From assembly GCA_945861965.1 (NCBI GenBank), contig CAMAWM010000010.1:996-64995 (forward strand): a stretch of 64,000 bases of DNA, given 5' to 3'. Source of the stretch: Chitinophaga pinensis (GTDB taxonomy: Bacteria > Bacteroidota > Bacteroidia > UKL13-3). Below, one piece after another: positions 1-64,000 of the stretch. Numbering within the stretch: the first letter of the stretch is position 1; each line of letters starts with the position of its first letter. Below the pieces are notes generated by a model. The model did not search any database and was not told the DNA's origin. It was given only the letters and a program-made list of their open reading frames with translations. The translations under genes were made by a program, and so were the position numbers.

Positions 1-322
1 CGCCTTTCCATGTGCATCGTGGTGTATTGCAAACCCACGTAAATCCAATTGAGGTGGCAGGTACTTTTACTGAATCGGCTTTAAAAACAATAGCCGGAAC
101 CCATACCGAATCAATTATGATATTGTAAACAGTTCCACCAATATCAATAGTAGAATCTTTTGGAGCTCTGAAATACACATTCACATCGTACACGCTGTCA
201 ACCTTTGCATCGGGCAGCACAGGAGGGTAAATGTAACTTGTAATTGTTGTGTCGGGTGTGCATTGAGAGTTGGCAAACTGAACACTTAAAATTGTTAATA
301 GCAATAGTAATCCTCTTTTCAT
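1..322 (-). CDS. hypothetical secreted protein, N-terminal part only (gene runs off the window start)
   Basis: My own minus-strand translation from the ATG at 322 gives MKRGLLLLLTILSVQFANSQCTPDTT... and stays open to position 1. The N-terminus looks like a signal peptide. It is absent from the ORF track because there is no stop in the window. Confidence 0.5.
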   Translation of the reverse strand, partial: MKRGLLLLLTILSVQFANSQCTPDTTITSYIYPPVLPDAKVDSVYDVNVYFRAPKDSTIDIGGTVYNIIIDSVWVPAIVFKADSVKVPATSIGFTWVCNTPRCTWKG

Positions 323-423
323 TTTTTCTAATTTTGTGAAACAAACGTAACCATAATTTTTTATTAATTGGCAAGTTTGATATTGAAGTAAAAACTTTTT
401 CAAACTATATTTGTAGCTATAAA

Positions 424-1200
424 ATGAACAAAATAAGCAGCGTAATAATTAGTTTAGTTCTTGGTACAAGTGTTTTTGCTCAACAAAAAGCGAAAACTCC
501 AGAGATGCCAATTGAAGAAAAACTGTATCAGCCAGTTGTTGTAATCGAAAATTTTAGCAGCGAAGGGTGTAGCAGTTGCCCAATTGCCGATGAGTTTTTG
601 GCTAAAATAATTCACATGTCTGATAGTTCAAATACTCCGGTTTATGTCCTGGATTTTCATGTCGATCTTTGGAATAAAGCGGGTTGGGTTGATAAATATT
701 CGGACTCGAATTTTACACTAAGGCAAAAATCGTATATCGGCAAAGTTCCCAATCAGGCAATGTACACGCCACAAGCTTTTTTAAACGGCACAGTCACTTG
801 GCCGGGCAATGCGCAAAAAGAAATAGGACAGTTTATTCAAAACACTTTGCAACAACCGCTAAAACATTTTCTGCGAATTACGGCATTTCAAAATGCGTTG
901 GATAGCATAACTATCGATTACAATATTTGGGGAAAAACAGACAGCAGCATCATAAATTTTGCCATTGTATTTAACGAAATTTATAGCAAGGTAACTGCTG
1001 GCGAAAATGCCAATAAACTGTTGCACCACCACAATGTTGTAAAATTTTTTAAAACCGAAAATGTAATTTTTAATCGAGGCAGGAGTTTTATTAAAATCCC
1101 ACCGGGCTTTGATTTATCGCAAGCGAGATTAATTGCATTTGTTCAGCACGAACGAAGCTGGCAGGTACTTGCTGCTGATCAACTAATTATTGCAAAATAA
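424..1200 (+). CDS. DUF1223-like thioredoxin-fold secreted protein
   Basis: 258-aa ORF with a signal peptide and a SSEGCSSCPIADEF motif typical of the DUF1223 family. Confidence 0.55.
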   Translation: MNKISSVIISLVLGTSVFAQQKAKTPEMPIEEKLYQPVVVIENFSSEGCSSCPIADEFLAKIIHMSDSSNTPVYVLDFHVDLWNKAGWVDKYSDSNFTLRQKSYIGKVPNQAMYTPQAFLNGTVTWPGNAQKEIGQFIQNTLQQPLKHFLRITAFQNALDSITIDYNIWGKTDSSIINFAIVFNEIYSKVTAGENANKLLHHHNVVKFFKTENVIFNRGRSFIKIPPGFDLSQARLIAFVQHERSWQVLAADQLIIAK

Positions 1201-1227
1201 TTTTTTTGCTTAGGTGTGAAAAAACAC

Positions 1228-1235
1228 TACATTTG
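1228..1235 (+). promoter_or_regulatory. candidate Bacteroidota sigma-A -7 box (TACATTTG) for rimP-nusA-infB
   Basis: Exact match to the TAnnTTTG consensus, 64 nt upstream of the rimP ATG. Confidence 0.35.
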
Positions 1236-1254
1236 CCAACGAAAAACATATGAA

Positions 1255-1292
1255 ATACAAATGAGGGGACGATTAAGTCCCCTCATTTGTAT
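1255..1292 (+). promoter_or_regulatory. perfect 16-bp hairpin in the rimP leader, downstream of the DUF1223 gene
   Basis: ATACAAATGAGGGGAC (1255-1270) pairs perfectly with GTCCCCTCATTTGTAT (1277-1292) around a 6-nt loop. No U-tract follows on the + strand, so it is not a canonical terminator. Confidence 0.6.
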
Positions 1293-1298
1293 TAAAAA

Positions 1299-1763
1299 AT
1301 GGATATTTTAGTTCAAATTAAAGCCTGGAGTCAAGAGCATTTACAAGCACATTTGTTTGTAGTGGATGTGGAACAGAAATTGGGAAGCAGAAAAATCAGC
1401 GTTTTTGTTGATGGCGACAAAGGAATTTTGCTTGAAGAATGTAGGCAGCTTAGCCGATTTCTTTCGCAAAAATTAGATGAGCAAGAATATGGAGACAAGC
1501 CGTATACGCTTGAAGTCTCATCACCAGGAGTTGAAAGGGCGATGAAGTATTTGAGACAGTTTGGAAAACATTTGGGAAGAGAGTTGCTAATAAAACTGAA
1601 AGCAAATTCAGAACTTTCGGGAAAATTGATTTCTCTAGATTCGGATAGAATTTCGATACAATTAAAAGACAACAAAAAAGGATATAAAGTTTCAGAGCCT
1701 GTTATAAAAATTATTAATTTTGCCGATGTGGCAGAATGTTTTGTTCAGGTTAGTTTTAATTAA
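1299..1763 (+). CDS. rimP: ribosome maturation factor RimP
   Basis: 154 aa with the EVSSPGVERAMK motif, located immediately upstream of nusA-infB. Confidence 0.85.
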   Translation: MDILVQIKAWSQEHLQAHLFVVDVEQKLGSRKISVFVDGDKGILLEECRQLSRFLSQKLDEQEYGDKPYTLEVSSPGVERAMKYLRQFGKHLGRELLIKLKANSELSGKLISLDSDRISIQLKDNKKGYKVSEPVIKIINFADVAECFVQVSFN

Positions 1764-1785
1764 TTAAAAATAGTAAAAATAAATT

Positions 1786-3024
1786 ATGCATAGTGTAGGA
1801 TTAATTGACTCGTTTGGCGAGTTTAAAGAATTTAAAAACATTGACCGCGCAACCTTGCAGCGAGTTTTGGAAGACGTGTTTAGAACCATGTTGCGAAAAA
1901 AATTCGGCACCGATGAAAACTTTGATGTAATCATTAACGACAAAAGCGGTGATTTGGAAATTTGGCAAAACCGAAAAATCGTGCACGATGGCGAAGTGGA
2001 AGATATAAGAACACAAATTGCTTATAGCGATGCGATAAAAATTGAACCCGATTTTGAAATTGGCGAAGATGTAACGGAAGAAGTTGGAATGGCCGTGTTT
2101 GGACGAAGAGCAGTTCTATCAGCCAGACAAACATTGTTGGGCAAAGTACTTGAACTTGAGAAAGACGAATTGTACAAAAAATACAAAGACCGCGTTGGAG
2201 AAATTATTACTGGCGAAGTGTATCAAATTTGGAAAAAAGAAATTATGGTTTTGGACGAAGAAGGCAATGAGTTGTTACTTCCAAAAACAGAAATGATTCC
2301 GGCAGATTACTTCAAAAAAGGAGAATCCACTCGCGCAATTGTACTCAAAGTTGAAATGTTTAATGGATCGCCACGAATTATTTTATCAAGAACATCTGAA
2401 GTATTCTTGGAGCGATTGTTTGAATTAGAAGTTCCAGAAATAATAGATGGATTAATAAACATTAAAAAAATTGTAAGAGAGCCAGGAGAAAGAGCGAAAG
2501 TTGCTGTTGAAAGCTACGATGACAGAATTGATCCAGTTGGAGCATGTGTGGGAATGAAAGGATCTAGAATTCATGGAATAGTTCGCGAATTAAGAAATGA
2601 AAATATTGATGTAATTAATTACACCAGTAATTTACAACTTTTGGTTCAGCGTTCGTTAAGCCCATCAAAAATTACCAGCGTTAAAATTGAAGAAGGAGAA
2701 AAACGTATATCTGTATTTTTAAAACCAGATCAAGTAAGTTTGGCAATTGGCAAAGGCGGACACAACATTAAACTAGCTAGTAAATTAGTTGGCTACGAAA
2801 TAGATGTGTATAGAGATTCAGACGAAACAGAAGAAGACGATATTGATTTGGATGAATTTACAGACGAAATAGACGCTTGGATAATTGACGAATTGAAAAA
2901 AACCGGATGCGATTCAGCAAAATCAGTGTTGGCACTTTCGATTGAAGATTTAGTTAGACGAACTGAGCTTGAAGAAGAAACAGTGATTGAAATACGCAAA
3001 ATTCTACAATCAGAATTTGAATAG
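1786..3024 (+). CDS. nusA: transcription termination/antitermination factor NusA
   Basis: 412 aa with S1 and KH domain signatures (GACVGMKGSRI, AIGKGGHNIKLA) in the conserved rimP-nusA-infB order. Confidence 0.95.
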   Translation: MHSVGLIDSFGEFKEFKNIDRATLQRVLEDVFRTMLRKKFGTDENFDVIINDKSGDLEIWQNRKIVHDGEVEDIRTQIAYSDAIKIEPDFEIGEDVTEEVGMAVFGRRAVLSARQTLLGKVLELEKDELYKKYKDRVGEIITGEVYQIWKKEIMVLDEEGNELLLPKTEMIPADYFKKGESTRAIVLKVEMFNGSPRIILSRTSEVFLERLFELEVPEIIDGLINIKKIVREPGERAKVAVESYDDRIDPVGACVGMKGSRIHGIVRELRNENIDVINYTSNLQLLVQRSLSPSKITSVKIEEGEKRISVFLKPDQVSLAIGKGGHNIKLASKLVGYEIDVYRDSDETEEDDIDLDEFTDEIDAWIIDELKKTGCDSAKSVLALSIEDLVRRTELEEETVIEIRKILQSEFE

Positions 3025-3211
3025 TATTTTATCGATTCGTTTTTTATAAAATGTATTTGTGATAATATTTTAAGAAGAGTACAATGAGAAGCAAATTTTA
3101 ATACCAAGTTTTACCATAGCGTAATTCATTGTTTAGCTTGTACTCTTCACAGTTAATTAAACAAAAAATGCAATATTGCAAAGCAATGTTGTGAAAGAAT
3201 AAAACAATAGA

Positions 3212-6127
3212 ATGAGCGAAGGAACAGGAACAAAAAGATTAAATGCTGTAGTAAAAGAGCTGAATGTGGGAATTCAAACCATAGTGGATCATCTTGCCAA
3301 AAGCGGTCATGCAATTGAGGCAAAACCCAATACAAAAATTACAGATCATCAATACACAATTCTACTGGATGAGTTCCTTTCTGATAAAAAATTAAAAGAA
3401 GAATCTAAACAAATTAAACACGATAGAGTAAAGCAAAAGGACATTACTCTTGACACTTTAAAACCCAAACAAAATGTAATAGCTGAAGAAGATATAGAAG
3501 ACGACAAGATTTTAATTAAATCAGAATTAACAAATAAAATTAGCTCTCCGCCACTTGTCGCGAAAAAGGAAATTAAAGTAGAAACTATAATTGAACCTAT
3601 AGTTAAAGTTTCGCAAAAACCAGAAACCGAAACGCCAAAAATACAAAAAGAAAACGAAGAAGAATTAACAGGTTTAAAAGTTAAAGGCAAAATTGATTTA
3701 GATGCTATAAACACAAAAACACGTCCTGACAAAAAATCAAAAGACAAAAAAGAAAAAGCCGAAACAACAAAACCCGTAAAAAAATCGAAGGTAGTTGCAG
3801 AGGAAATAGTAATAGTTGAACCTCAAAAAGTTGAAACAAAATTAGAGCCACAAGCAACGGAAGAAGAGCAGATAAAAATAAGAGAAACAAAATTTGAAAA
3901 ACTTGGCGGATTAAAAGTTCTTGGTAAAGTTGAATTGCCAATTGAGCCAGTAAAAAAACCAGACGAAAGTTTATCAGACAAAAATAAAAAGAAACGCAAA
4001 CGCACAAATTTTGTCGGAGGTAGCAGTAGTTCAAATGAAAAACTAAATCAGTTTAAAGGCGAAAAACCAAAAGATTTTATTCCGCGTGGCGACAAAAGTT
4101 TTAATCGTCCACCAATTGGAAATACTAGCAACAATCGCTTCGCAAAACGTGGTCCGGATCCACGTGGAAGAGATGCAAAACCTGCAGAAAAACCAGAAAT
4201 TAGCGAAAAAGTAATTCAAGATAAACTTAAAGAAACCTTAGCCAGACTGAATCCAGGAAGCAAAAATGCTAACCTTGGTTCGGTTCGTTCTAAAATTAGA
4301 AAACAGAAACGCGATGCAGCTACAGTTGTTAGAGAAGAGGCTTTAGTTCAAGAAGAAATTGACAAGAAAATATTAAAAGTAACCGAATTTGTTACCGCTA
4401 ATGAGCTTTCAAAAATGATGGACATTAGTGTTACACAAATCATTTCGGCATGTATGAGTTTGGGAATGATGGTATCCATCAACCAACGCTTAGATGCAGA
4501 AACAATAACCATTGTTGCAAGTGAATTTGGATTTGAAATAGAATTTGTTTCTGCCGAAGTTCAAGAAGCAGTTGAAGAAGATATTGATGAGCCGGAAAAT
4601 TTATTGCCACGTGCGCCTATCGTAACAGTTATGGGACACGTAGATCATGGTAAAACATCTTTGCTAGATTACATAAGAAAAGCAAATGTTATAGCAGGCG
4701 AAGCAGGAGGAATTACTCAACACGTAGGCGCTTACGAAGTAAAATTAGATAACGGAAAAAGAATTGCATTTTTGGATACTCCCGGCCACGAAGCATTTAC
4801 CGCAATGCGAGCACGTGGTGCAAAAATTACAGATATTGTAATTGTAGTTGTAGCTGCCGATGATAGTGTAATGCCTCAAACAAAAGAAGCAATTAGCCAC
4901 GCACAAGCTGCGGGTGTTCCAATAGTTTTTGCATTGAATAAAATGGATCGCGATGGAGCAAATCCAGAAAGAATTAAAGAACAACTTTCGGCCATGAATA
5001 TTTTGGTTGAAGACTGGGGCGGAAAATTTCAGTGCCAAGAAATATCTGCAAAAAACGGAACCAATGTTGAAGCCTTGCTCGACAAAGTTTTGCTTGAAGC
5101 CGAGATGCTTGATCTAAAAGCCAATCCTAACAAACGCGCTGTTGGAAGTATTATTGAAGCAACGCTTGATAAAGGAAGGGGAAATGTTACAACCATTATG
5201 GTTCAAGCAGGAACACTAAAAGTGGGTGATCCAATTATAGCAGGTATTCACAACGGACGTGTGAAAGCAATGTTTGACGAACGCGGAAAAAAAATAAGCG
5301 AAGCAGGACCTTCAACACCAGCGGTTATCTTAGGATTTGATAAAGCACCACAAGCAGGCGATAAATTAATTGTAACTAAAACCGAACAAGAAGCAAAAGA
5401 AATTTCGAACAAGAGACAACAATTGCAACGCGAGCAAGGAATTAGAACTCACAAACACATTACACTTGACGAAATTGGAAGAAGGTTAGCCATCGGAAAT
5501 TTCAAAGAATTAAAAATAATTGTAAAAGGAGATGTGGATGGATCGGTTGAAGCATTAAGCGATTCGTTAATAAAATTATCAACCGAAGAAGTACAAGTAT
5601 CTGTAATTTTTAAAGCCGTTGGACCTATTTCGGAAAGCGATGTAATGTTGGCATCGGCTTCAGATGCAATCATTGTTGGATTCCAAGTTCGTCCTTCGCC
5701 ACAAGCTCGCAAACTTGCCGAACAAGAGGCGATTGATATTCGTTTGTATTCTATTATTTACAACGCTATCGAAGAAATTAAATCAGCAATCGAGGGAATG
5801 CATGCAGCCAAAATTGAAGAAAAAATTACGGGCAATGCAGAAATTCGCGAAGTGTTTAAAGTTACAAAAGTTGGAAGCGTTGCTGGTTGTATGGTAACGG
5901 ACGGAAAAATTTTCCGCAATTCAAAAATCAGATTAATACGCGATGGTGTAGTAGTTTATACAAGTGAGCTTACTTCGTTAAAACGATTCAAAGACGATGC
6001 AAAAGAAGTTGTTTCGGGATATGATTGTGGACTTACGATTCATAATTTCAACGACATGAAAGTTGGCGATTTGGTTGAAGCGTACGAAGAAGTAGAAGTA
6101 AAACGTGTTATTGGAGCAGTAAAATAA
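3212..6127 (+). CDS. infB: translation initiation factor IF-2
   Basis: 971 aa with GTPase motifs [13 protein letters not shown] and NKMD, and a K/E-rich low-complexity N-terminal region. Confidence 0.97.
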
Positions 6128-6135
6128 TTCTGAAA

Positions 6136-6495
6136 TTAAAATCCAATCATTTCTAATTTTTCAGGCGATGCGACAAGTGAAAATGTTTTATCAACTCCAT
6201 CGTTTTGCTTAAAAATGATTTTGCAATGTGTTTCATCTTCCCAATTAAATAACACCGTTTCGTTATTTAAATTGTCCGAATAAATTTCAAAGTCAAGACT
6301 TCCTTCTTTGAATGAATACGCTTTTACTTTCATTACAACCTGCCAAGGATCAACGCTTGTAACACGACTTGCCTGGATGTTAAGCGCAACTTTTTTATTG
6401 GGAGATGTGTGAACTAATTTGGCTTTAGTTTCTCCACTGCATGAAAATAAAATAGTAAAACAAAAAATTAAAATTAGCGTAGCAAATGATTTCAT
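6136..6495 (-). CDS. hypothetical lipoprotein
   Basis: 119 aa with a signal peptide and lipobox-like LFSC. I recognise no family. Confidence 0.45.
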   Translation of the reverse strand: MKSFATLILIFCFTILFSCSGETKAKLVHTSPNKKVALNIQASRVTSVDPWQVVMKVKAYSFKEGSLDFEIYSDNLNNETVLFNWEDETHCKIIFKQNDGVDKTFSLVASPEKLEMIGF

Positions 6496-6599
6496 AATTT
6501 ATTTTTACTGAGAATTAAATACATTAATTTAATTTATCAAAAGTGGGTATAAAAAATGAAAATAATTAATCAAATTCGTCCTCATTAAAAACCGATAAA

Positions 6600-8306
6600 A
6601 TGATAACCATAACTCAACGAAATTTTTTGCCTCAAAAATTAAAAGTTACAAGTTGGGAAGCGCTAGCTCCTTTTTTTAGTCAATTGATGGAAAGAGCTAT
6701 CGATACAAAACACGAATTAGAAAAATGGTTGAAAGACAGAAGCGAGCTGGAAGCCTTTTGCAGCGAAGATCTTGCGTGGCGATATGTTCGTATGACTTGT
6801 GATACAGCCAATGCGGATTTAGAAAAAGCATATCTGTTTTTTGTAACCGAAATAGAGCCGAAAATCTCTACATTGAATGATAAATTAAATCGAAAATTAA
6901 TCGAATCGAAATGTATCAATGAACTAGACCACGACAAATATTTTATTTACTTAAGAAGTATTCGAAAAGAAATAGAAATTTTTAGAGAAGAAAATGTACC
7001 GCTTGTTGCCGAAATACAAACTGAAAGTCAAAAATACGGAAGCATTGTCGGAAGTATGATGGTTACAATTGACGACAAAGAACTAACGCTACAGCAAGCA
7101 TCAAATTATTTAAAAAACCCGGACAGAAAAAAACGCGAAGAAGCATTTATAAAAATAAATGAAAAACGACAAGAACATGCCAAAGAGTTAGACGAATTAT
7201 TTGATAAATTAATTTCACTGCGAAATAAAGTAGCAATAAATGCGGGGTTTAAAAACTTTCGCGATTACATGTTTGCAGCGCTTGGCAGGTTTGATTACAG
7301 TCCAGAAGATTGTTTTGCTTTTCACGATGCGGTTCAAAAAGAAGTGGTTCCTTTGGTAAAAGTATTTACAGAAAAAAGAAAAAAAGAGTTGCAGTTGGAA
7401 ACTCTTAGGCCTTGGGATTTGGAAGTAGATACAAAAAACAGAGAGGCATTAGAACCCTTTACAAGTGGCGCTGATTTGCTTGAAAAAACAATTAGATGCT
7501 TTAAAAAAGTAGATGAATATTTTGCTTGGTGCATCGAAACAATGGACAATATGGAACGCTTGGATCTAGAATCTCGCAAAGGAAAAGCACCTGGCGGATA
7601 TAATTATCCGATGGCAGAAACAAGTGTGCCTTTTATATTTATGAATGCAGCTTCGTCAACTCGAGATGTAGAAACAATGGTGCACGAAGGCGGACATGCA
7701 GTGCATTCTTTTTTGAGTAAAGATTTGGAACTTGCTGCATTTAAAAGTTGTCCAAGCGAAGTCGCAGAGTTGGCAAGCATGAGCATGGAATTAATAAGTT
7801 ACGATGGGCAAGATGAATTTTATAAAAACAAGGAAGATTTTAATCGAGCAAAAGAAGAACATTTAGAAGGCATCATAAAAATTTTGCCGTGGATTGCTAC
7901 CATCGATAAATTTCAACATTGGATTTATTCAAATCCAAATCATACAAATGACGAAAGAAAAAAATACTGGCTGCAACTAAGCGCTGATTTTGGAACAGGA
8001 ATGGTAGATTGGAATGGATTTGAAAATGTGAAGGAACATACTTGGCAAAGGCAATTGCATTTGTACGAGGTCCCGTTTTATTATATCGAATATGGAATGG
8101 CGCAATTGGGAGCGCTTGCAGTTTGGAAAAATTTTATTCAAGATAAAAACAAAGCAATAGAACAATATAAACAAGCGCTAAGTTTGGGTTACACTAAAAC
8201 GATTTCTGAAATTTATAAAACTGCAGGAGTTGAATTTAATTTTTCAGCCAAATACATAAATGAGCTAATGAGTTTTGTAAAAGAAGAGTTGGCTAAGTTA
8301 GATTAA
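6600..8306 (+). CDS. pepF: M3-family oligoendopeptidase F
   Basis: 568 aa with the zinc motif HEGGHAVH and the overall layout of the M3B family. Confidence 0.85.
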   Translation: MITITQRNFLPQKLKVTSWEALAPFFSQLMERAIDTKHELEKWLKDRSELEAFCSEDLAWRYVRMTCDTANADLEKAYLFFVTEIEPKISTLNDKLNRKLIESKCINELDHDKYFIYLRSIRKEIEIFREENVPLVAEIQTESQKYGSIVGSMMVTIDDKELTLQQASNYLKNPDRKKREEAFIKINEKRQEHAKELDELFDKLISLRNKVAINAGFKNFRDYMFAALGRFDYSPEDCFAFHDAVQKEVVPLVKVFTEKRKKELQLETLRPWDLEVDTKNREALEPFTSGADLLEKTIRCFKKVDEYFAWCIETMDNMERLDLESRKGKAPGGYNYPMAETSVPFIFMNAASSTRDVETMVHEGGHAVHSFLSKDLELAAFKSCPSEVAELASMSMELISYDGQDEFYKNKEDFNRAKEEHLEGIIKILPWIATIDKFQHWIYSNPNHTNDERKKYWLQLSADFGTGMVDWNGFENVKEHTWQRQLHLYEVPFYYIEYGMAQLGALAVWKNFIQDKNKAIEQYKQALSLGYTKTISEIYKTAGVEFNFSAKYINELMSFVKEELAKLD

Positions 8307-8309
8307 AAC

Positions 8310-9068
8310 TTATTTTGCTTTATTTACTTCTACAATAAATTTATCAATTGCCATTGCCATTGAAGGATATTCAGGCGTTGGCGCTTGAATATTTAAATTT
8401 AATCCAGCATCTTTTATTGCTTTGTGTGTGGTTGCTCCAAAACCAGCAATTGTAGTTTTTAACTGTTTAAATTTTGGAAAATTTTCATAAAGAGATTGAA
8501 TATCTGCAGGGCTGTAAAAAACAATTATATCGTAATTTACATTCTTCAAATCATTCAGATTGCTGCTTGCTATTTTATAAAAAAATCCTTCTTTGAAAGT
8601 GTAACGACCTTTTTTCATAAATTTTTGAATGTCGTGTTTTCGCCAATCGCTACAAGCGAATAAATATTTTTCTTTGGGGTGATTTTTAAAAATAGGGAAC
8701 AATTCAACTTCTGTTCCTTTGCCAGTAAACACTTTTCTTTTTCGAACAAAAATATATTTAGATAAATAATTGGCGATGCTTTCGTTCACACAAAAATACT
8801 TCAAGTCAATATGAATTTCTACTTTCATTTCGGTACACATTCTAAAGAAATGATCAACTGAATTGCGAGAGTTTAAAATAATAGCAGTGTAATCAAGTAT
8901 GTTGACTTTTTGTTTCCTAAAATCCTTTGCTGATATTCCATGCACTTCAATAAATGGACGGAAATCTATTTTAGTATTGTGCTTTTTGGCTAAATCAAAA
9001 AACGGTGATTTTTCGCTTTCCGGTTTTGGTTGGCAAACAAGAATGCTCTTAACTTTTGTATTTTTCAA
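8310..9068 (-). CDS. hemD: uroporphyrinogen-III synthase-like protein (HemD family)
   Basis: 252 aa with a HemD-like pattern. It overlaps the downstream end of the DUF4271 gene by 4 nt (9065-9068), a pairing common in Bacteroidota. Confidence 0.55.
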   Translation of the reverse strand: MKNTKVKSILVCQPKPESEKSPFFDLAKKHNTKIDFRPFIEVHGISAKDFRKQKVNILDYTAIILNSRNSVDHFFRMCTEMKVEIHIDLKYFCVNESIANYLSKYIFVRKRKVFTGKGTEVELFPIFKNHPKEKYLFACSDWRKHDIQKFMKKGRYTFKEGFFYKIASSNLNDLKNVNYDIIVFYSPADIQSLYENFPKFKQLKTTIAGFGATTHKAIKDAGLNLNIQAPTPEYPSMAMAIDKFIVEVNKAK

Positions 9069-10264
9069 ATCAAATAATTATTTAATACTTTAATAATAAC
9101 TAGCCAAGGGGCAATTTCCAAAGCGCAAATATACACAAATAAGTAAAATATCGGCAAGCTTCTGGACGAAAGACCGGATATTAAAAACCTGAATATACGG
9201 TAGATAATGGAGGTGAAAAATATGCCGACAAGCGTAAAAAATATAGCATTGACAGCTTGTTGGCTTGGCATGTAAGCATAAAAGAGCGCAAAAAAGAGCA
9301 GCACCAAACCCGTAAAATTACAAACTTGTACAGTGCTAATAATTAATTTTATGGATGTTGCAGATTCTTTTATCAATCCGCCCAAAAATGAATGTAAAAT
9401 AAATTTACACAGATAAACTAAAAACAAAATTCCAGATACAATCCAAACCAAAATGTGATAAGGATAGATTTCAAAAATCTGATTGTACTCGAAAAATAAA
9501 GTTAGCACAAACGAAAACGAAAGTATGTAACACAAAAACAGGTGGAAATAATTAAAGTTAAATCCCGAAGATTTTGCATCGCGAATTTGGGATAATCCAG
9601 AGATGTCAAAAAGCGAAAAAGCGGCTTGCTCAAAACTTTTATCGTTTACTAATCGAATTATAGAAATGTAAAAAACAAGGCCGATTAAAAACCAAAATTT
9701 CCAACGATTTTCTTTAACTGGTTTTACAATTATTTGTTTCAAATAAGGCAAATCTCGTTGCGCGTTTTCTGTCAAAATATTTTCGGAAGTTTGAATGCCA
9801 ATGTATTTTTCGTAAGGCATAAAATACGATTTCGACAATCCTTTATTGTTGAAACTATCACTAACAAATAGAGGTCGTTTGCTCGATTCAATAATGATGG
9901 GTTTTACTTGTTTAGTCGAATCAGCTTTTCGAACAAGCGAATCCTTTTTCTTTTGAATAATTATTGGTTTTGCAGCTTTTGCCTTAATAGAATCAGCTTT
10001 TCGAACAAGCGAATCCTTTTTCTTTGCTTTGATAGTTGTCTCAAGTTTTTTTGTGTTTATCGAATCAACTTTTTTGACGACTATTTCTTTTTTCTTTAGA
10101 TTGTTAATTGACTTTTGAGTATCCTTTTTAGTTGAATCAATTTTTTGAGGAACTTCACTTTTTTTCTTTTGTTTAAATGTGCTGTCCTTTTTTTGGGCAA
10201 TAACATTTCCCATCACTAAAAATAGTGAAAATAAAAAAACGATTTGTTTAAAATATTTCTTCAA
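9065..10264 (-). CDS. DUF4271-like membrane protein with a K-rich repeated N-terminal region
   Basis: 399 aa with a signal/anchor sequence, KKKDSLVRKADS repeats, and then several hydrophobic helices. Confidence 0.5.
   Translation of the reverse strand: MKKYFKQIVFLFSLFLVMGNVIAQKKDSTFKQKKKSEVPQKIDSTKKDTQKSINNLKKKEIVVKKVDSINTKKLETTIKAKKKDSLVRKADSIKAKAAKPIIIQKKKDSLVRKADSTKQVKPIIIESSKRPLFVSDSFNNKGLSKSYFMPYEKYIGIQTSENILTENAQRDLPYLKQIIVKPVKENRWKFWFLIGLVFYISIIRLVNDKSFEQAAFSLFDISGLSQIRDAKSSGFNFNYFHLFLCYILSFSFVLTLFFEYNQIFEIYPYHILVWIVSGILFLVYLCKFILHSFLGGLIKESATSIKLIISTVQVCNFTGLVLLFFALFYAYMPSQQAVNAIFFTLVGIFFTSIIYRIFRFLISGLSSRSLPIFYLFVYICALEIAPWLVIIKVLNNYLI
9918..10025. repeat. in-frame coding direct repeat (36-nt exact copy, 72-nt period)
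   Basis: GAATCAGCTTTTCGAACAAGCGAATCCTTTTTCTTT occurs at both 9918-9953 and 9990-10025, encoding KKKDSLVRKADS twice. Confidence 0.8.
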
Positions 10265-10283
10265 TTGTGTAGTATAAAAATTG

Positions 10284-12110
10284 CTAAAAATAACTCAAAT
10301 ACCCAAAATGAATTTTTCCGTTTTCAAATTCTATGGGATTGTTAAATTGTTTTCCCAAAGCATAAAAAATTGAAAATATTCCTGCACCCGATTCAAAATT
10401 CATTCCCGCACCAAAACCAAATGGTGCATCGTTTATTTTTCTCGCTTCATTTGCATACCAAGCCTTGTTGTAGAAAAAAATAAAATTCGAATTCTGAGCA
10501 AGCAAGTATCTTAATTCAAAGTTAGCAATGCCATATTTATTGGCGAAAATACTTTGTTCGTCAAATCCCTTCAATGTTTTTAATCCACCAATGCGGAAAA
10601 GTTCATTAGTAAAAAGATTTTCGCTTTGCAACCAAGCAAAACGCGCCTGTGAATGCAAAACAAAATTTTTGAAAATTTGAAAATAAAAATCAGCGAGCAA
10701 ACTGGCTTTGTATTGTATGTATTCTAATTTTATTGAATCGTATAAGTTGTAATATTTTCCAGTGCCATCGCTAATTTGCAGCGAATTGATGGTAGAGTTT
10801 CTGACAATTTGTTTGGTGCCTAAATAGAAATCTGCTTCTACAGAAAATCCTTTTGTAGGGTTTAAAAAATAATCCAACTTTGTTTTTTTAACACCCAATC
10901 CGTAAAAATAATTTCTGATATCATTTGCTTGAGGCAAAAGTTTACTTACAAAAATAGAATTGGTATCAATGCTTAATAATGTGGTGCTTTGTTGCGAGTA
11001 CGAAACTTTAAAATAATCGGTTCCAATAAATCGGTATTGCATGGCAAATTCATGTTGCACATCAACAAAAGCAGTATCGTATTTTAAAATTTGCAATCCA
11101 TAATCCAAGGCCAATTTTGTCCCTAAAAAATATGGATAATTAAATTTTAGTTTTAATTCCTGCGAGTTATTTAAAAAGCTTTTTACACTTGCTTCTAAAC
11201 TTTTTCCGCTGCCCAAAATGTTTTGTAATTTTAAATTTACATCTCCGGTTATTATTAGTTTGTTATTAAATTGACTGTTGGGCGCAAATCCTATTATGCC
11301 ATCAAATGTGCTTGCTTTTCGTTTGCTTAAATACAAAGCGGGTTTGGCTTTGTTTCCGTAAAAATAAACACTTGAAACACGCAAGCGGCTTACATAAGGC
11401 AGTTCGCTAATTCTTGAATCTGTAGTTTTAAAAATCTTTTCGTTGTATAAATTTCCTGAGTTTATTCCAGTGTAATTTTTCAAAAAGCGATACGAAATAT
11501 TGGCATCGCCAGTAATTTTTACAGAATCAAAAACCACTAAAATATTTTTTTGAAGATGGAGAGCTGCAGAAATATTGTTGCTGTCAACAAGAATCGAATC
11601 AAGCTTAATGCTTGCAAATGGATATCCGTTGTTTTCTAAAAAAAACAAAATCTTTTTTATATTTTTTGAAAAATCGGTAGGAGAAAAAACTGCATTGTCA
11701 AATTGGTAAAGTTTAATTCCTGCATCGTTTAATAATTCAGTTGAAACATTTCCTTTTGATAAGTTAATCCATCGAAAACTTTTTCCGGGTTTAACAGTTA
11801 AAACAAATGAATCGCTTGGATAGGATTGCAATTCGTTTTCTGCCGCCAAAAAAGAAAGTTCGTTGCAACGCAACATTATTTGTTGAATTTCTTTTTGAAC
11901 AGCAAAAGTGTCGCTTACGATTTTTCGATATGAAATGTTGTTTTCAAAAAAACCCTTTTGAATAGAATTATAATTAACAAATAATTTTACATTGCTTTGT
12001 GCCAACAAACAAAAGCAAGTAGATAAAACAAATACATGGAGCAAAAGATATTTTTTCAAAAACGAAAATTTATTTATCGGTGTATAATCAATTACTAATT
12101 TGAGCGGCAT
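10284..12110 (-). CDS. Omp85/BamA-family outer-membrane protein
   Basis: 608 aa with POTRA-like N-terminal segments, a beta-barrel-like C-terminal half and a C-terminal ...GYLSYF ending in an aromatic residue. Confidence 0.6.
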   Translation of the reverse strand: MPLKLVIDYTPINKFSFLKKYLLLHVFVLSTCFCLLAQSNVKLFVNYNSIQKGFFENNISYRKIVSDTFAVQKEIQQIMLRCNELSFLAAENELQSYPSDSFVLTVKPGKSFRWINLSKGNVSTELLNDAGIKLYQFDNAVFSPTDFSKNIKKILFFLENNGYPFASIKLDSILVDSNNISAALHLQKNILVVFDSVKITGDANISYRFLKNYTGINSGNLYNEKIFKTTDSRISELPYVSRLRVSSVYFYGNKAKPALYLSKRKASTFDGIIGFAPNSQFNNKLIITGDVNLKLQNILGSGKSLEASVKSFLNNSQELKLKFNYPYFLGTKLALDYGLQILKYDTAFVDVQHEFAMQYRFIGTDYFKVSYSQQSTTLLSIDTNSIFVSKLLPQANDIRNYFYGLGVKKTKLDYFLNPTKGFSVEADFYLGTKQIVRNSTINSLQISDGTGKYYNLYDSIKLEYIQYKASLLADFYFQIFKNFVLHSQARFAWLQSENLFTNELFRIGGLKTLKGFDEQSIFANKYGIANFELRYLLAQNSNFIFFYNKAWYANEARKINDAPFGFGAGMNFESGAGIFSIFYALGKQFNNPIEFENGKIHFGYLSYF

Positions 12111-13224
12111 TTATATTCATATCCCTTTTTGTAAACAATCCTGTCACTATTGTAATTTTCATTTTAGCACAAATACCGCTTACAAAGAAAAACTAATTTC
12201 ATGCATACTAAAAGAAATTGAACTTCAAAAAAATTATCTTGAAGGAGAAACCTTGCAATCCATTTATTTTGGCGGTGGTACGCCAAGTTTATTAAACGTG
12301 AATGAGATTGAAAATATTTTAGAAGCAATACAAAAAAATTTCAAAGTTCTAAAAAATGTAGAAATAACATTGGAAGCAAATCCCGATGATTTAAAGAAAG
12401 AAAAAATTAATCAACTAGCGAAAACGCCTGTCAATAGACTAAGTATTGGTGTCCAAAGTTTTTTTGACAATGATTTAATTTGGATGAACCGAGCTCACAA
12501 TGCATCAGAATCTTTGGCTTCGATAAAAATGGCTCAAGATGCTGGGTTTAAAAATATAACCATTGATTTAATTTATGGAATTCCTGGATTGACTAATGAT
12601 AATTGGAAGAAAAATCTTGAAACATCATTGAGTTTAAATATCAATCATATCAGCAGTTATGCTTTAACAGTTGAGCCGAAAACAGCTTTGCATACGTTTA
12701 TCGAACAAGGAAAATATTTGAATGTAAACGATGAGCAGAGTTCGGAGCAATTTGAGATTTTGATAAACACACTTGAAGCAAATAATTTTGAGCAATATGA
12801 AATCAGTAATTTTGCAAAGGGAAAAAACTATTCAATTCACAACAGCAATTACTGGAAGAATAAAAAATATTTGGGAATCGGTCCATCGGCACATTCGTAT
12901 AATAGCAATTCGCGAAGTTGGAATGTTTCAAGCAATCAACTTTACATCAAATCAATTGAAGCAAATAAAATCAATAGCGAAACAGAAGTTTTAACAATTC
13001 AAAACAGGTTTAATGAATATGTAATGACGGGCCTTCGCACCATGTGGGGTTGCAATTTAAATTATATTGAAAAGAAATTTGGAATTGAAAACAGAAACAA
13101 ACTAAATGAAAACGCAAAAAGTTTTTTTGATAGAAAACTGATGACCGAAAAAAACGGGACTTTATTTTTAACAAAACAAGGAAAACTATTTGCAGATGGA
13201 ATTTCTTCCGAATTGTTTCTATGA
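12100..13224 (+). CDS. hemW: radical SAM heme chaperone HemW / HemN-like oxygen-independent coproporphyrinogen oxidase family
   Basis: 374 aa starting YIHIPFCKQSCHYCNF (the CxxxCxxC radical SAM motif). The start codon is TTG. Confidence 0.85.
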   Translation: MSGIYIHIPFCKQSCHYCNFHFSTNTAYKEKLISCILKEIELQKNYLEGETLQSIYFGGGTPSLLNVNEIENILEAIQKNFKVLKNVEITLEANPDDLKKEKINQLAKTPVNRLSIGVQSFFDNDLIWMNRAHNASESLASIKMAQDAGFKNITIDLIYGIPGLTNDNWKKNLETSLSLNINHISSYALTVEPKTALHTFIEQGKYLNVNDEQSSEQFEILINTLEANNFEQYEISNFAKGKNYSIHNSNYWKNKKYLGIGPSAHSYNSNSRSWNVSSNQLYIKSIEANKINSETEVLTIQNRFNEYVMTGLRTMWGCNLNYIEKKFGIENRNKLNENAKSFFDRKLMTEKNGTLFLTKQGKLFADGISSELFL

Positions 13225-13830
13225 TTTTTTGCTATGCTTCAGCACTTTTGCTTCAACATAAAAAATAATTTCTTCAGCAATATTTTTAGTATGATCGCCA
13301 ACACGCTCTAATTTTCTGATAATAGAAAGCACATTCAAAGCCTGTTCTACATTGTCTAAATTATTTCGGATATATGCGGTAATTTGAAAATTGGCTTCGG
13401 CATTTATTTGATCAAGCGTTTTATCCAATTTAAACACATTTCTTGCAATTTCAGTATCTTCATTTGCAAATGCCATTTCTGCTTCTTCCATTATATTTAT
13501 TGCTTCGTCAAACATTTTTACAAGATTTGACGATTGTAATAATTCCTCAGCAAAAGGCTTGTCAACATCAACCAAAAGTTTTGCAATCCCCTCAGCAATG
13601 TCACCGTTCCGTTCTAAGTTATTATTAATTTTTAGGACGGCTAAAATATATCTCAGATCTACGGCAACAGGATTGTAAAGCGCAAAAAAATCTTCACAGG
13701 TTCTATCAATTTGAAGCTCCTGAGTGTTTACTCTTTTCTCTGTTTTTATAATTTCTTCGGCTAAGTTTTTATCGTAGTTAAACAAAACTTTACGTGCTTC
13801 GGCAAGCTGAATGGTTACCAACGCAAACAT
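13219..13830 (-). CDS. phoU: phosphate signalling regulator PhoU; the longest ORF lacks the first ~17 codons because of a 1-nt frameshift (true start likely 13880)
   Basis: 203 aa with two PhoU repeats (ERNGDIAEG and ERVGDHTKNIAEE). The upstream mini-ORF 13880-13830 (MTHFEEELKALKKEVK*) continues the PhoU N-terminus in another frame. Confidence 0.8.
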   Translation of the reverse strand: MFALVTIQLAEARKVLFNYDKNLAEEIIKTEKRVNTQELQIDRTCEDFFALYNPVAVDLRYILAVLKINNNLERNGDIAEGIAKLLVDVDKPFAEELLQSSNLVKMFDEAINIMEEAEMAFANEDTEIARNVFKLDKTLDQINAEANFQITAYIRNNLDNVEQALNVLSIIRKLERVGDHTKNIAEEIIFYVEAKVLKHSKKS

Positions 13831-13911
13831 TATTTTACTTCTTTTTTTAAGAGCTTTAATTCTTCTTCAAAGTGTGTCATTCGTATATTTTTTATTTAGT
13901 AATGATTTTGA

Positions 13912-14277
13912 TTATCCAAATCTACCCGTAACATAATTTTGGGTTTGTTGGTTATTTGGGTTTGTAAAAATAATTTTAGTTTCATCAAACTCAATCAAAC
14001 TTCCCATATAAAAAAAAGCAGTATGATCACTCACGCGTGCTGCTTGTTGCATATTGTGAGTTACAATCAAGATGGTATAATTTTTTTTTAATTCATGAAT
14101 CAACTCTTCAATTTTTGAGGTTGAAATTGGATCAAGTGCCGATGCTGGTTCATCCATCAACAATACAATTGGCTCAACAGCAAGTGCGCGTGCTATGCAA
14201 AGGCGTTGTTGTTGTCCGCCAGAAATTGCGTAAGCAGATTTTTTTAAATCGTCTTTTACTTCATCGCTAACATTATG
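13912..14277 (-). pseudogene. pstB: 5'-truncated pstB (phosphate ABC transporter ATPase), C-terminal ~120 codons only
   Basis: The frame reads [50 protein letters not shown]...YVTGRFG, covering the ABC signature, Walker B and H-loop. There is no Walker A and an in-frame TGA lies just upstream at 14278-14280. Confidence 0.8.
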
Positions 14278-14423
14278 TCAATGTAAATTCAATGTTAAGG
14301 AAATGTTAAATGAAGGTTTTGAAAAGTAAAATGAACCCAATTATGAAACAATTTAATTTTTGGAGAAAAACTGCTGGTTGTTTTTTAAATGAAACAGGAT
14401 TAGAAATAAACTAGACGAGAAAT

Positions 14424-15251
14424 TTACATTACAATATTCTCAAATACATGATGAAGATTTGTATGGTCTAAATCTTCGTCCTCATCGGGAAGTGTTGTGT
14501 ATTCGTCTTCTTTAAAGTGATAAAGTTTCCATTCGCCTTTATTGTATTCAAGCGAGCTGCAGTTTTCTATCCAATCGCCCGAGTTTAAATAACAAGTATG
14601 GCCTTTTGATGTAGTAATATTTCTTACAGTGGGTTGATGAATATGGCCACAGATTACATAATCGTATTTTTTTTCGATGGCAATGTCAATGGCTGTTTGT
14701 TCAAAATCGTCAATAAATTTTATGGCTGATTTTACACTGTTTTTAATTTTTTTAGAAAGTGAAATGGGGCCTCTTCCTACTAATTTACTAATCCAATTGC
14801 CAACGTGATTTATTAAAATTAAAAAATCATAACCGGCCGATCCTAGTTTTGCCAGCCATTTGCTGCCTTTCATTGTAATATCAAAAACATCGCCATGAAA
14901 AAACCAAGCTTGCTTTCCGTCAATCGTTAATACTAATTTATTTAGCAATTCAAATTTCCCCATTTTAAAATCGGTAAATTTTCTTAGCATCTCATCGTGA
15001 TTTCCGGTAAGATAATAAACCTGAGTACCTTCTGACATCATTTTTGTAATCCTTTGCAAGACCTTCATATGCGACTCTGGCCAATAATGTTTGCTAAATT
15101 GCCACATATCTATAATGTCGCCATTCAAAATTAAAATCTTAGGGTCAATAGATTTTAAATATTTATTTAATGATTTTGCTCTACAGCCGTAGGTGCCAAG
15201 ATGAATATCAGAAATCACACAAATTTTCAGTTTCCGTTTTGACATTTTCAA
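14424..15251 (-). CDS. LpxH-like calcineurin-type metallophosphoesterase (UDP-2,3-diacylglucosamine diphosphatase family)
   Basis: 275 aa with the motifs SDIHLG, NGDIID, GNHD and CGHIH. Confidence 0.7.
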   Translation of the reverse strand: MKMSKRKLKICVISDIHLGTYGCRAKSLNKYLKSIDPKILILNGDIIDMWQFSKHYWPESHMKVLQRITKMMSEGTQVYYLTGNHDEMLRKFTDFKMGKFELLNKLVLTIDGKQAWFFHGDVFDITMKGSKWLAKLGSAGYDFLILINHVGNWISKLVGRGPISLSKKIKNSVKSAIKFIDDFEQTAIDIAIEKKYDYVICGHIHQPTVRNITTSKGHTCYLNSGDWIENCSSLEYNKGEWKLYHFKEDEYTTLPDEDEDLDHTNLHHVFENIVM

Positions 15252-15307
15252 TTCTAAGTTTTACAAAAAAACGCTGTTCATATTAAGCTACCGTTAATTG
15301 AAACATT

Positions 15308-16678
15308 TTATTGGTTTGATAAAAACGTTTTGTACCAAACCCCCGATTCTTTAATTGTTCTTTTTTGTGTTTCAAAATCAATATGTACTAAACCAAAACG
15401 AGGATGATATCCTTCGGCCCATTCAAAATTATCGGTAAGCGACCAAACAAAATAGCCATCAATTTTCAATCCTTCTTTTTTTGCTTTTAGCACTTGTTCA
15501 AGGTAGTTGCTTATAAAATGAACTCGCTGACTATCGTTCACTTTTTCGTTTTCTATGCTGTCAGGAAATGCTGCGCCATTTTCAGTAATTATTATTTTTT
15601 TGATTCCATCGTACTTGTCAAATTGTTTAATCATTTCATAAATCCCTTCAGGATAAACTTCCCAATTCATGCTGGTATGAAATACTTTTCTTTTGTTAGC
15701 CGGAATGGGCTTTGCTTTAATATAAGGGACATAAAATTTATGCTTTACTACTTCTCGTGTATAGTTTTGAATTCCTATAAAATCAAAATCTGCTTTCATC
15801 AATTCCTCATCGCCCGGCTTCATGTAATTTTCAATTTGTTTTAAAAAAGGTAAATCAGCAATTGGATAACCCAAACCCAATGCTGGTTCAATAAATAAAC
15901 GATTAACCAATGCATCACTACGTTTAACAGCCGCCAAATTTTTTTTTGAATTAGAAAAAGCCGAAATATAAGAACACGAAAAAGTAGAACCAACGGATGC
16001 GGTTGCTTGTATGCTTTTAATTATTTTTTGTCCGTTTGCCTGACATAAAACTGCGTGGTGAACAGCAGGCAAAAAATGCTTTAATCCTTTTTTTCCGGGA
16101 GCATGAACGCCTAAATAATACCCAGAACCCGTAAAAACCATTGGCTCATTTAATACCATCCAGTATTTAATTCGGTCCTTAAATTTTTGACAGCAAAAAG
16201 CAACATATTCTTCAAACCAATTTACAATTTCGCGATTGGCCCAACCGCCTTTTTTTTCTAATTCATTAGGCAAATCCCAATGATAAAGTGTAATCCAGGG
16301 TTCGATGTTTTTTTCAATACACAAATCAATAATTCGATTATAAAAATCAACACCTTTCTGATTAACTTTTCCAATTCCGTTTGGAAAAATTCTTGACCAT
16401 GAAATTGAAAATCGAAAATTTGGGATGTTTAGAGATGCTATAATCTCAATATCGGTTTTATATAGATTATAAAAATCAGCAGCGGTTTTGTGCGAATGAT
16501 TATTTAGAATCTTACCTCGTTTTTCGACAAATACATCCCAAGTTGAAAGGCCTTTTCCGTCTTGATCAAAAGCTCCTTCTGTTTGAAGTGCAGAAGTTGA
16601 AATTCCCCAATGAAAATCTTTGCCGAAATATTTTTTATTTATATCCGAATGTAAATTAAGCCGGGGAATCTTTCTCAT
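15308..16678 (-). CDS. GH1 beta-glucosidase
   Basis: 456 aa with the catalytic motifs LNEP (acid/base) and ITENGAA (nucleophile). Confidence 0.9.
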   Translation of the reverse strand: MRKIPRLNLHSDINKKYFGKDFHWGISTSALQTEGAFDQDGKGLSTWDVFVEKRGKILNNHSHKTAADFYNLYKTDIEIIASLNIPNFRFSISWSRIFPNGIGKVNQKGVDFYNRIIDLCIEKNIEPWITLYHWDLPNELEKKGGWANREIVNWFEEYVAFCCQKFKDRIKYWMVLNEPMVFTGSGYYLGVHAPGKKGLKHFLPAVHHAVLCQANGQKIIKSIQATASVGSTFSCSYISAFSNSKKNLAAVKRSDALVNRLFIEPALGLGYPIADLPFLKQIENYMKPGDEELMKADFDFIGIQNYTREVVKHKFYVPYIKAKPIPANKRKVFHTSMNWEVYPEGIYEMIKQFDKYDGIKKIIITENGAAFPDSIENEKVNDSQRVHFISNYLEQVLKAKKEGLKIDGYFVWSLTDNFEWAEGYHPRFGLVHIDFETQKRTIKESGVWYKTFLSNQ

Positions 16679-16684
16679 ATAATT

Positions 16685-17722
16685 TTATTGAAAGAAAGAA
16701 TATTTTGAGTGTTCAAACTTGGGGGCAACTTTTTTGCCCGCATGGTTTTCGATAATGGTGTCAAGTATTTTTTCAGTTATGTCAGGATAATTTACTTCAA
16801 CAATTTTGTCACTTTCTAAAAAATCTTTTATTTTAAATATATATTTTCTTTTAAATTTTTTCATTACCGGCACGCCCATACTTTTCAGCATGGCTGCATT
16901 GCAATATTGCTCATACTGCAATTTCATAGGAACTACTAATAACTTCTTTTTTAGAAACAAAGCTTCGCTTGGGGTACCAAAACTTGAGGTGCAAATTACG
17001 CCCGATGATGATGCCATACTTTCTAAAAACAAATCGTTGTGGATGGGTTGAATGTGGATGTTTTTAAATGAGTATTCCTTTTTGCTGTGCTTTGAAAAAA
17101 CCTCCCACTTAATTTCTTTAAATTTTTTCAAGTGTTTTATTATTCGTTCATCATCGTGCGATGGAAGGTAAACTGTGTAATGCCCCTTGTCAGTTGTTTT
17201 TTGTTTACGAACCTGTTTTCGAATAATGGGAGTGAAGATATTTTTATCAAGGCTTTTAAAATGATAGCCGTAATTAAATGTGGTAGGCACAAAATGCTTT
17301 AAAACCATTTTACCCACCACATCAATTCGTTTGGGTTTGGGTGCAAGCGGATGCAAAGTGGCAACCTGATTGCTTAGTCCCACCGAAGGCATTTTTGCTT
17401 TGATAGCTGCCCAGCACGAGACGGGTTCAAAATCACTGATAATTAAATCATATTCATTAACCGGAACTTGTTTTATTTCTCGAAGCATATTTCTGGAATT
17501 CATTTTCACAAAACTTTTCCAATAATCCACGCCACCTTTTTTGCCGAAAACAAAACCAATGCCTTTTAATTTGTATTTAACATCAAACGGAAGTTTTATT
17601 TCAGAAGCCATTCCGCTGATAAGCACATCTACTTCTCCTTTTTTCTTCAGCAGGGGGATAATTTCCATGGCGCGGGTAATATGCCCGTTGCCTGTTCCGT
17701 TTACAGCATAAAGTATTTTCAT
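16685..17722 (-). CDS. glycosyltransferase (GT-B fold; MGDG synthase / UDP-glycosyltransferase-like)
   Basis: The track ORF extends to 17818, but MKILYAVNGTGNGHITRA at 17722 is the typical N-terminus. The product is 345 aa. Confidence 0.65.
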   Translation of the reverse strand: MKILYAVNGTGNGHITRAMEIIPLLKKKGEVDVLISGMASEIKLPFDVKYKLKGIGFVFGKKGGVDYWKSFVKMNSRNMLREIKQVPVNEYDLIISDFEPVSCWAAIKAKMPSVGLSNQVATLHPLAPKPKRIDVVGKMVLKHFVPTTFNYGYHFKSLDKNIFTPIIRKQVRKQKTTDKGHYTVYLPSHDDERIIKHLKKFKEIKWEVFSKHSKKEYSFKNIHIQPIHNDLFLESMASSSGVICTSSFGTPSEALFLKKKLLVVPMKLQYEQYCNAAMLKSMGVPVMKKFKRKYIFKIKDFLESDKIVEVNYPDITEKILDTIIENHAGKKVAPKFEHSKYSFFQ

Positions 17723-17900
17723 AAGCGAAAATTTGTTTTTGCAAGAATAAATATTTCTTTTAGTTGTATTGAAAAAAGTATTCGTTTTGTGTTGTAGTGC
17801 TTTTTTAATACAAGCCACTCACTTAACAATAAAGTAATTATTTGTTAACATTCGACTTAGGGTACATTAATAATCTTGTGAAACCTAAAAACAGATTTCA

Positions 17901-19649
17901 ATGTCAGACCTTATAAAAGAATCGGATTTAAGTAATGCTTTGCAGTTGGAAAAACTGCACATGAAAATTTTTGCACCGGCATTGATGAAACTTTTAAAGC
18001 TAAAAAAACTGAATAAAGCTATAGAAGAAAACGAACATTTAAAGGGCGTTGAATTTGTTGATCACTTTCTGAAACAGTTGAAAGTAGAATATGAAATTGA
18101 TGCCGAAGATTTGAAAAATATACCTCTGAACAATTCCTTTATTGCATTAGCCAATCATCCGTATGGTGGAATTGATGGCTTGATATTGTTATCTATTTTC
18201 TTGAAAGCAAGACCAGATTTTAAAGTTTCTGCAAATTATTTATTGCAAAGAATTGAAAGTGTAAAAGAAAATTTTATTCCGGTAAATCCATTTGAAAATG
18301 ATAAAGACAAAGGGAAAAGCATATCGGGTTTAAAAAAACTATTGAGGCACGTAAAAGAAAGTCCCGTTGGGATTTTTCCGGCTGGCGAAGTTTCTTCCAT
18401 AAAATTTAGTCGATTAAAAGTATTAGACAAATCATGGAATCCTATTGTCGGAAAAATAATTAAGAAATCGGAAGCAGATGTATTGCCAGTTTTTTTTAGT
18501 GGAAATAACAGTTTAATATTTAATTTGCTAGGCTTATTAAATCCTAATTTCAGAACAGCCAAACTTCCATCTGAATTGTTCAATAAAAAACAAAAAGTAA
18601 AAGTACGAATAGGCAAAATAATCTCTAACAAATCAATTTCGGATTTTAAAGATTCAGACGATATGCTTAATTTTTTGAGAGCAAAAACGTATGCACTTGG
18701 TACTGGAATTGAAGTGAAGAAAAATTTTAGAGCAACCCTTAAAAGTATAAGTAAACCAAAAGCTGTAATTCCTGCCATCGATAAAAATAGTTTAGCAAGC
18801 GAAATTTGTACATTAAAAAAAACAGCCTTGCTTTTCTCGCACCAACAGTATGAAATTTATATTTGTGCAGCAACTCAAATACCTTATTGCTTGAAAGAGA
18901 TTTCGCGATTGCGAGAAATTGCTTACAGAGAGGTTGGCGAAGGAACAAATCGAAGTTTTGACAGCGATGCTTTTGACGCTTATTATAAACATCTTTTTAT
19001 TTGGGATTCAAAAGCGCAATGTATTGTTGGCGCTTACCGTTTGGGTTTGGGAGATGAACTTTTTGCGGTGTTTGGAAAAAAAGGCTTTTATCTAAATCAA
19101 CTTTTTAAAATTCAAAAAGAGTTTAATCCCTATCTGCAAAAATCAATTGAATTAGGTCGCTCATTTGTTACAAAAGAATATCAACGAAAACCTTTAAGTC
19201 TGTTGTTGCTTTGGAAAGGAATCAACGAATTTTTGAAAAAAAATCCAGATAGATTCAAATACATGATTGGACCTGTAAGCATTAGCAATAGTTTTTCAAG
19301 TTTGTCCAAAGATTTGTTGGTAGCATATATTCGACATAATCATTACGACAGAAAACTCTCGAAATTAATAAAAGCACGAAAGAAATTTAAATACAAATTT
19401 AAAGGCGAAGAAGGCAAGAGTTTAATTAAAAAACATTCAGACGATATAAAGAAACTAGATAATTTTATTTCGGAAATTGAAACAACGCATTTAAAAATTC
19501 CGGTACTTATAAAAAAATATTTGAAGCTGAATGCTAAAATAGTTTCATTCAATATCGATCCAAAATTTAATGATTCTCTTGATGGATTTTTGATTTTGGA
19601 AATAGATCAAATACCAGAAAAAGCATTTGATATGTTAATTAAAAATTAA
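17901..19649 (+). CDS. olsF: bifunctional acyltransferase, OlsF-like (N-terminal PlsC-type acyltransferase plus C-terminal OlsB/hemolysin-like GNAT N-acyltransferase)
   Basis: 582 aa. The N-terminal half has ANHPYGGIDG and FPAGEVS acyltransferase blocks. The C-terminal half has LREIAYREVGEGTNRSFDSDAFDAYYKHLFIWD, typical of the Acetyltransf_5/OlsB-like family. Confidence 0.6.
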   Translation: MSDLIKESDLSNALQLEKLHMKIFAPALMKLLKLKKLNKAIEENEHLKGVEFVDHFLKQLKVEYEIDAEDLKNIPLNNSFIALANHPYGGIDGLILLSIFLKARPDFKVSANYLLQRIESVKENFIPVNPFENDKDKGKSISGLKKLLRHVKESPVGIFPAGEVSSIKFSRLKVLDKSWNPIVGKIIKKSEADVLPVFFSGNNSLIFNLLGLLNPNFRTAKLPSELFNKKQKVKVRIGKIISNKSISDFKDSDDMLNFLRAKTYALGTGIEVKKNFRATLKSISKPKAVIPAIDKNSLASEICTLKKTALLFSHQQYEIYICAATQIPYCLKEISRLREIAYREVGEGTNRSFDSDAFDAYYKHLFIWDSKAQCIVGAYRLGLGDELFAVFGKKGFYLNQLFKIQKEFNPYLQKSIELGRSFVTKEYQRKPLSLLLLWKGINEFLKKNPDRFKYMIGPVSISNSFSSLSKDLLVAYIRHNHYDRKLSKLIKARKKFKYKFKGEEGKSLIKKHSDDIKKLDNFISEIETTHLKIPVLIKKYLKLNAKIVSFNIDPKFNDSLDGFLILEIDQIPEKAFDMLIKN

Positions 19650-19776
19650 GCAATCGCACAGTATTTACAAAAATTAAATAAAAACACCTCCGCAGCTAAC
19701 GCTTCCATAACATTGGGTTAATATTCTGTTAACTCAAAAGTAACAATTCATTAATTATGGGCAATCATTCAGGGAG

Positions 19777-19784
19777 TAATTTTG
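19777..19784 (+). promoter_or_regulatory. candidate -7 box (TAATTTTG) upstream of the TonB-dependent receptor
   Basis: Exact TAnnTTTG match, 25 nt before the ATG at 19809. Confidence 0.3.
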
Positions 19785-19808
19785 TATCCGATTTTAATTT
19801 AACAATTT

Positions 19809-22793
19809 ATGAACCTGAAAATAAAAACAGTAGTCCTTGTTTTTTTGTTAGTCAATGCCAGTAATTTACTAGCACAAAACGGCACTGCCTACTCACAAGT
19901 CAACACAAATTTTATTCAAGCTAAATCGGCTGAAATTACTGGCAACATTAAAGGAAGTGTAATTGATAGCAAAACAGGCGAAGCATTAATTGGCGCAACC
20001 GTTTTGATTGAAGGAACTCAAATTGCAGTGTTTACAGATATTGAAGGAAAATTTTCAATGAATAAAGTTCAATTAGGCGTTTACAATTTGAGTATTTCGC
20101 ACATTAAATACGAAAAAAAAGTAATAAGCGGAGTTGATGTAAAGCCAAAAGAAGTAACCTCAGTAAATATTTTATTGGAAGAAAAAACAAAGCAACTCAA
20201 CAATGTTGTTATCAAAGCAGAATTGAAAAAAGAAACAGCAGCTGCATTGTTGCTTACGCAAAAAAAGAATGTTTCAATATCGGATGGCGTATCGGCCGAT
20301 ATGATTAAAAAAACACCTGATGCTACAACCAGTGATGTAATGAAACGCGTAAGCGGAACAAGTATTCAGGATAATAAATTTGCAATTATTCGCGGATTGA
20401 ATGACCGATACAACACAGCGTATATTAATGGTGCGCCATTGCCAAGTACCGAATCGGATAGAAAAGCTTTTTCGTTTGATATTTTTCCGTCAAACATGTT
20501 GGATAATATGGTGATTACAAAAACAGCATCGCCAGATTTGCCAGGTGATTTTGCTGGAGGGCTGATTACAATAAACACAAAAGACATTCCGGATAAACGA
20601 TTTATTTCATTGTCTAATGGATTAAGTACACACAGCATCACCACAGGAAAAGCAGGTTTATTGCAAGAAGGTGGAAAAACAGATTGGCTTGGAATTGACG
20701 ATGGAACTCGTGCATTGCCAAATGGAATTCCAGACAGACTTGCCTACGAACAAGCCGATAACGCAACAAAATACAACAGTAGTTTAAAGTTTAATGACAA
20801 CTGGAAAACAGAAAAAATCGCTTCCATTCCATTAAATTCTTCATTTCAACTTTCGGGAGGAAACAGCTATAAATTAAGCAAAAAAAATAGTTTCGGTTTT
20901 ATTCTTTCAGCATCGTACAACAACAGCAATCGTAATTCTTATGTTGAAAGAAACCGATTTAATAAACCAATTTCAGTTCCAGACAACCAACTTTTAAGTA
21001 GTTTTACTGACAGTATTTATAAGAATGAAATATTGATTGGATTAATGGCAAACGCTGGATTTAAAATTGGAAGCAACAATAAATTCAGTTTTAAAAATGC
21101 AGTAACCATAAATACCGAAAATGAAATAATTAATCGTGGAGGTTTTGCTGATTTTTTAGATCAAAGTTCAAATCCAATTGTACGAAATACATATTTTATT
21201 TATCAGGAAAACAGACTTTATACAAGCCAATTAATAGGCAATCATTATTTGCCAAAAATCAATCTTAAAATAAACTGGATATTGAACAACAATATTATTA
21301 AACGCGATATGCCAGATTTCAAAAGGTTTTCGACAAGGGCAACAATAACCGATGTAAACACAGGCGAATACTCGCCATTTGCTGCGCAAATTGGTCCTGG
21401 CGTTGATATTACACAAACAGGAAGATTTTATTCAAGCTTAGATGAAAGCATAAAAAGTGCAGGTGTTGATTTTCAAAAACCAATCAAATCTTTTTTAGAT
21501 GGAAAGATAAAAACTGAAATAAAAACTGGCGCATTTACACAATCTCGTACTCGCGATTTTCAAGCAAGAGTTTTTGGATACAAGTTAAAACAAGTTAACA
21601 ATCCGACTAACGCATACAATTACCAAAAATATATTCAAACACCACTTGATCAAATTTTTAGTAAAAGTAAGTTGGCTCAAGATACACTTTACATTGACGA
21701 AAGAATTAATCCGCAGGATGTATACGGTGCTAGTTCAAAACTCAATGCATTTTATTTAATGCTTGACCAAAGATTTTTTGCAAGATTTCGTTTGGCTTAC
21801 GGAGTTAGGGCCGAACAATACAATCAGCAATTGCAATCAAAAGGAGCAACGGGCGAAGCTGTAAATGTAAACACAACCATAACCGATTGGTTGCCTTCGG
21901 CTAATTTTACCTTCGAAATGACAAACAAAATTAATTTGCGTTTGTCGGGCAGTCGTACTGTTGTAAGACCAGAATTTAGAGAGCTTGCACCATTTTCATT
22001 TTACGATTTCAATTTAAATTCTGTAGTTGCCGGAAACCCAAATATTAAAAGAACAAGCATTCAAAATTATGATTTCAGATTTGAATATTATCCTGGCGAA
22101 TCGCAATTAATTTCTGCATCGTTATTCTATAAAAAATTTGACAATGCAATTGAAAGCGTGTATGAATTTATTGGAAGCGATGCAACACTTGGTTACACTA
22201 GCGATGCCAATGCAAAAAATTATGGTGTGGAATTAGAGCTTAGAAAAAATCTTGATTTATTAGACAAAGCATTTTCGACAAAATGGATTAAGAAATTTTC
22301 GATAACATGCAATTATGCCTACATCTTTTCGGAAGTAACATTGGATAAACAAATTGCATTAAGCCAATTTGGAACTCGTCCATTGCAAGGTCAATCGCCC
22401 TATATTGTAAATGCAAGCTTTCAGTTTTATGATCCTAAAACCAGAGTGTCGGCAGCGCTGTTTGTAAACCAAGTGGGAAGAAGAATTGCTTACGCTAGAG
22501 AAAAAAATGGATTGGTTCCAGATCTTTGGGAAAACCCAAGAACAGTAATCGACTTTAGCATTTCAAGTCCAATTTACAAAGGACTTGAAGCCAAATTTTC
22601 AATTGGCGATTTGTTAGCTCAAGATTTGATTTTTTATCAAGACAATAATAACAACGGAAAGTACGATGAAGTGTCAAATGCAAAAATGCTTGATCCAACT
22701 ATTTTGACTTCCGAAAAATCAACTTTTGACAACACGGTTTTCAAACATAAGAAAGGATACACCATTTCTTTCGGGTTAAGTTATAAATTTTAG
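19809..22793 (+). CDS. TonB-dependent receptor with an N-terminal carboxypeptidase-regulatory-like domain
   Basis: 994 aa with a signal peptide, a CarbopepD_reg-like segment (GSVIDSKTGEALIGATVLIEGT), a plug region (IIRGLNDRYN) and a long barrel ending in ...LSYKF. Confidence 0.85.
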   Translation: MNLKIKTVVLVFLLVNASNLLAQNGTAYSQVNTNFIQAKSAEITGNIKGSVIDSKTGEALIGATVLIEGTQIAVFTDIEGKFSMNKVQLGVYNLSISHIKYEKKVISGVDVKPKEVTSVNILLEEKTKQLNNVVIKAELKKETAAALLLTQKKNVSISDGVSADMIKKTPDATTSDVMKRVSGTSIQDNKFAIIRGLNDRYNTAYINGAPLPSTESDRKAFSFDIFPSNMLDNMVITKTASPDLPGDFAGGLITINTKDIPDKRFISLSNGLSTHSITTGKAGLLQEGGKTDWLGIDDGTRALPNGIPDRLAYEQADNATKYNSSLKFNDNWKTEKIASIPLNSSFQLSGGNSYKLSKKNSFGFILSASYNNSNRNSYVERNRFNKPISVPDNQLLSSFTDSIYKNEILIGLMANAGFKIGSNNKFSFKNAVTINTENEIINRGGFADFLDQSSNPIVRNTYFIYQENRLYTSQLIGNHYLPKINLKINWILNNNIIKRDMPDFKRFSTRATITDVNTGEYSPFAAQIGPGVDITQTGRFYSSLDESIKSAGVDFQKPIKSFLDGKIKTEIKTGAFTQSRTRDFQARVFGYKLKQVNNPTNAYNYQKYIQTPLDQIFSKSKLAQDTLYIDERINPQDVYGASSKLNAFYLMLDQRFFARFRLAYGVRAEQYNQQLQSKGATGEAVNVNTTITDWLPSANFTFEMTNKINLRLSGSRTVVRPEFRELAPFSFYDFNLNSVVAGNPNIKRTSIQNYDFRFEYYPGESQLISASLFYKKFDNAIESVYEFIGSDATLGYTSDANAKNYGVELELRKNLDLLDKAFSTKWIKKFSITCNYAYIFSEVTLDKQIALSQFGTRPLQGQSPYIVNASFQFYDPKTRVSAALFVNQVGRRIAYAREKNGLVPDLWENPRTVIDFSISSPIYKGLEAKFSIGDLLAQDLIFYQDNNNNGKYDEVSNAKMLDPTILTSEKSTFDNTVFKHKKGYTISFGLSYKF

Positions 22794-22818
22794 TAGGGAT
22801 TAGTTAACACGAATGTTA

Positions 22819-22848
22819 AACGGCTTGATTTTATCAAGCCGTTTTTTG
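22819..22848 (+). terminator. rho-independent terminator after the TonB-dependent receptor gene
   Basis: AACGGCTTGAT / ATCAAGCCGTT stem with a 3-nt loop, followed by a T-run. Confidence 0.7.
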
Positions 22849-22949
22849 TTTGTAGTGGCTAAGCTCTTAACCTTAACTTAACTATTTGTTTAAACTAGGA
22901 AAACAAGGCGAGTCTACTTTTGAGCCGTAAAAATTTACAAAAACAACAA

Positions 22950-25900
22950 ATGAAAAAAATAAGTTTATTAATACTGATTAGTTTATTCAGTATCTCACTT
23001 GCATTTTCGCAAAACGCAAGAACCATTTCAGCAGGAAATATAACCTCAAATACAACTTGGTACAGCGATACCATTTACACATTAGATGGGTATGTTTATG
23101 TTAAGAACAATGCAACACTTACCATTCAAGCAGGTACTATTATTAAAGGTGGACTTTCTGCAAGAAAATCAACTTTGATTATAACCCGCAATGGAATGAT
23201 CAATGCACAAGGAACAGAAAACAGTCCAATTGTATTTACCTCGTCTAGCAATGTTGGCTCACGCGCACCTGGCGATTGGGGAGGAATTGTAATTTTAGGA
23301 AAAGCAATAATCAATCGTCCAACAGATTGTTCAACATGCCCTGGAGCAACAGTTGCCGCAGGCGAAACCGGAATACAAAATGCTATTGAAGGCGACTTGG
23401 ATAATACCGGAGGCGATGGCTTGTATGGCGGAACGGATAACAATCACAATGCAGGAATTTTAAGATATGTGAGACTTGAATATGGCGGAGTAGTAATAAC
23501 ACCCGGCAATGAAATTAACGGATTAACCATGGGTGGACTTGGTAAAGCAACTCAAATTGACCATATACAGGTGACTCAGGCAAATGATGACGGATTTGAA
23601 TGGTTTGGGGGAAATGTGGATGGAAAATACCTTGTATCGAACCGCAATATTGATGATGACTTTGACACTGATTTCGGTTTTACCGGAAAAATTCAGTTTG
23701 GAATTTGCATGCGTGATTCAAACTGGTACGATATTGGTTCTGGTCCCACCACCAACGGATTTGAGTCGGATAATGACGGAAGCGGAACCGAAGCACAACC
23801 CTTTACCGACCCAACGTTTTCGAACATGACGATAATAGGTCCATTGGCAAATGGTACGGTTTTAAGTACATCAACCTCATTTCAGAACGGATTGCGCCTG
23901 CGCAGAAATTCAAGCACCTCAGTTTTCAATTCGGTAGTAATGGGCTGGGCTGATGGTTTATTTATAGATGGAGCGCGTAGCGGAAACAAACACCAAAACG
24001 ATACGCTTTTATTTAAGAATAATATTTTAGCCGGAAATCTTCGTGCGGTAAATAATTCTTCGCTGCCAAATGCAGGTTCGGCTCGTACTAAAATTTATTC
24101 TCAGGCAAACGATTCGATACTTTCAGCAAGCGGTGTGTTAACAGCGCCATTTAATTATACCAATCCCAATTATATGCCTGCAACAGGTTCACCGGCTTTA
24201 AGCGGAGCCTCGTTTACAGGCGCTAAAATAAGTGATGCTTTCTTTACCCCTACAAGTTACCGTGGAGCAGTGGGTGGTAGCAACGACTGGACAAAATGCT
24301 GGTGTAACTTCAACCCGCAAAACTCAGCATATACTACTGCACCTGTAAATAATATGCCTATAACTTACGATGCCGGAAAAGATTCTACCATTTGTTCAAG
24401 CAAGTCATTGGTAATCGGACAATCATTAACCGGACCTTATAAATATTCATGGACACCTTCTACCGGGTTGAGTTCGGCAACTGCCGCCCGCCCTACAGCA
24501 AGCCCATCGGTAACAACAAAATACTATGGAACAATTATGGATTCAGTTTCAGGTTGCATGATGATGGACAGCATAACAATTACCGTAACCCCAACCCCTA
24601 CAGCTAATTTTACTTTTGCTGCAGGCAGCGGAGGAACAATTAATTTTACCAACTCATCAACCAATGCAACTACTTATAGTTGGAATTTTGGAAACGGACA
24701 AACATCAACCACAGCAAGCCCAAGTAATACTTACACAGCAAACGGAACGTACAATGTAAGTTTAACAGCAATAAGCGGAACCTGCACCAACTCAATAAAC
24801 AAATTAGTTACTGTTACAGGAGTAAACTCACCTTTTAAAGCAGTAACCGGAGATATTACAGCAAACACTATCTGGTTTCGCGATACCATTTACACCATGA
24901 ACGGATATGTTTATGTTAAAAACGGAGCAACTTTAACCATTCAATCGGGAACAATAATTAAAGGCGGAGCCAACAAAGGCACTTTGATTATTACCCGCAA
25001 CGGAAACATAAATGCAAACGGAACCCGTAACCAGCCTATTGTGTTTACATCAGACAAAGCAATTGGTAGTCGCGCACCTGGCGATTGGGGAGGAATTGTA
25101 ATTTTAGGAAAAGCAATTATTAATCGCCCTACTGATTGTTCAACCTGCCCCGGTGCAACAGTAGCTGCTGGCGAAACCGGAATTCAAAATGCTATTGAAG
25201 GAGATTTGGATAATACCGGTGGTGATGGATTGTATGGTGGAACAGATGACAATCACAATTCAGGAATTATAAGATATGTGCGTATAGAATTTGGCGGAGT
25301 AGTAATAACTCCCGGAAACGAAATCAACGGTTTAACAATGGGCGGAGTTGGTAAATCAACGCAGATTGACCACGTACAGGTTACCCAATCGAATGATGAC
25401 GGATTTGAATGGTTTGGCGGAAATGTGAATGGAAAATATTTGGTATCAAAAGGAAATGTTGACGATGATTTTGATACAGATTTCGGATTCACAGGAAAAA
25501 TACAATTTGGAATTTGTTTAAGGGATTCAAACTGGTACGACATAGGATCAGGACCAACAACCAATGGATTTGAATCAGACAATGACGGAACAGGAACAGA
25601 AGCAAAACCATTTACAGAGCCAACGTTTTCAAACATGACCATAATTGGACCGCTTGCAAATGGTACAGCTTTGAGCACTGCTACATCTTTCCAAAACGGA
25701 GCCCGTATTCGTAGAAATTCAAGCATGTCATTATTTAATTCTATCATTATGGGATGGCCTGATGGTGTATTTATTGATGGTGCAAGAAGCGGAAACAAAC
25801 ATCAAAACGATACGCTATTATTTAAAAATAATATTTTAGCAGGAAACCTTCGAGCAGTAAATAATTCATCGCTTCCAAACGCAAGTGCAGCACGTACTAA

Positions 25901-26954
25901 AATAATGACAAACGCTAACGACACGTTTTCTTCGGCTCTTGGATTGTTGCTAAATGCGTTCAATTATAATTCGCCTGTATTTGCTCCTGCACCTGGTTCA
26001 GCGGCATTGGGCAATGCATCTTTCACGGGTAATAAAATAAACGATGCGTATTTTACACAAACACCTTTTCGTGGTGCAGTTGGGCCAAACCCAGATAGCA
26101 ACTGGACAGATTGCTGGTGTAAATTTAATCCACAACAAGAAAATTACACATCGGCACCAATAAATTATCCATCGCCTTCGGCTGATTTTAATGCCGGTAC
26201 ACCTTCTGGAAGAACTGTAAATTTCTCTAACAACTCAAGCAATGCAACAATGTATTTATGGAATTTTGGAGTAGATGGATTGGATACAGATACTTCAACT
26301 TTGTTAAACCCAAGTTTTAATTTCCCTAAAAACGGGACATACACTGTTACTTTATTAACTCGCAGTGCTTGCGGATTATCTTCAACAAGCAGAACTGTTG
26401 TTGTAAACGATACAAGTTTAAAACCAGTTGCTAATTATACTTATGTTCAAACTTCAACTTCAGGTTCATTGCAATTTACATTTACAAATACAACAGATGA
26501 AAAAGGATTTGCGACTTCGTACAAATGGTATTTTGGCGACACGCAAACTGACACGGCAAAAAATCCAGTTCATACTTATTCTGCTAGAGGAATTTACGAT
26601 GTGAAATTAGTTGCAATGGGATTGAACGGAACAGATTCGATAACAAAATCAATTGTTGCAATTGCAACTTCAGCAAAAGAAGAAGCATCAGTAATTGACA
26701 ACATAACAGTATATCCTAATCCTGCTACTTCAACATTGAATGTAGATTTTGACTTAACATCTCAAAGCAGTTTGCTTATTTCAATGTATGATATAACTGG
26801 AAAACTACTATTGAATGTTACAAACTCAGAATTGTTACAAGCAGGAAATTACACCTTGCCTGTTAACATCAGTTCTTTAAACCAAGGCTTATATCTAATG
26901 CGAATCGAAACTTTAAGAGGTTCAAAGACGGTGCGTATAGTAGTTACAAAATAA
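22950..26954 (+). CDS. large T9SS-secreted multidomain protein: two copies of a ~440-aa uncharacterised module, PKD-like domains and a C-terminal Por/T9SS sorting domain
   Basis: The track ORF starts at a TTG at 22920, but the ATG at 22950 (MKKISLLILISLFSISLAFSQ) gives a clean signal peptide. PKD-like W(N/Y)FG(N/D) segments are present. The C-terminus ITVYPNPATSTLNVDF...RIVVTK is typical of a T9SS CTD. Confidence 0.8.
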   Translation: MKKISLLILISLFSISLAFSQNARTISAGNITSNTTWYSDTIYTLDGYVYVKNNATLTIQAGTIIKGGLSARKSTLIITRNGMINAQGTENSPIVFTSSSNVGSRAPGDWGGIVILGKAIINRPTDCSTCPGATVAAGETGIQNAIEGDLDNTGGDGLYGGTDNNHNAGILRYVRLEYGGVVITPGNEINGLTMGGLGKATQIDHIQVTQANDDGFEWFGGNVDGKYLVSNRNIDDDFDTDFGFTGKIQFGICMRDSNWYDIGSGPTTNGFESDNDGSGTEAQPFTDPTFSNMTIIGPLANGTVLSTSTSFQNGLRLRRNSSTSVFNSVVMGWADGLFIDGARSGNKHQNDTLLFKNNILAGNLRAVNNSSLPNAGSARTKIYSQANDSILSASGVLTAPFNYTNPNYMPATGSPALSGASFTGAKISDAFFTPTSYRGAVGGSNDWTKCWCNFNPQNSAYTTAPVNNMPITYDAGKDSTICSSKSLVIGQSLTGPYKYSWTPSTGLSSATAARPTASPSVTTKYYGTIMDSVSGCMMMDSITITVTPTPTANFTFAAGSGGTINFTNSSTNATTYSWNFGNGQTSTTASPSNTYTANGTYNVSLTAISGTCTNSINKLVTVTGVNSPFKAVTGDITANTIWFRDTIYTMNGYVYVKNGATLTIQSGTIIKGGANKGTLIITRNGNINANGTRNQPIVFTSDKAIGSRAPGDWGGIVILGKAIINRPTDCSTCPGATVAAGETGIQNAIEGDLDNTGGDGLYGGTDDNHNSGIIRYVRIEFGGVVITPGNEINGLTMGGVGKSTQIDHVQVTQSNDDGFEWFGGNVNGKYLVSKGNVDDDFDTDFGFTGKIQFGICLRDSNWYDIGSGPTTNGFESDNDGTGTEAKPFTEPTFSNMTIIGPLANGTALSTATSFQNGARIRRNSSMSLFNSIIMGWPDGVFIDGARSGNKHQNDTLLFKNNILAGNLRAVNNSSLPNASAARTKIMTNANDTFSSALGLLLNAFNYNSPVFAPAPGSAALGNASFTGNKINDAYFTQTPFRGAVGPNPDSNWTDCWCKFNPQQENYTSAPINYPSPSADFNAGTPSGRTVNFSNNSSNATMYLWNFGVDGLDTDTSTLLNPSFNFPKNGTYTVTLLTRSACGLSSTSRTVVVNDTSLKPVANYTYVQTSTSGSLQFTFTNTTDEKGFATSYKWYFGDTQTDTAKNPVHTYSARGIYDVKLVAMGLNGTDSITKSIVAIATSAKEEASVIDNITVYPNPATSTLNVDFDLTSQSSLLISMYDITGKLLLNVTNSELLQAGNYTLPVNISSLNQGLYLMRIETLRGSKTVRIVVTK
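23025..24350 (+). repeat. internal duplication, copy 1 of the ~1.3-kb module
   Basis: ISAGNITSNTTWYSDTIYTLDGYVYVKNNATLTIQAGTIIKGG ... CWCNFNPQNSAYTTAPVN aligns colinearly with copy 2 at a 1815-nt offset. Confidence 0.9.
24840..26165 (+). repeat. internal duplication, copy 2 of the ~1.3-kb module
   Basis: AVTGDITANTIWFRDTIYTMNGYVYVKNGATLTIQSGTIIKGG ... CWCKFNPQQENYTSAPIN. It contains an identical nucleotide run, CGCGCACCTGGCGATTGGGGAGGAATTGTAATTTTAGGAAAAGCAAT, at 23263 and 25072. Confidence 0.9.
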
Positions 26955-26982
26955 ACATAAGCAATAATTGAAATCGCAAACC

Positions 26983-27015
26983 CAGCTCGCTGCAAAGCGA
27001 GCTGTTTTTGTTTTT
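26983..27015 (+). terminator. rho-independent terminator after the T9SS cargo gene
   Basis: CAGCTCGCT (26983-26991) pairs with AGCGAGCTG (26996-27004) around a 4-nt loop, followed by TTTTTGTTTTT. Confidence 0.75.
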
Positions 27016-27054
27016 AGAGGATTTGTAAATTAATTTATCTTCGCCCAAAGTTTT

Positions 27055-28440
27055 ATGGCAAAAGTTAAACCGAGCATACCAAAAGGAACACGAGATTTTG
27101 GTCCGATAGAATTAAAAAAACGCAGCTATATTTTAAACACCATTGAAACGGTATTTAAAAAATACGGCTTTATGCCTATTGAAACGCCATCCATTGAAAA
27201 CCTTTCGACACTTGAAGGAAAGTATGGCGATGAAGGCGATAAATTATTATTTAGAATTTTAAATTCGGGCGATGCCTTTAAAGAAATTCGCGAAAGAAAT
27301 TCGGACGAAAAAATTTCGAATTTCAAATTTCAGAATTCAGATATTAGTGAAAAAGGATTGCGTTACGATTTAACGGTACCATTTGCTCGATATGTTGTTC
27401 AACATCAAAATGAAATTGTGTTTCCATTTAGACGATATCAAATGCAACCCGTTTGGCGTGCCGACAGGCCTCAGAAAAATCGTTATCGAGAATTTTGGCA
27501 ATGCGATGCCGATGTTATTGGAAGCAATAGTTTGTTGAACGAACTGGATTTGATTTTACTATATGACGAAGCGTTTAGAAAATTGCAAATTTCAAAATAC
27601 GAATTGCGAATTAACAACAGAAAAATACTTCAGGGAATTGCAGAAATTATAAAAGGGAAAGAATTTTTGAATTCAATTTCTATTGCCATTGATAAGTTGG
27701 ATAAAATTGGAGAGGATGAAGTTAAAAAAGAATTGATTGAAAATAAATTTACCGAAAACGAATGCACAAATCTTTTTAAGATTTTTAAATTAAATGGAAC
27801 GAATTCCGAAAAACTTTTGTCGCTAAAAAATATTTTATCACAATCGACAGAAGGGTTAAAAGGAATTGAAGAATTAGAATTTGTAATTAATTCACTCAAA
27901 CATTCAAGCACGCAATCGCCAAATCTCAAAATAGATTTAAGCTTAGCGCGTGGATTAGGATATTATACCGGATGTATTTTTGAAGTAACAGCAGGCGAAG
28001 GAACTATAAAAAGCAGCATTGGAGGAGGAGGACGATACGACAATCTTACTGGTATTTTTGGATTGGAAAATATTTCAGGAGTTGGAATTTCATTTGGCTT
28101 AGATAGAATTTACGATGTGATGGACGAGTTGAAATTATTTCCTGAAAACTTAAAAGCAAACAATACAAAATTGATTTTTTGTTATTTTGATGAAGCTTCA
28201 CAAAACTATTGTCTGCAAGCAATAAATAAAGTTCGCAATGGTGGAATTGCATCCGAAATTTATCCTGATATTGTAAAAAAAATTAGCAAGCAATTAGATT
28301 ATGCAAATAAATTAGAAATTCAATTTGCTGCCATTGCAGGCGAAAATGAAATGAAAGAAGGAAAATTTATGTTCAAAGATTTGTTTGCCGGAACACAAGA
28401 ACTTTTGAGTATCGAAAACATAATTGAAAAACTAAAATAA
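27055..28440 (+). CDS. hisS: histidine--tRNA ligase
   Basis: 461 aa with class II aaRS motifs (RYDLTVPFARY, FWQCDADVIG, GGGGRYDNL). Confidence 0.95.
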   Translation: MAKVKPSIPKGTRDFGPIELKKRSYILNTIETVFKKYGFMPIETPSIENLSTLEGKYGDEGDKLLFRILNSGDAFKEIRERNSDEKISNFKFQNSDISEKGLRYDLTVPFARYVVQHQNEIVFPFRRYQMQPVWRADRPQKNRYREFWQCDADVIGSNSLLNELDLILLYDEAFRKLQISKYELRINNRKILQGIAEIIKGKEFLNSISIAIDKLDKIGEDEVKKELIENKFTENECTNLFKIFKLNGTNSEKLLSLKNILSQSTEGLKGIEELEFVINSLKHSSTQSPNLKIDLSLARGLGYYTGCIFEVTAGEGTIKSSIGGGGRYDNLTGIFGLENISGVGISFGLDRIYDVMDELKLFPENLKANNTKLIFCYFDEASQNYCLQAINKVRNGGIASEIYPDIVKKISKQLDYANKLEIQFAAIAGENEMKEGKFMFKDLFAGTQELLSIENIIEKLK

Positions 28441-28474
28441 ATGTCTTTGACTTTAGCCAATCTAAAATCAATTT

Positions 28475-29950
28475 ATGCAAACTTTTGAAATAAATAAAAC
28501 ACTAACATTTGCTGAAATAAAAAGCATTCTTGCCGAGAAAAAACAAGTGCTGTTGAGCAATGAAGCAAAACAATGTATTGTTGAATGTCGTGAGTATTTA
28601 GATAAAAAACTTGCCAATAGCGATGAAGCCATTTATGGAATCAATACAGGTTTTGGCGCATTGCACGATAAAAAAATTCCGACTCAGGATTTAGAAAAAC
28701 TGCAAAAAAATTTATTGCTTTCTCATGCCTGTGGAACCGGAGATTTTGTGCCACATGAAATTGTAAAAATCATGTTGCTTTTAAAAATTCAAAGTCTTTC
28801 GTACGGACATTCTGCTGTTCAATTAGAAACCGTTGAACGTCTGATTTGTTTTTTTAATAACGATATTCTTCCTGTTGTTTACGAACAAGGATCCTTGGGC
28901 GCAAGTGGCGATTTGGCACCTTTGGCGCATTTATGTTTGCCGCTGATTGGCGAGGGAAAAGTTTGGGTAAAAGAAAATTCGCAATTCATAATTTGCAATT
29001 CGCAATCACTAAATCTTAAAGCAATAAATTTAAAAAGCAAAGAAGGTCTGGCATTAATAAACGGAACTCAGTTTATGGCGGCATATGGCGTTTGGTGCTT
29101 GTTGCAAGCCAATCATTTCTCGGACAAGTCAGACGAGATTGCAAGCATTTCATTGGATGCATTTGATTGTAGCATGGATCCCTTTAATAATTTATTGCAT
29201 CAAATTAGGCCTCACAAAGGACAAATTGAAACAGCTCAAAACATTTTAAATAACTTAGAGGGAAGTGAAATGGCGTCAACGAAAAAACACCATGTACAAG
29301 ATCCTTATTCTTTTCGTTGCATACCGCAAGTACACGGTGCAAGCAAAGATGCAATCGAACATGCCGTATCCGTTTTTACAACTGAAATAAATTCTGTTAC
29401 CGATAATCCAACAATTTTTTCGCAAGAAGACACCATTTTATCTGGCGGAAATTTTCACGGTCAAACACTTGCTATGAATTTAGATTTTTTGGCAATTGCA
29501 TTATCCGAACTTGGAAATATTTCGGAACGAAGAACCTACCAATTAATTTCAGGACAAAGAAATTTGCCTGCATTTTTAGTTTTAAATCCAGGATTAAATT
29601 CAGGAATGATGATTCCGCAATACACTGCGGCAAGCATTGTAAGTCAAAACAAACAACTGTGCACTCCCGCTTCGGTTGATAGTATTGTTAGCAGCAACGG
29701 ACAAGAAGATCATGTGAGTATGGGCGCCAATGCCGCTACAAAATGTTTACGAGTTGTAAAAAATCTACAAACAATTTTAGGCATCGAATTGTTGAATGCA
29801 ACTCAAGCAATTGAGTTTCGCAGGCCTTTAAAATCATCATCAAAAAACGAAAAAATTATCACAGCTTACCGCCAACAAATTTCATTTGTAACCGAAGACA
29901 GATTGCTACACGATGACATTGCAAAGAGTGTAGAATTTATTAAAATGTAA
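28475..29950 (+). CDS. hutH: histidine ammonia-lyase
   Basis: 491 aa with the MIO-forming GSLGASGDLAPLAHL motif. Confidence 0.95.
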   Translation: MQTFEINKTLTFAEIKSILAEKKQVLLSNEAKQCIVECREYLDKKLANSDEAIYGINTGFGALHDKKIPTQDLEKLQKNLLLSHACGTGDFVPHEIVKIMLLLKIQSLSYGHSAVQLETVERLICFFNNDILPVVYEQGSLGASGDLAPLAHLCLPLIGEGKVWVKENSQFIICNSQSLNLKAINLKSKEGLALINGTQFMAAYGVWCLLQANHFSDKSDEIASISLDAFDCSMDPFNNLLHQIRPHKGQIETAQNILNNLEGSEMASTKKHHVQDPYSFRCIPQVHGASKDAIEHAVSVFTTEINSVTDNPTIFSQEDTILSGGNFHGQTLAMNLDFLAIALSELGNISERRTYQLISGQRNLPAFLVLNPGLNSGMMIPQYTAASIVSQNKQLCTPASVDSIVSSNGQEDHVSMGANAATKCLRVVKNLQTILGIELLNATQAIEFRRPLKSSSKNEKIITAYRQQISFVTEDRLLHDDIAKSVEFIKM

Positions 29951-30659
29951 GCACATAACGGAATCCGTTTTGTCCGTTGGAAGTTGAAAAAGGTACAAGC
30001 ATTCCATTGGCTTTCCATTTCCATTTGTAGCGATGCGATGCATAAATTAATTTGGCAGAAAGCATTCCAATTCCTGCACCAACCAATACATCGCTCAACC
30101 AATGTTTGTTGTTTGCTATTCGCATTGCAGCAACCGAAGTTGCTAATGCATATCCGCTAATTGCTATCCATGGTTTTTCTTTAAATTCCTGATGCAAAAC
30201 TTCAGCAAAAGTAAAAGCTGCAGCGCTATGGCCAGAGCAAAAAGATAAATTATCGCTGCCATCTGGTCGCGTAATTTGTGTTGTATATTTCAATAAATAA
30301 GTAAGTCCTAAACTTAAAGTCAATGCCTTTGCACAAATAATATTTTGATTTAAGAAATCACTTTTGCCCTTCACTTTCAAAAAATCAAAGGTGTATAAAA
30401 TTGCTGCCGGAGCAAAGACTAAATAGTCATCCATCGAAGTGTTGAAATCCGAATAATTTCGATCGCGAAAATTTTTTACTTCATTGCTGCTTGGCAATCC
30501 ATTTTGATCAAAAGTGCTAAGTCCGTAAACTATGAAAGTAGCAGGAATTATATATTTTTTGAAACCATGTTTGGGCTTGATAATCGTACTTGAATCTTGC
30601 TGCGAAAAACAAGGAGTAAGGATAAAAAATGAAATCAAAAAAGAAAAAAATATTTTCAT
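29940..30659 (-). CDS. PAP2-family phosphatase (secreted or membrane)
   Basis: Contains the PAP2 motifs KYTTQITRPDG, SGHSAAAF and NKHWLSDV. The start is moved to MKIFFSFLISFF at 30659, which gives a signal peptide. Confidence 0.75.
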   Translation of the reverse strand: MKIFFSFLISFFILTPCFSQQDSSTIIKPKHGFKKYIIPATFIVYGLSTFDQNGLPSSNEVKNFRDRNYSDFNTSMDDYLVFAPAAILYTFDFLKVKGKSDFLNQNIICAKALTLSLGLTYLLKYTTQITRPDGSDNLSFCSGHSAAAFTFAEVLHQEFKEKPWIAISGYALATSVAAMRIANNKHWLSDVLVGAGIGMLSAKLIYASHRYKWKWKANGMLVPFSTSNGQNGFRYVLTF

Positions 30660-31375
30660 TTTTCTAATAAAGTTTTTAGCGCAGCACAAACAAAAACACC
30701 AGCAGTTTCAGTACGCAAAATAGTTGAGCCAAGCGATACGGTTTTAAATCCTGCTGATTTGGCAAGTTCAATTTCTTTTGAAGTAAAATCTCCTTCAGGA
30801 CCAATTAAAATACTGAAATTTTGATTGTGTGATTGAGTAATTTGCTGAGTTAGCGAATTTGTTTTTTCATCACAAAATGCAATCAATCGCAATTCTTCTT
30901 TTGTATTTAATTTAGTCAACTCCATAAACTTAGTCAACTTAATTACTTCGTTTAATTTCGGCAAATAAAATTGTTTGCTTTGCTTGATGGCAGCGATTGC
31001 AATTTTTTGGCAGCGCTCTAAATTTATTTTTGTGCGTTCGCTGTTTTCAGATTCAATAAAAGTAATTTCATTTATTCCTAATTCAACAGCTTTTTCAATA
31101 AACCAATCCATTCGCTCAAAATTTTTTGTTGGCGCAATGGCAATATGCAGATTGTAGTTTCGGGTTTCTCGCTTCTCGTTTCTGAGTTTTATATGAAGTT
31201 TACATCGTTTTGGATTGTCATCAACAATTGTTGCAATTGCTTCGGTTCCTTTTCCGTCAATTAAAATAATTTCATCGCCAATTTTTTTTCTCAATACGCG
31301 AATGCAATGTTTTGATTCCTCTTCGGATAAAACAATTTCGGTGTTTGATAAATCGTCAATAAAAAAAAGTTGCAT
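30656..31375 (-). CDS. rsmE: 16S rRNA (uracil1498-N3)-methyltransferase RsmE
   Basis: MQLFFIDDL...HCIRVLRKKIGDEI...IGPEGDFT, typical of RsmE. The start is set at 31375 because the track's longer ORF to 31573 would overlap the prfB 5' end. Confidence 0.85.
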   Translation of the reverse strand: MQLFFIDDLSNTEIVLSEEESKHCIRVLRKKIGDEIILIDGKGTEAIATIVDDNPKRCKLHIKLRNEKRETRNYNLHIAIAPTKNFERMDWFIEKAVELGINEITFIESENSERTKINLERCQKIAIAAIKQSKQFYLPKLNEVIKLTKFMELTKLNTKEELRLIAFCDEKTNSLTQQITQSHNQNFSILIGPEGDFTSKEIELAKSAGFKTVSLGSTILRTETAGVFVCAALKTLLEK

Positions 31376-31436
31376 TCCTATGTTTGAAATTAGTTTTTGC
31401 GAATGTAAAAATAATTTACTTTCGTAAGCTTTAAAT

Positions 31437-32523
31437 ATGACAAACGAACAATTAAAAGATTTGAAGAAAAGAGCCGATGCTCTGAGGAGGTATCTTTGAC
31501 GTTGCTGCCAAACTACAAAAAATAGCAGACGAAGAAACTGAAACGCATTCAAGTGATTTTTGGAACAATCCAAAAGAAGCCGAAAAGGTTTTAAAATCCA
31601 TCAAGCAAAAAAAAATATGGACCGATGCATTTGCCAATACGCAAAGCAAAATTGAAGATCTTGCGGTAATTTACGAATTCTTTCAGGCAGATGAATGCAC
31701 AGAAAAAGAACTTGAAACTGCATACCAATTAGCATTTAAATCCATCGAAGAATTGGAGTTTAAAAACATGTTGAGTGGCGAGGAAGATCAACTGAATTGC
31801 ATAATCAATATAAACTCGGGAGCAGGCGGAACCGAAAGCCAAGATTGGTCGGAAATGTTGATGCGTATGTACATTCAGTATGCTGATAAACATGGATACA
31901 AAGCCCAAGTTTTGGACGAACAAGCAGGTGATGGCGCAGGAATAAAATCCTGCTCAATTGAAGTAATCGGAGATTTTGCATACGGATATTTGAAGGGCGA
32001 AAATGGTGTTCATCGCCTTGTACGTGTTTCGCCTTTTGACAGTAATGCACGCAGACATACTTCGTTTGCTTCTGTTTATTGTTATCCAATGGTTGACGAT
32101 TCGATAGAGATTGAAATTAGCGATGCAGATATTGAAATTCAAACTTCGCGATCGGGTGGTGCAGGAGGACAAAATGTAAATAAAGTGGAGACCAAAGTTC
32201 AGCTAACACACAAGCCAACAGGAATTGTAATTGTTTGTCAAGTCGAGCGATCGCAAAACGGAAACCGCGACCGCGCAATGAAAATGTTAAAATCTCAATT
32301 GTACGAATTAGAAATCAGAAAACGCAACGAAGCAAAAGACAAAATTGAAGCAGGCAAAAAGAAAATAGAGTGGGGAAGTCAGATTAGAAACTATGTAATG
32401 CATCCGTATAAATTAGTAAAAGATTTGCGTACCGGTGTCGAAACTTCCAATGTGCAAGGTGTGATGGACGGAGATTTAGATGAATTTATTAAAGCGTATT
32501 TAATGGAATCTTCTGGACACTAA
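31437..32523 (+). CDS. prfB: peptide chain release factor 2, requiring a programmed +1 frameshift: join(31437..31496,31498..32523)
   Basis: Frame 0 reads [20 protein letters not shown] followed by TGA. Reading from GAC at 31498 continues [13 protein letters not shown]... into the 256-aa track ORF, which carries the SPF and GGQ motifs. Confidence 0.95.
31485..31500 (+). promoter_or_regulatory. RF2 programmed +1 frameshift site (SD-like AGGAGG, 3-nt spacer, CTT TGA C)
   Basis: AGGAGGTATCTTTGAC is nearly identical to the E. coli prfB recoding signal AGGGGGTATCTTTGAC. Confidence 0.9.
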
Positions 32524-32530
32524 TTTTATT

Positions 32531-33292
32531 TTATTTTCGGTGAATGACACCCGACATGGGTTGTGCGGTTGGCATTATCGTAAGTTCGTTGATGTTTACA
32601 TGTTGCGGTCTGGAAAGCACAAACCAAGCGGCTTCAGCAATATCTTCGGCATGTAAGGAATCAAAACCTTCGTATACTTTTCCGGCTCTTTCTGCATCGC
32701 CATGAAAACGCACAATTGAAAATTCGGTTTCTACTGCACCCGGATGAATAGCCGTAACTTTTACAGGAAACGAAGACAATTCAATGCGCATGGCTTTGTT
32801 CAATGCATCAACAGCAAATTTAGTACTGCAATACACATTTCCGTTGGCGTACACTTCTTTGGCAGCAATAGATCCTATATTTATTACATGACCCATTTTT
32901 CGTTCAACCATCAAAGGCAAAATGGCTCGGCTTACAAAAAGCAATCCTTTCAGATTGGTGTCAATCATTTTTTCCCAATCGTCTATGTCGCCCTGAAATA
33001 TGGTGCTTAAGCCACTTGCCAATCCGGCATTGTTTACCAATACATCTATTTCTTTCCATTCATTAGGCAAATTTTCGATGGCGTTTTTTACCGCATCGCG
33101 TTTTCTGATATCAAAGATTAAAGGCAAAACAGATGCATTGTATTTTTCTTCAAGCTCTGTTTTTAGTTTTAAAATTCTGTCTTCTCTTCGTGCATTTAAA
33201 ATCAAACAATAATTTTCGGCAGCAAGTCTTCGCGCTATTGCTTCGCCAATGCCAGATGACGCACCCGTTATAAAAGCTATTTTTTTTGTCAT
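32531..33292 (-). CDS. short-chain dehydrogenase/reductase (YdfG-like NADP-dependent)
   Basis: 253 aa with TGASSGIG, NNAG and the YCSTK catalytic motif. Confidence 0.85.
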   Translation of the reverse strand: MTKKIAFITGASSGIGEAIARRLAAENYCLILNARREDRILKLKTELEEKYNASVLPLIFDIRKRDAVKNAIENLPNEWKEIDVLVNNAGLASGLSTIFQGDIDDWEKMIDTNLKGLLFVSRAILPLMVERKMGHVINIGSIAAKEVYANGNVYCSTKFAVDALNKAMRIELSSFPVKVTAIHPGAVETEFSIVRFHGDAERAGKVYEGFDSLHAEDIAEAAWFVLSRPQHVNINELTIMPTAQPMSGVIHRK

Positions 33293-33368
33293 ACAAAATT
33301 TGGGTTTATATTGCCCGTGTTTTTTTAAGGATTTAAAGCATCAAGTTTAAAGATTTTTTTTTCAAACC

Positions 33369-33740
33369 ATGAGTTTTTCGACAGAAATAAACGAAAAGTA
33401 CAGCTTGTATAAAACCGATTTGATGGAATTTAATTCAGTCAATTCAAAAGAATTGTGCGATTTGATTTTGAAAAATGCAACACAACACGAATTGTATTAT
33501 GCAATTCTAAATTTTGAAAGTGTACAAAAATTTGAGTCCAATGCGCTTGATCAACTTACACAACTTGCATTATTTTTAAAAGAGAAAGAAGGCCTGTTAC
33601 TACTAAGTATTTCAGATGAAAAACTGGGATCCTTGTTTTCGCAGGATGATTTTATTGTAGTGCCAAGCGATACCGAAGCCATTGATTATACTTTTATGGA
33701 TCAGGTAGAAAAAGAATTTTTGAACCAAGCGGATTTTTAA
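33369..33740 (+). CDS. hypothetical protein (possibly STAS-like)
   Basis: 123-aa ORF in a coding-like context. There is only a weak resemblance to the STAS fold pattern. Confidence 0.4.
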   Translation: MSFSTEINEKYSLYKTDLMEFNSVNSKELCDLILKNATQHELYYAILNFESVQKFESNALDQLTQLALFLKEKEGLLLLSISDEKLGSLFSQDDFIVVPSDTEAIDYTFMDQVEKEFLNQADF

Positions 33741-33757
33741 GAATAGAAACATTTTTT

Positions 33758-34633
33758 ATGACAGGAATTACACCCCAAGATTGGAAACATTACGAGCTGC
33801 TGGATTGCGGAGGGTTTGAAAAATTAGAACGCTTTGCTTCTGTTGTTTTGCGCAGACCCGAACCGCAAGCGCTGTGGAACAAAAAATTATCGGAAAGCGA
33901 ATGGGATAAAATTGCTGATATCACTTTTAAACAAAAAGGAAGTCACGGTGGCGAATGGCAAAAGAAAAATCCAAACCTACGCGATAAATGGAAATTGGAT
34001 TACGATTCGGAAAATATTTCATTGAAATTTAATTTATCGCTGACTGCATTTAAGCATGTCGGAATTTTTCCGGAGCAAGCAGCCAATTGGGAGTATATTT
34101 TTGAAAACATTTCGAAAATAAAAAACAGTACTCCGCGCTTTTTAAATTTGTTTGCTTACACTGGTGGCGCATCGCTTGCTGCAAAATGTGCAGGTGCCGA
34201 TGTTACGCATGTCGATAGTGTTCGGCAGGTTTTGGGTTGGAGTCGCGAGAACATGGAGTCATCGGGTTTAAAAGACATTCGTTGGGTGTTGGAAGATGCC
34301 ATGAAATTTGTAAAACGCGAAGCCAAACGAGGCAATCTCTACGATGGAATTATTTTAGATCCTCCTGCGTATGGAATTGGTGCCAATGGCGAACGCTGGC
34401 AATTGGAACAAAACATCAACGAGTTGTTAATGGAAGTTTCGAAAATACTTAGCGAAAAACATTTTCTGATTTTAAATGTGTACTCGCTTGGCCTCAGTTC
34501 CATGATTATTGAAAATTTGCTTCAAAGCAATTTCAATGTTGCTCAAAACTTGGAGTGTTCGGAATTGTACTTGCAATCGCAAACAAAAATAAAGTTGCCG
34601 CTAGGCATTATTGCTCGATACAGTTGGCTGTAA
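33758..34633 (+). CDS. class I SAM-dependent methyltransferase (RlmI/YwbD-like rRNA methyltransferase core)
   Basis: 291 aa with LNLFAYTGGASLAAKCAG (SAM motif I) and ILDPPAYG. Confidence 0.7.
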   Translation: MTGITPQDWKHYELLDCGGFEKLERFASVVLRRPEPQALWNKKLSESEWDKIADITFKQKGSHGGEWQKKNPNLRDKWKLDYDSENISLKFNLSLTAFKHVGIFPEQAANWEYIFENISKIKNSTPRFLNLFAYTGGASLAAKCAGADVTHVDSVRQVLGWSRENMESSGLKDIRWVLEDAMKFVKREAKRGNLYDGIILDPPAYGIGANGERWQLEQNINELLMEVSKILSEKHFLILNVYSLGLSSMIIENLLQSNFNVAQNLECSELYLQSQTKIKLPLGIIARYSWL

Positions 34634-34637
34634 TTTT

Positions 34638-35381
34638 TTACATTTTGTATTTTCTCTTAATCTGCGAAAAGTAACTTCGGCTAATTTCAAAGGGTTTGTC
34701 AAATGCTTTTAAATGCAATCGGCCGGTATCGTTGGTCCATTTTTCAATTCGCTGAACATTCATCAGATTCACCAATGTCGAACGGTGAATTTGCATAAAA
34801 ATATCTTCGGGCAATATGCCTTCCCAGTTTTTTATCGATTTATAAGTGATGCTAAGCTTTCCATCCAACAAAAAAACTTTGGTGTAATTTCCGTATGCCT
34901 CAATGCAATTGATGTCTTTTATGGTTATAAAATTCATCTTGTTATCGAAGTTCAACAGGATAATTTTGTTGGGCAAAAATCGCTCAAATTTGCTTGCAAC
35001 AATTGGATCAATCGGGCTTTGATTGGAAACTGAAATTCGTGCAATTGCGTTTTTTATTTTGTTTGAATTGATAGGATTCAACACGCAATCTGCTGCGTTT
35101 AGTTCAAAGGCATGAAATGCATTTTCGCGTTTGGAGGTAATGCAAATAACTTTGGGCGAACATTTAATTTTTTTCAGTAAAACAACTGGATTTATTTTGG
35201 CCAAATCCAAGTCGATAAATACTAAATAGGGAAGCTTAAGGTTGATGCATTTTTTGGCATCGCTCATCGTTGAACATTCGCCAACCAATTCAATTTGAGA
35301 AAAATGTTTAAGCGATTTTTTCAATGCCACTTGCACATCTTTTGAATGGCTAATTAAAACAGCTTTCATTTTCTCTTTCAT
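34638..35381 (-). CDS. LytTR-family response regulator
   Basis: 247 aa with a receiver domain (VFIDLDL) and a C-terminal LytTR DNA-binding domain (HRSTLVNL). Confidence 0.8.
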   Translation of the reverse strand: MKEKMKAVLISHSKDVQVALKKSLKHFSQIELVGECSTMSDAKKCINLKLPYLVFIDLDLAKINPVVLLKKIKCSPKVICITSKRENAFHAFELNAADCVLNPINSNKIKNAIARISVSNQSPIDPIVASKFERFLPNKIILLNFDNKMNFITIKDINCIEAYGNYTKVFLLDGKLSITYKSIKNWEGILPEDIFMQIHRSTLVNLMNVQRIEKWTNDTGRLHLKAFDKPFEISRSYFSQIKRKYKM

Positions 35382-35384
35382 TTT

Positions 35385-36902
35385 TTATGACAAGGAAGTT
35401 TCTGGTTTCATCTGCGGAAAAAACAATACATCTTGTATTGAATGTTGATTGGTCATCAGCATACAAAGTCGGTCAATTCCAATTCCAATTCCCGATGTTG
35501 GTGGCATTCCGTATTCGAGCGCACGCAAAAAATCGTGATCAATAAACATCGCTTCATCGTCTCCGCGTTCCATCAGTTTGGTTTGCTCCTCAAAACGCTC
35601 GCGTTGTTCAATAGGGTCATTTAATTCTGTGTAGGCATTGGCAATTTCTTTTCCGTTTATCAGCAATTCAAATCGCTCAACCAAACCTTCTTTGCTTCGG
35701 TGTTTTTTTGTCAAAGGGCTCATTTCAACAGGATAATCAATAATGAAAGTGGGTTGAATGTAATTGGCTTCGCATTTTTCGCCAAACAATTCATCAATGA
35801 GTTTTCCTTTTCCCATCGTGTTGTCAACGTGTATGTTTAAATTTCGACAAACATCGCGCAAAGCGGCTTCATCCATTTGGCTAACATCAATTCCTGTGTG
35901 TTCTTTTATCGCATTAAAAATTGAAATGCGTTTGTAAGGTGCTTTGAAATCGATTGTTTTGTCGCCACTCGGAATTTCTGTTTTTCCGTGCAATGCGATA
36001 GTAACTTTTTCCAACATGGTTTCCGTAAAATCCATCATCCAGAAATAATCTTTGTAGGCCACATAAAATTCCAAAATGGTAAACTCTGGATTGTGTGTGC
36101 GATCCATTCCTTCGTTGCGAAAATTTCTGCTGAATTCATACACAAAATCAAATCCGCCAACAATCAGTCGCTTTAAAAAAAGTTCGTTGGCAATGCGCAA
36201 ATAAAAAGGCACATCCAGCGCGTTGTGGTGCGTAATAAAAGGACGCGCCAAAGCTCCACCCGGTATGTTTTGCAAAACAGGAGTATCCACTTCAAGCGCT
36301 TTGTTTTCGTTTAAATAATTTCGAATGCTTGTAATTAATTGTGTGCGTTTTTCAAAGGTTTCTTTTACTTTTGGATTGATAATTAAATCAGCGTAGCGTT
36401 GTCTGTATCTAAATTCTGGATCGCTAACTTCGTCAAAGGATTCGCCTTCTTTTTCTTTAACAATTGGCAACGGTTTTAATGCTTTTGACAATAGTTTTAT
36501 TCCTGTAGCGTGCAAGGAGATTTCGCCCGTTTTGGTGGTAAACATAAATCCATTTACGCCAATAATATCACCCATATCGAGCAATTTTTTAAACACCAAA
36601 TCGTACAAAGATTTGTCTTCGCTTGGGCAAATATCGTCTCTGCGAATATAAATTTGTAAGCGACCAACAGCATCCTGAATTACAACAAAACAAGCTTTTC
36701 CCATATCCCTTACACTCATAATTCTACCAGCAATCGAAATCGATTTTAACGATTCGTCTTCTTGATTAGCTGTATATTTTTCTTTGGCTTCGCTGCTGTT
36801 GTGAGTAAGGGTGTATAATTCTGCCGGATAGGCATCAATTCCCAGCTTTCGCAATTCTGTAAGTTTGTCTCTTCGTTGTATTTCCTGCTCGCTTAAATGC
36901 AT
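35385..36902 (-). CDS. lysS: lysine--tRNA ligase (class II)
   Basis: 505 aa with an OB-fold N-terminal domain, FRNEG, and GIGIGIDRLCMLMT (motif 3). Confidence 0.95.
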   Translation of the reverse strand: MHLSEQEIQRRDKLTELRKLGIDAYPAELYTLTHNSSEAKEKYTANQEDESLKSISIAGRIMSVRDMGKACFVVIQDAVGRLQIYIRRDDICPSEDKSLYDLVFKKLLDMGDIIGVNGFMFTTKTGEISLHATGIKLLSKALKPLPIVKEKEGESFDEVSDPEFRYRQRYADLIINPKVKETFEKRTQLITSIRNYLNENKALEVDTPVLQNIPGGALARPFITHHNALDVPFYLRIANELFLKRLIVGGFDFVYEFSRNFRNEGMDRTHNPEFTILEFYVAYKDYFWMMDFTETMLEKVTIALHGKTEIPSGDKTIDFKAPYKRISIFNAIKEHTGIDVSQMDEAALRDVCRNLNIHVDNTMGKGKLIDELFGEKCEANYIQPTFIIDYPVEMSPLTKKHRSKEGLVERFELLINGKEIANAYTELNDPIEQRERFEEQTKLMERGDDEAMFIDHDFLRALEYGMPPTSGIGIGIDRLCMLMTNQHSIQDVLFFPQMKPETSLS

Positions 36903-36939
36903 TTTTTATATTCAGTTTTGAAGGGGCGAAGATATAAAA

Positions 36940-38442
36940 TCAATTGAGTTTACTTAATGCAGCTTTTGCTTTTTGCTGCATATAATTTTTGCCCTCGTAA
37001 TTTTTGTACTCAAATACTTTTTCGAAATATTTTTTGGCGGTTTGCCTGAAATTTAATTTCTGACAAATGTATCCCAACTCTAAACACGATTTGGGCGCAA
37101 AAGCCATATTGATACTTGTTGACATTTTGATACAAAGCGAATAATATTCAATTGCTTTCGACAGATTATTATTCTCGTGATAAATTCGTGCAAGTCGATA
37201 ATTATATTCAATTTTTTCAATTGATGTTTTGTCAATTTCTTCGCTTTTGTTTAGCAAAACTTCTTCCGCTTTTGCATAATATCCACCATCGCAAAGCAAG
37301 CGCGCTTTCAGTAGATTTAGTTGTGGAAATTTTTCCAAACTTCCCTGCGATGGAGTTGTTACATTTTTTTTCGATTTGTCTTTTGCGTTTAGTGATGCCA
37401 ATTTTATATAAACCCTCCACGAAGCAGTATCTCCTTTTAGCCAAGCGCACCACGAAAGTTTTAAATAGGCATATTCGTTGAGTGCTTTGTCTTTGTTTTG
37501 AAGAAGAAACTTTTTGAAATACAGCGATGCATCTGCATCCAATCTATTCAGTTTTGCCGAGCCAAGTTGGTACTCCAAATACGGAAATTTTATGTAATCA
37601 TCCGTGCTGGGTTTTTTTAATAAAGTTTGAATGGCATCGTCATTTCTATCGCTTCGCGATGCCACAAATGCACGGATACAATTGCTCATCAAATTGCTTT
37701 CAAAATCAACAGTGTATTTTTCGGCTAAGATCCAGGTTTCGTTTTTTTCTTTCTTAAAATTAAAACTCAAAAGACAATACAAAAGTTGTGCGTTTTTGAT
37801 ATCGCTTTGCAATTCGCTTGCACTGTTTTTATCATCGAGGTATGATTTTAACAAATGCATTCCTTCTTCAAAATTTCCTTCCATTCCGGCAATGTTTGCC
37901 ATCCACTTGTAACTATCAGGTATGGTTCCAATCAGCGCTTTTAAAATCCCTTTTTGTTTTCTGTTTCCCAAAAAAGCAGGAAATTTTTTATTGTTGCTTT
38001 CGGTATAGCTGTAAGCACTTTTAAAACTTAAGGCCGTAGTAAAATATTCTTCGAACAAGCTACTTACAAAAGCCCATTGCAAACTTATTTCGCTCAAAGC
38101 ATACAATCGAAATGGATTGCTTGGCTCAACTAATTTCAATCGCGAAATCCGTTGTTCTTTATTTTTCTCAAACTGCTTGTAATCGTCTAAATTCTGACCA
38201 CACAATACAGTATAAAAGTCAATGTAGTTTTCTAAAAAATCGCAGGCGTAGTTGTCAGGATTTGTTTTTCTTTCAATATCAATACAGTTTTTGCCCTTTG
38301 ATAGCTGTAAAGTTGAAATGTATTTTTGGGCTTCAATTAGTTTTGACGTAAAATTAAATGAAGCATCGCTTTTAAAACAAATGAAAAATAAAAGTAAGAA
38401 TGAAATAAACCGCATTTGAAAACAAATATATGAATCTTTCAA
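36940..38442 (-). CDS. hypothetical TPR-like secreted protein
   Basis: 500 aa with a hydrophobic N-terminus (the likely true start is MRFISFLLLFF at 38415) and helical repeat-like composition. Confidence 0.45.
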   Translation of the reverse strand: MKDSYICFQMRFISFLLLFFICFKSDASFNFTSKLIEAQKYISTLQLSKGKNCIDIERKTNPDNYACDFLENYIDFYTVLCGQNLDDYKQFEKNKEQRISRLKLVEPSNPFRLYALSEISLQWAFVSSLFEEYFTTALSFKSAYSYTESNNKKFPAFLGNRKQKGILKALIGTIPDSYKWMANIAGMEGNFEEGMHLLKSYLDDKNSASELQSDIKNAQLLYCLLSFNFKKEKNETWILAEKYTVDFESNLMSNCIRAFVASRSDRNDDAIQTLLKKPSTDDYIKFPYLEYQLGSAKLNRLDADASLYFKKFLLQNKDKALNEYAYLKLSWCAWLKGDTASWRVYIKLASLNAKDKSKKNVTTPSQGSLEKFPQLNLLKARLLCDGGYYAKAEEVLLNKSEEIDKTSIEKIEYNYRLARIYHENNNLSKAIEYYSLCIKMSTSINMAFAPKSCLELGYICQKLNFRQTAKKYFEKVFEYKNYEGKNYMQQKAKAALSKLN

Positions 38443-38463
38443 ATGCGGTTTTATACAACAATT

Positions 38464-38910
38464 TTATTGACCAGTGAATGTAATTGTTTGGGTTGATCCA
38501 GGAACGCCTGTTTGCATTTTTAAAGTAGTCGTATTTAATGTTAGAATGTTAAAGTCAGTAGTGTCTCCATCAATTATTCTAAGTGGGTTAGATTCGTCAA
38601 TCAATGTCCAGATTCCTGAAGAAATACTGTTTGGATCAGTTGGATTGCATTTTAGTGCGCCACATTTTTGTGTGATTACTTTAGATGTTTCAAATTTAAA
38701 TAAGTCATCTTTTTCGCAAGCTGGCATTGTAGAGTACATATCAATGGAAGAATCTTTTCCGCCAATATTCATGGTTATAATTGCAGCGGTCATCATCCAA
38801 TCTTTTGCAGTTAATAACTCAGCGCGAGTTTTTACTGTAGTCTCTTCTTTACTACAACTCAATACAATTAATGATGATATTGTCAATACAATCAAAGCAA
38901 GTTTTTTCAT
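38464..38910 (-). CDS. hypothetical lipoprotein (lipocalin-like size)
   Basis: 148 aa with a signal peptide and lipobox LSC. Confidence 0.5.
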   Translation of the reverse strand: MKKLALIVLTISSLIVLSCSKEETTVKTRAELLTAKDWMMTAAIITMNIGGKDSSIDMYSTMPACEKDDLFKFETSKVITQKCGALKCNPTDPNSISSGIWTLIDESNPLRIIDGDTTDFNILTLNTTTLKMQTGVPGSTQTITFTGQ

Positions 38911-38969
38911 AATTTTTTTAGATTTTTTTGTGCAAGAATAATAAATTATTTTTTTGATTACAAACTTTG

Positions 38970-39041
38970 TAGTCTCGAGCAGAATCGAACTGCTATCAAA
39001 AGTTTAGGAAACTTCTATTCTATCCATTGAACTACGAGACC
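38970..39041 (-). tRNA. tRNA-Arg (anticodon CCU)
   Basis: Folded by hand into a cloverleaf: acceptor GGTCTCG/CGAGACT, D arm GTTC-AATGGATA-GAAT, anticodon arm GAAGT-TTCCTAA-ACTTT, T arm AGCAG-TTCGATT-CTGCT. It is 72 nt with no encoded CCA. Confidence 0.8.
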
Positions 39042-39044
39042 AAT

Positions 39045-41132
39045 TTATTTTACAATACTTCCAGCTTCAATATCTTGTTCAGGACCAACACATATTAATT
39101 TTCCTTGATCATTTCCAGCCATCAATAACATGCCATGCGATTCAATTCCTCTAATTTTTCGAGGAGCAAGATTTACAACAACTGTAACTAATTTTCCGAT
39201 TAAATCTTCGGGCTTGTAAAACTCGGCAATGCCGCTCAATATGGTTCTTTTTTCAAAACCTAAATCAACAATAAGTTTTAAAAGTTTATCTGCTTTGGGT
39301 ACTTTTTCGGCTTCCAAAACTTTTCCGATACGCAAATCAATTTTATCAAAATCTTCAAACGCAATGCTTTGTTTCACCTGCGCTTCGCTTAAAACATTTT
39401 TTTCGGATTCGTTTGCAGATTGTCCGTTTTCGGTTTTCGATTGCTGTAATTTTTCAATTTGTTTTTCCATTTCTTCGTCTTCTACAGGTTTAAAAAGAAC
39501 TTCGGATTTCCCTAAAATATGTCCATTCTTAAATTCGATTTCAAACACATCAGAAATCGTTTTTAAATTGAAATCAAAATTTAATTGCTCAGCCAATTTT
39601 ACGGCAGTGTGCGGGATAAATATTTTTGAATACGCTTGCAATGCGGCACACATTTGCAGTGCTCGATGCATCACATATTGCGTTGACTGTTCATCAGTTT
39701 TTATCAGTTTCCAGGGCTCTGTTTCAGCCAAATATTTATTTCCGGTTCTTGCAATGTTTACAAACTGAGCCAAAGCATCACGAAATTTATAGTTGTCGAG
39801 ATTTGCTTTTATCTGTTCAATGCATTTTGAAATTTCTTGGTTTGCAAGTGTAGTTTTTGAAAGTATTTCTTCGTTCGAAACGACAGGCAATTCAGGAACA
39901 ATACCAGAATAAAACTTATGCGATAACACCATTACGCGATTAATAAAATTCCCGAAAATAGAAACCAATTCGCTGTTCACTCTTGTTTGATAATCTTTCC
40001 AACTGAAGTCGCTGTCTTTGGTTTCGGGCGCTATCGATGTCAGCACAAAACGAAGTTCGTCTTGGCGCTCTGGCAAATCTTTCAAATACTCATCAAGCCA
40101 AACAGCCCAGTTTCGGCTAGTCGAAATTTTTTCGCCCTCCAAGTTTAAAAATTCATTGGCCGGAACATTTGTCGGCAATATATAATTGCCATGTTCCATC
40201 AGCATGGCCGGAAAAATTATGCAATGAAAAACAATATTGTCTTTGCCAATAAAATGTACAAGTTCAGTATTTTCATTTTGCCACCAATCTTCAAATTGTG
40301 CGTTGTTTTGCAACAATTCTTTGCTTGCCGAAATGTATCCAATGGGTGCATCAAACCACACATACAAAACTTTTCCCTCTGCATTTTTTATTTCATTTGG
40401 AAGTTTCACGCCCCAATCCAAATCACGCGTCATGGCTCGTGGTTTCAGCCCTTCGTTAAGCCAACTGCTGCATTGCCCGTATACATTTGTTTTCCAATTT
40501 TTCTTTTGGTTTTCAATGTATTTTTGGATTTTGGGTTGAAGTTTATCCAATTCCAAAAACCAATTTTTAGTTTCTTTTAAAATGGGAACGGCACCGCTTA
40601 ATGTTGATTTTGGATTAATTAAATCAGTCGAGCTTAAAGTAGCGCCACATTTTTCGCATTGGTCGCCATACGCTTCAGTATTTTGGCATCTTGGGCAAGT
40701 TCCGGTTATATATCGATCGGCTAAAAATTGCTTGGCTTCCTCATCGTAATATTGTTGAGTTACTTCTTCTTTGAATGCGCCTTTTTCGTACAATTTTTTA
40801 AAAAATTTCTGTGCGGTTTCGTGGTGTATTTTTGAGGATGTTCTTCCATAATAACTAAAGTCAATTCCGAAATCAGCGAATGATTTTTTCATCAATTCGT
40901 GGTATTTGTCAACCACCTGCTGCGGACTAATTCCTTCTTTTTTGGCTTTTATCGTTATTGGAACACCGTGTTCATCGCTTCCACAAATGAACAAAACTTC
41001 TTTGCCACAGGCTTTTAAGTACCGAACATACAAGTCTGCAGGCAAATAACATCCTGCCAAATGCCCAATGTGAACGGGGCCATTGGCATAAGGAAGTGCT
41101 GCGGTTACAAGGTGTTTTTTTTGTACACTCAT
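39045..41132 (-). CDS. metG: methionine--tRNA ligase with a C-terminal tRNA-binding (EMAP/Trbp111-like) domain
   Basis: 695 aa with PYANGPVHIGH (the HIGH motif), a KISTS-type KMSKS motif, a CPRC...CEKC zinc knuckle and a C-terminal OB domain. Confidence 0.95.
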   Translation of the reverse strand: MSVQKKHLVTAALPYANGPVHIGHLAGCYLPADLYVRYLKACGKEVLFICGSDEHGVPITIKAKKEGISPQQVVDKYHELMKKSFADFGIDFSYYGRTSSKIHHETAQKFFKKLYEKGAFKEEVTQQYYDEEAKQFLADRYITGTCPRCQNTEAYGDQCEKCGATLSSTDLINPKSTLSGAVPILKETKNWFLELDKLQPKIQKYIENQKKNWKTNVYGQCSSWLNEGLKPRAMTRDLDWGVKLPNEIKNAEGKVLYVWFDAPIGYISASKELLQNNAQFEDWWQNENTELVHFIGKDNIVFHCIIFPAMLMEHGNYILPTNVPANEFLNLEGEKISTSRNWAVWLDEYLKDLPERQDELRFVLTSIAPETKDSDFSWKDYQTRVNSELVSIFGNFINRVMVLSHKFYSGIVPELPVVSNEEILSKTTLANQEISKCIEQIKANLDNYKFRDALAQFVNIARTGNKYLAETEPWKLIKTDEQSTQYVMHRALQMCAALQAYSKIFIPHTAVKLAEQLNFDFNLKTISDVFEIEFKNGHILGKSEVLFKPVEDEEMEKQIEKLQQSKTENGQSANESEKNVLSEAQVKQSIAFEDFDKIDLRIGKVLEAEKVPKADKLLKLIVDLGFEKRTILSGIAEFYKPEDLIGKLVTVVVNLAPRKIRGIESHGMLLMAGNDQGKLICVGPEQDIEAGSIVK

Positions 41133-41288
41133 AGAATTTGTGCGAAAGTAGGGCTTAAATGCCTAACATAATTGAGTTTATTTTGAACAAATATTAAAGC
41201 AATGAGTATAGTTGCTACAAAATCTGAGAAGAAGCTAAGTGCTCGAAGTAGGCAGAAAACGCATGAATTAACCCCAAGCAATTTTGGG

Positions 41289-42350
41289 ATGAAACACTTG
41301 CTTTTTATTTTCCTGATAATTTCAACATTATTTACCTGTAGAAAAGATTCGAAAATAAATCAACAAGAGGCTTCGCTTGGATTTACTTTAGACATTGGAA
41401 ATTTTGTAAAGTCGTATATTGACGGAAATGAAATTGTTGTGTTGAGCCGTCCTGATGAGGGTGAATATTGGATTTCGGTGTACGATAAAACGGAAGGGAC
41501 TTTAAAGTCAACTATTTTAGTTGGCAACGAAGGTGTTCGGCAAAATTACAAAAACAGGAATGTCAAATTTTTTTCAAAAGACGTACTGATAACTGCAAAT
41601 TTTGGTCAAGGCGCAGATTACTCGCACAAGGCATTTAAATTTCAGAATATTTACAATCAAAATTCGTTTGGCATATTGTACGATACAACAATTTTTTCGC
41701 AGGATATTTACAGCCGATATCTTTTTGCAGACAATACCAGTTATCCAAACGATGGAAAAAATATTTATACGATAGCTACTCAGTCATATCCTGCTGCAGT
41801 AAAACAGAATTTTTTGCAGTTTCAATTTGATGCATCAAAACGAAACTTGAACCTTGTAAACAGCAAACAATTCGAATACAATTCTATTTATTATGCCAAT
41901 ACTTTCTTCGCATTTCGCGACAGGCTTGTAATAATCATTGGCGATATTTTGTTGTTTAATAAAAATCTGGAACTTATTTGCGATGTTCCACTGCCCGACA
42001 GAAGTGGCGCTTTGCCGATAAATTTCTTTTATGCAAACTCGAATTTTTACTACATTTTTATGTCGGTTGATGGGTATTCTGTTTTTCGCTCAAGTGATTT
42101 AATTGACTGGGAAAAAGTAAATACAGTTTCAACTTTTCGATTGTCAGGACAAAATATGTTTGACGGATGTTCGGATAAAATTTTAAAAGCAAATGACAAG
42201 GTAATCGAAACACTTTCGGCAAACAATTTTAGCAAAACAAAAACCACAAAATTTGACGAAAAAATTTGCAAAATCATCTGCAACAAAGAGTGGGTTTTTG
42301 TTTTTTTCAAAAACAAAATACTAAAGAAACACATTTCAGAATTCTACTAA
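41289..42350 (+). CDS. hypothetical lipoprotein
   Basis: The track ORF starts at 41202, but MKHLLFIFLIISTLFTC at 41289 gives a signal peptide and lipobox. I recognise no family. Confidence 0.45.
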   Translation: MKHLLFIFLIISTLFTCRKDSKINQQEASLGFTLDIGNFVKSYIDGNEIVVLSRPDEGEYWISVYDKTEGTLKSTILVGNEGVRQNYKNRNVKFFSKDVLITANFGQGADYSHKAFKFQNIYNQNSFGILYDTTIFSQDIYSRYLFADNTSYPNDGKNIYTIATQSYPAAVKQNFLQFQFDASKRNLNLVNSKQFEYNSIYYANTFFAFRDRLVIIIGDILLFNKNLELICDVPLPDRSGALPINFFYANSNFYYIFMSVDGYSVFRSSDLIDWEKVNTVSTFRLSGQNMFDGCSDKILKANDKVIETLSANNFSKTKTTKFDEKICKIICNKEWVFVFFKNKILKKHISEFY

Positions 42351-42534
42351 TGGATGGATTTTTTTCATTCAAATAGTCTCCTAAAACAACACAAAAAAGA
42401 GAAAAATCAGTTAATTATCGACTAATTGACTATTGTTCGCTGATTTAAGTCAGAGCAGCACTAAATTATGAGCTATTGTTTCAAAAAACATTAGCTATAC
42501 CATACTTTCGCGATTTCACAAGTTTGAGATATAC

Positions 42535-44130
42535 ATGAACAACAACTCGATTGTAAATAGAATTTTAAATAGTGCGCTTACTGCTAATCAAAATTTAACG
42601 CCTGCCGAATTAGTGCAACATGCACTGATAAATGGCGAAGGCGTTTTAAACGATACAGGTGCTTTGATGGCAGATACAGGTGAATTTACAGGTCGTTCGC
42701 CAAAAGACAAATTTTGTGTGCATGATGCCAAAACTGAAAATACAGTTTGGTGGGGCGATGTGAACCAGAAATTTGAAAACGATAAATTTGAAGCGCTTCT
42801 CGAAAAAGTAATTAAACATTTCGAGGGCAAAAAAGTATACACGCGCAATGCCTTTGCATGTGCAGATTCGCGTTATAGATTAAACATTACAGTAGTAAAC
42901 GAAACAGCATACCACAATTTGTTTTGTCATAATTTATTTCTTCGTCCAGAAGCATCGGAATTAGAAAATTTCAATGCTGAGTGGTTGATACTAAATGCGC
43001 CAAGTTTTATGGCGGATAAAAATGTAGATGGAACTCGCCAACACAATTTCTCGATTATTGATTTTACTCGAAAAATAATTTTGGTAGGCGGAAGTGGGTA
43101 TACAGGCGAAATGAAAAAAGGAATTTTCACCGTGTTGAATTATGTGCTTCCACAAGAACGCAACACACTTTCGATGCACTGCTCGGCTAATATTGGAAAA
43201 AAGGGCGATACCGCTATTTTCTTTGGATTGAGCGGAACTGGAAAAACAACATTGAGTGCCGATCCAGAACGAAAATTAATTGGCGATGACGAACACGGTT
43301 GGGCCGAAGATTCGGTGTTTAATTTTGAAGGCGGTTGTTATGCCAAATGTGTTGATTTAACAAAAGAAAAAGAACCACAAATATTTGATGCGATTCGCGA
43401 AGGAAGTTTGTTGGAAAACACGCGTTTCTATCCCGAAACAACTACGGTTGATTATACAAACATTTCGGTTACCGAAAACACCCGTGCAGCTTATCCCATT
43501 TATTTAATTGATAACATTGCAGTGCCTTCGGTGGGCAAAGCTCCCGAAAATATTTTCTTTTTAACGGCTGATGCTTTTGGTGTGCTGCCTCCTATTTCAA
43601 AACTGAATGTGGGACAGGCAATGTATAGTTTTATTAGCGGCTACACGGCTAAAGTTGCCGGAACAGAAGCAGGAGTTACAGAGCCTCAGGCAACTTTCTC
43701 GGCTTGTTTTGGTAAAGCATTTTTGCCACTTCATCCTGGAAAATATGCCGAAATGCTGGGTAAAAAATTAAAAGAAAACCCGAATATTAACGTGTGGTTA
43801 GTTAATACCGGTTGGACAGGCGGGGCTTACGGAACCGGTTCGCGTATGAAACTTTCATACACTCGTGCAATGATTACAGCTGCATTGAATGGCGAACTAA
43901 ATGGCGTTGAATTTGCAAAACATCCAATTTTTGGATATGCGATGCCAAAATCTTGCGCCAATGTTCCATCTGAGATTTTAAATCCACGAAATACGTGGGC
44001 TGATAAAAATGTCTACGATGAAAAAGCAAATCACTTGGCAAATTTGTTCAACAAAAATTTTGAGCAATATGCAAACGGTGTTTCGCAAGAAATTTTGGAG
44101 GCAGCGCCAAAAGCTTCACAACACGGATAA
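42535..44130 (+). CDS. pckA: phosphoenolpyruvate carboxykinase (ATP)
   Basis: 531 aa with FFGLSGTGKTTLS (kinase-1a) and IGDDEHGW. Confidence 0.95.
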   Translation: MNNNSIVNRILNSALTANQNLTPAELVQHALINGEGVLNDTGALMADTGEFTGRSPKDKFCVHDAKTENTVWWGDVNQKFENDKFEALLEKVIKHFEGKKVYTRNAFACADSRYRLNITVVNETAYHNLFCHNLFLRPEASELENFNAEWLILNAPSFMADKNVDGTRQHNFSIIDFTRKIILVGGSGYTGEMKKGIFTVLNYVLPQERNTLSMHCSANIGKKGDTAIFFGLSGTGKTTLSADPERKLIGDDEHGWAEDSVFNFEGGCYAKCVDLTKEKEPQIFDAIREGSLLENTRFYPETTTVDYTNISVTENTRAAYPIYLIDNIAVPSVGKAPENIFFLTADAFGVLPPISKLNVGQAMYSFISGYTAKVAGTEAGVTEPQATFSACFGKAFLPLHPGKYAEMLGKKLKENPNINVWLVNTGWTGGAYGTGSRMKLSYTRAMITAALNGELNGVEFAKHPIFGYAMPKSCANVPSEILNPRNTWADKNVYDEKANHLANLFNKNFEQYANGVSQEILEAAPKASQHG

Positions 44131-44148
44131 CATAAAAAACGAATGAAT

Positions 44149-45054
44149 TTAAAAGAGAGCTTCAGTCGAGTCTCTTTTTTTTTGTATAAAATTTTTCGCT
44201 TCCTCAAAATCTTTTACCCAATGTATTTTATTTCCTTCGCGTTCCATTTTTCTGAACCAAGTCATCTGTCTTTTGGCAAATTGAAAAATTGCAATTTCGA
44301 GCTGAGAAAACATTTCTTCGTACGATAATTCATTTTGAATGTATCGTGTTACAAAATTGTATTCCAAACCTAAATTAATTAATCTTTTGGGAGGAATTCC
44401 AATATCTAAAATATGTTTTACTTCGTCAATCAAACCATTTTCCAATCGTATTTTTAAGCGTTCAGAAATTTTTTTTCTTCGTTCATCTATCGAAAGTTCA
44501 ATGCCAATTATCATTGGGTTTATTTCTGGAAAAATAATTTCTTCAATTTTATTTGATGCTAAATACCTTCCGATTTCAATAGCTCGTATCAAGCGCTTTC
44601 GCGTATCAGCCGGTAGAAATTTTGGATTTTTGGTTTGTAATTCTTCGTCCGATAATTCTTCTAATTCCTTTCTCAAATTTTCATTTACCGGAACCGAAGT
44701 AAATTGATGTTTTTTTAAAATGGCATCGAAGTATAAACCTGTGCCACCACAAACAATCGGGATTTTTCCTTTTGAAATTATTTCCTGAAAAGATTTTACA
44801 AATTGATTTAAAAAATCATTCAGATTAAAATTATCATTTACATCAGCCACATCAATTAAATGATGGGGGATTTTTTTTTCCTGAAAAGTGTATTCATTCA
44901 AATCCTTACCAGTTCCAATATCCAAACCGCGGTACACTTGCCGCGAATCAGCACTTATTATTTCTGCATTCAATTCATAAGCAAGCTGCACGGCAAGTTT
45001 TGTTTTGCCGCTTGCCGTTGTACCAACTATAAAAACGCTATTGTGTTTTATCAC
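44149..45054 (-). CDS. miaA: tRNA dimethylallyltransferase
   Basis: 301 aa with a GTTASGKT P-loop, SADSRQVYRGLDIGT and VGGTGLY. Confidence 0.9.
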   Translation of the reverse strand: MIKHNSVFIVGTTASGKTKLAVQLAYELNAEIISADSRQVYRGLDIGTGKDLNEYTFQEKKIPHHLIDVADVNDNFNLNDFLNQFVKSFQEIISKGKIPIVCGGTGLYFDAILKKHQFTSVPVNENLRKELEELSDEELQTKNPKFLPADTRKRLIRAIEIGRYLASNKIEEIIFPEINPMIIGIELSIDERRKKISERLKIRLENGLIDEVKHILDIGIPPKRLINLGLEYNFVTRYIQNELSYEEMFSQLEIAIFQFAKRQMTWFRKMEREGNKIHWVKDFEEAKNFIQKKRDSTEALF

Positions 45055-45149
45055 CCGACAAACATAGCGGTATTGACTAAAAATTTCCTTGACGAAATAT
45101 TTTTATACGATTCAATCTTCAAATTAATTTCTATTTTCGTCAGCGATTT

Positions 45150-46619
45150 ATGAGCGAAGAAATTTTTAAAAAAGTGGTTAGCCATGCCAAAGAGTATGGA
45201 TTTGTTTTCCCCGGCAGTGAAATTTATGACGGGCTGGGTGCCGTGTACGATTACGGGCAAAACGGGGTGGAACTGAAAAACAACCTCCGTCAATACTGGT
45301 GGAAAGCCATGGTGCAGATGAATGAAAATATTGTAGGACTTGATGCTGCCATTTTTATGCACCCTAAAACCTGGGAAGCCAGCGGGCATATTGCAGGTTT
45401 TAGCGATCCGATGATTGATAACAAAGACTCGAAAAAACGCTACCGTGCTGACCAGCTTTTAGAAGATAAAATTACTCGTTACGAAAAAGATGGAAAAACA
45501 AATAAAGCTGGAGAGTTGCAATCTGATTTGGATACAGCGATGCTTGAAAATAATTTGTCTGCATTAAAAAATTTAATCGAGCAACATGAAATAGCCTGCC
45601 CTGTTTCAGGTACACGAAACTGGACCGATGTGCGACAATTTAATTTGATGTTCAGCACCGAAATGGGCGCTAATGCTGAGGATTCCGATAAAATTTATTT
45701 GCGTCCTGAAACCGCACAGGGAATTTTTGTAAATTTTTTGAATGTGCAAAAAAGCGGCAGGCTTAAAATTCCTTTTGGCATTGCCCAAACGGGGAAAGCT
45801 TTCCGAAATGAAATTATTGCGCGGCAATTTATTATGCGTATGCGCGAGTTTGAACAAATGGAAATGCAGTTCTTTATTCGCCCCGGAACGCAAAAAGAAT
45901 GGTACGCCAAATGGAAAGAAGCGCGAATGAATTGGCATAAAAAATTAGGCTTTGGCGAAGGCAAATACCGCTTTCACGACCATGTGAAATTAGCACATTA
46001 TGCAGATGCTGCGGTTGACATTGAATTTAATTATCCATTTGGATTCAAAGAATTAGAAGGAATTCACAGCCGAACCGATTTTGATTTAAAAAATCACCAG
46101 GAACTTTCCGGCAAAAAGCTTCAGTATTTTGATACCGATTTAGATGAAACAGGTAAAGCTTTTGGCAATTACATTCCTTATGTTATCGAAACTTCGGTTG
46201 GTTTAGACAGGTTGTTTTTAGCAACACTTTGCAGTTGTTATGTTGAAGAAGAAGTTGGCAAGGAAGAAAAAAAAGAAACAAGAGTTGTTTTAAAATTTCC
46301 AGCAATTCTTGCACCGATAAAAGTTGCCGTTTTGCCTTTGGTAAAAAAAGACGGATTGCCCGAAAAAGCACGCGGAATAATTGACAATTTGAAATTGGAT
46401 TACAATTGTTTTTACGAAGAAAAAGATACCATCGGCAAACGCTACCGCAGGCAAGATGCATTGGGAACTCCTTTTTGCATAACAGTTGATTACGACACGA
46501 TGAATGACGAATCGGTAACCATTCGGTATCGCGATACAATGAAACAAGAAAGAATTTCAATCAGCAAAATTGCTGAAATATTGAAAGAAGAAATCAGTTG
46601 GAATAAATTATTAAGTTAG
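45150..46619 (+). CDS. glyQS: glycine--tRNA ligase (homodimeric class II type)
   Basis: 489 aa with YLRPETAQGIF, GKAFRNEI and VIETSVGLDR. Confidence 0.95.
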   Translation: MSEEIFKKVVSHAKEYGFVFPGSEIYDGLGAVYDYGQNGVELKNNLRQYWWKAMVQMNENIVGLDAAIFMHPKTWEASGHIAGFSDPMIDNKDSKKRYRADQLLEDKITRYEKDGKTNKAGELQSDLDTAMLENNLSALKNLIEQHEIACPVSGTRNWTDVRQFNLMFSTEMGANAEDSDKIYLRPETAQGIFVNFLNVQKSGRLKIPFGIAQTGKAFRNEIIARQFIMRMREFEQMEMQFFIRPGTQKEWYAKWKEARMNWHKKLGFGEGKYRFHDHVKLAHYADAAVDIEFNYPFGFKELEGIHSRTDFDLKNHQELSGKKLQYFDTDLDETGKAFGNYIPYVIETSVGLDRLFLATLCSCYVEEEVGKEEKKETRVVLKFPAILAPIKVAVLPLVKKDGLPEKARGIIDNLKLDYNCFYEEKDTIGKRYRRQDALGTPFCITVDYDTMNDESVTIRYRDTMKQERISISKIAEILKEEISWNKLLS

Positions 46620-46622
46620 ACT

Positions 46623-47405
46623 ATGGCTTACGAAACAATTTTATTTGAAAGTAACGAAGGTGTTGCAACACTTACACTCAATCGTCCAGATGTGTTCAAT
46701 GCATTTAACGAACAACAAAGTTTTGATGTAATTGATGCATTGAAAAAAACAGCGAAAGACAAATCAATTCGCGTATTGGTTATCACAGGTGCAGGCAAAG
46801 CATTTTGCAGTGGTCAGGATTTAAAATCAATTGCCGGAGCCGAAAAAAGAAGTTTGAGCGAAAGTCTTCACAAGAGATACAATCCAATGATTCGCGCCAT
46901 TAAAAATTTACCCTTGCCCGTAATTTGCAGATTGAACGGAGTTGCAGCTGGAGCAGGTTGTTCTTTGGCATTGGCTTGCGATATGATTGTGGCAAGTGAA
47001 TCGGCATCTTTGATTGAAGTTTTTGTCAATGTCGGTTTGGTTTTAGATTCAGGCTCATCGTATTTTTTACCGCGATTGGTGGGCTCTGCTCGTGCATTTG
47101 AAATGAGTACGATGGGAACTAAAGTTAACGCACAACAAGCTTTTGATTGGGGAATGGTAAACCGCGTTTGTAAACCCGAAGACTTGGACGAAGAAGTAAA
47201 AAAACTTACAGATTATTATAGCAAAGCGCCAACCAAAGCCATTGCCTTGATGAAAAAAATGTTGAATAAATCTTTCCACAGCGATTTGGATACCATGCTT
47301 GAATACGAAACCTATTGCCAAGAAATAGCAGGGCGAAGCAACGATAACAAAGAAGGAGTAAAAGCATTTAACGAAAAACGCAAACCCGAATTTAAAGGAG
47401 AATAA
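46623..47405 (+). CDS. enoyl-CoA hydratase/isomerase (crotonase family; PaaG-like)
   Basis: 260 aa with ITGAGKAFCSGQDL and GVAAGAGCSLALACD. Confidence 0.85.
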   Translation: MAYETILFESNEGVATLTLNRPDVFNAFNEQQSFDVIDALKKTAKDKSIRVLVITGAGKAFCSGQDLKSIAGAEKRSLSESLHKRYNPMIRAIKNLPLPVICRLNGVAAGAGCSLALACDMIVASESASLIEVFVNVGLVLDSGSSYFLPRLVGSARAFEMSTMGTKVNAQQAFDWGMVNRVCKPEDLDEEVKKLTDYYSKAPTKAIALMKKMLNKSFHSDLDTMLEYETYCQEIAGRSNDNKEGVKAFNEKRKPEFKGE

Positions 47406-47484
47406 CAAGTTAAAGCACTAAATTCAAAATCCTAAAAAATAACGGTTTAAATTTGAATTTATTTAGATATTAGAATTTTATTTT

Positions 47485-48366
47485 ATGAAATTTGCAGCTA
47501 TAGATATTGGTTCAAATGCAGTCCGTCTTCAAATAGTTCGTGTAAATAAAAACGATCCAAATGAACCCTTAAAAAAAATAGAATTTGTTCGCATTCCTAT
47601 GCGATTGGGCGATGATGCATTTAAACAGAAAAAAATAAGCAAAGAGAAACGGAAAGTTTTTGTTACTGCCATGAAAGCATACAAACTTATGATGGATGCT
47701 TTTGGCGTAGATCATTACATGGCTTGTGCAACTAGCGCAATGCGTGAAGCCAGAAATGCAAACGAAATTGTAGCTAAAATTTACGAAAAAACCGGATTGA
47801 AAATTTCAATCATTGACGGAAAACGCGAAAGCGAATTAATTCTGCGATCAATAAAAGGGGTTTTTAAACCCAATGAAAATTATTTAAGCATTGATGTGGG
47901 TGGAGGAAGTACCGAGATGGCCGTAATTAAAAAAGGAAAACTAGTTAATTCGGTATCTTTTGATCTTGGGACTGTCCGATTGATGGATGGTGCTGTAAAA
48001 GAAAAAACTTGGAAAATAATGGAGCATTGGGTAAAACACAAAACACAAAATATTCCCAATCTTTCAGCAGTGGTTACAAGTGGAACCATCAATAAAATTT
48101 CGCATATCATCAATCCCGAAAAGCCAGAAGAATTTACTCGCCAACAACTCAAAAAATTTCACCGCAAGGTTAGCAAAATGAGTTTTGATGAAAGAGTAGA
48201 TGAGTTAAAATTAAATCCAGATAGAGCAGATATAATTGAGATGTCGGCCGATATTTATTTGCGAATTTTAAATTGGGGAAACATTGATAAAGTGTACGCG
48301 CCCGAAACGGCTGGATTAAAAGACGGAATTTTGATGGAGTTGTACGACAAGTACGCGATGGATTGA
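47485..48366 (+). CDS. Ppx/GppA-family phosphatase (short form)
   Basis: 293 aa with AAIDIGSNAVRL and IDVGGGSTE, the ASKHA-fold motifs. Confidence 0.8.
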   Translation: MKFAAIDIGSNAVRLQIVRVNKNDPNEPLKKIEFVRIPMRLGDDAFKQKKISKEKRKVFVTAMKAYKLMMDAFGVDHYMACATSAMREARNANEIVAKIYEKTGLKISIIDGKRESELILRSIKGVFKPNENYLSIDVGGGSTEMAVIKKGKLVNSVSFDLGTVRLMDGAVKEKTWKIMEHWVKHKTQNIPNLSAVVTSGTINKISHIINPEKPEEFTRQQLKKFHRKVSKMSFDERVDELKLNPDRADIIEMSADIYLRILNWGNIDKVYAPETAGLKDGILMELYDKYAMD

Positions 48367-48589
48367 AATCAAATGCATATTTGAGTATTAAATTTTGATT
48401 TAAAAATGCCGCCATTTCAAGAAGTATGAGTTAACAGAAGAAGAAATAAAAATTGTTGAAGCATCTTGATTGTATGCTCAAATATTTGGCAGCTAAAGCT
48501 ACAGAATCAAGTAGTAATAAATACCAAATAGCCAGGTATTTAAAAGATATATCACCTTAGAAAAGGTTTTCTGCTGATAAAAATAAGAT

Positions 48590-48597
48590 TACTTTTG
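48590..48597 (+). promoter_or_regulatory. candidate -7 box (TACTTTTG) immediately upstream of rluB
   Basis: Exact TAnnTTTG match, 8 nt before the ATG at 48605. This would imply a nearly leaderless mRNA. Confidence 0.3.
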
Positions 48598-48604
48598 CCC
48601 GATT

Positions 48605-49984
48605 ATGCCACTACCAAAAAGAAACTATTCGAAACCCGATCGCAGCGAAAAAAAATTCGGTTCATCTTTCAAAAAAACAGGAAGAGGATTTGATTCAGCC
48701 AAGCCCAGATCAGACAATGCAAAACCCTATTTTAAGAAACGAAGCGAAGGCGATTCGTTTAATAAAGACAGCAACGATAGAAGAAAACCTTATGGCGACA
48801 AAGGCGGAGATAGCAAAAGACCGTATGTAAAAAGAAGCGAAGATGCAGGATTTGGCGAAAAGCGAGAATACAAAAAACCTTATGGAGATAAAGGCGGAGA
48901 CGGAAAAAGACCGTATGTAAAAAGAGGCGAAGGAACAGGATTTGGTGAAAAACGCGAATACAAAAAACCATATGTAAAAAGAAGTGAAGGTGCAGGATTT
49001 GGTGAAAAACGCGAATACAAAAAACCATATGGAGATAAAGGCGGAGACGGAAAAAGACCGTATGTAAAAAGAGGCGAAGGCACAGGATTTGGCGAAAAAC
49101 GCGAATACAAAAAACCATATGGCGACAAAGGCGGAGACGGAAAAAGACCGTATGAAAAAAGGGACGAAGGAAAACGATATGGCGACAGAAAATTTTCAGG
49201 AAAAAAATTTGAGAAAAGACCCTATTCAAAAAACAAACAAGAAATTGAAGAAACATCGATAGATGGAGAAATAAGATTGAATCGGTATATTTCAAATGCC
49301 GGAATTTGTAGCCGCAGAGATGCCGATGATTTAATTACAGCAGGATTGGTTTCGGTTAACGGAACAATTGTAACTGAGATGGGTTATAAAGTAAAAGCGG
49401 ATGACGATGTTAGATATAACGGACAACGATTATCTGTCGAAAAAAAAATATACATACTGCTGAATAAACCCAAAGATACCATTACTACAAGCGATGATCC
49501 GGAAGGAAGAAAAACCGTAATGGATTTATTTGAAAAAAAATTAGGACAAAGAATTTATCCTGTAGGAAGGCTTGACAGAAATACAACCGGAGTGTTATTT
49601 CTTACTAACGATGGCGAATTTGCTCAACGTTTAACGCATCCAAAATATGGAATTAGCAAAGTGTATAAAGCCACTTTGGATAAAGTGCTACAAAAATCAG
49701 ATGCTTGGCAAATTGCAAACGGTGTAGAGTTAGAAGATGGATTTATAAAACCCGATGCCATTGCTTTTCCCGAGCCCGAAAATAAAAATGTTATAGGTCT
49801 TCAAATACACAGCGGTCGCAACCGTGTTATTCACCGAATTTTTGAAAGTTTGGGATACATAGTCGAAAAATTAGACCGAACTGCTTATGCCGATCTTACA
49901 AAAACAAGATTGAAACGAGGCGAATGGAGAGAATTAGAAGAGAAAGAATTAAAAACGCTGAAAAGATCCTTAGGAATGCGTTAG
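48605..49984 (+). CDS. rluB: pseudouridine synthase RluB/RsuA family with a long basic repeat-containing N-terminal extension
   Basis: 459 aa. The C-terminal ~240 aa contain an S4 domain (RLNRYISNAGICSRRDAD) and the catalytic GRLDRNTTG. The N-terminal ~215 aa are K/R/G/Y-rich repeats. Confidence 0.85.
   Translation: MPLPKRNYSKPDRSEKKFGSSFKKTGRGFDSAKPRSDNAKPYFKKRSEGDSFNKDSNDRRKPYGDKGGDSKRPYVKRSEDAGFGEKREYKKPYGDKGGDGKRPYVKRGEGTGFGEKREYKKPYVKRSEGAGFGEKREYKKPYGDKGGDGKRPYVKRGEGTGFGEKREYKKPYGDKGGDGKRPYEKRDEGKRYGDRKFSGKKFEKRPYSKNKQEIEETSIDGEIRLNRYISNAGICSRRDADDLITAGLVSVNGTIVTEMGYKVKADDDVRYNGQRLSVEKKIYILLNKPKDTITTSDDPEGRKTVMDLFEKKLGQRIYPVGRLDRNTTGVLFLTNDGEFAQRLTHPKYGISKVYKATLDKVLQKSDAWQIANGVELEDGFIKPDAIAFPEPENKNVIGLQIHSGRNRVIHRIFESLGYIVEKLDRTAYADLTKTRLKRGEWRELEEKELKTLKRSLGMR
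48787..49170 (+). repeat. tandem coding repeat, 90-nt (30-aa) unit, about 4 copies including one shortened
   Basis: The unit encodes PYGDKGGDGKRPYVKRGEGTGFGEKREYKK. Copies start at 48787, 48877 and 48967 (the last is a short copy), and again near 49024 and 49114. Confidence 0.85.
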
Positions 49985-50107
49985 CTTTTTTTCATGAATT
50001 TTAGATTGACTCAAAGTACTTTGTTTTAATACAAGTCGAGAGCTTAGTTTATCGTCCAATTTTTAATTTCAATTATCTTCGCACACATAAAAAAATAGTA
50101 GTCACCA

Positions 50108-51181
50108 ATGATTTTAGAAAAACTTATATTAATTCATAATCGCTTTAAACAAGTGGAAGAATTGCTTTCGCAACCAGATGTATTAAGCGACATGAAACGA
50201 TTTACACAATTGAATCGCGAGTATAAAGAGCTTCGAAAAATAGATGTTAAGTATTTTGAATACAAAAATTTACTTGGCAACATTGCCACCGCAAAAGATA
50301 TTTTAAAAACAGAAAAAGATGTCGAATTGCGCGAAATGGCAAAAGCAGAATTGGAAGAATGGGAGCCACAAGTTTCACCAATGGAGGAAGATATCCGTGT
50401 TATTTTAATTCCAAAAGAGCAAGAAGATTCGCGCAATGCTGTAATTGAAATTCGTGGCGGAACAGGAGGAGACGAAGCAAGTTTGTTTGCCGGAGATTTG
50501 TTAAGAATGTATTTGCGTTATTGCGAAAAACGTGGATGGAGAACAGATTTGGTTGATTATACAGAAGGAACAGCAGGCGGATACAAAGAAGCAATAGTAG
50601 AAGTAACAGCCGAAGACGCATACGGAATATTGAAATACGAAAGCGGAGTGCATCGTGTGCAGCGAGTACCCAATACCGAAACACAAGGACGCGTTCATAC
50701 TTCTGCCGCTTCGGTGGTAGTATTGCCCGAAGCTGATGAAGTGGATGTACATTTAAATCCTGCGGACATTGATATGCAAACATCACGATCTGGTGGTGCA
50801 GGCGGACAAAATGTAAATAAAATTGAATCGAAAGTTATGCTTACACACAGACCTTCAGGAATTGTAGTTGTGTGTCAGGTTGAGCGAACTCAAAATGCAA
50901 ATCGCGAAAAAGCAATGCAGATTCTTAGAACCAAACTTTACGAAAGAGAGTTGAAAAAACATTTAGATGGCATTGCAAGCAAACGCAAAACAATGGTTTC
51001 TACTGGCGATCGATCGGCAAAAATACGGACATATAATTTTCCTCAATCGCGAGTTACGGACCACCGCATTGGGTACACAGTTTACAACTTGCACGAGGTA
51101 ATGGATGGAGAAATTCAGGATTTTATTGACAAACTACAGATTGCCGAAAACGCAGAAAAATTGAAAGAAGGAATTAGTTAA
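50108..51181 (+). CDS. prfA: peptide chain release factor 1
   Basis: 357 aa with a P-x-T tripeptide (PNT) in [17 protein letters not shown], and [10 protein letters not shown]. Confidence 0.95.
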
Positions 51182-51830
51182 TTTTTCTTGCTACCATCAA
51201 TCCATCGCGAACAGGTAGGATTATATTTTCGACACGCACATCGCTTTTTATTTTTTGGTTAAATGAATTTATTGCTTGCGTATCGGCATCTTTTTTCAAA
51301 TCTGATTCGTTTAGTATTTTTCCGTTCCACAAAACATTGTCGGCAATTAGTAACGCTCCTGTATTCATCTTGTCTATTACCAAATCAAAATAACGAGAGT
51401 AGCTTGTTTTATCCGCATCAATAAATACCAAATCAAAATTCACATCCAAAGTTTTGATAATATTTACAGCATCGCCAATTATCATTTGAATCTTGTTTTT
51501 CATACCAGATTTTTCAAAATATTTGTTGGCCATTAGTTCTAATTCCGCATTGCAATCAATAGTAATTAGTTTGCCGTTTTCAGCTAATCCTTCGGCAAGG
51601 CAAATAGCCGAATAGCCAGTGTAAGTACCAATCTCCAGAATATTTTTTGGGCAAATTAATTTGCTAAATAGGCTTAATATTTTTCCTTGCAAATGACCGC
51701 TTAGCATGCGTGGATGTAAAACATTTGCATACGTTTCGCGATTCAGATTTTTTAACAATTCGCTTTCGGCCGAACTGTGATCTTCGCAATATGCCAACAA
51801 TTTTTTGTCAATAAAATCCATGTTTAGCAA
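51174..51830 (-). CDS. class I SAM-dependent O-methyltransferase (caffeoyl-CoA OMT / TrmR-like family)
   Basis: 218 aa with [13 protein letters not shown] and FIDADK. Confidence 0.8.
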
Positions 51831-51836
51831 TTCACT

Positions 51837-52718
51837 TTATTCATTCTCATAACCCCATTCTTTTAACAATCTGTCGTTGTCTCTCCAATCTTCTTTTACC
51901 TTCACAAATGTTTGAAGAAAAACTTTTTTGCCAAAAAATATTTCCAAATCTCTTCTTGCTGCAATGCCTACATTTTTTATTGCAGAGCCAGCTTTTCCAA
52001 TTAAAATTTGTTTTTGCGAATCGCGCATTACGTAAATCAAAGCAGAAATTCGCAGAATTTTTTCTTCGTCTTTAAACTCGTCAATTTCTACCTGAACAGA
52101 GTATGGAATTTCTTCTTTGTAACGCATCATTATTTTTTCGCGCAAAATTTCGGATGCAATAAATCGTTCTGATTTGTCGGTTACCTGATCTTGATCGAAA
52201 TAAGGTTTTCCTTCGGGCAAATATTTTTTTATTGAATGGATGAGCGTATCTAAATTAAATTTATTTAAAGCAGACAATGGAATTATTTCTTTAAAATTAA
52301 CCTGATTTTTCCAAAAACTTACTTTTTTCATTAAGCCCTCTTCGTTGCTTTCATCAATTTTATTGATAAGGCAAAGCATTGGAATTTGAATTAATTTTAA
52401 TTTTTCAATCAAATCCAACTCTTCATTTCTGTCATTGAAATCGGTGACAAACAATACCAAATCTGAATCCTGCAAACTCTCGTTTACAAATTTCATCATG
52501 CTGCCTTGCAATTTATAGCGTGGTTGAATAATTCCAGGAGTATCTGAAAATACTATTTGACTATCTGCAGAATTCAATATGCCTCGAATTCGGTGGCGAG
52601 TGGTTTGAACTTTTGGGGTAATAATTGAAATTTTTTCGCCAAGAAGCGCATTCATCAAGGTTGATTTTCCCACATTGGGTTTTCCTATTATGCCTACAAA
52701 GCCTGACTTAAATTGCAT
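51837..52718 (-). CDS. era: GTPase Era
   Basis: 293 aa with GKPNVGKST, DTPG, NKID and a C-terminal KH domain (LIGKAGSAIK). Confidence 0.95.
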   Translation of the reverse strand: MQFKSGFVGIIGKPNVGKSTLMNALLGEKISIITPKVQTTRHRIRGILNSADSQIVFSDTPGIIQPRYKLQGSMMKFVNESLQDSDLVLFVTDFNDRNEELDLIEKLKLIQIPMLCLINKIDESNEEGLMKKVSFWKNQVNFKEIIPLSALNKFNLDTLIHSIKKYLPEGKPYFDQDQVTDKSERFIASEILREKIMMRYKEEIPYSVQVEIDEFKDEEKILRISALIYVMRDSQKQILIGKAGSAIKNVGIAARRDLEIFFGKKVFLQTFVKVKEDWRDNDRLLKEWGYENE

Positions 52719-52754
52719 TTTTTAAAAATTAGTTGCGAGGCAAAGAAAGCGCAT

Positions 52755-52762
52755 TATCTTTG
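52755..52762 (+). promoter_or_regulatory. candidate -7 box (TATCTTTG) for the tRNA-fMet gene
   Basis: Exact TAnnTTTG match, 63 nt upstream of the tRNA 5' end, with a TTG about 20 nt further upstream. Confidence 0.4.
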
Positions 52763-52824
52763 CACTCCCAAAATATTAAACTGTTTTTGGGTTTGAGACG
52801 AAGTATTTAGTACGAAAAATATAT

Positions 52825-52896
<72 letters not shown>

Positions 52897-52905
52897 CAAA
52901 AAATA

Positions 52906-52938
52906 AAAGGTCAACAATTCATTTGTTGACCTTTTTTT
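52906..52938 (+). terminator. rho-independent terminator after tRNA-fMet
   Basis: 12-bp stem AAAGGTCAACAA / TTGTTGACCTTT with a 5-nt loop, followed by a T-run. Confidence 0.8.
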
Positions 52939-53225
52939 ATGTGATAGATTGTAAAAGTTAAAAACGCATTCTACCAATTCTGCTTACTGATTGCAAAAGC
53001 CATTATTACTTAGGTTAAATAAAGTTTAATTGTGTTTCACAAAAACTTTTCCCATTTCTGCACATTTCCGAAAAAGTCCTTATTGGCCTAGGGCAAAAAT
53101 TATGAACAGGATTAAGAATCCCGAAATTGTTGTTGATTTCTACTGTTTAAAAATATTCAAATAGCCATATCGCGGAGTTTCGGAATTGTGAATTTCTTGT
53201 AAAATTTTGACAGCTTTCATCAAAT

Positions 53226-53233
53226 TATATTTG
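53226..53233 (+). promoter_or_regulatory. candidate -7 box (TATATTTG) for the DnaB-like/retron cassette
   Basis: Exact TAnnTTTG match, 20 nt upstream of the ATG at 53253. Confidence 0.35.
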
Positions 53234-53252
53234 AATAAAGTTTGAAATCAAA

Positions 53253-54665
53253 ATGCAAGAATTAATTTACCTCGAGCAATCTATTTTAAGAAAAATTATT
53301 GAAAATCCGGAAGCATTTGTCCAAACTGTGCACGAATTAAATGATAGGTATTTCAATAATTTATTTCACCGCAAATTGATTGAAAGAATTCGTGATGTTT
53401 TTAATAAGTATAAAGAAAATATTGATTGTGTTTTGCTGCAAAATGAATTGAGCAAATTTGTAAATAATTTAAACACTACAGAAATTCAGGAAATGGAATT
53501 TGTTTTGATGAAACCATTGATTGACAAACAAAAGGTAAAAGCATATCTTGAATTGTTGGGCGAACATTTTCTAAAAAATCAGCTACAAAAAATTGCTGCT
53601 AACATGTCAGAATTATGTAATTCCAAGTCTTATGTAAACCGAAAGGAAATTGAACCTTTCATCAAAAGGTTGGATGCATTATATACTACAAAATACAGTT
53701 CTGAAATTCATGATATTTCAGATTTGTTTCAAGAGTTTTTGAGCGAAATAAATTCAAATAGTAGACCGTATGTAAAAACAGGTTGGAACAATTTCAATAA
53801 AAATTTTCTGGGCATTTATCGTGGATGTATTACAGTAGTTGGAGCAAGGCCAGGAATTGGAATAACTGCTTTTTTATGTAATTTATTGTTAAACACTGTT
53901 GACGAATCAGAATTAAATTACATGATACAAATTGGCGAAAGTAACAAAGGTATTGTTTCATTAATGATGTCATTGATAAGTGGAATTTCTGTATCAGAAA
54001 TAAATAACAATGAATGCATGTCCGAGAAAAATATATCGCTTTTGAAAGAAGCTGAAACCACCATTCAAAAAATGAATCTTGATATTGTTTTTGTTTCTAC
54101 TTTGAGCTTGTATGAATTGGAAAGTATGATTCGTTCCAAAGCTGTTCAGTACAAAATAAAAATGCTTATTGTAGGAAAAATTCAATACGTGTATTTGGAA
54201 AATAAAAGTAAATACATGACCAGAGATCGTGAAATTGGAATCATAATGCAATCGTTAAAAGCACTGGCTATCGAATTGAATATTTGCTTGATACTTGGTA
54301 GTCATGTTTCTCGGTCAGCTGAAAGGAGGGGTAATCTAATGCCAATATTAAGTGATTTAAGAGATAGCGGTTATATTGAAGAGTTTGCAAGCCTTGTGTT
54401 GTTCCTTAATCGCCCAGAAGCGTATGGAATATTTGAGATGGAAGATGGTTCGTCTAGCAATGAAAAATTAATAGTTACTGTTTCCAAAAACGAAAATGGT
54501 GGTTCGGGCAATTGTTTGCTCAGGTATCAATTATTATCACAAAGTGTTACAGATTTTATAGATGAAAATCCATATGAACCAGAAACTAATTTTTACAACA
54601 AGGATACATTTTTGAAACTTATAAATGATTCAAATGAATTTGAAAACAAAACACCTTTTCAATAA
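53253..54665 (+). CDS. DnaB-family helicase paralog with degenerate ATPase motifs (predicted inactive); putative retron accessory/effector protein
   Basis: 470 aa. There is a DnaB N-terminal-domain pattern (LEQSILRKIIENPEAF...FHRKLIERI). The RecA-like C-domain has GARPGIGITAF in place of GARPxMGKTAF, MLIVGKIQY in place of LIVIDYLQ, and then LKALAIELNICLILGSHVSRSAERRG...LSDLRDSGYIEE. Confidence 0.75.
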   Translation: MQELIYLEQSILRKIIENPEAFVQTVHELNDRYFNNLFHRKLIERIRDVFNKYKENIDCVLLQNELSKFVNNLNTTEIQEMEFVLMKPLIDKQKVKAYLELLGEHFLKNQLQKIAANMSELCNSKSYVNRKEIEPFIKRLDALYTTKYSSEIHDISDLFQEFLSEINSNSRPYVKTGWNNFNKNFLGIYRGCITVVGARPGIGITAFLCNLLLNTVDESELNYMIQIGESNKGIVSLMMSLISGISVSEINNNECMSEKNISLLKEAETTIQKMNLDIVFVSTLSLYELESMIRSKAVQYKIKMLIVGKIQYVYLENKSKYMTRDREIGIIMQSLKALAIELNICLILGSHVSRSAERRGNLMPILSDLRDSGYIEEFASLVLFLNRPEAYGIFEMEDGSSSNEKLIVTVSKNENGGSGNCLLRYQLLSQSVTDFIDENPYEPETNFYNKDTFLKLINDSNEFENKTPFQ

Positions 54666-54671
54666 AATATT

Positions 54672-54826
54672 TGCAGGCAGAGAATAGCATGAGTAATTTA
54701 AAAGTATGAGTCTGAAAATGATAAACGCTTTGGGGCGGTGCACCTGCTGCCTTTTGTTCAATGTGACCAACACTGCAAGGCTAGCGCCTTGCATCGACTT
54801 TGGAATAAGATGTTAAACTGCCTGCA
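54672..54826 (+). ncRNA. putative retron msr/msd non-coding RNA template
   Basis: A 9-bp inverted repeat, TGCAGGCAG (54672-54680) / CTGCCTGCA (54818-54826), brackets the whole intergenic region and ends 15 nt before the RT start. There is an internal 8-bp hairpin TGCAAGGC-TAGC-GCCTTGCA (54774-54793). No ORF is present. Confidence 0.6.
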
Positions 54827-54841
54827 TTTTTTAACGACAAT

Positions 54842-55801
54842 ATGAAATTTTATGGAATAAATTATATTAATGATTTGTGCAGTTTACTTAATTGTACTCG
54901 TAAAGAATTATTTGAATTAATACAAAATAGGCAATACACACAATTTACAATTCCTAAAAAGAAAGGAGGGTTTAGACTTATAGAAAGCCCAGACGAAAAG
55001 TTGAAAAAAACGCAAAGAGGAATAGCGGATTTGTTAAATGAAGATTATGCCAATCACAAACCAAAGTGTGTTCATGGATTCGTAAAACATATTTTCCATG
55101 TGCCATCAACAAAAAATATTGGAATCATAAGCAACGCAAAAAATCATGTAGCGAAGAAATATGTTTGGAATATTGATCTGCAAGATTTCTTTCATTCAAT
55201 TACAATAGTTAAAGTTCGCAATCTATTTATGGGTAATATTTTTAAAATGGAAAGAACCAGTGCTGAAGTATTAGCTCTGTTATGTACGCACAATAAAAAA
55301 TTGGCCGTTGGTTCGCCAAGCTCTCCTGTTTTAAGCAATTTTGTATTGTTGAATTTGGATGAAACCTTGCAACAGATTGCTAATATTAATAATTTAACCT
55401 ATAGCCGATATGCCGATGATCTTACCTTTTCAAGCAATGAAATTATTCAAACCGAAACGATGTCTGAAATTAGAATGAATATTGAATCAAATGGGTTTAA
55501 ACTTAATCCTTTAAAAAACCGATTGAAGAAAAATACTCAAAAACAATCTGTTACGGGTTTAAAAGTAAATGTAAAATTAAATGTAGACAGAAAATTTAAA
55601 AGAAAACTTAGAGCTATAAATCATGATATAGATTGCAATGGAATAGCAGCGGCAACAAAAAAATATTTTAAAATGAAATCAGAAGCAAGCAAAGACGATA
55701 TTTCAAAATTTGTACATGCCTACAATGGATTGAGTAATTATTATAGTTTAGTCGTAAATAATGCAAATCAAAAATTTGAAGGATACGAAACGATGAATTA
55801 A
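54842..55801 (+). CDS. retron-type reverse transcriptase
   Basis: 319 aa with IPKKKGGFRLIESP (RT1), NAKNH (the retron NAxxH; 55133-55147), IDLQDFFHSI (RT3), GSPSSPVLSNF (RT4), YSRYADDLTFS (RT5; YADD at 55409-55420) and QSVTGLKVN (the retron VTG; 55550-55558). Confidence 0.85.
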   Translation: MKFYGINYINDLCSLLNCTRKELFELIQNRQYTQFTIPKKKGGFRLIESPDEKLKKTQRGIADLLNEDYANHKPKCVHGFVKHIFHVPSTKNIGIISNAKNHVAKKYVWNIDLQDFFHSITIVKVRNLFMGNIFKMERTSAEVLALLCTHNKKLAVGSPSSPVLSNFVLLNLDETLQQIANINNLTYSRYADDLTFSSNEIIQTETMSEIRMNIESNGFKLNPLKNRLKKNTQKQSVTGLKVNVKLNVDRKFKRKLRAINHDIDCNGIAAATKKYFKMKSEASKDDISKFVHAYNGLSNYYSLVVNNANQKFEGYETMN

Positions 55802-56580
55802 TAAAACCTAGCGCATTTCATTCGCGTAGGAATTCTGTACACTAAGCTGAATGAAGAAATGATGTACCAATCGTTGTAATCAGCATTGCCGCGCTTTTGG
55901 CCAACTCTGCTTTTGAATGCGCCTGTAGCTTCAAATGATCTATCGACAAGATAACTTCGCATAACAGTTTTGTTAGAAATGTCAATGTAGTTGGCGCTGC
56001 AATCGTCTAAATAATCGGTAAATGTTCTACGAAAACCAAGCTGTCCTTCAAGCGACATTCTTCTTGCAAAAATCCATTTTACTCCAACACCAAAAGGAAT
56101 TGAGAAATCAAATTTGCTGTAACTTACATTTTCAGTTCTCCAATCTCGAAGCACAACTTTCGTGCTTCCAAACATGGTTTCAGGACTAAATTTAAATGCA
56201 GAAAGTCCGCCATACACATATCCGGTAATTTTATCATCTAACACTCCGTATCCAAATTTTACAAAATTGAATTCGAAAATGGAAGTGTATTCTGTAACTT
56301 TAGTTGTAAAATCGAGGTTTCGGTTTTTGTTGAACTCAAAATTTTTATCTGTTCCGCTTAAAGTCAAACTTGTTATCTGGTTGTTCCAGGCCCAATTTTT
56401 TGATATATTATAGCGTACAAAAATTGTTGAAGATCCGTGTGTTTCATTCCAAGCAATAGATGGTGCCAAATCGCCCCAATAGTTTGCCAAACCTAGCGAT
56501 AAGCCAAAGTCAACTTTTTGAGATTTTGCAATCTGAAAAGCAAATACAAATAAAATTAAAACTAATTTTTTTTGTTTCAT
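55798..56580 (-). CDS. outer-membrane beta-barrel protein (DUF6089-like), paralog 1
   Basis: 260 aa with a signal peptide, alternating beta-strand pattern, the shared motif TDYLDD and C-terminus C-x-RFY. Confidence 0.6.
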   Translation of the reverse strand: MKQKKLVLILFVFAFQIAKSQKVDFGLSLGLANYWGDLAPSIAWNETHGSSTIFVRYNISKNWAWNNQITSLTLSGTDKNFEFNKNRNLDFTTKVTEYTSIFEFNFVKFGYGVLDDKITGYVYGGLSAFKFSPETMFGSTKVVLRDWRTENVSYSKFDFSIPFGVGVKWIFARRMSLEGQLGFRRTFTDYLDDCSANYIDISNKTVMRSYLVDRSFEATGAFKSRVGQKRGNADYNDWYIISSFSLVYRIPTRMKCARFY

Positions 56581-56595
56581 TTTAAGTGAAAACTA

Positions 56596-57462
56596 TTAAT
56601 AAAAAATTGGACATCCTTGTCCTTTGTTTCTAATAATAAACGAAAGTGTAACACCAGCCATTATATAAATGTCGTTTTCAAATGTTGTTTTTCGGCTTCT
56701 TAATTCTCCTTCTTGAAAATAGCCTTGCGGTATAGTTGGATCCGTTTCCCACGAACGATCAGCTAGTCTGCGAGCAACATTACCCGATGCGCCTTCCACC
56801 ACAGAATTAAGTGCATACATTCCTCCAACATCGTCTAAGTAATTTGTACTTGTGTATCTAATTCCAATTTCAGCCCCTAAAGTGAAGTTGTTTCCAATTC
56901 GTTGTCTAATTCCAACACCAAAAGGGAAAGCAAATTCTGTTAATGAATATCGTTTTTGATCGTTGTAAACAGTGCTTCCTTGTCCTTCTGTGGCTAAAGG
57001 CTGCAGTTCGTAAACGGTATCGTTCAATGAAGTTTTAGGATTGTAATTAAATACGCCAATACCACCAAATGCATAAAGCACAAAAGGTCGAGTATTGATA
57101 TTCCTTAAATCATTTTCAAGTATATTATACTCGCAATGCACAGAAAATTCAAATACATCACTGAAGAAATTGAGGTTCCTAAGTTTTGATTCAGCAACTG
57201 AACTGTTTTTATCGTCAGCAGACAATTGTCCGTATCCTGCAAAGCCTTTTACTGCTACAAAATTTGAAATATTATACCTTCCAAACAAACCAACAGACGT
57301 GCCACTTGAGCCCAAAACAAGGCTTTCGTCACTTAAATCGCCAATATAATTTGACATTCCACCCATCAATCCAATCTCTACCATTTGTGCTTTTAAAGGC
57401 ATCAAATTCAGGCTTATAAATAAACAAAGTATAGCTTTTTTAAATACACTCATAGAAAACAA
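56596..57462 (-). CDS. outer-membrane beta-barrel protein (DUF6089-like), paralog 2
   Basis: 288 aa, colinear with the neighbouring paralog (GDLS/GDLA, FPFGVG, TNYLDD, C-terminal CPIFY). Confidence 0.6.
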   Translation of the reverse strand: MFSMSVFKKAILCLFISLNLMPLKAQMVEIGLMGGMSNYIGDLSDESLVLGSSGTSVGLFGRYNISNFVAVKGFAGYGQLSADDKNSSVAESKLRNLNFFSDVFEFSVHCEYNILENDLRNINTRPFVLYAFGGIGVFNYNPKTSLNDTVYELQPLATEGQGSTVYNDQKRYSLTEFAFPFGVGIRQRIGNNFTLGAEIGIRYTSTNYLDDVGGMYALNSVVEGASGNVARRLADRSWETDPTIPQGYFQEGELRSRKTTFENDIYIMAGVTLSFIIRNKGQGCPIFY

Positions 57463-57513
57463 AAATAGGAATATTTTTCAAACTACATAATGACATGATT
57501 ATTTTTAGCAAAC

Positions 57514-58635
57514 ATGGGCTGTGCTATTGTTTACAAATTAGTGCAATTTGCAACGATTTCAATGGGACAAATACACTTCAAAAAGGGTAAGTTTGACTAT
57601 CTAGATTTAAAAAATAAATCGGATGAATTAAGTTCAAATTGTAGCAATCAAAATGAAAAATTAGCCCTTCAATTTTTATCAAAATTGATAAAACGAAAAG
57701 AAAAATTTTCGTTTTTCACTTCAGGAAGTACAGGAAAACCCAAGCAGATTTATTTTGATAAAAAACAAATAATTCAAAGCGCACAAAGCACCATTGATGT
57801 ATTGAAATTAAAGCCAAACAAAGAGCATTTTTTAATTTGTTTGGATGTTGAAAATGTAGCGGGAGCAATGATGCTTGCCAGAGCTTTTTGTGTAAATGCA
57901 AATGCAACTTTACTGGAGGCAACATCCAATCCGTTAAAAAATATTTCGCTAAAACATTCATACACTTTTGCGTCTTTTGTTCCCTTGCAATTGCAAAAAA
58001 TGTTGACAGAAGATAAATCGGCACAAAAAAAACTTGAACGATTCGAAAATATTTTAGTAGGCGGCTCTTCAATAAATTCAGAGTTAGAAAAAAAATTAGC
58101 TACTGTAAAAACAAAAATTTGGCATACTTATGGAATGACGGAAACCCTCTCTCATGTTGCTTTGAGAAGAGTTGGAATAGAAACGAACTTTACATTATTG
58201 CCAAATACAAAAGCAAAATTAACGGATGAAAATTGTTTGATGATTTCTTCTCCATCAACAAAAAACAAATGGATTGAAACAAACGATATTGTTGAATTGA
58301 AAGGAAAGAAATTGAAGTTGCTCGGTCGAAAAGATTTTGTAATAAACAGCGGAGGTCTTAAGTTGATTCCCGAAAAAATTGAAACTAAAATAGCCGAAAT
58401 AGGAGTAACTGATTGTAGTTTTTTTATTTCATCAGTGACCGATAAATTGCTTGGAGAAAAAGTAGTTCTGTTTATTGAAACAAAAAAATCAATGAATAAA
58501 AAGGTTTTGAAAACGATAGAAACTGGGCTTAAAAAATCGCTTTCTAAATATGAACTTCCCAAAGAAATAATATTGAAAAAACAGTTTGTTTATACCTCGA
58601 ATGGAAAAATTGATAGGATACTTTCAAAAAAATAA
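57514..58635 (+). CDS. menE: AMP-binding enzyme, likely o-succinylbenzoate--CoA ligase
   Basis: 373 aa with FTSGSTGKPKQI, HTYGMTET and a C-terminal GKIDR. It sits next to a menC-like gene. The true start may be the ATG at 57562. Confidence 0.7.
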   Translation: MGCAIVYKLVQFATISMGQIHFKKGKFDYLDLKNKSDELSSNCSNQNEKLALQFLSKLIKRKEKFSFFTSGSTGKPKQIYFDKKQIIQSAQSTIDVLKLKPNKEHFLICLDVENVAGAMMLARAFCVNANATLLEATSNPLKNISLKHSYTFASFVPLQLQKMLTEDKSAQKKLERFENILVGGSSINSELEKKLATVKTKIWHTYGMTETLSHVALRRVGIETNFTLLPNTKAKLTDENCLMISSPSTKNKWIETNDIVELKGKKLKLLGRKDFVINSGGLKLIPEKIETKIAEIGVTDCSFFISSVTDKLLGEKVVLFIETKKSMNKKVLKTIETGLKKSLSKYELPKEIILKKQFVYTSNGKIDRILSKK

Positions 58636-58647
58636 ATAGGTTAATTT

Positions 58648-59664
58648 ATGTTGCATTATTCGTATCAAAAACACAATTTAAAATTTAAAATTCCTGCTCG
58701 TACTTCACGCGGAGAGATGAATGATCATGCTGTTTTTCTGATCAGCTGTTTCGATATTAAAAACAATAAAATCATAGGCGTTGGCGAGGCATCTCCATTG
58801 CCTGGTTTAAGTATTGATGATACTCCTGATTTTGAAAACAAACTTCAAAACTGCATTCAATTACTAAATGAAAAGATGCCGATTGAATTTCTACAACTGG
58901 AGAAATTTCCTTCCATTCAGTTTGCTTTAGAAACGGCACATAAGGATTTGAATTTTGGCGGAAACGGAAAAATAGTTGAAAGCGATTTTATAAATGGAAA
59001 GCCAATCCCAATTAATGGTTTGGTTTGGATGGCAGAAAAAAATGAAATGCTGAAACAAGTTGAAGAAAAAATTTCGAAAGGATATAAATGCATAAAAATA
59101 AAAATAGGAAACCTTGATTTTGATGACGATTGCCGAATGTTAGAAAGCATCAGAAAGAAATACAATTCGTATAAAGTTGAATTGCGATTAGACGCAAACG
59201 GTGCTTTTAAGAACGATGATTCAATGCAGAAATTAAACACACTTTTTCAGTTTGAAATTCATTCGATAGAGCAACCAATAAAACAAGGACAATGGGAATT
59301 GATGGAGGAAATTTGTGCTAAATCTAAAATTAATATTGCATTAGACGAAGAATTGATTGGCATTGAGAAAATTAATTTCAGTAAAATTTTACACTATATT
59401 AAACCAAAATATATTGTGTTGAAACCAACACTTCTTGGAGGTTTTGAGCTAACTAAAATGTGGATAGATACTGCAAACAAACATGAAATAAATTGGTGGT
59501 TAACCTCTGCATTAGAAAGCAATATTGGTTTAAATGCAATTGCACAATTTGCATCTTCTTTGCATGTAAATATTCCGCAAGGTTTGGGAACGGGCGAATT
59601 GTACGAGAATAATTTTCCGTCTAAGTTAGTTGCTACAGCAGGTTTTTTACATTACAGGAATTAG
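58648..59664 (+). CDS. menC: o-succinylbenzoate synthase (enolase superfamily)
   Basis: 338 aa with KIKIG, RLDANGAF, IEQP and LDEE metal/catalytic-site pattern. Confidence 0.7.
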   Translation: MLHYSYQKHNLKFKIPARTSRGEMNDHAVFLISCFDIKNNKIIGVGEASPLPGLSIDDTPDFENKLQNCIQLLNEKMPIEFLQLEKFPSIQFALETAHKDLNFGGNGKIVESDFINGKPIPINGLVWMAEKNEMLKQVEEKISKGYKCIKIKIGNLDFDDDCRMLESIRKKYNSYKVELRLDANGAFKNDDSMQKLNTLFQFEIHSIEQPIKQGQWELMEEICAKSKINIALDEELIGIEKINFSKILHYIKPKYIVLKPTLLGGFELTKMWIDTANKHEINWWLTSALESNIGLNAIAQFASSLHVNIPQGLGTGELYENNFPSKLVATAGFLHYRN

Positions 59665-59696
59665 AAATAGAAAGTAAAAATCCGTATTTTAATTTG

Positions 59697-60272
59697 TTAT
59701 TTATACAAATTATTTGCAGTAATAAAATCGTTTATTTTTTTGGGAACTAAATGTTCAACAGATAATCCGTTTTTTAAATTTTCGCGAATTTGAGTGGATG
59801 AAATTTGCAATAAAGGGGCATTAAAAATTTTAATTTTATTTTTGTTTGTTAGCAAATTGTTCTCTTCAAAATCAGTTCGCTTGTAAACTAATATTTCGTA
59901 ATTATTTAAAATTTTTTCATGCTCTTTCCATTTATGAAAGTTCTGAAAATTATCTCCACCAATTATTGGATAAAAAATATTTTGAGAATACATTTTTGAC
60001 AATTCAATTAATGTATTTATAGTAAAATTTGGTCGGTCAAGTAAAAATTCAATATCGCAAATTTCAAGTTTGTCATTTCCATCTACTGCTAATTTTACTA
60101 ATTCCAAACGCTGATTTTCATTCAGCATTAAATCGTTTAATTTAAATGGATTTTGAGGAGAGATAACAAACCAGATTTTATCCAATTCGGTTTTAATTAG
60201 CATATATTCTGCAATCTGCAAATGCCCATTGTGAATGGGATTAAACGAGCCGAAAAGCAAACCTATTTTCAT
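59697..60272 (-). CDS. nadD: nicotinate-nucleotide adenylyltransferase
   Basis: 191 aa with GSFNPIHNGHL and ISSTQIR. Confidence 0.9.
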   Translation of the reverse strand: MKIGLLFGSFNPIHNGHLQIAEYMLIKTELDKIWFVISPQNPFKLNDLMLNENQRLELVKLAVDGNDKLEICDIEFLLDRPNFTINTLIELSKMYSQNIFYPIIGGDNFQNFHKWKEHEKILNNYEILVYKRTDFEENNLLTNKNKIKIFNAPLLQISSTQIRENLKNGLSVEHLVPKKINDFITANNLYK

Positions 60273-60293
60273 GTAATAAATTACTCTTTAGAT

Positions 60294-60857
60294 TTAAATA
60301 TTTATAAAATCTGAGACCAATTTTTCGGCCTTTGAAAATGCAGATTCTAAAAGATTGTTTACTAAAACAATATCGAATTTGTTTTCGTATTCCATTTCAT
60401 AAGTTGCCTTTTCGATTCTGGTTTTGATAGTTTCTTCAGTCTCGGTACTTCTATCTCTCAAACGTATTTCCAATTCTTGAATGCTTGGAGGTTTTACAAA
60501 TATGGACAAACATTTATCGCCAAAATAATTTTTTAAATTAAGCCCTCCTTGAACATCCACATCAAAAATTACTATTTTATTTAATTCCCAAATCCGTTCG
60601 ATTTCTGATTTTAAAGTCCCGTAATAATTCCCATCATACACCTCTTCAAATTCTAAAAAAGATTCTTCGGAAATTTTATTTTCAAATTCTTCAAGCGATA
60701 AAAAATAATAATCTTTTCCATTAATTTCTTTGGCTCTCTGTTTGCGAGTGCAAGCAGAAACCGAAAATATAAGTTCGTCAAATTTTGATAAAAGATGTTT
60801 TACAATTGTTGTTTTTCCGCTTCCGGATGGAGCGCAGAAAATAATAGCTTTATTCAT
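60294..60857 (-). CDS. gmk: guanylate kinase
   Basis: 187 aa with CAPSGSGKTT and TRKQRAKEINGKDYYF. Confidence 0.95.
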   Translation of the reverse strand: MNKAIIFCAPSGSGKTTIVKHLLSKFDELIFSVSACTRKQRAKEINGKDYYFLSLEEFENKISEESFLEFEEVYDGNYYGTLKSEIERIWELNKIVIFDVDVQGGLNLKNYFGDKCLSIFVKPPSIQELEIRLRDRSTETEETIKTRIEKATYEMEYENKFDIVLVNNLLESAFSKAEKLVSDFINI

Positions 60858-60864
60858 TCCTATT

Positions 60865-61734
60865 TTATAAAACGTTATTAATTTGTTCTTTCATTTTTTC
60901 TAATTCATCTTTCATTTCAACTACCAATCGTTGCATGTTGGCATCGTAACTTTTGCTTCCAATTGTATTAATTTCTCTTCCTATTTCTTGTGCAATAAAG
61001 TTTAATTTTTTTCCGCTTGATGGTTTGTTTAATGTTTCAATAAAAAAATCGCAATGTTGTTTTAATCTCACTCTTTCTTCACTGATGTCAAGCTTTTCGA
61101 TATAATATATCAACTCTTGTTCAAATCGATTTTTATCAATCATCGAGTTGTATGTTTGTTCTATTTCTTTTGTAATTCTTTGCTTTATTGATTCAATTCT
61201 TTTGTTTTCAAATTTTTGGATTTGATTCAATTTGTCTTCAATACTTAAGCAAATATTTTCTAATTCAACGCACAACATTTCGCCTTCTTTTTTTCTGAAA
61301 CTATCAAAATCAACAAATGCATTTTTAACGGTTAACAGAATTTGATTCCAATCGTTTTCGCTGTTTTCATTTTCTTTTGAAGACACAATATTTGGGAAAT
61401 CAAAAATGGATGTAAATAAATCTTTAGTTGAAATATTTTTACTTGAAGAAATCTTTTCAAGTTCAGCTAAATAAAATGCCGCAACATCATGGTTTATGGG
61501 AAGCGCTTTATCTTCTGCATTTTTGTATTGCAGGTTAATACTTAAAGTTGCCGAACCGCGTTCAATGGATTTGTTTAACTCGTTGCGCACGTCTAATTCT
61601 TTGTGCTGCCAATTGCGCGGCATACGAATATTAAGCTCAAAAAATTTACCATTCAAAGATTTTAACTCAACCTTACAAATAAATTTTTCAGTATCGGATT
61701 CGGCAATTCCAAATCCAGTCATCGATCGTATCAT
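60865..61734 (-). CDS. yicC: YicC-family stress-induced protein
   Basis: 289 aa with MIRSMTGFG at the N-terminus and QEIGREINTIGSK near the C-terminus. Confidence 0.85.
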   Translation of the reverse strand: MIRSMTGFGIAESDTEKFICKVELKSLNGKFFELNIRMPRNWQHKELDVRNELNKSIERGSATLSINLQYKNAEDKALPINHDVAAFYLAELEKISSSKNISTKDLFTSIFDFPNIVSSKENENSENDWNQILLTVKNAFVDFDSFRKKEGEMLCVELENICLSIEDKLNQIQKFENKRIESIKQRITKEIEQTYNSMIDKNRFEQELIYYIEKLDISEERVRLKQHCDFFIETLNKPSSGKKLNFIAQEIGREINTIGSKSYDANMQRLVVEMKDELEKMKEQINNVL

Positions 61735-61825
61735 GTATTTTTAAATATAGTGCGAAAGTAAGTAGGAATTGCTTAATTTTTTTAGGTAATAAAAGGATTA
61801 ATGAAATTGGATTGGAAAACGAAAA

Positions 61826-62707
61826 TTAACTTTTTTTGAAACTTGCAAAATATACACCTACAAAGACAATACAGATAAAGATTAATTTTTCTAATGTCAG
61901 CAAATCGGTTCCAAAAACTATTGCTATTAATGTTGCTAAAACAGGTTGAAGATAAATATAGGTTCCAACCAAACTGCTACTTGCATGCTTTAATGCATAT
62001 GAACTTAAAACATACGTTACAAATGTAGAACCCACAGTTATAAATAATACATATACCCAAATAATTTTTTGAAAAGCAATAAAATCTATTTCCGAAAATT
62101 CGTTAAATCCAAATGGAATAACAATAAATAAACCAAACAAAAAAGTATAAAGTGTAACCGTAAGCGGATGATACTTTTGCATCAGTGATTTTGCATACAC
62201 AAGAAAAAAAGCGTAGATAATTGCATTAAGCGCAACCATTATATCGCCCCAAACTCCCGTACTGCTGAAGTTAAAATTTCTTCCGCCAATTAAAAGTACA
62301 GCGCCAAAAGTAGCTAGCAAAACACCAACAACTTTTTGAATTGTAACTTTTTCTTTTAACCAAATTGCAGCAAATAGTACAACAAATATGGGCGTGTACA
62401 TCATCAATACAGCTGCATTTATTGGAGTTGTAATGGATAACCCTTTAAAAAATAAAAGCATGTTTGCGGCAACGCCAAATATAGCGCAAACAAATAATTT
62501 TATGTAATCTCTTTTGTCGTGAATTTTTTCTTTTATAAAAATTCTATGAAATACGATTAGGCCAATTGTAGCCACAATTACACGAATTAATATAAAGCCA
62601 AATGGTTTTATATACATTGGCATTACTTGTTTAGCAATGCTGAAAGTTGCTGCGTAGATAAGCGTTACAAGCCATAATGAAAGATGTACTTTTAATTTGG
62701 TGCTCAT
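61826..62707 (-). CDS. EamA/DMT-family transporter
   Basis: About 10 hydrophobic helices. The start is moved to MSTKLKVHLSLW at 62707, because the track ORF to 62803 would overlap the MATE gene by 100 nt. Confidence 0.8.
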   Translation of the reverse strand: MSTKLKVHLSLWLVTLIYAATFSIAKQVMPMYIKPFGFILIRVIVATIGLIVFHRIFIKEKIHDKRDYIKLFVCAIFGVAANMLLFFKGLSITTPINAAVLMMYTPIFVVLFAAIWLKEKVTIQKVVGVLLATFGAVLLIGGRNFNFSSTGVWGDIMVALNAIIYAFFLVYAKSLMQKYHPLTVTLYTFLFGLFIVIPFGFNEFSEIDFIAFQKIIWVYVLFITVGSTFVTYVLSSYALKHASSSLVGTYIYLQPVLATLIAIVFGTDLLTLEKLIFICIVFVGVYFASFKKS

Positions 62708-64000
62708 TGCATTTTTTCGAAACTCAATTCTTTTGATTCTTTTAAAAAACGAATGGAAAGCATTACTGCCGAAAACGTTAATGCCAAACTTAATCCGTAC
62801 CAAATTCCGTATAATCCTACATTTTGTTTAAATGTTAAATAATAACCAAAAGGCAAACCTACACCCCAATATGCTACAATTGTAATCAGCGTTGGAATTT
62901 TTGTATCGGCAATGCCTCGTAAAACTCCAAGACTTACACATTGTATTCCATCGCTTAACTGAAACATGGCTGCAATATAAATCAACCCAGTTGTTATCGT
63001 TGCAACCTGTTTATCGACTACATAATTTGTGACAATAAAATCGTTGCAAATTACAAGCATCAATGCCGAACAAAACATAAAAGCAGTTCCCAAATACAAA
63101 GATGCTTTTCCCGAAAATATGATGTCGTGCCTATTTCGCCTTCCAAGCGCATCGCCAACGGCAATGCTTCCTGCTGCCGAAATCCCAGTTGCAATCATAT
63201 AAGTAATCGAAGCAATGCTAATGGCAATGTGATGAGCTGCCAATTCGTTTTTTCCAATCCAACCAATGATAATTGCTGCTGAAGCAAATGCTCCAATTTC
63301 GAAAAAATATTGCAGCCCGCTTGGAAAACCCACTCTGAAAATATCAAACAAATATTTGTTGGCGCTTGTAACTTTACTGTGTAAATATTTTTTGTACTGA
63401 GGTTTTTTAAACACATACAATATCATCGCAATTGCCATAAATATTCGAGCTGTAAATGTTGCATAACCAGCACCAACTAATCCGTACATTTCAAATCCCC
63501 AATTGCCGTAAATCCAAAGCCAGTTGAGAAAAATATTTAGCAACAAAGCAACGATGGTAATAATTGCAGATGGTTTGGTATATGACAATCCATCGCTGAA
63601 TTGCTTGGCTGCAAAAAATAAAAGCAAAGGCAATGTGCTTAAATTTAGGAGGTTTAAAAACTTTTTTGCAAGTACAGTTATGTCTTCACCTTGTTTGAAA
63701 ACATGAAAGTTTTCAGCAAGAAAAAATGTTATTGTACAAATAAAAATGGATAAAAAAACAGCCGCCAACATTCCTTTTCTAAACAAGGCGCCACATGCTT
63801 CAGATTTTTCTTCGCTGTGAGCTTTTGCAACCAAAGGCGAAATAGCAGTTAGTGTTCCAATACCTAAAATGGTAATTAAAAAATAAACCGAATTTGCAAC
63901 TCCAGAAGCGGCCAGATTAGTTGAATCAATTTTGCCAATCATTACTACATCTGCAATACCCATAAGCACAATTCCTACCTGGCCAATGATAATAGGACCG
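62704..64000 (-). CDS. MATE-family efflux transporter, N-terminus beyond the window end
   Basis: Polytopic membrane protein. The reading frame is open to position 64000 (..GPIIIGQVGIVLMGIADVVMIG), so the M at 63969 is internal. Confidence 0.85.
   Translation of the reverse strand, partial: GPIIIGQVGIVLMGIADVVMIGKIDSTNLAASGVANSVYFLITILGIGTLTAISPLVAKAHSEEKSEACGALFRKGMLAAVFLSIFICTITFFLAENFHVFKQGEDITVLAKKFLNLLNLSTLPLLLFFAAKQFSDGLSYTKPSAIITIVALLLNIFLNWLWIYGNWGFEMYGLVGAGYATFTARIFMAIAMILYVFKKPQYKKYLHSKVTSANKYLFDIFRVGFPSGLQYFFEIGAFASAAIIIGWIGKNELAAHHIAISIASITYMIATGISAAGSIAVGDALGRRNRHDIIFSGKASLYLGTAFMFCSALMLVICNDFIVTNYVVDKQVATITTGLIYIAAMFQLSDGIQCVSLGVLRGIADTKIPTLITIVAYWGVGLPFGYYLTFKQNVGLYGIWYGLSLALTFSAVMLSIRFLKESKELSFEKMQ

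Follow-up and report, generated by a model that had tools for sequence, protein, structure and literature searches.

A tripartite retron lies in the 64,000-nt stretch of DNA analysed here (the window), where the gene for a DnaB-family partner protein, an msr/msd RNA bracketed by an a1/a2 inverted repeat and the gene for a stand-alone reverse transcriptase (RT) form one operon. That the cassette is a retron and that the partner is a functional part of it are held with high confidence, and an anti-phage role, to which the analogy with characterised retrons points, is probable. The pairing of a DnaB_C protein with a retron RT is already known from a computational preprint of May (Toro 2026, bioRxiv 10.64898/2026.05.14.725207), and the window holds a variant of it in which the partner has kept its N-terminal domain and is ATPase-dead.

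The cassette and its surroundings

The elements of the cassette are collected in Table 1. All elements named in the initial annotation were recovered base for base, as were the gaps that it gives, of 6 nt between the stop codon of the DnaB-like gene and a1 and of 15 nt between a2 and the ATG of the RT gene, and the 155-nt span of the RNA. The order is tRNA-fMet, terminator, DnaB-like gene, RNA element and RT gene. The tRNA is of the initiator type, with a C1.A72 mismatch in the cmscan alignment and an anticodon stem closed by three G-C pairs. Bacteroidetes promoters follow the consensus TTTG at -33 and TAnnTTTG at -7, and the TTTG and TATATTTG upstream of the DnaB-like gene, the latter ending 19 nt 5′ of its ATG, fit this consensus and make a candidate promoter for the operon. 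In a sigma-70 scan, promoter sites were no commoner than expected by chance.

Table 1. Positions of the cassette elements and of the features preceding them, counted from the first letter of the window
Feature	Position	Strand	Evidence
tRNA-Met(CAT)	52825-52897	+	cmscan
Terminator: 13-bp hairpin, then T-run	52905-52935		
Candidate Bacteroidetes-type promoter, TTTG and TATATTTG	53206-53209; 53226-53233	+	read from sequence
470-aa full-length DnaB-fold ORF, retron partner, putative effector	53253-54665	+	Pfam DnaB_C, DnaB
Candidate retron msr/msd non-coding RNA, 155 nt, T6 run after	54672-54826	+	a1/a2 repeat, RNAfold, covariance model
a1 arm TGCAGGCAG	54672-54680	+	perfect 9-bp inverted repeat with a2
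Second helix extending the a1/a2 stem, 5′ side TAGCAT	54685-54690	+	pairs with ATGTTA 54810-54815; MFE fold
msr-like region	54688-54754	+	family covariance model
Hairpin 2, GGGGCGGT-GCACCT-GCTGCCTT, inside the msr-like region	54732-54753	+	covariation
Perfect 8-bp hairpin, 4-nt loop, TGCAAGGC-TAGC-GCCTTGCA, likely msd stem	54774-54793	+	MFE and centroid folds
a2 arm CTGCCTGCA, then TTTTTT	54818-54826	+	perfect 9-bp inverted repeat with a1
319-aa stand-alone retron-type RT	54842-55801	+	RVT_1 69 bits (Pfam)
NAKNH, RT aa 98-102	55133-55147	+	invariant alignment columns
YADD, RT aa 190-193	55409-55420	+	invariant alignment columns
VTG, RT aa 237-239	55550-55558	+	family alignment

The neighbouring genes, era, those for DUF6089/OMP beta-barrels, an AMP-binding protein and an MR_MLE protein, are the ones that had been named, and no defence genes adjoin the cassette within the 64-kb window. 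The region had also been described as more AT-rich than its flanks, which holds in a mild form, the GC content being 30.4% in the cassette as against 34.5% in the window (6th percentile among equal-sized stretches). The cassette is present in every near-identical strain, and since era homologues of 78–79% identity have neighbourhoods unrelated to that of the window, no empty site that would mark the proposed insertion was found. Adjacency to a tRNA is no trait of the family: a tRNA gene occurs at 1 of 58 other loci, where it does not adjoin the cassette.

A retron reverse transcriptase and its RNA

The RT scored 191–240 bits with the retron models of NCBIfam, the top models being retron_Ec67_fus (240 bits) and Retron_TIR_antiphage (235 bits), as against 62 bits with the group II intron RT model and 40 bits with Drt2, and the proposal of a retron-type enzyme with NAxxH, YADD and VTG motifs was borne out. 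The family alignment has invariant columns at residues N98, A99, H102, Y190–D193, T238 and G239. The best matches in PADLOC were RT-Protease_XI (5e-85), RT-TIR_XII (7e-84) and RT-Toprim_I-C (1e-79), each over the whole length of the window RT and, in the model, over the RT part only, with XII and I-C within 5–18 bits of the best model, XI. The 319-aa protein covers only positions 2–305 of the 506-position XI model, whereas a genuine type XI RT (locus L045) covers 2–487. On its sequence, the RT is assigned to the supergroup that holds types XI, XII and I-C. In 92 of 100 neighbour-joining bootstraps it fell inside the clade of DnaB-linked RTs, which form a clade of their own, and it is 57% identical to the RT of locus L001, which also encodes the closest relative of the partner protein (44% identity) and lies in an unrelated genomic context.

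Folding of the 155-nt element with RNAfold gave -49.9 kcal/mol (z = -2.6). The second helix, which extends the a1/a2 stem, recurs in L001 as TAACAT/ATGTTTA, with a G.U to A-U change, and at other loci AATTAT pairs with ATAATT at this position. The 8-bp hairpin is kept in L001 as CAAGGCTATCGCCTTG. Long blocks of the RNA are identical in the window and L001, though the flanking proteins are only 44–57% identical, and compensatory changes are seen between the two RNAs. The msd hairpin of the window is much shorter than that of most relatives and is without the apical loop conserved in many of them. A covariance model of the msr part (R1), built without the window locus and without L001, was searched with cmsearch against both strands of the 64 kb, and its top match was the msr-like region, with a modest score of 22.9 bits (E = 0.0014; next best match E = 0.08). 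The same model gave no match in sister-clade, XI, XII, I-C or XIII loci, and no match for the RNA element was found in Rfam.

The a1/a2 arms covary across 27 loci, with double changes at 10 of 10 pairs. Paired cells amount to 94.7%, compared with 27–58% in slid controls, and none of 500 shuffles reached the observed value; double-change cells number 70, compared with 7–19 when slid. The a1/a2 signal exceeds chance; the pairing recurs in relatives with different sequences. Hairpin 2 covaries within the family as well, with GC:15, AU:6 and GU:5 at one pair and UA:22 and CG:5 at another. A perfect a1/a2 repeat of 9–14 bp between both genes was found at 24 of 29 loci by exact search and at 4 more by eye, and of the motif-anchored metagenome loci 78 of 87 have a perfect a1/a2 of 8 bp or more, with a T-run after a2 in 71 of these 78. 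The retron-type module that had been postulated, with a structured RNA flanked by a1 and a2, is supported by covariation and by the covariance model.

The pseudo-helicase partner and its family

The 470-aa protein matches Pfam DnaB_C with 139 bits and the DnaB N-terminal domain with 33.6 bits, and consists of an N-terminal domain, a linker helix and a RecA-like C-terminal domain. Its AF2 model (pLDDT 83.5) has the complete DnaB fold, and Foldseek aligned the model with full-length V. cholerae DnaB at a TM score of 0.77–0.78 (rmsd 3.6–4.0, ~445 columns). The motifs were read from a residue-level alignment to the DnaB of G. stearothermophilus (2r6a). Walker A is GARPGIGIT where 2r6a has AARPSVGKT, so that GKT has become GIT through a Lys to Ile change at aa 204; Walker B is LIVGKIQ in place of IVIDYLQ, with Asp changed to Gly; and SQLSR has become SHVSR (Q to H). 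The protein still has the catalytic Glu and the Arg finger. The pseudo-helicase of the initial annotation is confirmed by this alignment, and the protein is accordingly predicted, from these residues, to be catalytically dead.

The protein has a C-terminal extension of 45 residues that is absent from real DnaBs and ends in ...TPF(Q). In 72 of the 88 RT-linked DnaB_C proteins encoded at the RNA-anchored loci, the C-terminus is PF after an acidic stretch (e.g., ...LDEIDNPF and ...EEDDAPF), and no published report of this tip in RT-linked DnaB_C proteins was found. Acidic C-terminal tails that end in Phe are borne by bacterial SSB (...DDDIPF), by the T7 gp4 helicase-primase and by gp2.5, and gp4, which is a helicase of the DnaB family, docks on its polymerase by this tail. 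The likeness to the SSB and gp4 tails lies in the acidic ...PF end of the RT-linked DnaB_C proteins, whereas the tail of the window protein, NEFENKTPFQ, is weakly acidic and carries an additional Gln. In the window strain, a change from TAA to CAA puts this Gln after the conserved terminal ...PF; the position of the stop varies among strains, with TAA in some and CAA in others. Should the free carboxylate of the Phe be important, the extra residue might weaken the tail.

Partner and RT co-occur well beyond the window, a point that had been put forward as a check on the original claim. Among species-representative genomes, a DnaB_C gene lies directly upstream and on the same strand in 24 of the 25 closest RTs, with the exception at a contig edge, and in none of 55 more distant retron RT loci. 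A second survey, anchored on the RNA motif alone, gave 93 metagenome loci, with a DnaB_C gene upstream in 84 of 84 and an RT downstream in 76 of 78. The distances of the RTs and of the DnaB_C proteins co-vary (Mantel r = 0.90), and none of 2000 permutations was as high. The pairing is not coincidental, and the family, of which more than 120 loci were found, is large, coherent and mostly from Bacteroidota, with the order DnaB_C – RNA – RT fixed.

In 85 of 94 relatives the partner is short, without the N-terminal domain, and keeps GK[TS]. Three lineages have separately lost the Walker A Lys (the window with L001, L185 and P0249; L131, whose ORF, with GTT, looks disrupted, was left out of this count), from which it follows that some members can do without ATPase activity. 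The branch of the window locus is basal and rare, its one relative there being metagenomic; on this branch the N-terminal domain is kept and ATPase residues are lost. L001 carries the same substitutions at the position of the Walker A Lys, with intact ORFs in a different genome context, and since it does so at 44–57% identity, the loss of ATPase is old and was followed by retention over the long term.

Known systems, proposed function and alternatives

The initial annotation had suggested, subject to a database check, that the cassette is new, and a DnaB partner is indeed absent from the curated retron types (Mestre 2020, PADLOC 2.0), but the pairing as such had already been described by Toro (2026), the only report on this retron family that a literature search found, and this weakens the suggestion. 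In that preprint, a DnaB_C-associated, protease-less type-XI-like lineage, TXI_noncan_h, comprises 29 loci, for the most part host-associated, that come from Bacillota and Bacteroidota; DnaB_C is enriched next to the RTs and occurs at 69% of the loci, mostly at '+1' with offsets that follow genomic coordinates, and an a1/a2-flanked compact double stem-loop RNA lies 22–104 bp upstream of the RT. By description, the window cassette resembles this lineage in its stand-alone, protease-less RT with XI as the best HMM, in its separate adjacent DnaB_C ORF and in the Bacteroidota hosts. The architecture of the window RNA and its distance from the RT also agree with the published description, hairpin 2 ending 88 nt before the ATG, within the range given. 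The two differ in the position reported for DnaB_C, which is strictly upstream, on the same strand, in the >120 loci found here and mostly '+1' in Toro (2026), where a retained N-terminal domain, a dead ATPase, a short msd and a family-wide ...PF tail are not mentioned. Table S2 of the preprint gives the label 'type1-C3 low' (low-confidence I-C3) to some RTs of aquatic Bacteroidota that have DnaB_C neighbours.

Canonical type XI, in which a trypsin-like protease is joined to the RT in one protein (Mestre et al. 2020), is the type to which the RT domain of the window is most similar, with a score nearly tied with XII and I-C, but the window RT is without the protease and the putative effector of its cassette is a separate upstream gene. 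Type XI has also been described as being without a recognisable ncRNA (Mestre 2020), whereas that of the DnaB_C family is well supported. Types I-C (Ec67-family RT-Toprim) and XII (RT-TIR) have the RT supergroup and the combination of an RT with an effector in common with the window cassette. They differ from it in that their effector is fused to the RT, while neither Toprim nor TIR is present in the window, and the scores of the window RT with the two models lie below the curated cut-offs of 450 and 600 bits, respectively. With the replicative DnaBs of E. coli, G. stearothermophilus and V. cholerae, the partner shares the two-domain fold, the Arg finger, the catalytic Glu and the RecA-like core motifs; it differs from them in the absent Walker A Lys and Walker B Asp, and in being encoded in a retron operon.

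By analogy with characterised retrons, the RT would bind the msr hairpins, prime from the 2′-OH of a G beside the a1/a2 stem and copy the msd, a short hairpin in the window, into msDNA. The complex of RT and msDNA would then bind the DnaB-like protein and keep it inactive, and msDNA would be a natural ligand of the partner because a ring-forming SF4 protein binds single-stranded DNA. Through the conserved acidic ...PF tip at its C-terminus, the partner might be tethered to the RT or to proteins with affinity for SSB tails. Release of the partner would presumably fall to a phage factor, which might modify the msDNA, break it down or compete for it; once free, the partner might halt DNA replication and thereby lead to abortive infection. 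In most relatives, the stop in replication could be brought about by an active helicase core devoid of the N-terminal domain, and the partner in the window would act stoichiometrically, e.g., as a poison or a titrant of DnaB, whether of the host or of a phage, of its loader or of the primase. Interference with replication as the act of the effector is proposed tentatively, on the same analogy. It is doubtful that every part of the more detailed version would hold, in which the partner is a replication-directed effector, its ...PF-COOH tip docks on the RT or on SSB clients, its ring holds the msDNA, and its phage-triggered release poisons or decoys helicase loading. The supported identity and the proposed mechanism, taken as a whole, are rather likely to be the best explanation of the cassette. 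If the more detailed version is true, the ATPase-dead, full-length branch would mean stoichiometric action (mixed hexamers, titration of loader or primase), and a pseudo-helicase would serve as an immune weapon or bait, for which no counterpart has been described among retrons or other defence systems.

The 470-aa protein might simply be a host replicative or prophage DnaB that lies beside an orphan RT, and genuine replicative and phage DnaBs are in fact among its sequence matches of <33% identity; these true DnaBs adjoin dnaX/recR or sit in phage-like replication modules, without an RT. This explanation, whose probability is negligible, is refuted by the TIGR00665 score of 180.6 bits, which is below the cut-off of 385.25 and does not reach the level of a curated DnaB equivalog, by the dead Walker motifs, and by the co-occurrence and co-evolution of both genes throughout the family. 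Moreover, a search of 1.84 billion representatives gave a single relative of more than 30% identity, the RT-linked protein of L001, and the view that the partner is neither a housekeeping helicase nor a chance neighbour is supported. It is quite unlikely that the msDNA and the helicase-like protein serve a non-defensive function of the host or of a selfish element, e.g., that they help a small mobile element to replicate or recombine, or act in regulation. The housekeeping genes around the cassette in the window would suit such a module, but the family loci sit in mutually unrelated genomic contexts, the DnaB_C/RT pair is not accompanied by a gene for an integrase, a transposase or a replication initiator, and the module is essentially absent from viral contigs, on which the RNA motif had 0 matches and a DnaB_C gene was upstream in only 1 of 80 RT relatives. 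Wherever a retron with an accessory gene has been characterised by experiment, it has, to our knowledge, proved to be an anti-phage, toxin–antitoxin-like system. This record, set in the framework of Mestre 2020, speaks against a non-defensive role, as do the WYL gene that adjoins L007 and the CRISPR-Cas systems near 17% of the DnaB_C-lineage loci of Toro (2026).

A defensive cassette could also use its dead, full-length DnaB copy as a sensor instead of a toxin, that is, as bait that mimics the host helicase for phage DnaB hijackers or inhibitors, such as lambda-P-like loaders and helicase inhibitors, the binding of which would switch the system on. The retention of all DnaB structural modules and the Arg finger with loss of catalysis is the usual signature of a decoy, and the repeated loss of the Walker A Lys points the same way. 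Such a role is nevertheless unlikely, since the cassette encodes two proteins only, which leaves no separate effector, and we know of no characterised retron in which RT-msDNA alone is toxic; the many relatives without the N-terminal domain that still keep GK[TS] are likewise unlike a decoy of full-length DnaB. It is very unlikely that the window copy is a degenerating, non-functional remnant of an active DnaB_C retron. The loss of Walker A and B, the varying stop codon with its extra terminal Gln, and the short msd without the conserved loop of the family could be taken as decay, as could the dN/dS of the partner against a sister strain (a fairly high 0.45, from only 26 differences; the RT has 0.17 and the neighbouring OMP gene 0.05). 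This ratio is still <1, however, about ten strain variants have both ORFs intact, as has the diverged L001, and the RNAs of the window and L001 still share long identical blocks and differ by compensatory changes.

The cassette and its two proteins

The window locus is a real retron that looks functional and has a pseudo-helicase of the DnaB family as its partner; the partner gene, an RNA spacer and the gene for a reverse transcriptase (RT) follow one another on the plus strand. The initial annotation, made from the sequence alone, had placed these elements, and its coordinates, the span of the inverted repeat and the gaps to both genes were all found in the sequence. It had also called the region AT-rich, which was correct in direction, the cassette having 30.4% GC versus 34.5% for the window, but the departure is only mild (6th percentile of equal-sized windows). 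The RNA spacer (54666-54841) is the GC-richest part of the cassette, at 40.9% as compared with 30.3% in the DnaB-like gene and 29.2% in the RT gene.

Features of the cassette and its upstream flank, in window positions
Feature	Position	Strand	Remarks
tRNA-Met(CAT)	52825-52897	+	C1.A72 unpaired; anticodon stem closed by three G-C pairs (alignment)
Hairpin	52905-52935		13 bp, then T-run; 3' of tRNA-Met
Promoter-like pair, Bacteroidetes type	TTTG 53206-53209; TATATTTG 53226-53233		5' of partner ORF; sequence reading
DnaB-like partner ORF	53253-54665	+	470 aa
RNA element	a1 TGCAGGCAG 54672-54680; a2 CTGCCTGCA 54818-54826	+	155 nt, inverted repeat; gaps 6 and 15 nt
RT ORF	54842-55801	+	319 aa; 176 non-coding bases after partner ORF

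The reverse TRANSCRIPTASE (319-aa RT) is matched from end to end by retron RT models of PADLOC, led by RT-Protease_XI (5e-85), RT-TIR_XII (7e-84) and RT-Toprim_I-C (1e-79), and these matches cover the RT part alone of those fused proteins. Pfam recognizes RVT_1 in the ORF (69 bits), and the NCBIfam retron models for the Ec67 family (240 bits), the TIR retron (235) and the St85 RT (191) all score under their curated cut-offs. When five DnaB-linked RTs are aligned, the columns that hold the motifs NAKNH (aa 98-102), YADD (190-193) and VTG (237-239) are invariant. Together, the PADLOC, NCBIfam and motif results identify a retron-type RT of the XI/XII/I-C supergroup, which by its architecture stands outside every curated type. 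The retron assignment proposed at the outset agrees with this, the models for group II intron RT and Drt2 reaching only 62 and 40 bits against 191-240 for the retron models.

The partner is recognized by Pfam as DnaB_C (139 bits) with a DnaB N-terminal domain (33.6 bits). Comparison of its AlphaFold2 model (pLDDT 83.5) with full-length V. cholerae DnaB gave a TM score of 0.77-0.78, in a superposition that takes in the N-terminal domain, helical hairpin and linker helix. Residue-level alignment to the G. stearothermophilus DnaB (2r6a) revealed that Walker A has changed from AARPSVGKT to GARPGIGIT, Walker B from IVIDYLQ to LIVGKIQ and SQLSR to SHVSR, with the catalytic Glu and the Arg finger retained. 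The score against TIGR00665 is 180.6 bits, where the cut-off is 385. These motif changes and the sub-cut-off score mark it as a DnaB paralogue that should be incapable of normal NTP hydrolysis and is not the host replicative helicase, and the earlier pseudo-helicase reading is thus upheld. PADLOC returned zero matches for this protein, and an exhaustive search of 1.84 billion representative proteins found a single other cluster with more than 30% identity, represented by P0241 (45%). The RT-linked partners are otherwise shorter (median 350 aa, n = 94, without the N-terminal domain), and 85 of these 94 keep the Walker A GK[TS]; full length combined with Ile or Val at the Walker A Lys position is confined to the window species and to L001, the metagenome locus that encodes P0241. 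The Lys position is occupied by Arg in L185, an IMG/VR contig, by Thr in P0249 and again by Thr (GTT) in L131, whose ORF looks disrupted.

The RNA between the genes

The spacer between DnaB_C and RT is bounded by a perfect inverted repeat of 9-14 bp in 24 of 29 loci by exact-match search, and inspection by eye adds four further loci, in which the repeat includes a wobble pair or a bulge; the sequences of the a1 and a2 arms vary from locus to locus. In a MAFFT alignment of 27 sequences, 94.7% of cells in the a1/a2 stem and one internal hairpin were paired, versus 27-58% when the 3' partner was slid, and both-side changes were counted in 70 cells versus 7-19 in the slid controls, while none of 500 shuffles matched the observed values. 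The alignment (A4) misplaced the a1 arms of the window and L001 through a 17-nt insertion, and these two rows were scored as unpaired in the covariation count, though both have a perfect stem.

The family RNA begins with a1 and a short second helix (AAUUAU with AUAAUU), continues with hairpin 1 (GAGUC...GACUU), hairpin 2 (GGUUGUG-UUCC-UGCAACC) and a small variable hairpin, and ends with a long msd hairpin, often of conserved apical sequence, followed by AAAGAUAAU, a2 and a T-run. In the window RNA, a1/a2, the second helix (54685-54690 with 54810-54815), hairpin 2 (54732-54753), AAGAUGUUA and the T-run are retained, and the msd part forms a short hairpin of 8 perfect base pairs (54774-54793). 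Long identical RNA blocks are common to the window and L001, their proteins being just 44-57% identical. At the apex of the long msd hairpin, a sequence of approximately GCGATGCTCACTnCGTTCCGCTTCTC is strongly conserved in 34-57 of 87 metagenome loci, and likewise in L007, L012, L017, L021, L022, L024, L026 and L027 of the relatives fetched for comparison; the window and L001 RNAs have a short perfect hairpin there and do not carry it. This conservation suggests that the loop of the msDNA is recognized by its specific sequence.

When the msr part was described by a covariance model, with the window and L001 left out, the top match of that model anywhere in the window fell on 54688-54754 (22.9 bits, E = 0.0014). 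L030, L032 and L185 were matched as well, but no locus of the sister clade or of the XI, XII-like, I-C or XIII types. The runner-up in the window (28381-28443, minus strand, E = 0.08) was rejected as a second retron: it overlaps, in antisense, the end of an ORF on the plus strand, and no further RT or DnaB ORF is present in the window. Rfam, applied by E-value to the region and by gathering score to the whole window, gave no retron msr, only two tRNAs.

Distribution of the module and its precedents

The window's partner has its closest relative, P0241, in a contig (L001, from a JGI metagenome) whose genomic context, in which an SNase gene precedes and a Por-secretion-tail protein follows, is unrelated to that of the window; there too, it lies directly 5' of an RT, separated by 182 nt, that shares 57% identity with that of the window. 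Three further loci (L004, L005, L007) encode DnaB_C-only proteins of ~350 aa, with an RT 170-190 nt later. The other next-best relatives are genuine DnaBs without an RT, located by dnaX/recR or in a phage-like replication module. An RT-profile scan of one genome per species returned 80 loci. Of these, the 25 with RTs nearest to that of the window include 24 in which a DnaB_C ORF lies immediately upstream on the same strand; the remaining RT starts 200 nt from the edge of its contig. At the other 55 loci, which are more distant and belong to types XI, XII-like, XIII and I-C (PADLOC) and to a sister clade of stand-alone RTs, no DnaB_C gene lies within 6 kb. The co-occurrence of RT and DnaB-like gene, which the initial annotation had wished to see checked across genomes, is therefore regular among the close relatives and absent from the distant ones. 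The distances of RT and partner correlate with r = 0.90 over 71 loci, a value reached in none of 2000 permutations.

A metagenome scan by the RNA motif alone, TTATGA...GGTTGTGTTCC(N)GCAACCC, yielded 93 loci. A DnaB_C ORF ends ~30 nt before the motif in all 84 loci with upstream room, and an RT starts 115-175 nt past it in 76 of the 78 with downstream room. RT, partner and RNA form one unit, since these three independent anchors agree. The family amounts to more than 120 loci with a fixed gene order.

Neighbour-joining groups the DnaB-linked RTs into a single clade (92 of 100 bootstraps), the basal branch of which contains the window and L001, together with L013, a contig-edge RT with its upstream region missing. 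The sister clade (L035, L036, L046, L048, L054, L059, L065, L067, L078, L079, L082) consists of stand-alone Bacteroidota RTs of ~345 aa with type XII/XI as the best PADLOC match; these have no DnaB_C neighbour and no match to the family RNA model, and may be the WYL-associated TXI_C2like lineage of Toro. A WYL/WCX gene was seen just downstream of the RT, and convergent, in L007 (7603-8499). Carriage by phages was considered and rejected: viral contigs all but lack the module, the RNA motif having no match in IMG/VR and just 1 of 80 viral RT relatives having a DnaB_C neighbour. The only viral-collection locus carrying it is L185 (IMGVR_UViG_3300005144_000001, 4937-6924), with a 284-aa DnaB_C, a1/a2 CCACTGTCC/GGACAGTGG, hairpin 2 and a 320-aa RT; its Walker A reads GRT, a second, independent loss of the Lys. 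Three loci with the Bacteroidota-type module (L011, L017, L018) are labelled as Verrucomicrobia, Bifidobacteriaceae or Rhizobium MAGs, probably through mis-binning or mislabelling and not as a true host range.

The pairing had been put forward as possibly novel. It is absent from Mestre et al. 2020, where neither DnaB nor helicase is ever mentioned, and PADLOC 2.0 has no model for the partner, but a full-text literature search for retrons with DnaB or DnaB_C gave one relevant paper, a computational preprint of May 2026 by Toro (bioRxiv 10.64898/2026.05.14.725207), and the RT/DnaB pairing is thus not new to the literature, with an uncurated, computational precedent only. Toro describes TXI_noncan_h as a set of 29 loci in Bacillota and Bacteroidota whose RTs are type-XI-like but have no protease, with a DnaB_C ORF next to 69% of them, a double stem-loop a1/a2 RNA 22-104 bp 5' of the RT and no WYL proteins in the DnaB_C lineage; compared by description, the window locus fits. 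The DnaB_C partner is strictly upstream by transcription in the present loci, whereas Toro's "+1 downstream" position follows the genomic coordinate. Since Table S2 of that preprint gives some DnaB_C-adjacent aquatic Bacteroidota RTs a low-confidence I-C3 label, the family is larger and more regular, and its DnaB_C association much broader, than reported there. Canonical type XI is an RT-protease fusion without a recognisable ncRNA (Mestre et al. 2020); in contrast, the present family has a covarying RNA, which fills a gap in the type XI neighbourhood. The literature searched contains no description of the full-length branch with a dead ATPase, nor of the constant gene order, the co-evolution or the acidic-PF tail.

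Possible action and the setting of the cassette

The RT-linked DnaB_C proteins carry a C-terminal extension in which an acidic stretch precedes a final PF (e.g., ...RLDELDDSPF, ...EEDDAPF). It is present in 72 of 88 proteins of the loci found by RNA motif and in 18 of 28 loci of the first set (the window plus genome- and protein-anchored loci), and genuine DnaBs are without it; among all ORFs of at least 250 aa in the fetched loci, 80 of 1314 end in PF, most of them RT-linked DnaB_C proteins. It resembles the C-terminal tip of SSB (...DDDIPF) and the acidic, Phe-terminated tail by which T7 gp4, a DnaB-family helicase, holds its polymerase. Sister strains of the window end in ...KTPF, and the window partner (tail at 54642-54665) in ...NEFENKTPFQ, where a TAA to CAA change (54660-54668; L002 1813-1821) gives CAA-TAA and an extra terminal Gln after the conserved Phe; the members of the partner cluster split 5:5 between 469 and 470 aa. 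The ending is replaced by ...DLEISLS in L007 and by ...LDLEISRS in L177.

Retrons serve as a genome-editing toolbox and as a model of toxin-antitoxin-like immunity, and, to our knowledge, every new retron effector class has revealed another way of killing infected cells. By analogy with characterized retrons, the RT would copy the msd into msDNA, and the RT-msDNA complex would hold the DnaB-like protein inactive, with the ...PF tip as a possible tether to the RT; ring-forming SF4 proteins bind single-stranded DNA. A phage factor that alters the msDNA would then set the partner free to stop replication. The window partner being incapable of ATP-driven unwinding, its action would be stoichiometric, by forming mixed hexamers or by titrating the loader or primase. 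We are highly confident that the locus is a retron with a functional partner; an anti-phage role is, by analogy, the probable one, and replication block by the released partner is put forward tentatively. If true, a DnaB-family effector would tie retron immunity directly to the replication fork. The fixed gene order, covarying RNA, co-evolving proteins and SSB-like tail make the family a well-delimited experimental target, and the ATPase-competent short forms offer a natural comparison with the ATPase-dead full-length form of the window.

Other explanations were weighed against this reading. The dead helicase might be a decoy or sensor, which is unlikely; the Walker A loss on which it would draw is found in few of the partners. 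Slightly less likely again is a real module with a role other than defence. The window copy could be a decaying remnant, and the dN/dS versus a sister strain is indeed higher for the partner (0.45) than for the RT (0.17) or the neighbouring OMP gene (0.05), but about ten strain variants and L001 all have intact window-type ORFs, so that the window type is old and maintained and decay is improbable. That partner and RT are adjacent by coincidence has a negligible chance, the two being paired in locus after locus with correlated distances.

As for the retron's setting, the tRNA-Met(CAT) shows initiator hallmarks, as judged from its sequence, and a non-coding stretch of 317 bases separates its hairpin from the partner ORF. 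The promoter-like pair was read with the Bacteroidetes consensus; a sigma-70 scan, uninformative for Bacteroidota, gave 14 sites versus 16 expected. The RT stop and the stop of a convergent DUF6089 OMP gene share 4 nt (55798-55801), which leaves no space for a terminator between both genes. The host belongs to an uncultured Bacteroidia MAG lineage, going by the names that Era homologues bear. All near-identical strains have the cassette at the same site. No empty site was found, and no empty-site or synteny comparison was possible because the nearest other Era homologues (78-79% identity) sit in unrelated neighbourhoods; a search around the cassette found no att-like direct repeats flanking it. 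The tRNA adjacency was discarded as a family trait, a tRNA gene occurring in only 1 of 58 other loci, and there non-adjacent. A 12-nt exact direct repeat, ATATCGCGGAGT, with 0 expected by chance, occurs at 52821-52832, where it takes in 4 nt of flank and the initial 8 nt of tRNA-fMet, and at 53167-53178, 75 nt 5' of the DnaB-like ATG; the copies are dissimilar beyond the 12 nt. It brackets the tRNA, not the cassette, and could be a recombination scar.

What the first reader, a model, noticed from the sequence alone, without database searches (positions are those of the whole stretch)
54666..54841. Candidate msr/msd: a1/a2-like inverted repeat, internal hairpins and an imperfect long msd stem
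TGCAGGCAG (54672-54680) and its exact complement CTGCCTGCA (54818-54826) sit at the two ends of the intergenic region. This matches the retron a1/a2 geometry, with a2 just upstream of the RT. Inside are a GGCGG-N8-CTGCC hairpin containing the palindrome GGTGCACC (about 54734-54751; the msr side) and a perfect 8-bp hairpin TGCAAGGC-TAGC-GCCTTGCA (54774-54793). The latter is extendable by CCAA/TTGG (54767-54770 / 54800-54803) across an internal loop (the msd side). G residues follow a1 directly (AGAGAATAGC), where a branching 2'-OH guanosine is expected. The exact msr/msd boundaries and the priming G cannot be fixed from sequence alone.
Basis: partly seen in the sequence, partly recalled or inferred. 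Interest (0 to 1): 0.65.

Follow-up and report, generated by a model that had tools for sequence, protein, structure and literature searches.

The report
Retron template RNA beside DnaB-like gene
The 176-base gap just upstream of the reverse transcriptase gene is very probably the structured RNA (msr/msd) that this retron copies into small single-stranded DNA; it is a divergent member of a DnaB-partnered retron lineage that was predicted by computer in 2026 and has never been tested at the bench.

Summary
By itself the 9-bp inverted repeat is only mildly unusual (P about 0.03). The comparative evidence is what carries the case.

About 30 distinct cassettes from other genomes have the same layout: a DnaB_C-like gene, a 150-215 nt gap, then a retron-type RT. 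Their gaps share one architecture:
- an a1/a2 closing stem whose sequence changes but stays complementary;
- a second inner helix followed by an invariant G;
- a small hairpin;
- a hairpin with a conserved GUGUUCCUG-type loop;
- a hypervariable long hairpin;
- a conserved AAGAU motif just before a2.

Across these cassettes 90% of cells pair and 24 of 28 pairs show compensatory changes.

A covariance model built without the window aligns 54668-54830 end to end. This is the only hit in the 2.1-Mb genome. It is significant only when the search is restricted to this interval (E = 3e-5); genome-wide E is 0.7.

The lineage (protease-less type XI-like RT plus DnaB_C) and a candidate ncRNA for it were published computationally (Toro 2026). 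This is therefore a new, divergent member of a known kind. No msDNA has been shown.

The parts
53253..54665 (+). DnaB-like accessory gene (470 aa) of the cassette. Its stop codon lies 6 nt before a1.
   Evidence: Pfam DnaB_C 2.4e-40 and DnaB N-terminal domain 4.3e-08. It had no PADLOC hit. A DnaB_C-like gene lies directly upstream of the RT in every locus whose RT is at least 37% identical to the window's and whose upstream DNA is held, and in none of the more distant retron RT loci. Walker A reads GARPGIGIT, i.e. K to I.
54672..54680 (+). a1, the 5' arm of the closing stem P1
   Evidence: 9/9 complementary to 54818-54826. The homologous stem in 30 relatives shows compensatory changes in 11 of 11 pairs, with 92.8% of cells paired.
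54685..54690 (+). P1b 5' strand (UAGCAU). It pairs with 54810-54815 (AUGUUA).
   Evidence: Read from the sequence and aligned to the family helix AUUAU/AUAAU by models built without the window. The family helix is 94% paired.
54691..54691 (+). Invariant G directly after P1b; best candidate for the branching (priming) guanosine
   Evidence: The G of the (U/A)AUG motif is invariant in alignments A4 and A6. It is also present in the window, L003, L093 and L096. The assignment as branch point is inferred, not shown.
54692..54731 (+). P2 region, equivalent to the family's small hairpin GAGUC...GACUU. It is enlarged and poorly paired in the window and holds a second ATGAGT at 54706-54711.
   Evidence: Model alignment marks 3 of 6 P2 pairs as non-standard. 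MAFFT and the unconstrained model latch onto the second ATGAGTC.
54732..54753 (+). P3, the conserved msr-side hairpin: stem 54732-54739 with 54746-54753 (core GGCGG/CUGCC) and loop motif GUGCACCUG
   Evidence: The family helix is 99.4% paired, with an invariant U.G closing pair and loop consensus GUGUUCCUG. Between the window and L003 one pair changes on both sides (G.U to U.G) and two pairs change on one side, with no pair lost.
54767..54803 (+). msd-side hairpin: perfect 8-bp stem 54774-54781 with 54786-54793, plus a tentative outer CCAA/UUGG
   Evidence: It occupies the position of the hypervariable long hairpin in all relatives. That sub-region folds better than shuffles in the family: mean z = -2.7, window z = -2.3.
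54807..54815 (+). Conserved AAGAU motif followed by the P1b 3' strand (AUGUUA, 54810-54815). This is the predicted start of the reverse-transcribed template.
   Evidence: The G and A of AAGAU are invariant and the flanking A, U and A nearly invariant in the 30-sequence alignment. The model aligned it to the window's UAAGAUGUU.
54818..54826 (+). a2, the 3' arm of the closing stem P1, followed by a U-tract (54827-54832)
   Evidence: A T-run follows a2 in the gaps inspected.
54842..55801 (+). Retron-type reverse transcriptase (319 aa) with no fused effector domain
   Evidence: Pfam RVT_1 5.9e-19. Best PADLOC matches are RT-Protease_XI 5e-85, RT-TIR_XII and RT-Toprim_I-C, covering the RT part only. 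NAxxH (N98, A99, H102), YADD (190-193) and VTG (237-239) fall in invariant or near-invariant columns.

Best explanation
The interval encodes the msr/msd non-coding RNA of a three-part retron made of a DnaB-like protein, an ncRNA and an RT.

Proposed mechanism:
1. Transcription. The + strand transcript is probably co-transcribed with the DnaB-like gene, because the DnaB-like stop codon lies 0-30 nt from a1 in most relatives.
2. Folding. a1 (54672-80) pairs with a2 (54818-26). An inner helix (54685-90 with 54810-15) extends this stem.
3. RT docking. The RT recognises the conserved hairpin P3 (54732-53, loop GUGCACCUG).
4. Priming. The 2'-OH of the invariant G54691 at the inner end of the stem serves as primer.
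5. Copying. The RT copies the RNA 5' of the inner helix, starting at the conserved AAG (54807-09) and passing through the hairpin 54767-54803. It stops before P3. The product would be a branched msDNA of roughly 50-55 nt carrying a short hairpin.

Shown here: the RNA architecture and its covariation in relatives, the synteny, and the retron-type motifs of the RT. Inferred: transcription, the identity of the branch G, the extent of the msd, and any defence role.
For: - RT identity. The RT is retron-clade: all of the 25 best PADLOC matches shown are retron RT models, the best being type XI at 5e-85. The NAxxH, YADD and VTG positions fall in invariant or near-invariant alignment columns.
- Synteny. 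Every locus with an RT at least 37% identical to the window's, where upstream DNA is held, has a DnaB_C-like gene followed by a 150-215 nt gap and then the RT. Of 56 more distant retron RT loci, 55 lack the DnaB-like gene and one (L035) has it.
- Closing stem. In nearly every gap the longest long-range perfect inverted repeat (8-14 bp, arms 120-156 nt apart) is the closing stem. Its sequence differs between loci. Shuffled gaps give a mean longest repeat of about 6.
- Covariation. With a fixed structure on 30 sequences that exclude the window, 90.1% of cells pair and 24 of 28 pairs change on both sides. No shuffle out of 500 reached this, and slid controls paired only 29-52%. The 23-sequence set gave the same picture. 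RNAalifold recovered P1, P2 and P3 unaided.
- Strand. An invariant U.G pair closes P3. In the three well-paired helices (P1, P1b, P3) there are 9 G.U cells against 3 A.C cells. The window's + strand also folds better than its - strand.
- Fit of the window. Models built without the window align 54668-54830 end to end in the expected register: 18.8 bits, E = 1.4e-4, and 22.4 bits, E = 3.2e-5, for the targeted interval. This site is the only R2 hit in the 2.1-Mb genome.
- Closest divergent relative. In L003 (RT 57% identical) a1/a2 are kept. P3 changes G.U to U.G on both sides of one pair and on one side of two further pairs, and no pair is lost.
- Specificity. The model finds unseen family members at E = 1e-13 to 1e-23, each inside the gap between the DnaB-like gene and the RT. 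It finds nothing better than E = 0.8 in 24 retron RT loci that lack a DnaB-like gene.
Against: - Genome-wide the model scores are not significant: R1 gave E = 2.06, with two other sites scoring almost the same, and R2 gave E = 0.7. The window's RNA is a divergent member. Its assignment rests on synteny and architecture as well as on score.
- P2 is poorly formed in the window.
- A second ATGAGT at 54706-54711 allows an alternative, weaker register.
- The outer msd helix loses a pair in L001 and shifts register in L003.
- The msd hairpin has no covariation support within the window's own sub-lineage, because only L001/L002 and L003 are close enough to compare.
- There are no expression or msDNA data.
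- No member of this lineage has been shown to make msDNA (PMC13712802).
Confidence: 0.75

Rival explanations
1. The RNA is a structured partner of the RT but is not converted into a classical 2'-5' branched msDNA. It could act as a scaffold or regulator of the RT and DnaB-like complex, or it could template another kind of cDNA, as some defence-associated RTs do.
For: No msDNA has been shown for any type XI or type XI-like retron (PMC13712802; PMC7736814 could not find an ncRNA for type XI). The window's msd-like hairpin is short, and the CCAA/UUGG outer helix is weak. The branch G is assigned only from conservation and position.
Against: The layout matches the retron template point for point. 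A closing stem carries an invariant G on its inner 5' side and a conserved template-start motif on its inner 3' side. There is a conserved recognition hairpin and a hypervariable long hairpin. The RT has the retron-specific NAxxH and VTG motifs.
Confidence: 0.13
2. The interval is a cis-regulatory leader or an attenuator/terminator between the DnaB-like gene and the RT gene. Under this view it sets the ratio of the two proteins and has no template role.
For: A T-run follows a2 in the window and in the relatives' gaps. In the window P3 is followed by UUUUGUU and was the only terminator-like site found in 53000-56000.
Against: The U-run after P3 is not conserved in the family, where P3 is followed by C-A/G-U and then variable sequence. 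A simple terminator does not need five conserved elements, an invariant unpaired G, or a hypervariable yet always-structured inner hairpin. The RNA occurs only with this retron RT clade.
Confidence: 0.07
3. The repeats in the window are chance or residual features of AT-rich intergenic DNA and have no function.
For: The 9-bp inverted repeat alone has P of about 0.03. Genome-wide covariance-model E-values are 0.7-2.
Against: L003, whose RT is only 57% identical, keeps the interval alignable with structure-preserving changes. The same architecture recurs in about 30 cassettes with strong covariation. The targeted model test gives E = 3e-5.
Confidence: 0.03

Closest known systems
TXI_noncan_h: candidate protease-less type XI-like retrons with DnaB_C accessory proteins and a predicted upstream ncRNA (N. 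Toro, mSystems 2026, PMC13712802; bioRxiv 10.64898/2026.05.14.725207)
   Same: - The RT is stand-alone and matches type XI RT models best, with no protease domain.
- A DnaB_C-containing protein is encoded in an adjacent ORF.
- A conserved structured RNA with an a1/a2-type inverted repeat lies within about 100 nt upstream of the RT start.
- Hosts are Bacteroidota.
- There is no experimental validation.
   Different: - The paper reports DnaB_C mostly at offset +1, whereas here it lies upstream in every locus examined.
- The paper describes a compact double stem-loop of 23 pairs. Here the conserved core has 28 pairs: P1, P1b, P2 and P3. Each RNA also has a variable hairpin.
- Their sequences and model are not held here, so identity of the two RNA families could not be tested.
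- The window's sub-lineage has a full-length DnaB-like protein that lacks the Walker A lysine.
Classical retron msr/msd RNAs (for example Ec86/Eco1 and the types I-XIII of Mestre et al. 2020, PMC7736814)
   Same: - The order is a1, branching G, msr hairpin(s), msd long hairpin, a2, then the RT on the same strand.
- The RT carries NAxxH and VTG.
- The cassette has three parts, including an accessory protein.
   Different: - No Rfam family matches the interval.
- The closing stem is in two parts, with a 4-5 nt / 2-3 nt internal loop.
- The accessory gene precedes the ncRNA, leaving no room for a separate promoter.
- The accessory protein is a DnaB-family ATPase, not one of the effectors of the 13 types of Mestre et al. 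2020, and it matches no PADLOC model.
Canonical type XI retrons (RT fused to a trypsin-like protease)
   Same: They give the closest RT profile match: PADLOC RT-Protease_XI at 5e-85 over the RT part.
   Different: - The window's RT has no protease domain (319 aa against about 506-510).
- No ncRNA was identifiable for type XI in 2020 (as cited in PMC13712802).
- The session's RNA model gives no hit better than E = 0.8 in the 24 retron RT loci without a DnaB-like gene that were searched.

Membership tests
Retron (msr/msd ncRNA + RT) | [quoted passage not shown] | tested here: met
   NAKNH at residues 98-102, YADD at 190-193 and VTG at 237-239 fall in invariant or near-invariant columns of a 39-sequence alignment. 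All of the 25 best PADLOC matches shown are retron RT models. The motif definition is from PMC7736814.
Retron (msr/msd ncRNA + RT) | Structured ncRNA directly upstream of the RT on the same strand, closed by the inverted repeats a1/a2 | tested here: met
   9/9 inverted repeat at 54672-80 and 54818-26, ending 15 nt before the ATG. The homologous stem covaries in 11 of 11 pairs. G.U pairs and the better + strand fold indicate the strand.
Retron (msr/msd ncRNA + RT) | Conserved branching G at the inner end of the a1/a2 stem | tested here: inconclusive
   An invariant G (window G54691) follows the inner helix in all sequences aligned or inspected. Whether it is the 2'-5' branch point cannot be read from sequence.
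Retron (msr/msd ncRNA + RT) | msd region with a long stem-loop that varies in sequence between retrons | tested here: met
   The segment between P3 and AAGAU is hypervariable but folds better than shuffles: mean z = -2.7 over 26 sequences, window z = -2.3. The window stem is short, at 8 bp plus a weak 4-bp extension.
Retron (msr/msd ncRNA + RT) | Production of multicopy single-stranded DNA joined 2'-5' to the RNA | not testable with these tools
No experimental report exists for this lineage (PMC13712802).
TXI_noncan_h (Toro 2026) | Protease-less type XI-like RT with an adjacent DnaB_C protein | tested here: met
   The 319-aa RT matches RT-Protease_XI over the RT part only. DnaB_C at 2.4e-40 is in the adjacent upstream ORF.
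TXI_noncan_h (Toro 2026) | Match to the published ncRNA covariance model and placement of the RT inside the published clade | not testable with these tools
   No supplementary files are held for the paper. Only the verbal description could be compared.
DnaB_C-cassette ncRNA family defined here (models R1 and R2) | Significant covariance-model match | tested here: inconclusive
   Targeted to the syntenic interval: 18.8 bits, E = 1.4e-4 (R1) and 22.4 bits, E = 3.2e-5 (R2), full length in the expected register. Genome-wide: E = 2.06 (R1) and E = 0.7 as the sole hit (R2). Other members score 72-115 bits.
Any curated RNA family (Rfam 15) | Match at E up to 10 | tested here: not met
   No Rfam match falls in 54666-54841. 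The only significant match in 52500-56500 is the tRNA at 52825-52896.

The most novel reading that the evidence does not exclude
The window and L003 form a sub-lineage in which the DnaB-like partner keeps a full DnaB layout, including the N-terminal domain, but has lost the Walker A lysine (K to I and K to V). The other family members inspected have a shorter protein with GK[TS] where the motif was found. The ncRNA is remodelled in the same sub-lineage: a different a1/a2 sequence, an enlarged P2 and a short msd. The boldest reading is that the msDNA made from this RNA is a single-stranded platform for an ATPase-dead helicase look-alike. That protein would act as a decoy or sensor of replication or helicase-loading factors, rather than as an enzyme-type effector. 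This would be a retron output logic not yet described.
Probability: 0.12. Interest if true: 0.7.

Novelty: new member of a known kind. Interest (0 to 1): 0.4.

Why it matters
Type XI and type XI-like retrons were the retron groups for which no template RNA could be found until a 2026 computational survey, and none has been tested.

This locus gives a fully delimited candidate that can go straight to the bench:
- closing stem;
- predicted priming G (G54691);
- RT-recognition hairpin;
- template start;
- msd hairpin.

The same analysis gives about 30 relatives with strong covariation, enough to design msDNA assays. It also shows that the DnaB-like partner always lies directly upstream of the RNA, which fits co-transcription.

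If validated, the system would add a helicase-family partner to the list of retron effectors. It would also add a compact RNA and RT pair from Bacteroidota to the toolbox of retron-based DNA producers.

Tried and rejected
- Locus search with the window RT alone. The scan of genome contigs confirmed no relatives. The scan with a 39-sequence RT alignment worked.
- MAFFT register. MAFFT placed the window's second ATGAGTC (54706-54712) under the family's UAUGAGUC motif. The unconstrained R1 hit (54684-54876) used the same register, with a false a2 inside the RT gene. I rejected this register for three reasons: L003 lacks the second motif; the first ATGAG keeps the family geometry (a1, a 4-5 nt loop, a 5-6 bp helix, then G); and both models choose it when confined to the gap.
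- Strand test by wobble pairs. A global count of G.U against A.C over all proposed pairs was not decisive (34 against 26), because poorly paired terminal columns dominate it. Restricted to P1, P1b and P3 it is 9 against 3.
- A supposed 17-nt tandem duplication (54689-54705 and 54706-54722). By eye only about 10 of 17 positions match, so I do not claim it.
- Promoter scan. The sigma-70-type scan found fewer sites than shuffles did (10 against 14.2). Its one site near a1 (TTGAAA-17-TAAAAT, 54640-54668) is not evidence, and Bacteroidota promoters are not covered.
- Rfam gave nothing in the interval.
- The supplementary files of the 2026 paper are not held.

Full report
**Observation.** The interval 54666-54841 is the whole gap between a 470-aa ORF (53253-54665) and a 319-aa ORF (54842-55801) on the + strand.
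- TGCAGGCAG (54672-54680) and CTGCCTGCA (54818-54826), a 9/9 inverted repeat;
- the perfect 8-bp hairpin 54774-54781 / 54786-54793;
- GGCGG-N8-CTGCC at 54734-54751, containing GGTGCACC;
- CCAA/TTGG at 54767-54770 / 54800-54803.

Taken alone these are only mildly unusual. A perfect long-range repeat of at least 9 bp arose in 2.8% of 1000 dinucleotide shuffles. The + strand MFE is -49.9 kcal/mol with z = -2.59. The - strand gives -42.5 kcal/mol with z = -1.5.

**Neighbouring genes.**
- The downstream ORF is a reverse transcriptase (Pfam RVT_1, 5.9e-19). Its best matches among defence-system models are all retron RTs: RT-Protease_XI at 5e-85, then RT-TIR_XII and RT-Toprim_I-C. Each match covers only the RT part, so this RT has no fused effector.
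- The retron hallmarks fall in invariant or near-invariant columns of a 39-sequence alignment: NAxxH (N98, A99, H102), YADD (190-193) and VTG (237-239). The motif definitions are from Mestre et al. 2020, PMC7736814.
- The upstream ORF is a DnaB-family protein (DnaB_C 2.4e-40, DnaB N-terminal domain 4.3e-08). It matched no PADLOC model.
- Rfam has nothing in the interval. The only significant Rfam match nearby is a tRNA at 52825-52896.

**Related loci.** The RT has hundreds of relatives. Loci came from look-ups by identity, a genome scan with an RT alignment and a search of related genomes.
- Every locus with an RT at least 37% identical to the window's has a DnaB_C-like gene directly upstream on the same strand, separated by 150-215 nt. 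The one exception, L012, is cut at the contig end.
- Of 56 more distant retron RT loci, 55 lack the DnaB-like gene and one (L035) has it.
- In most of these loci the DnaB-like stop codon lies 0-30 nt from the start of the RNA structure. In one locus it overlaps it. That leaves little room for a separate promoter and points to co-transcription.
- The cassette is patchy among relatives. It was found in 11 of 41 related genomes.

**Shared RNA architecture.** The gaps fold into the same layout:
1. A closing stem P1 (a1/a2). In nearly every gap it is the longest long-range perfect repeat (8-14 bp, arms 120-156 nt apart). Its sequence differs between loci, for example GAGCCGTTG, ACTGCCGGT, AAAGCCGCCC and TGCAGGCAG. 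Shuffled gaps give a mean longest repeat of about 6.
2. A short A-rich internal loop.
3. An inner helix P1b (consensus AUUAU with AUAAU).
4. An invariant G.
5. A small hairpin P2.
6. A hairpin P3 with the conserved loop GUGUUCCUG, closed by an invariant U.G pair.
7. One or two hypervariable hairpins.
8. A conserved AAAGAU motif leading into the 3' strand of P1b.
9. a2, followed by a T-run.

**Covariation in relatives.** On a 23-sequence MAFFT alignment that excludes the window and its two close relatives, a fixed structure of 29 pairs was 86.5% paired, with 24 pairs changed on both sides. On 30 sequences, 28 pairs were 90.1% paired, again with 24 changed on both sides. No shuffle out of 500 reached the observed values. 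Sliding the 3' partners by 1-3 columns dropped pairing to 29-52%. RNAalifold, given no structure, recovered P1, P2 and P3 with 17 of 20 pairs compensated.

**Strand.** The invariant U.G in P3 points to an RNA read from the + strand. So does the count of 9 G.U against 3 A.C cells in the well-paired helices.

**msd-side segment.** The segment between P3 and AAGAU cannot be aligned across the family. It still folds better than shuffles, with mean z = -2.7 over 26 sequences and z = -2.3 for the window. This is the pattern expected of an msd stem.

**Does the window's RNA belong to this family?** It is a divergent member.
- Model R1 (23 sequences, no window) ranked the site first in the 64-kb window. 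The score was only 18.3 bits and the register was wrong, seeded on a second ATGAGTC at 54706-54712.
- Genome-wide, R1 gave E = 2.06, with two other sites scoring nearly the same.
- Confined to the gap, which is the a priori place to look, R1 aligned 54668-54830 end to end in the expected register: 18.8 bits, E = 1.4e-4. It did the same for L003.
- A broader model, R2 (30 sequences, still without the window, L001/L002 and L003), gave a single hit in the whole 2.1-Mb genome at this site: 21 bits, E = 0.7. In the targeted test it gave 22.4 bits, E = 3.2e-5.
- For comparison, unseen typical members score 72-115 bits.
- R1 found nothing better than E = 0.8 in the 24 retron RT loci without a DnaB-like gene that were searched.

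Membership therefore rests on four things together: position, architecture, the targeted score, and the comparison with L003.

**Comparison with L003.** L003 carries the same cassette with an RT only 57% identical, and its gap is still alignable to the window's.
- a1/a2 and the AAGAUGUU motif are identical.
- In P3 one pair changes on both sides (G.U to U.G) and two change on one side (G-C to G.U, U.G to C-G). No pair is lost.
- In P1b a G.U becomes A-U.
- By my reading of the model alignment, the window differs on both sides at six of its nine a1/a2 pairs relative to the family consensus, and all nine still pair.

**Mapping in the window.**

| Element | Coordinates | Sequence or note |
|---|---|---|
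| a1 | 54672-80 | TGCAGGCAG |
| internal loop | 54681-84 | AGAA |
| P1b | 54685-90 with 54810-15 | UAGCAU with AUGUUA |
| invariant G | 54691 | candidate branching G |
| P2 region | 54692-54731 | enlarged, poorly paired |
| P3 | 54732-39 with 54746-53 | loop motif GUGCACCUG |
| msd-side hairpin | 54767-54803 | 8-bp stem plus weak outer helix |
| AAG | 54807-09 | predicted template start |
| a2 | 54818-26 | CTGCCTGCA |
| U-tract | 54827-32 | follows a2 |

In relatives that loop is A-rich and has no conserved G. The invariant G at the inner end of the composite stem is the better candidate.

Weak points of the mapping:
- Three of six P2 pairs are non-standard in the window.
- The outer CCAA/UUGG helix loses a pair in L001 (C54767 to A) and shifts register in L003.
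- The second ATGAGT allows an alternative, wobble-rich pairing with AUGUU.

**Mechanism.** Shown here: a conserved, covarying RNA structure tied to a retron-clade RT and a DnaB-like gene. Inferred from the established retron mechanism (PMC7736814): the RT binds the RNA with P3 as the likely recognition hairpin. It primes on the 2'-OH of G54691 and copies from about 54809 through the 54767-54803 hairpin. The product would be a branched msDNA of roughly 50-55 nt.

**Rivals.**
- A scaffold or regulatory RNA that is never copied into msDNA (0.13).
- A leader or terminator element (0.07). This fits the T-run after a2 and the terminator-like look of P3 in the window, but the latter is not conserved.
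- Chance (0.03).

[quoted passage not shown] It reported a candidate upstream ncRNA with a1/a2 features, found with CMfinder and R-scape, and stated that msDNA synthesis is untested. The window fits that description in RT type and partner domain.

I could not test identity with the published RNA model or clade, because no supplementary files are held. Two details differ from the paper's summary: the position of the partner gene, and their "double stem-loop" against the fuller structure seen here.

I therefore rate this a new, divergent member of a known (computationally predicted) kind, with moderate interest.

Noticed in passing
window 53253-54665 (codon for Ile204 at 53862-53864); L003 2191-3624: The DnaB-like partner lacks the Walker A lysine. 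The window reads GARPGIGIT and L003 reads AARPGMGVT. The other cassette partners in which the motif was found read G-x-R-P-x-[MI]-G-K-[TS], and most of them are about 340-380 aa without the DnaB N-terminal domain.
   Followed up: partly
window 54706-54712: A second copy of ATGAGT(C) lies 17 nt after the first (54689-54694). It matches the family motif UAUGAGUC better than the first copy does. It misleads MAFFT and the unconstrained covariance model, and it can form a wobble-rich alternative pairing with AUGUU (54810-14). L003 has no such copy.
   Followed up: partly
window 54827-54832 and the equivalent position in L003-L035: A run of 4-6 T follows a2 in nearly all the gaps inspected. It may extend the closing stem by pairing with the A-rich 5' flank. 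Alternatively, together with P1 it may act as a terminator that limits read-through into the RT gene.
   Followed up: no
family loci L001-L035, last codons of the DnaB-like genes: Most of the DnaB-like proteins end in a conserved Pro-Phe (ccatttTAA / ccttttTAA). The stop codon lies 0-30 nt from a1 in most loci, and in L011 it overlaps a1. This leaves little room for a promoter between the gene and the RNA.
   Followed up: no
window 52825-52896: A tRNA (Rfam 66.6 bits; anticodon loop CUCAUAA, i.e. CAU) lies about 350 nt upstream of the cassette. The 96%-identical relative L001 has the same downstream neighbours, and the cassette is present in only 11 of 41 related genomes. This is consistent with an inserted island next to a tRNA gene.
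   Followed up: no
window 55798-55801: The RT stop codon overlaps the end of a convergent DUF6089 outer-membrane beta-barrel gene (55798-56580, - strand). A paralogue follows at 56596-57462.
   Followed up: no
L004 615-1532; L006 6887-7795: WYL-domain genes lie within a few genes of two DnaB_C-RT cassettes. The 2026 survey treats WYL and DnaB_C as markers of two separate type XI-like lineages, so the two accessory sets may not be cleanly separated.
   Followed up: no
L016, L020, L021, L025, L095 and others, 3' arm of the variable hairpin: Many family members share a conserved stretch, CUCACUGCGUUCCGCUUCUCA, inside the otherwise variable msd-side hairpin. The window and L003 lack it.
   Followed up: no
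L093 1121-1277; L096 1306-1462: Further divergent variants of the RNA were found. Their a1/a2 are CACTGTTACCC/GGGTAACAGTG and CATTGTTACCT/AGGTAACAATG, and their P3 reads GGCUG-UUGUACCUG-CGGCC. They score low or not at all with model R1 but have the same architecture, so the family is broader than one model captures.
   Followed up: partly
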